Positions 1 to 64,000 of a DNA stretch of 64,000 nucleotides are shown here, piece by piece. Below the pieces are notes generated by a model. It was not told the origin of the DNA. It saw nothing but the letters and a program-made list of their open reading frames with translations, and did not search any database. The stretch comes from Pocillopora damicornis (Eukaryota), in the NCBI RefSeq assembly GCF_003704095.1, contig NW_020845515.1, positions 62,001 to 126,000 of the forward strand, read 5' to 3'. How positions within the stretch are numbered: the stretch's first letter is position 1; each line of letters starts with the position of its first letter. The position numbers and the translations under genes are program-made.

Positions 1-42600: not shown

Positions 42601-43361
42601 AAAAACAACACCACAAAGAATAGGAAAACCGTCTGTGCTACTGAACAGAGCGGCAAACCACAAAGGGCATAACCACAGTAACAATTCGTTGTTTGAAAAC
42701 ATGCTGTTAAAGAGTTTTAACGGATAAACCGCACAGAGGCCATTTTCCTGTCACACCGGTCAATTTGCGATATCTGGGATATCAGTAACATCTTGAGTCG
42801 GCCTATGGACGGGAAAACTGCTCGTTGGCTAACAAGACTAAACAACAACTTAAAAAAGAGCGAAGTAAAATGAAGGGTTTGAAAACCTTTCAAAATCTGT
42901 GAACTAATTTAAGGAAAACTGTGAAATATTTCATCGTATTCCTCTGATCTGTGGTAAGTAATTATCTTATCGCACGGACGTGCAATAAGCAAACTTGAAC
43001 TGACCTTCCTGTCTTCGTGATTATCATTTCTGTACCTAGCCGATAGAAGCAGTTCCAAAGTTCCTTGCCTTCCAGTATGGCATTTGGTTTTAAAGTTTTA
43101 AGCTTCTTTCGTGGGACCGGTGAGTAGTGTTTTTCTCTTTCAGATAGCAGACTTTTCTCATCAGGCCTTGTCTCAAGTTCTTCTAAGAAACGCAAAATAT
43201 ATAAGCCGACTCAAAACGATTAAATCCTTAATACCTGTAGTCACTCTAGCGAAAGACACCTCTGATAACTTACCTTCATGGACGAGGGACGCGATCGAAA
43301 ACGCTCTGGCATTGTTCGACAAGTTGCCTGCTCTCTGGCTGCTGGAATGTTTTAGCGACAT
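36657..43361 (-). CDS. TBX20: T-box transcription factor, Tbx20 subfamily
   Basis: Exons 43274-43361, 43005-43182, 40001-40274, 37570-37725, 37100-37179, 36871-36980, plus an uncertain short last exon (~36657-36673 or ~36742-36767). eh1 motif ARAFSIASLV. T-box [81 protein letters not shown]..ERES. The HPDSPFTG and RDS..ERES motifs are Tbx20-type. Confidence 0.9.
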
Positions 43362-46300
43362 TTTGCCGGCCGAATGTTCACGAGACAAGCGTAATGTTGT
43401 ATACTTGTTTGAACCACGCATGCATAAGCTTATCAAGAACGTTGAGGCAATAAGTGAATTTTAGCTTCAGCAAACAATCAATTAAAACCTTTTAACACTG
43501 CGCCATGTCGTCGCCGACGACTAGCGAACTGTCCGATTGGTTCCACGTGACCGTGACACAGCGCAAATATTGTCAGGCGTCAATCATATTAGAAGCACGG
43601 GATTGAATAAAGTTCTGCGCCGTGTAATGCACGAAAGTTTGCGCTGGAAAGCGCTGTTCTGTTTGCAAAACTTTGTAACCAATATCTGACTCTTTCCAAT
43701 CAATCGCAAGGAAATTTTCGTAGCCAAGCCGACTTAAGTCACCGCATTTCCCTAGAGTTCTTCACGCTCAATTATCACTTAGAAATTCTCCAATAAACTT
43801 GCTTGCACTTTTAAAAGTTTTTCACTTGTTCTTCGTTCAGAGTGACAGCTTTTCATGTTTTTTTCACATACCGTGCGCATTTGAAAATTAATTGAAAACA
43901 AAGGAGGTGACCGAAAAAATAATCTGAATGCAGGAAGAGGTTTATTCTGAAAAATTTGTCATGCCACTTGCTCTTTTGTGAGGAAGTGAGAAATGCTTGC
44001 AGTGATGATATCACTCAGGTGCAGAAAACAGCGAGTGAGACAATTCCGTTTCAGCCAAGAAAAATTTATCGCTCATTTCTTGGGGGAACTCTATCTACTC
44101 GCGTCAATTTTACATCTTTTCATCGGCAGTAAGTGAATGTCGAAGGACCTAAGGGAGTTCTTTTAGTGAACTTGGCTTTGACAGAAGTGCCTTAATGTTC
44201 AGAGATCGATGGCGCCAGTTGGTCAACTCCAATATTCGTCTTTCTACAATCAAATCATTGATGGTGATGAGATAATTAGTGTGATAAATGCGGCGGGTAC
44301 CACTACTGCGAACCGAGAAAACTTGGGATATCTTTTCGCTTCTCTCACTTAATCAATAAGTCTTTGATTTTGTAAAAAATGGAGAAAAACCGAAATAAAT
44401 CAGGGCATTCGTTGTTAAATTTGGAGTGAGAACGTGGAGCTTTCGTAAACCATTTGTGTGCACCAAGTGGTCCGAGTAAACCATTTAATTGCAAAACAAA
44501 CCCTTTCAAAGCATGATAAACCATTTCAAGACAGCAGGGGTCATCGATTACAGCTCAGCATGATCAGTAGGAAGCAATGTGTAGGAAAGTAACTAGACAC
44601 TTTAAAAGCGCAAGAACAAACTGATAACCGCCTAAAAATTTTGTGTCAGCATTGGATGCTAAACGTCGAGATGATCTAAGTGTTGCGCCGAAAACATTAA
44701 CAACTCATCCATCCCTCAGCTTAATTATCAATTGCTCCGTTGAAGCTTTTAGCGAAAAATCCGCGAGAAAAAAAGCCACAGGAATTCGGTACCATTCGCT
44801 TCTGATAAAACGCCTACTCTGTAATACTATCGAGCCATCAAAAAACACGACCCTCCCACTTGAACTGATCACAAAACCTCTCTCTTGAAAAGTTATCTAC
44901 TGTGCTCAAGTTATCGCGGTCATTATTTTATCACACCGAAAAACTAAAAACTGTAAAAGATTTGATTTCAATCAGATCTTTTGCAATATGTGTTTCACTC
45001 GAACTCTCAAGTCGTCTTTTACATTTCCTCTTAATTACCATTAATCGACATTTCCTGTAAAAACAATCTTGAGGATTTAGCGACAAAGAGGTATTTCCTG
45101 TTGTTTTGGTGGGTTGTTCTGTTTGTTGACGACAGCATTCTTTAAAAATGATTTGTGTTCTAATGACTACACATTTACGCCAACAAGCCCTTGGACTCCT
45201 CACGTAGCCATTCAAACATCTTCATGGGAAGTTTTCCCACGCCGTAATTAAAGAAAACAAAATTACAATTGATCACCTTGTGTGATGTTTACCGACACTG
45301 TTTGAGATAATTTTGTCATTGAACCTCAGCAACAACGCATAAGTGAGACATCGAGCATGTTTCATTCCTTTCGTTTTCAAGATCACATATCAATTCTCCT
45401 TACACTCTGCTATACATTTCTCTTTATTTTACCTCGAAGAATTTGGTGAAAAATCAAACAATGTCTACGTGGTGAAATTTTTCTTAGTTCTCGTCACCTT
45501 TCTGCAAGACGATGTATTGATAATTTAGGGAGAAATTACACATTGATCACCTATAGCTACAATAAAAAGTGATAATTGGGAAGAATCGGGCGTTAAACTG
45601 GCAGCGTCTCGACGAAGGAAATTTAACTTTTGATGAGCCTCGATGATGATGCAATCGAACAATGTAATTGGTAACGCCTAACGGCAGTCCACGTAGTTAG
45701 AAATGTCGTTGGCAGCTTCTGTGGGGCGAAAGAACTGCGGAATACGCCGGTGAAAATATTAGTGCTCGAGTTGTAACATGAATGAAGAATTCTGTAGGAT
45801 AATTGAACATCTCCTATCCCGTTTCGGCTCTAGCCCGGCGATTCTTGATCCGTTTTGACAAATTCGTTACGTTAACTGCAAACATCGAGAGAAATGGCCG
45901 AAGCTGGTTGGTGAAACAGTCACCTGGCTAGCAACAAAAAGCCAAAGGCATGAAATATCCATTTTTTTTAAGAGCATTTGACAAAGTGCTTCACGCTTTT
46001 GAAGAAGAGAGACTAGGAGCAACTAAGCGATGATGATGACTTTCACGAACGTGATCTCTCGAGATCACGAGTGCTGCGTTACGAGAATCCGTGAAAGAGT
46101 TAATGGCCTTATTTTGACATTCTTTTCAATCAGAAGCTTTAACAAACTCATTTCACAAGTTCACCCAAGAATCTTGTGACATTGGTCTGTCGTTTTAGCT
46201 GGCAACCATATGGGACACGCCATACAAGTGTTTTGCTGGAGAGAAGTGGTTTGAATAGGTAATGATCAACCATCTGAGACACAAGCACAATGAAACGCTA

Positions 46301-48922
46301 AAAGACGCGAGTTGAAGAAAAATTATTTCGCTGCGTTTCCTCTGATCACCGTTTCTGGAGTGATAGAGACTGGCTTAGAAAACAAACAGCAAACAGACGC
46401 ATCCGTTCTAAAATCAGTCGATTCAATCTTTTTACAGTATGAATTTTTAGCGCAAACCTCAGTTCGCGTAACAATTTCAAATTCCAAGTTATGATACACG
46501 ATGTCTCTCCACTTAAGTTATAAACACAACAACTTTCTTTTTCATTTTATTTTCAGTCCAGTTTGTTATTTATAACAAACCGCTGCTTAAAAGATTTGGC
46601 TTAACAATGGATCGCGTGCAGATTAGTATCGCGCGCAATTTACAACATAATTAAAATTGAATGAGCGATGACAAGCAACAAAAAATACAAAAGAATTTTT
46701 CATCCTCAGAAAAAAAAAAAAAGAAAAAAGAAAAGATAGTAAAGACAAAGAGCCAAGACCTTAGATTAAAAAAATAAATCATGCAAGCTCTGTTCGAGAT
46801 TAGATCAACCTTTAAATTACTAAAGAACGAAAATGTTCTATAGAAAAATCAACTTATCTGGAGTAGTAAATGTCGCCTTACATGTGACGGGCAATACAAC
46901 TAATGGCAATAACTCAACTACACTCCCGAAATTTTATCCCAACAAACTTTAACTACAACTGTATATACTTGAAGTCAAACTCAAAGCAAGAAAAAGGTGA
47001 CACTTTTAAGGATCCTGATTATCATTACAACACATATCAGAATAATGAATGTTCACAGAAAACGTGTGGCGGGGTTCATCAAAAAGACCAAAGAGGATCT
47101 CCTTCATCGTCGCCTTCAAGTCTAACAGAGACAATGGCCATTAAGTCCATAAAATATGAAAATAAAAGCTACTGACTGTCACCTTGGTAGGAATCTACGT
47201 AACGAGTAAAATCATTGAGTTTAAAGGCGCACGGTCGCTAAAAAAAATCTGTTATCGACTCCTGAATATTTACAGTTTTAAGTTACATCGCACTATAGTC
47301 ACGGTTTTTTTGCCATCAAACCTTCACTTATGACAGTGGGCTAAAAGTGTTGAGTTCGCCCATTTGTGGAGTGGAAGAAATTTAGGTAAGAAGGAAAAGT
47401 CATTTTCAAATTCGCATGGAGATACTTCAAAAATTATTTTGACAAAGTAGGTTTTTTTCCCCTCTAAGTTTAGCGGAGTTTCAAAGCCCTGACCGTCTCC
47501 AGCAAGCTGGGATTTTTTATAAACTACAGTGTTGTTTTTATTCAGCGCGAAATTTGGGAACAAACCTGGATGCTTATCCGTAATTGATAAAAAATTTACC
47601 ACGGGTAAAACGTACGCTTATGGAAAATAGGGGTGGATAATGCCTAGTAATACGACTCATTCAAGATCTTCCTGTTTACGTTTGGTGTGGATCTCTGCTA
47701 CTTTAGCGCACATTAACCCATACAAATGGTCCTTGTGAAGTTTTCCGTATTGGCTAATCTTATTCTCACGGTAAAGTTATCCTTGCATAAAATACCGTGT
47801 TTATAAATGAAACATAAGTGTTAAAAACTTGTCCAAGAATGAATAATTCTGCGATTGAATGACATAATGAGATGGAACAAAGTGAACGAAAACATACTTC
47901 GAATATTTAATTACCTAGCGAAGTTTGTCGTCAATAGTTGTCATTGTTTATTTCGCTACAATGAAAACATTTTTTCATGTCTTTAAAAAGAAAAAAAGAT
48001 AGACACCTTAAAAAACAGTGTTATCGCGTGGGAAAATGTTCCTCTGTTGAAAGCGGAACTGCGACCCAAAAATAGCTCTTACTTCATTAAAATCTTTCCG
48101 CCTTTACTAATTTCGAGGAAAGCCGCCACATCGGTCCCCCATTTCGTTAGACAATGAGGTTAAAAGTCTGCGCATGAGTAAACGTTAAGGAAGTCCAGGC
48201 TATGAGACCCAAGTTGCCTTGCACGAGTTACAGACACGGTCACGGTGTTTTAAAATATAAAGCTCAAAATTAAATGTTAAATCAACAGCGAGCGAAATCA
48301 AACAAGCTTTGCGTTCAAGTCTCAAGTTTTCCTTTTTCGATTGTTTTCGTTCAAAGCTATCTATGAACGTTTAAATTTGTTACGCGTATTTTCCGTGAAA
48401 GCTGCTGCTTCTTATGATTCCATTTATTATTTTGCGCGGGAAATTGGCGCACGGCCGGCAAAAAAATTGATCCCCTTACGCGTGCCCGGCATAGCAAGGC
48501 GAGTGAATACGACATGTTAAGAAGGAAAGCATTTCGCTTTTCTTGTCTCTTGCTGTATATTGCTTGCTCACCGTTTCAATCGTCCTCACTATGAACCTAA
48601 TACAGGTGCAATGCACTTAAATTCTCAGACGCAAAATACAAGTTTCCTCCAAGGGTGTCAGACAAACTTGGCCCTCTCTCTCTCTCCCTCCCAATCTTCC
48701 CACCAAATGAGTCCAATTTGGGTTTTAAACCATTTTGAGGTGGAACAAAAGAAAGTATTATTCGACCAGTTACTTGTTGGCAACGACATGAGCTTATGAG
48801 AACATCAAACATTCAACGCATGATTTTTTTCTTTCAGAATTTTTTATTGGCGAGTGGAGCGTTTCGGCGAGAGAAAAGATTTCCATTATTCATTGTATGG
48901 ATATAAAAACTACATATAAGCT

Positions 48923-51900
48923 TTAGCTACTATTATCAGAAAATAATTTTCTCATTTGAACACAAAAGTGATACAGAGGAAATCCCATGACATTGAAGTA
49001 GTCGCCATGTATAGACTTGACCAGTGTGCCACCAATTCCCTGAATACCATATTTAACTGATGTTAAGGAAAACAGTGAGATTTTCAAAGCACATGCACCG
49101 AGCAATTTTCGACAGTGTCGAAAGCATCCCAGTATAGCTTTGGTTTTTACTTCAATACGCTTTGTGATTGGTCAAGAAAAAACTCTCACCAACCTCTGTA
49201 AAAACTAAAGCCAATCGTAACTTAGTCACTCGCGCTTTCCCGTGCTGAAGGAATCTTGCCTGTTTTAACATTTATTTCTTATTGGCCGCGAAAATCAATG
49301 AAGAAAATAGTACAAATAAAACACGGAAAGTTTCAAATTTACTCTGATAGAAGAAAAATGGAGTGGCCTTAGTCCCAGAGGCAGGGCTTCTGGGTTGCAA
49401 GACTCAGAGCCTCAGCGACTCAAACACCCAGCCTCCTATCTAACGAGCGGGGAAAGAAAAAGAAAGAAAACGGCCCGTTCTAGCCCTTAGTTTTGGTGCA
49501 ACGCCAATCTTCTTCACTGGCTCGCCAACAAAACAAGGACTGCTATATAAACAGTCCTATATAAACAGTCTGAGAGCACATGCGCAAGGATCTGTGCCCT
49601 GTTATTATTATTACAGTATATTCAAGGATATGATCCGGCCTTGTCCCTGAGAAGAAAAAAAAACCTTTGTGGAAACTTTCAAAGCTGAAGACGGACCGAG
49701 ACCGAGGCATTGCCTCGCTGCAGGTTCACCCCCAACTTATTTTACTACACATGATGGCAAGTTCGCCTGAAAAAATCTGTTGCCTCGTTTCCTTATGGCA
49801 AAACAGTTTCTTTATCACCAAATTAGCAAGCATTTGATGCAGGTGAAAAATTTACACATACATGAATACATACAGTTAAATCTAAAAATTAAAACAAAAA
49901 ACAAAAAAAAAACAGACAAATTCACCAAGAACTCACATTGGCTCTCCAGTTGCAATATATGCCTGGATCACTTCATCTGTTAATGTTCCAAATGACACCA
50001 ATGTCTCCTCATAAAACTGGGTTATGCAGGGTTCTTTAAGCCAATAAAAGACAAGAAGTTAATTTTCTCATAAGGTACTAATCTGCTCAACTATCTTAAG
50101 ATTAAATTCATCTATCAACAACTTCCTGAAAATCACTCCAAGAGGAGAAATTTAGTTAATTAGTTTAATTCTATATTCAATATTATGTTAATGAATTTAC
50201 TTCCGATCAGTCTATGATTATGAAAAGAGGATTAAAATTTGATGCAGTTTAGCAAGTTTAATTTTGACTGTTTCAGGAAGTTTTTGCATTTTGATTTCCA
50301 TTTGAAGAATACCCCACACTCCACATGGACCTCACTGATCCTCAGGAATGGTGCAAGACAACTAAAATGGAGAATTTGGTCTTGGATCTGGTTAACCCTT
50401 TAACTCCCAAGATCTCATTTGTATTTCTCCTTACTGTCAGCCATACAATTCATATGATGTAAGTTTGGAGAATTTGGAATTGGATCAACTAATAATCCCC
50501 TAATTGATATTTTTCTCTATTCTCTTTACTTGTCTGCTTGATATTGTACTTATAGCATAAGGAGAAATTCTGTCTTGGTCACTAGTGGGACTTATAGGGT
50601 TAAACTCCTTCTACGTTCAAATTTTTTATTTTTTTTGCCATTATGTAAGGGCCTTTTCCTCTTTTAAAAACATTTTTGTTGGGAAGCGAGCCCCAAGATT
50701 TTGAGTCAAAAGCCGCAAAGGGGAAATGAACAATTTTGGATAGCCTTACCCATGAAACAACTATCACAGTGCCACACTACTATAGTGATATATTTCACAG
50801 ATAATTGTATAAATACCTTTGGCACCCTCTCTTTGTAAAAGAGTAACCCCACTGAATACTGCATGATCCTTACCACTCAAACTGAAAAAATATGCCCATA
50901 CAGTTGTTATGAAAATACCACCACAAGATCAGAAAAATCAAGTTGGATCAGTAGATGCACCTACACATGTCTTTGAGTGCTTATTATGTTAAATGTAAAC
51001 ACAAATGTTAAGTATTCTTCATGCTTATTTCACATAAACATTTGACATGTACGCCAAATTTTCCATGTGGAGGAGAAGTGGAAAGTTTTTTAAAAGTCTG
51101 ACACACATTGATTTTATTTGATTTTCAAACAGCTCTACATTTACACAGAGAAATAAAAAGATTTGCAGCTTAAGACTAATGCACATCCATTTAAACCCAG
51201 ACCTCCTGTGGGGCACCTCAGACAAGAAAATAATCATGAACTTATTCACCTTTTTAACATTGAATATGCATTTTCCTTGTCTTTTGGTTTTTCAAGAATA
51301 ACTTCATCTAAGACCTGCCAATGCAAAAAAGTTATTGATGCAATTATGGTTTTCAAGAAAAAGAAGACTATGGGATGTACCTAATGTGCTGATGGAAGAG
51401 TAACTAAAAACCATCATTCCTTCCTGATGCAGATTTTTCTGCAAATAGTCCTTCAAGAAAAATTGACATAAATGTAAGCTCTACTTACAACAACCGTATC
51501 AGATCCAATGATCAAGGTGAGTTTATCACTCTGGAAAGTAAGCAAATCTTAATTAACCCTTTGACAAGCATTAAGTTTCTCCGTAAAATGTCGCCCCAAA
51601 ATCACTGCTTAAAGTCAAGAGTATAAAGAAAATGATCACCAACTAGTGAAGCTCTTGATTGTGAAGCAAATTCTCCTTTCCAGTACATTAGGAAATATAT
51701 ATAGAGCAGTAAGGAGAATATGCATACTGACATTAGGGTGTAAAGGGTTAAGGGATAGCCAAGAGCAACTCTAGTTTCCTGGGCACCTCTGATTTATTTT
51801 TTATCTCGAAAAACACACAAATCACACAGGAGTCAATTTTTTTATCAACAGAGCAGTTTTACTGAAAATGAAACTCGCTACTGCAAATGAATTGAATAAC

Positions 51901-52414
51901 AAGCATTTCTTAGTAACTTTATAGTGTTACTTTTTTTATCCCCAGCTAAATTGCATGGGAAGGGTCTGGTAAAAATCACTAAAATCAATGATTAAGAAAT
52001 TAATTAAAAGATTGACCTTATTATGGATCGACATAGGATATCTTAAAAGTTCTTCTCCAGTGACCTCCAGTAGAGCCAAAATATTACATTTAAGGCACTT
52101 ACCTTATTGACTCGCCCAGCCACCTCTAGTGCTTTTTGTCTCGAATTCTCCAAGACATATTCAAAAGGATACTTAAAAGCGGTTTTGTCAAGTGTTTCTT
52201 CAAATCTGGATGGAACAACTTCAAACTTCAAGCCCTGAATTTCGAATAGGAAAATCTATGAGGAATTTATCGCTCACTACAACAAAAATATATCTAAACC
52301 TTGCAAGAATACTCAAAATTTTACAATTTTTCGCAGGATCTCGCATCTCCTCGGTGAACTACTCGCTAGAATGACTCTTTGCGCGGATAAAACCTCTAAA
52401 AGTGGCTCCAACAT
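48923..52414 (-). CDS. Maf-family nucleoside triphosphate (dTTP/UTP) pyrophosphatase; homolog of the ASMTL N-terminal domain, no methyltransferase domain
   Basis: Exons 52325-52414, 52103-52234, 51489-51530, 51250-51314, 50817-50881, 49937-50033, 49632-49646, 48923-49052. Motifs: [61 protein letters not shown]. Confidence 0.92.
49053..49631 (-). other. U12-type (minor spliceosome) intron with AT-AA termini
   Basis: 5' end ATATCCTTG at 49631. Branch site TTCCTTAAC at 49062-49070, followed by 9 nt to the junction. Removing this intron restores DKAGS|YGIQG. Confidence 0.85.
50396..50599. mobile_element. TTAA-flanked piggyBac-type MITE
   Basis: TTAA|CCCTTTAACTCCC...GGGACTTATAGGG|TTAA. Near-identical to 3462-3664. 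Confidence 0.8.
51557..51747. mobile_element. TTAA-flanked piggyBac-type MITE (different subfamily)
   Basis: TTAA|CCCTTTGAC...GTAAAGGG|TTAA. The 3' half matches 1427-1510. Confidence 0.75.
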
Positions 52415-53548
52415 ACTGGCGATGAAAATTACCAGGCGCGCTCGAGAACAACAGAAAAGCTTGGCTACTAAGTTTGGCGGGAAGTAGTTGTTACTGGAGT
52501 CCAGTCTACTAATAAAGTGGTGATGGAAAATAAAATTAATATTTTTGTCTTTAATTCATTATATCATCTGATATTCTATCATGTCAAGAAGATTTATTTG
52601 AAATGATTTATTTTTACCCTTCCGTTCCAAAGAATGAGAGCAAGTCTAATGAATGTAAGCTACGGTTTGTCCATGCTGGTGTCCCCAATATGTCTGTCAC
52701 GCAAAAACCGCATTGGACTTTGGCCAAACTTTGTGCTAAACGAAGCTATAGAGTAAAACGACATTAATCTTTTTTCTGATCTATATTTATTCCCTGCCCA
52801 CTCAAAAATCTGACAAATGCGAGTCATGTGAGCTGGGTGAGAAATTCTTTTAACTTCTTCAAACGACTAGAATTTGGTTACAGAAACGAATATAAAAAAA
52901 TATTTCATGTAACCATTTCAGCTAAAAGGTTTTTTTTTTGCGACGAAATCAACCCCAACAAACCTCAAACATAGTTTTTTTTAATGATAGTGCGGGTAAT
53001 AATAATTAGAAAAGATCTTGACGCTAATTCATTATAGTTCAAATTCAAATCTGAACTTAAGTATGGGAGTTTTTTCAAGGGTGTTCTCCTGTTTGTATTT
53101 AACTTGACTTCCAATACCTTCATTTTGGCTCCTTTTTTCCGTTTCTCAGCGTCCAGTAATTATTCACCTTGACTTTAAATTCTGGATCCCAGCCATGTTC
53201 CGTAATTGACTTATAAATAACTTTGAGTTTATCCCCAAACCGGAAACCATAACTGTTTCCGGTATTATTTCGAGAGTGATTGACATGTATCAAAGCGCAG
53301 TTGTGAGAATTCGTTTCGCTGTATATCATGGGATTGCGCCGACAAGCACCTACGGGTCATTGATGAAATGAAAACATTGTGAATTGTTTTGAAGAATCTT
53401 AATATTGCCGTAGTGTTATGTTTATGGTGAAAAAAGAAACCTTCAAGAAGATATTCTGCACAGAGTTTAGCAAAATGTCGTTGTGCTGTGATTTTTCACG
53501 AGAATACAAAGGAAAATTAGAATCGGTCATTAATGACATTAAAAATGG

Positions 53549-53980
53549 AGGTGTGATTTGACGTTTTCCACGCATAACTCTATTGTGCCCTAATGTAGTT
53601 TTCGTGAAAAGTTGCCTAATCCTCACCAAAGAAAACCTCTGAGGCGGCGTATTTTAATGTAAGTTTTCTAGATATTACATGCAAAATTAGCTTGGTGTAG
53701 TTTTGTTTGACATCGCTCGACATTGATTACGGGGCGTTACGATTTATCAGTAGACAAGCAAGTAAACACGTCAATTAATGTTCATGTGTTTATTTGGAAA
53801 AAACGAATAACACTTGAGATGTTCGTATTTACTTGAACTTAAGTCAAAATGTTATGGAAATTTCTCAGTTAACAGGTGTGATCCCTATTAAGTTTTTTCA
53901 AACAGACCGTGGTTATCTGTAATTCCACGTTTTTAAAGCTCTGTAATTGGATGATAAGTGTTAGGTAATGCGTTGATAAA
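53549..53980 (+). promoter_or_regulatory. Putative Hand proximal enhancer/promoter with T-box, GATA and Fox motifs
   Basis: AGGTGTGA at 53549-53556 and 53874-53881. WGATAA at 53744-53749(-), 53913-53918(-), 53952-53957 and 53974-53979. Forkhead-like GTAAACA at 53762-53768 and TGTTTAT at ~53787. Confidence 0.45.
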
Positions 53981-54137
53981 CTTCCGTCATCTAGTTTGAG
54001 ACGCAGTTGGGTTGCGTTTCGCAGCTGCGAAATCCGTAGCTATTTGTTCACTGTGGAAGAGGTTTCAAAGTCCTCGCGAAGTATCTATTGATTGCAGAAC
54101 CGTTCCTTACCAGAAGAGCTATCATTTTCATCGTAAA

Positions 54138-54686
54138 ATGGAGCAACCCTTGAAAGAAGAGAAGTCAAAGAGCGAGTCGTGTGATCAACCGAGTTCGTCA
54201 GCTCCCGACACAGGCAGCTCTGAGTTTCCTCGCGGCTCCGCAAATCGTAAAGAAAGAAAACGCACTCTTACAATGAACACAGCATTTGCTGAGCTTCGGG
54301 ATCATATCCCAAACGTCCCCCCAGACACGAAGCTTTCGAAAATCAAAACACTCAGGCTTGCCATTAGCTACATCAAGTTTCTGATGGAAATTCTCGAGGA
54401 GAGCAATGAAGGGAAGACGAGCCGAAGTCATCGCAACTTTGTAGCGGATTTATCGTTTCAAAATGAGGGCCGAGAGAAGAGAAAAAGAGAAAATAATGTA
54501 AGTAAAATTATCTTTGTTTGGTAACTAACATTTGCGTAGCCTACGATATGCAGTTCCCTTCGCATGTTGTTGCTTTATTCGATGTTCTTTATTCAACAGC
54601 TTGCCAGCCAAAATGATTCTACTCAGAGAAAGAGAGGTCGAACGGGATGGCCGCAGTATGTATGGGCAATGGAGCTGAGGAACTAA
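54138..54686 (+). CDS. HAND: Heart- and neural crest derivatives-expressed (Hand) bHLH transcription factor
   Basis: Exon 54138-54497 has the b[53 protein letters not shown]. Exon 54600-54686 has the diagnostic Hand C-terminal motif [19 protein letters not shown] intron. Confidence 0.95.
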
Positions 54687-57600
54687 GATGCTCTGCCACT
54701 CCGAACCTGCTTAATTCCTAATACCTCCGGGCGCAAAATGCGGACGTGAGTCCCAGGAAAGAGAAACAGATTTTTAAACGTTGACGGTATGGGTCGCACT
54801 TGCGAAATCACGACTCACACGTTCTCTTGGATCAGCCACAATTGAATGCATCACATCTATTTCCGAACCTTCGCCTGTTGTCTGCGGGACGCTATCATGA
54901 GACACTTCATCTTATTGTTCTACCGTAATTTCGTCGTTTCAATTTTACAAGTTAGATGTTGGCTCTTAAATTCACTGATCTAGCGAACATTGCTTTATTA
55001 CGACGTGTACATGCAAAGCAACATACGAAGCGTCCAAATAAAGGTGTGAGGGGAGATGGCTAAATCTTCAATGGTTGAACAATTAAATTCGCAATATAGT
55101 TTTAATCGATCGGTGAGTGAAATTTTAAGCTTTTTTGACGGAGATGGCGAAGGCGCTAGATGCGCATGGGAACACTCGAGAGTATAGTGTAAATAATAAA
55201 CATTTATGGGATTAGTTTGTTATTGCGGATAGTTTTGTTTTGCAGCAAAGATAATCAACAGCTATGGCACTTGAGCATCGTGAGCGACCAATGTGAAATA
55301 ATATCTCGCTTATTCTTTAAAACGTGAATCATTTCTCAGCAAAATTTCACCTATAATATAGAGACAACCTCTATTTTTTAAACGTACTTGATGACCCTTG
55401 TAAAAAACGTTGCTACATAGACCTATTATCATAATTCAACAGAGCTCTTGTGTAGTTTATATTTAACATAGATGAAAATCTTTGGTTGATTTTTAAACAC
55501 TTAAAGTAGTTTGTTAACTTCAAGGTACATCAGTGAGTAAGTGGGTGGAACGAAAACACTTTAAGCTTATTTATTGTTATTTTACTCGAAGTTGTGAATA
55601 TTTATAAAATTACTTACTGTTTTTACTCGAAGCGCGTCACAGAAATTTCTCGTTAAATAGCTATCAAAATGTAATATACAATTAAACAGAAAATTGCCCT
55701 CATAAACAATAGACTTTGAAGGTTTGTCATATACTAACTTACATATTATAGAAAGCTGAGGTTTTGGCGCTAAAATTCACGATACATGGCTCTTAATTTA
55801 CGTCACATATGCTTCTTCAATCTTCGTAACTTACAAGAACACGTTTTTCTCTCGCACGTCGGCGTTTGAACCTAAATCCAAGAAGTATTAAGAAATTTTG
55901 CGGTTTGTGGTTGAAAATGAGCCGGATTTCATATTTAGAACATGGTTTTAGCTGCCTCGCCCGTGCTCTAGAAATCTCAACTGATATGCAAGAGGGTTAA
56001 AGCCGAGAAATGACGGTCTTTTCTCTTTTCTCCCGCTGCTGAAGGCAAAAGAGTCAGTATGTGAAACGAACCAGCCGCCTAGTTAAAGCAGCGCTGTAGA
56101 ATATTCTAGAGGCAAACAGGACATGAGCGCCAAAGGAAAACTACGTGCGGCCAAAACGTAATGCGCAGAGGAATTTTAAAAAAACGTTTCATTCATAAAA
56201 GAGTAATCAAGAGTAGGCTTTTGCTGCAAAGCGGAGGAATTTTTGACAAAACATTTCACTCGTTAAAGGGCGATCAAGAGAGAGAGACAGCTTTTGCTGT
56301 AAAGGATTAAATCTCTATCGAATCCTATAAAAACGTAACCGTCTTTTCAAAAATCTTTTTTTGCAAATTTTTACATCGCTCTAACTATTTCACAAGACAC
56401 CGACTCGGAAAATTCGATCAAGTGTATCACCTGAACTTGGTTCGCTGGTATGAGTTAATGAAACCTAATCAGAACGCCGATTACATCAAGGAACTCGAAA
56501 AAACATGAGTGGATGTATTCACGACACTGCACTGGATAATTTTGTTACCCGTGCACTTAAGTTCGTTTGCCTGCTAAAGACAAGTTCTTCCTGCGACTGA
56601 AATGACCGCATTATACGTTAGTCAAGGTAAAGAAAACCGTTAATAGACCAGTCAATTTGAAATCGATCTACAGTCTTCGATCCAGATTATTTCTTAGTAC
56701 TTACGAGCACTCGCGTTTTTTGAATACATTCATGAAAATGTTCCTCGGACAAAAATAAAAATGAGTTGTATTTCTGTAAAATTTACAAAACTGAACTAAC
56801 TCGAGACCACTGCGAACACGTTTTTCTTTTCTCCCTTCTCATTTCGGGAAAAGTAGTTCTATGGAGTTTGCTTTCCACGATTTCGTGAGATTTCTTCACG
56901 AACCAGGATCAGTGTACCTCAGTAACTTATTTCTAACTATAAACAGAAATAATTTCAAATTTACCAAGTCACCAATCAGTTAGGAATTGATGATCACTTC
57001 CATGTCGCAAACTAATAGGTATATTAATTTCTTTTTCTTTTTTGAATGATTCTTTTAACTTCGTGGTAAACGGTCATTCATGAACTGAACAAGACTACAC
57101 TGTAGAATACCGTAAGACGTCCTCCAAAAATGGTGACGTCTCTTGAAGTAATAAGGATCAGAAGCGAACAAAGTCTAAGTCGGTTTTTGAAATATTCTCT
57201 TACATTAATTGGCCTTTTTTTATAACTAACTAAAATTTCCCGTTCACACATTGCTTGTTTGTTTAATTGAATTACTTTCTAAGAAAATCAAGAGGAATTT
57301 CCAGAATTTCCGATCTCTCACATTGCGAGTGAATTTACTGAGTAAAGGAACAATACTTTCCTCAAACTCCCTATTTCAAGGATAATAGATGTGTCAGGAG
57401 TGTGATGAATAATAAGTACAATGAATCTTCGACATAACTGATGTAACAAATAAGAAAAAGGCATTTAACGCAAGTTTTTGTTTTTTCGAGAGATTCGTAG
57501 AAGTCACGACAAAAAACCCTGCCAAAAGTTGCCTCCTCACCATGAAGCTCATCAGAAGTGGAAGGTCTTGCTCTTCCGCGGAGGGTTTCGACCTTGCTTT

Positions 57601-60600
57601 ATTCAATTATGTCTAAAGTACGCATTAATAATTTATTTTGTGGCTTACTTTGTCTTTCAAGAGCCCTTTCAATAGATTCCTTAATCTGAGTAACGGGATA
57701 TCTGCTTCCCTTAAAGAAGAAAGGTCTCTTTCTCAGAAATTCACGTGTTTCTTATGAGGTCTGTTTCCCCTTGAGATTTAAGTAAACTCTCGTGAGAAAT
57801 TTTCCTCAGTGTTTTGCTGACAGTTTTATCCGTTTATTAAAAGTAAACATTGGGGGGAAAACTTGAAATTCAGACAACTTCGTAGAAAAATAAGATCTCT
57901 TGGAATAACAAATAGACAGGTTTTTGTCCATGAACGTAGATATTTTCAAGTGAATATGCGATTTGTTCATGACAAACAGATCTTCTGTACAAAAATATTC
58001 CAAATATAGGTTTTTTTTCAAGTTTCAACCAGAAATTTAAACGTGCAGTTGTTTTGATTGAAGTTCAACCAGTTGTAGTAATTTGTAGCTGCAATTCAGT
58101 CCGCGTAAAATAACCACGAAGGGAAGTGTTTACTTTTATTTTTTCATCCTTCCGCTGAGTGATTCCGAAAGAACTGCACTTAAATACGAAAAGGAAACAC
58201 TACTTAATCAAACTAAGGCTTTATTCATTAAGAAATTACTTGAGAATGCTTTTCGTGATGAGGACTTTTTTCTGTGAGTGGTGAAAACACTATGATGAAA
58301 GTTTTAAAACGTTTAAACTAATCAATTGTTTCTCAGATCGATGACAAGTTATAGTAAAACTTACTAAAGTAAAATTTCCTTGTATAAACTCCTGGAACCC
58401 AGCGAAACTGTTTCAGAAACAAGTTACATGGCGAACTTTCTGTTAGAACACACACGCCCGAGGAACAGATTAGCCATTTTGAAATGTCTCCAGGGCAAAT
58501 CTTATCGGTTTGATGAAATTGTAGGACCGCACAGCGTAAATGTTTCATTAGTTTTCGTTGATTAGATTTTCTCACTCACTTCAATGTGCCTTATAGTTTA
58601 TTCAATATCATCAATAGCTTCTACAAACCATCATTTAAAACACATCAGTAAACATATGTTTGTGATTATTTACGCCCACGAAGTACTTCAAGAATGCTTA
58701 TTATTTGATAAAAATGACAAAAAACTTCGGTTTAGGAGTAAATGAATTTTTAGATAACAAATTATCAGGTTGATAAAGTTAGACCTTTGCCTTCTGTTAT
58801 CTCTTTTCACTTTGCACTCAGTGGCAGTCTTAGACTATCTCCTCGTCTTCTTGAAAATACTTAAAACGACTTAAAACGTCTAATCTGTCGAAAGGTCAAA
58901 CATTAAGAATGGCACGTTATAATCACTTTAACAGCTCCACAAAAGACCGTTCTTAGCTCTAAGCTTAAGAGTCTTCAGACTGGTGTTCATTACAGCTCCC
59001 ACTTAAGGTTCATAATTCTTGGAGTTGCTCTACATCTGTGGCTATTTAGTGGAGCGCTGGAAAGAAAGTAAACATTTAAATTACTTTTTAATTATTCCCT
59101 GAACAAATTAAACCTATTTGTCAACTGAAACTGTTAACAAACTATCGTTCTAGCAACATCATTAAACTGTTCTAACTTTAGTGGCGCAGATCAGGCTAGT
59201 TTGTAAATTCAATTTTGTCCTGTCGCATTCATGCTACGTGTGACTTCGTTTGGCACGACGAAGAGTGTTGTAATCGCACTTAGAGCTTTATCTGCGAAGA
59301 TAACACCTAACAATGACATAGTCTACGCGCAGAATGATATATTCGTTTTCGAAAGCCTCAAATGGATTAGTATTAGCTCTCTGGGATTTAAAACTACAAC
59401 AGAAACTTACCGTTAAGGTGTAAATTCCGGAAATGACAACGAAAAAAACCTTTCCAGGTTATGCCGTAAAGATGCACTCGAACTGCCTGCTATGTACACT
59501 AGAATTTCACTGTTGATTATTTTGTGTAAAAGCCATCTTTCAGTGAGATAAGGAGCTTTATGTCAAGTATTTAAGATGGGGGAAAGCCAGGGTGATACAC
59601 TAACTTGAACTCTCCACAAAATCAAACTCACGACAAAGAGCAAAAGCGGCGAAATAACACCCCAAAATTGTCTTACAACCTTTCAACTGTGTAATCTCGA
59701 TAATGGATTGTTTAAATTTAACACCCAAGACATGTAGAGCAGTTCTGTTTTGCTTTTTTATGTCGCGTGAGTTTCCTATCAGACGGAAACTGTTGGCCCT
59801 AATCCCATTATAACCGTCTACCTCTCGAACGATAAAAACTAGAAATCGCGATTTATTCGCGATATGCGTAAAAGCTACACAGCTGAAAATATTTTGACTA
59901 TTTTCAGAAGCAGTTCAAGTCTTTCTTATACCTCTTAGTTATCCCCTTTTCGTGTTGGGAGAGAAGATTAATAGGAAATATATCATTCCCCGCGATGAAT
60001 GCAAAGTAATCTTGCATGACTAAAATTTAGGCACTATCAGAAACATTCAAAATATTTACTTGAACACGATATGCCGAGTGAAGGTAAAATGAAGGCGTAT
60101 TACTGAGAATTTGGGGTTTACAAAACGCCATAAAAACCTTATTTTTTTCGTTTTTCAAATAATTAAGAATTCCTTTCTATCAAGAGGATCAATAAAACGT
60201 AGAGATGATGTCATCTACCCCAGTCAGACAATGTCATGGCAACCCAAGGATTTTTGTTCCTAAGCATTGAAAAGAAGGAAGATCCTGTAATAGAGAACAT
60301 CAGTCCAACTGTACTTGAGAACCAAAAAGCCGACGGTACAATCCTATCATTTGCTGAAATGCTTTGCATAAATAATGTGTTAACCTATTGCTCAGTTCTT
60401 GAACCATGATTGGCTCCGTGGCGAAACTGAATTCTAAATTGATTGAAACGATGGCTGTTGTTCCGTTGCCATGCTGTCAATGCTCTGTAGTAAATGCAAT
60501 AAGTATTTTAAAAAGTTTGCCATTGCCTTATCATACGAGTTACATCGTATATCGAAAAAACGCTGTTGACTTTTTTTTAGAGATATTCTACTTGGCTGAG

Positions 60601-63600
60601 GTCCAAAGCACCCATGTATGAACCAAATCCGTTGAATATTCCTAAATAGCTCTCAAAGTTTTAAAAGTGACGAACTCGTTTGAAGTTTTTAGACACGAGT
60701 GAAATAGTAAAATTTTCCGCGTATTAACCTGAGTATTGCTTAGTAAAGACGCTCGCTCGAGTTATTCGTAGTTTCAAACCCAAGCCGTCTAGACAAAAAA
60801 TGAGATGTCTTCGTAGCCACTGTACCGTGCGTTTTCCAAGATATCTAAGTTGCAGTTTCAGTAAAGAAGATTGTATTTTGACGATAACCAAACAATTCTA
60901 TCGGTTACTGATCAATCAGGATGTTAAGCGTGTAATTCAATGTAATCAAATAAATAAAACTGAATGTAAAAAAAAAAAGAAACCAGAGTTGTACCTTAAG
61001 TCTGTTCACAGAATTAATTTTAGTATGAGACTACTTGCCTGAATAGCTCTAAATTCAACCAACAAACGTCCCACAGTTGGCTAAAATTATACGGAATTTT
61101 AACGACTCTGTCGCTATTTCTCACGCCGTAATTTTAGCTAAGGGCACGTCTAGTCATGGTAAAACGGAACCTAAAGATATGTGAATTTGGGATTTAAGTC
61201 TAAAGCGACATATTCGACGCCCTCATAAGCCGACTGAGTTGTCTGCATGGAGACTGACGAAGACACGATACTCTGCCATTTCAAACGGCTCTTAAGAACA
61301 TTTTGAGCTTACAATTAACTGAGTTTGGTAAACAAAACACATTGTTCCTTTCCTGCGAGAATTTCCAAGAAATATTAGAATTGGTATTTTCAGTTAAACC
61401 TCGAGCGAGAGGATTGCAATTCTCGCTAAACTGCCTAGAAAATTAGATTTGGAAGACACTTTTGGCAGGTCAAAGAGTCACAACCGGCTTTTGAAAAGTA
61501 AGTTGTGTTGAAATACTGTGGCGCGAAACAATAACGTTTTCTTTGCAGGGAAGGCTGATTAGCTGGTCGGTTACAATGTGAAGCGAGGACTAAGAACTCT
61601 CCAATCAGACGGTTACTTTCCTTGTTTGATTTTCAAGCAGAATTCAGGATCAATTCTGCTCATATGCCTTCAGTCCTAGTAATGCTATTCTGACCTCCAA
61701 ACTTGGCTTTCATCGCACTGTGTAAGTAGGATAATTACCATGTTTACCAGAGGGATTTTATCGTTATTGATATATGGATAGTTAGCGTAAGGAAGCTCAC
61801 ATAGGCGATTTGTTTTCCCCTGTTCGGATGGAGGAGAATGACACTATCAAATACGACGAAACTTTACTAAGCAGTAGATAATAGAAATGCTTTTTTTTCA
61901 TTTGCGGTACTGACCATTCTTAATTAGCAGTTTGTTTTCTCCAATATACGTTTCAGAATAAGGCAAATTAAATATACCGCAGCGCCAATACCGTCTGAAT
62001 GGGACTATTAACAGACTCTTACACAACAAAATTATCAAAACCTTGTGATTGTATTTTCATGAAGTTATATAGAAAGCGTACATGGCTTGATTTCATACCT
62101 TCGCTTAGAAATCGTTGTTAGTAACAATACTGCAACAATACTGTATGTTCTTTAATAAACTACTACATTAGGTAGTTTAGCTTACAGCGTTTGCGCCGTG
62201 ACTGATAATTTTGGTGCCATATTACATTTAAAAAACCAACTACGACTGCACTGGTTACTTCAACAAATGCCTTCCCATTTGGTTTTGAATCAGATAAGAT
62301 ATCTTACGCGTGTTTTTATTTCTTGTGATATTACTTAATATTGTTGATAGTCAATGATAAATTGAAGGAAAGTACGACTACATGGTTCGTAAGAAACCGT
62401 CATGGACTCGAAAATCTCTGCGGCAGGATTTCTTTTTTCCCATCAAAACGTTTGCATATGGGAATACAAAGACTGTCTCCAATTGCCGATGTTCATAAGA
62501 TTAAGTCTTCGATGCAGAGACAGACATTTAAAGCAAAATTGGTCACATACGTGATTCTTAAAAATCTAACCCTCAGGGCACACGGAAGATTTAGCGCGAA
62601 GAGATAAGTTACCTGTCACTTAAAACCCACTGTTATGTGAGTTGTGGGTTTTCTAGGGGAAACGTAAGTTCTCAACTGTTGACACGTTTATTACTCATGG
62701 CTAAAAATGTCTTTGATAGGTTAAAAGCTCTAATTTTCGCTGATTCATACGTGCAGCACACGTTGTGGGTGAACCCGTAGGTGTGTGTGTGTGTGAGGTA
62801 AAGGTGTTTCATGCCCCAGGCTTTGACCTTCCGTTAAATAGAACGGAATTAGTATAATTAAAAAAAGCTGTAGAACCCTAAACTGACTGTGGTTTTAGAG
62901 AGAGAAGGGCACGTCGGTTTGAAAGGCCTAGACGAACGAAAACTGCTTAACTTGGAAAATTTAAGATTCAGTTTGTTGGTTTAATTCTGGTATCTTTGAC
63001 TCAAAGGGTAAACTAAGATCTTTGACGTGATGGCACGGAAGGTCAAAAAGGTATCACAGTTTTTCTAAATACAGAGTCATTTGAAATTTTGGTAATTCAT
63101 ACTGATTCGACATGCGACTGGAACTGAATCCCATTGTACGCCTATTTAAGACAAAGGTTCCCTTCTTTACATCAGACAAATTAGTTTGAAGATTAATTCA
63201 GAGAACTATTCAGACTTATTAAGACTCTCTAGATGCTAAAAGATCAATAATTCATTTTAAGAATGCGAGTAAAGTACTTTTTGCCTTCTGCATCATATGA
63301 TTAGGTGTAGGTCAAACCACAAAGCTGAGAGACGAAAAGGTATCTTTTTGTGTGTTCAAGTTAACCTAAAATGAACTAGACTGTGCATAGCTGTAGGCTG
63401 CAGCTTTTTCTTTTCGCAAGATTAGTTTATTGAGTTAAATTTCTAAGTAATTTCTATCACAGCCTTAATGACTGAAACACCTCATAAGAGGTTTCAAAGG
63501 ATATTTCAAAACCAATTTATTCCCACGACTTAGCTACGGTGCAATTACATAATCAAGTGAAGGTCAAAGATTTCCCACATTGTTAAATCAATTAGTTATG

Positions 63601-64000
63601 CAAATCTCACGATGATGGAAAAGCTGAATTAATTTGGACGTTAATGTCAAACTGAAATGTTTCAACCAGCCTCGCGCTGAAAGACAAAAATACAACTGTC
63701 CAGTTTTCTGAACACGAAAATGACACTTACTTGATATATTTCTTACGGCTACACGAAGCGTTGATTGGCAAAGATCCGGCTTCAGGGAATTAAAAAATAT
63801 GCCCTTTGAGAAGTACAGAGGCCTGAAATAATAATGTTTTGACCTATCACTTGGGATATCTCTAATTCTCGGTTGTGGTTGACCGGTTATTTTTTCAAGC
63901 TGGAATTAAAAGCCTCCTCAATCGGATCCTCCTCATATTTTGAATACTCAGGTGTACATTGTATTCTTCGAGTATGGGAAAGCCGGAAAAGAGTCATCTT

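Follow-up and report, generated by a model that had tools for sequence, protein, structure and literature searches.

An eight-exon Maf-family gene

The window, the whole 64,000-nt stretch of Pocillopora damicornis DNA that was analysed, carries on its minus strand a Maf/ASMTL-like gene of eight exons, with six GT-AG introns and one AT-AA intron. The translation of the eight-exon model is identical to RefSeq XP_027045318.1 of P. damicornis (P0124). Exon 1 (52325–52414) contributes 90 coding nt from the ATG, with the RNA joint 52233–52324 present in 3 of 4 runs, while exons 2 (132 nt, 52103–52234), 3 (42 nt, 51489–51530), 4 (65 nt, 51250–51314) and 5 (65 nt, 50817–50881) are given by the same model and by RNA contigs. 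Exon 6 (97 nt, 49937–50033), again found in both, ends within the Met codon of EPM, with GT next. Intron 6 (290 nt, 49647–49936) is a major-type GT-AG intron in phase 2 with a T-rich tract, and its position is identical in the orthologous loci L034, L039, L023 and L043. Exon 7 is a micro-exon of only 15 nt (49632–49646), encoding DKAG plus parts of the flanking codons; the sequence-only reading of this stretch had placed it there, after a GT-AG intron, and all of its coordinates hold in the RefSeq model and in RNA contigs. It is followed by intron 7 (579 nt, 49053–49631), the last intron of the coding region, which is in phase 2, of U12 type and has AT-AA ends according to the sequence, the model and the RNA contigs. 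The coding part of exon 8 (48923–49052) comprises 130 nt including the stop and holds Gln173, the YhdE-type specificity residue. An AATAAA at 48843–48848 is the likely polyadenylation signal; RNA contigs, which cannot prove an RNA end, stop at 48836–48850. In a search of the whole genome, exon 8 has a single match, which is also the sole Maf match there.

The protein matches the Pfam Maf family (PF02545) with 208.7 bits against a cut-off of 27 (E 7.8e-62; scored on P0124, which is identical to the window model), and its closest solved relative is the Maf domain of human ASMTL (PDB 2p5x, E 4.5e-66). Motif assignment against PMC3899018 and alignments finds the S-R-E-K-D-K signature (S18, R23, E42, K64, D85, and K97) as well as the R-T-Q residues of the YhdE subfamily (R22, T86, and Q173). 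The product is thus a predicted nucleotide-cleaning enzyme of the Maf family, YhdE subfamily, which would make it a dTTP/UTP pyrophosphatase, and it differs from human ASMTL in being a stand-alone Maf domain of 211 aa.

Several further features of the gene were noted. Two high-copy repeats, 50392–50604 in intron 5 and 51650–51760 in intron 2, are matched by thousands of unrelated RNA contigs and are likely small mobile elements. One spliced contig of run X20 begins within intron 2 (51487–51732), and some database isoforms (P0002 and P0004) carry an alternative N-terminus as well, which joins at exon 2. The Nematostella model EDO28856.1 (P0144) ends at EEPM, as expected on running into an intron at the intron 6 position, which suggests the same exon boundary in sea anemones.

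The micro-exon and the AT-AA intron

Intron 7 begins with ATATCCTT (49631–49624, minus strand), which matches the U12-type donor consensus RTATCCTT and can form five pairs with the 5′ end of this genome's own U11. Near its other end lies the U12-type branch site TTCCTTAAC (49070–49062, minus strand), with 11 contiguous predicted pairs with the genome's U12 and a putative branch A at 49063. Judged by base composition only, a donor would fall by chance at the site required by protein homology with probability 3e-5, and the branch 9-mer would fall within 10 allowed offsets with probability 6e-5. The intron ends AA at 49054–49053, with the branch A 10 nt from the last base (11 counting the A). Both signals had been recognized in the sequence-only reading and both stand at these positions. 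Its claim that a polypyrimidine tract is lacking holds between branch site and acceptor, but not for the last 20 nt as a whole, which are 70% pyrimidine owing to the pyrimidine-rich branch region. On these signals, intron 7 is likely to be excised by the minor (U12) spliceosome. A second perfect TTCCTTAAC at 48184–48192 (minus strand), 1.4 kb below the donor, was considered as an alternative branch site and rejected; it lies beyond the point where the RNA contigs stop, is unsupported and is probably there by chance.

To place the junction, we compared 8 of 24 runs, five of RNA (X15, X16, X17, X19, and X20) and three of DNA type (X8, X13, and X14), from seven studies; the evidence consists of assembled contigs, not raw reads, in which rare forms are dropped and which give no usable levels. 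Exon 6, the micro-exon and exon 8 (at 49052) are joined in four of the five RNA runs and three of the four RNA studies (X15, X16, X19, and X20), bearing out the predicted junction, and this joint is absent among the joints listed for X17. Taken alone, the RNA lets the intron 7 junction slide by up to 4 nt, because ATAT begins both intron 7 and exon 8. The junction is fixed at 49053/49052 by the donor consensus and by the orthologous locus L034, in which the exon starts with G and no slide is possible.

No skipping of the micro-exon is found among the joints listed in the five RNA runs, in contigs from which rare forms are dropped. The micro-exon would be constitutive, because to skip it a major donor would have to be spliced to a minor acceptor; such joining has been reported with mutant U12 (PMC8329584), so that skipping is possible. 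The contigs of X16, X17, and X19 break exactly at 49628 and 49646, which, from assembly-graph logic only, is consistent with introns 6 and 7 being removable in either order. One X17 contig has 11 extra letters ahead of the micro-exon. Within intron 7, 49137–49250 is a short dispersed repeat with a 14-nt inverted pair (49137–49150 and 49198–49211), X14, X15, and X16 have a 13-nt insertion near 49194, and 49543–49570 is a 14-nt tandem duplication of which X19 is without one copy.

In a trial of 35 acceptor positions (49070–49036), EPMDKAGSYGIQG is obtained from 49053 only. The nearby AG (49057–49058, minus strand) gives an immediate stop if used, as had been claimed and as translation confirms, and it had been proposed to serve as an alternative acceptor whose stop-containing mRNA regulates the gene. 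A database prediction for P. meandrina (P0003) does use an AG there, but to do so it needs a false exon and disrupts the conserved motif. Among the joints listed in the five RNA runs none leads to this AG (rare forms again being dropped from contigs), it lies only 6 nt from the branch A, and it is not conserved, being absent in all nine coral-like orthologues described below. We consider this proposal very unlikely. The acceptor would instead be set by distance from the branch A, the last base being secondary; an AG at +6 would therefore be too close, and +10 would be used whatever base follows the penultimate A. The optimum branch-to-acceptor distance has been given as 11–13 nt (PMC3584512).

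Retention of intron 7 would read SYP and then stop, and database models often fail at this point. Of 37 cnidarian-like database proteins, a sample taken from protein searches and open to bias, 26 give the correct motif and 11 go astray at the intron 7 junction, although some of the latter may be real retained isoforms. The submitter's P. damicornis model RMX44903.1 stops at SYP. Mis-modelling by gene predictors, as anticipated from the sequence, is thus seen in 11 of the 37 proteins, RMX44903.1 and P0003 among them, but the RefSeq model is right. Two Porites models (P0129 and P0131) read SYPFIKC and then GIGG, that is, a GT within the minor intron joined to an AG within the last exon, which reflects either a mistaken prediction or cryptic splicing of the major type. 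The corrected junction matters in practice, and some of the mis-modelled proteins lose a substrate-specificity residue.

The last base of intron 7 in Pocillopora and other corals

On the minus strand, 49053 is A in six of the eight runs and six of the seven studies, including all three DNA-type runs (X8, X13, and X14) and RNA runs X17, X19, and X20. It is G in the other two of the five RNA runs, X15 and X16, which belong to one study and are RNA only, and C is found in none of the eight (all in contigs). The sequence-only reading had named AC at this place as the outcome that would make this an ordinary AT-AC U12 intron; in independent contig data the base is A or G and never C, which, as far as contigs can show, rules that out. 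A broader version of this doubt is that AA is an assembly error or that the junction is truly shifted, leaving an ordinary AT-AC or some other intron. The 4-nt slide tolerated by the RNA and the AC end of most coral orthologues would be in keeping with it, but A recurs in six independent runs from six studies with C in none, the P. meandrina model has Lys at this place, and shifted versions lose the donor consensus and misfit L034. The probability of such an error is negligible.

The G in X15 and X16 lies in an intron haplotype about 1% different from the window, and the spliced junction in these runs is identical despite the G; spliced RNA cannot be phased to the G variant. Because it is an A-to-G difference on the sense strand, present in two of the five RNA runs and in none of the three DNA-type runs, it could reflect A-to-I editing of the pre-mRNA, which would turn AT-AA into AT-AG in the absence of any genetic variant. 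However, the two runs come from the same study and share private changes that are not sense A to G (49202 and 49786), the three other RNA runs have A, no inverted repeat lies over 49053, the base is predicted unpaired (probability 0.01), and sense A-to-G changes are not in excess in X15 (T>C 8, A>G 11). Editing is decidedly unlikely, and the G would be either an allele within the species or that of a close congener.

Orthologues were collected by scanning metagenome contigs for a branch-like motif 6–15 nt before YGIQ, which gave 43 loci; because the pattern required a U12-like branch site, orthologues with a lost or converted intron could not appear. Thirty-two loci were dropped as intronless prokaryote-type Maf genes or chance matches, and the remaining 11 are spliced animal orthologues, nine of them coral-like, plus L023 and L043. 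All nine coral-like loci have TTCCTTAAC, the 10-nt spacing from branch A to the end and the penultimate A, in a scan that required a branch-like core. Eight of the nine end in AC (L007, L025, L017, L035, L039, L031, L034, and L038), forming about five distinct haplotype groups. The ninth, L016, ends in AT and is 98.4% identical over 1540 nt to the AC-ending L025; this T variant rests on one contig, with the donor outside the record. The 15-nt exon and an invariant ATATCCTT are present in all five coral-like loci that reach far enough upstream, and in all seven orthologous loci extending to the micro-exon, its length is 15 nt. The comparison within cnidarians thus shows micro-exon, donor, branch site, and spacing kept while the ends differ. 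In L023 and L043, the same 15-nt exon is followed by a GTATCC donor, a CCTTGAC branch site and an AG end, making the intron GT-AG. Among named matches, the one closest to L023 by identity comes from the sponge Geodia barretti (78% over 93% of 40 aa), and a tapeworm protein with 58% identity scores higher; we regard the two loci, both distant, as tentatively sponge-like.

Database proteins extend this picture. In all four that read through the intron (P0007, P0011, P0012, and P0013), Thr stands before YGIQ, which implies an AC end; the C-termini of P0011, P0012, and P0013 match Montipora and Acropora. In the P. meandrina model P0003, the residue before YGIQ is Lys, which implies an AA end. Among corals, this intron is therefore seen with A, G, C, or T as its last base, while donor, branch site, penultimate A, and spacing stay constant. 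The sequence-only reading had missed this variation. Given eight of nine loci and four of four read-through proteins, AC would be ancestral in stony corals; AA would have arisen before P. damicornis and P. meandrina split, and AG later, in one haplotype.

These data also bear on the suggestion that the AT-AA end is a tuned regulatory valve, in which the slowness of minor splicing caps the level of active Maf enzyme and the retained form gives a truncated protein. Contigs cover intron 7 in all five RNA runs, in one piece in X15, X16, and X20, and a single contig spans introns 6 and 7 in X15 and X20; an intron covered unspliced in every RNA run leaves room for regulation. Proteins ending in SYP or SYPFIK are present in Stylophora and Porites records (P0121, P0127, P0128, and P0132), and these include RefSeq isoforms and a Logan contig with its frame across all upstream junctions. 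Retention would drop Gln173, a residue of YhdE-type base recognition (PMC3899018), together with the C-terminal dimer region, and both a rate-limiting model (PMC3584512) and high basal retention of A-type introns (PMC8280824) are in print. However, retention-type records also come from Porites and Stylophora, where the last base is unseen, and so give no link between retention and AA. Several runs cover introns 6 and 2 as well (cover of introns 4 and 5 is slight, from which nothing can be concluded), parts of the gene cannot be ranked by contig depth, and the last base varies freely among relatives, as a tuned element would not. Tuning of this kind is improbable. Slow removal of intron 7 would rather let part of the RNA stay unspliced, and its product, 171 aa long, would lack Gln173 and the dimer strand; we read this as a by-product. 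As intron 7 is the last coding intron, junction-dependent decay of the retained form would not be expected.

The minor spliceosome of the coral and known minor introns

The genome contains snRNA genes for the minor spliceosome, with U12 (100 bits), U11 (92.7), and U6atac (104.6) above Rfam cut-offs and U4atac (52.2) just under its cut-off of 53; U4atac is predicted to pair with U6atac at -38 kcal/mol. A weak second U12-like match (L046, G000:C280:116032-116196) scores 41.4 bits, below the cut-off, and is possibly a pseudogene or U2-related. U6atac has a sole match (L047:1501-1625, G000:C1986:362277-362401, minus strand), in which GCCGA replaces the AAGGA donor-pairing box, and this CC variant is predicted to pair poorly with the intron 7 donor. 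A CC-variant U6atac has been published for cnidarians, sponges, and Trichoplax and is said there to fit the donor poorly (PMC2396436); the GCCGA is the same here, and there is nothing new in the RNA itself. We rejected the ideas that the GCCGA is an assembly error, a pseudogene, or a discovery, as the gene is in one copy, pairs with U4atac and is a variant already in print. Pattern scans of prokaryote and viral contigs gave no further GCCGA U6atac copies, and a genome-wide pattern count of short AT-AN introns gave one match compared to four in the control. Intron 7 could serve as a substrate for studying how the CC-variant U6atac recognizes donors.

Our preferred reading is that a 15-nt exon is followed by an AT-AA intron that the minor spliceosome likely excises and whose last base has likely drifted, nearly neutrally, from an ancestral AC; we hold this reading to be very probable. 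By established U12 biology, U11 would read the donor and U12 the branch site, and both are constant where the last base is not. AT-AG is disfavoured according to a review (PMC3584512), which means that the change of the last base may not be neutral. A stronger reading is that the coral minor spliceosome, working with a CC-variant U6atac, is insensitive to which base ends an AT-AN intron, and that intron 7 is a subtype switch in progress, in which AC gave way to AA, and AA to an AG allele that is spliced correctly, now segregates in Pocillopora and would need a single donor change to become the sponge-like GT-AG. This we regard as a doubtful proposition; if it were true, living alleles would test the viability of AT-AG as an intermediate directly. 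Near-neutral drift from AC remains our preferred account. If the AG is a genomic allele, the splicing cost of the last base would be measurable in wild colonies, and the allele would bear on AT-AC/GT-AG interconversion and on the neutral evolution of minor-intron ends.

To judge how unusual the intron is, we compared it with published minor introns. Non-canonical ends account for about 4% of conserved minor introns, and in animals and plants AT-AA is the one most often found among them (PMC10639083); the coral intron therefore belongs to a known class. The sequence-only reading was right about the AT-AA ends and overstated the surprise in calling them a rare variant. Three such introns are counted in human, four in mouse, and one in Arabidopsis (PMC1557818, Tables 2-3), and the AT-AN class, together with raised basal retention of A-type introns, has been described (PMC8280824). 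The human gene is no listed minor-intron gene, as ASMTL is missing from the human and mouse minor-intron lists in the supplements of PMC6717393, in which the control XPO4 is present. Its absence from the supplements of PMC8280824 (part of the files), PMC7367187 (2,790 characters), and PMC7507305 (where the control is also absent) is uninformative. Full-text searches gave no paper pairing ASMTL with a minor intron, or Pocillopora with the minor spliceosome, and further literature searches turned up nothing on intron 7 or on a last base that segregates, although genome-wide minor-intron tables covering thousands of species may list it.

The closest known parallels are the human AT-AA U12 introns of RASGRP4 and MSH3 (PMC1557818; PMC10639083; PMC8280824), which share with intron 7 the ATATCCTT donor, the TTCCTTAAC branch site, the short spacing and the AT-AA ends; the coral intron differs in sitting after a 15-nt exon. 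The last base varies between species in known cases as well, with MSH3 being AT-AA in human and AT-AC in mouse, and IK being AT-AT in human and AT-AA in mouse; over half of non-canonical ends differ between these two species (PMC1557818). In that source, however, the known cases are pairwise human–mouse differences, whereas the coral intron has four last bases, with two pairs about 1–2% apart, in addition to GT-AG in distant animals. AT-AG has been proposed as the intermediate of subtype switching from AT-AC to GT-AG (PMC1557818); the AC, AG, and GT-AG states are all found at the coral intron position, but the coral route would include AA. What stands out is that one and the same intron shows each of the four possible terminal bases within a set of close relatives, which makes it a natural counterpart of the mutagenesis series behind the AT-AN class.
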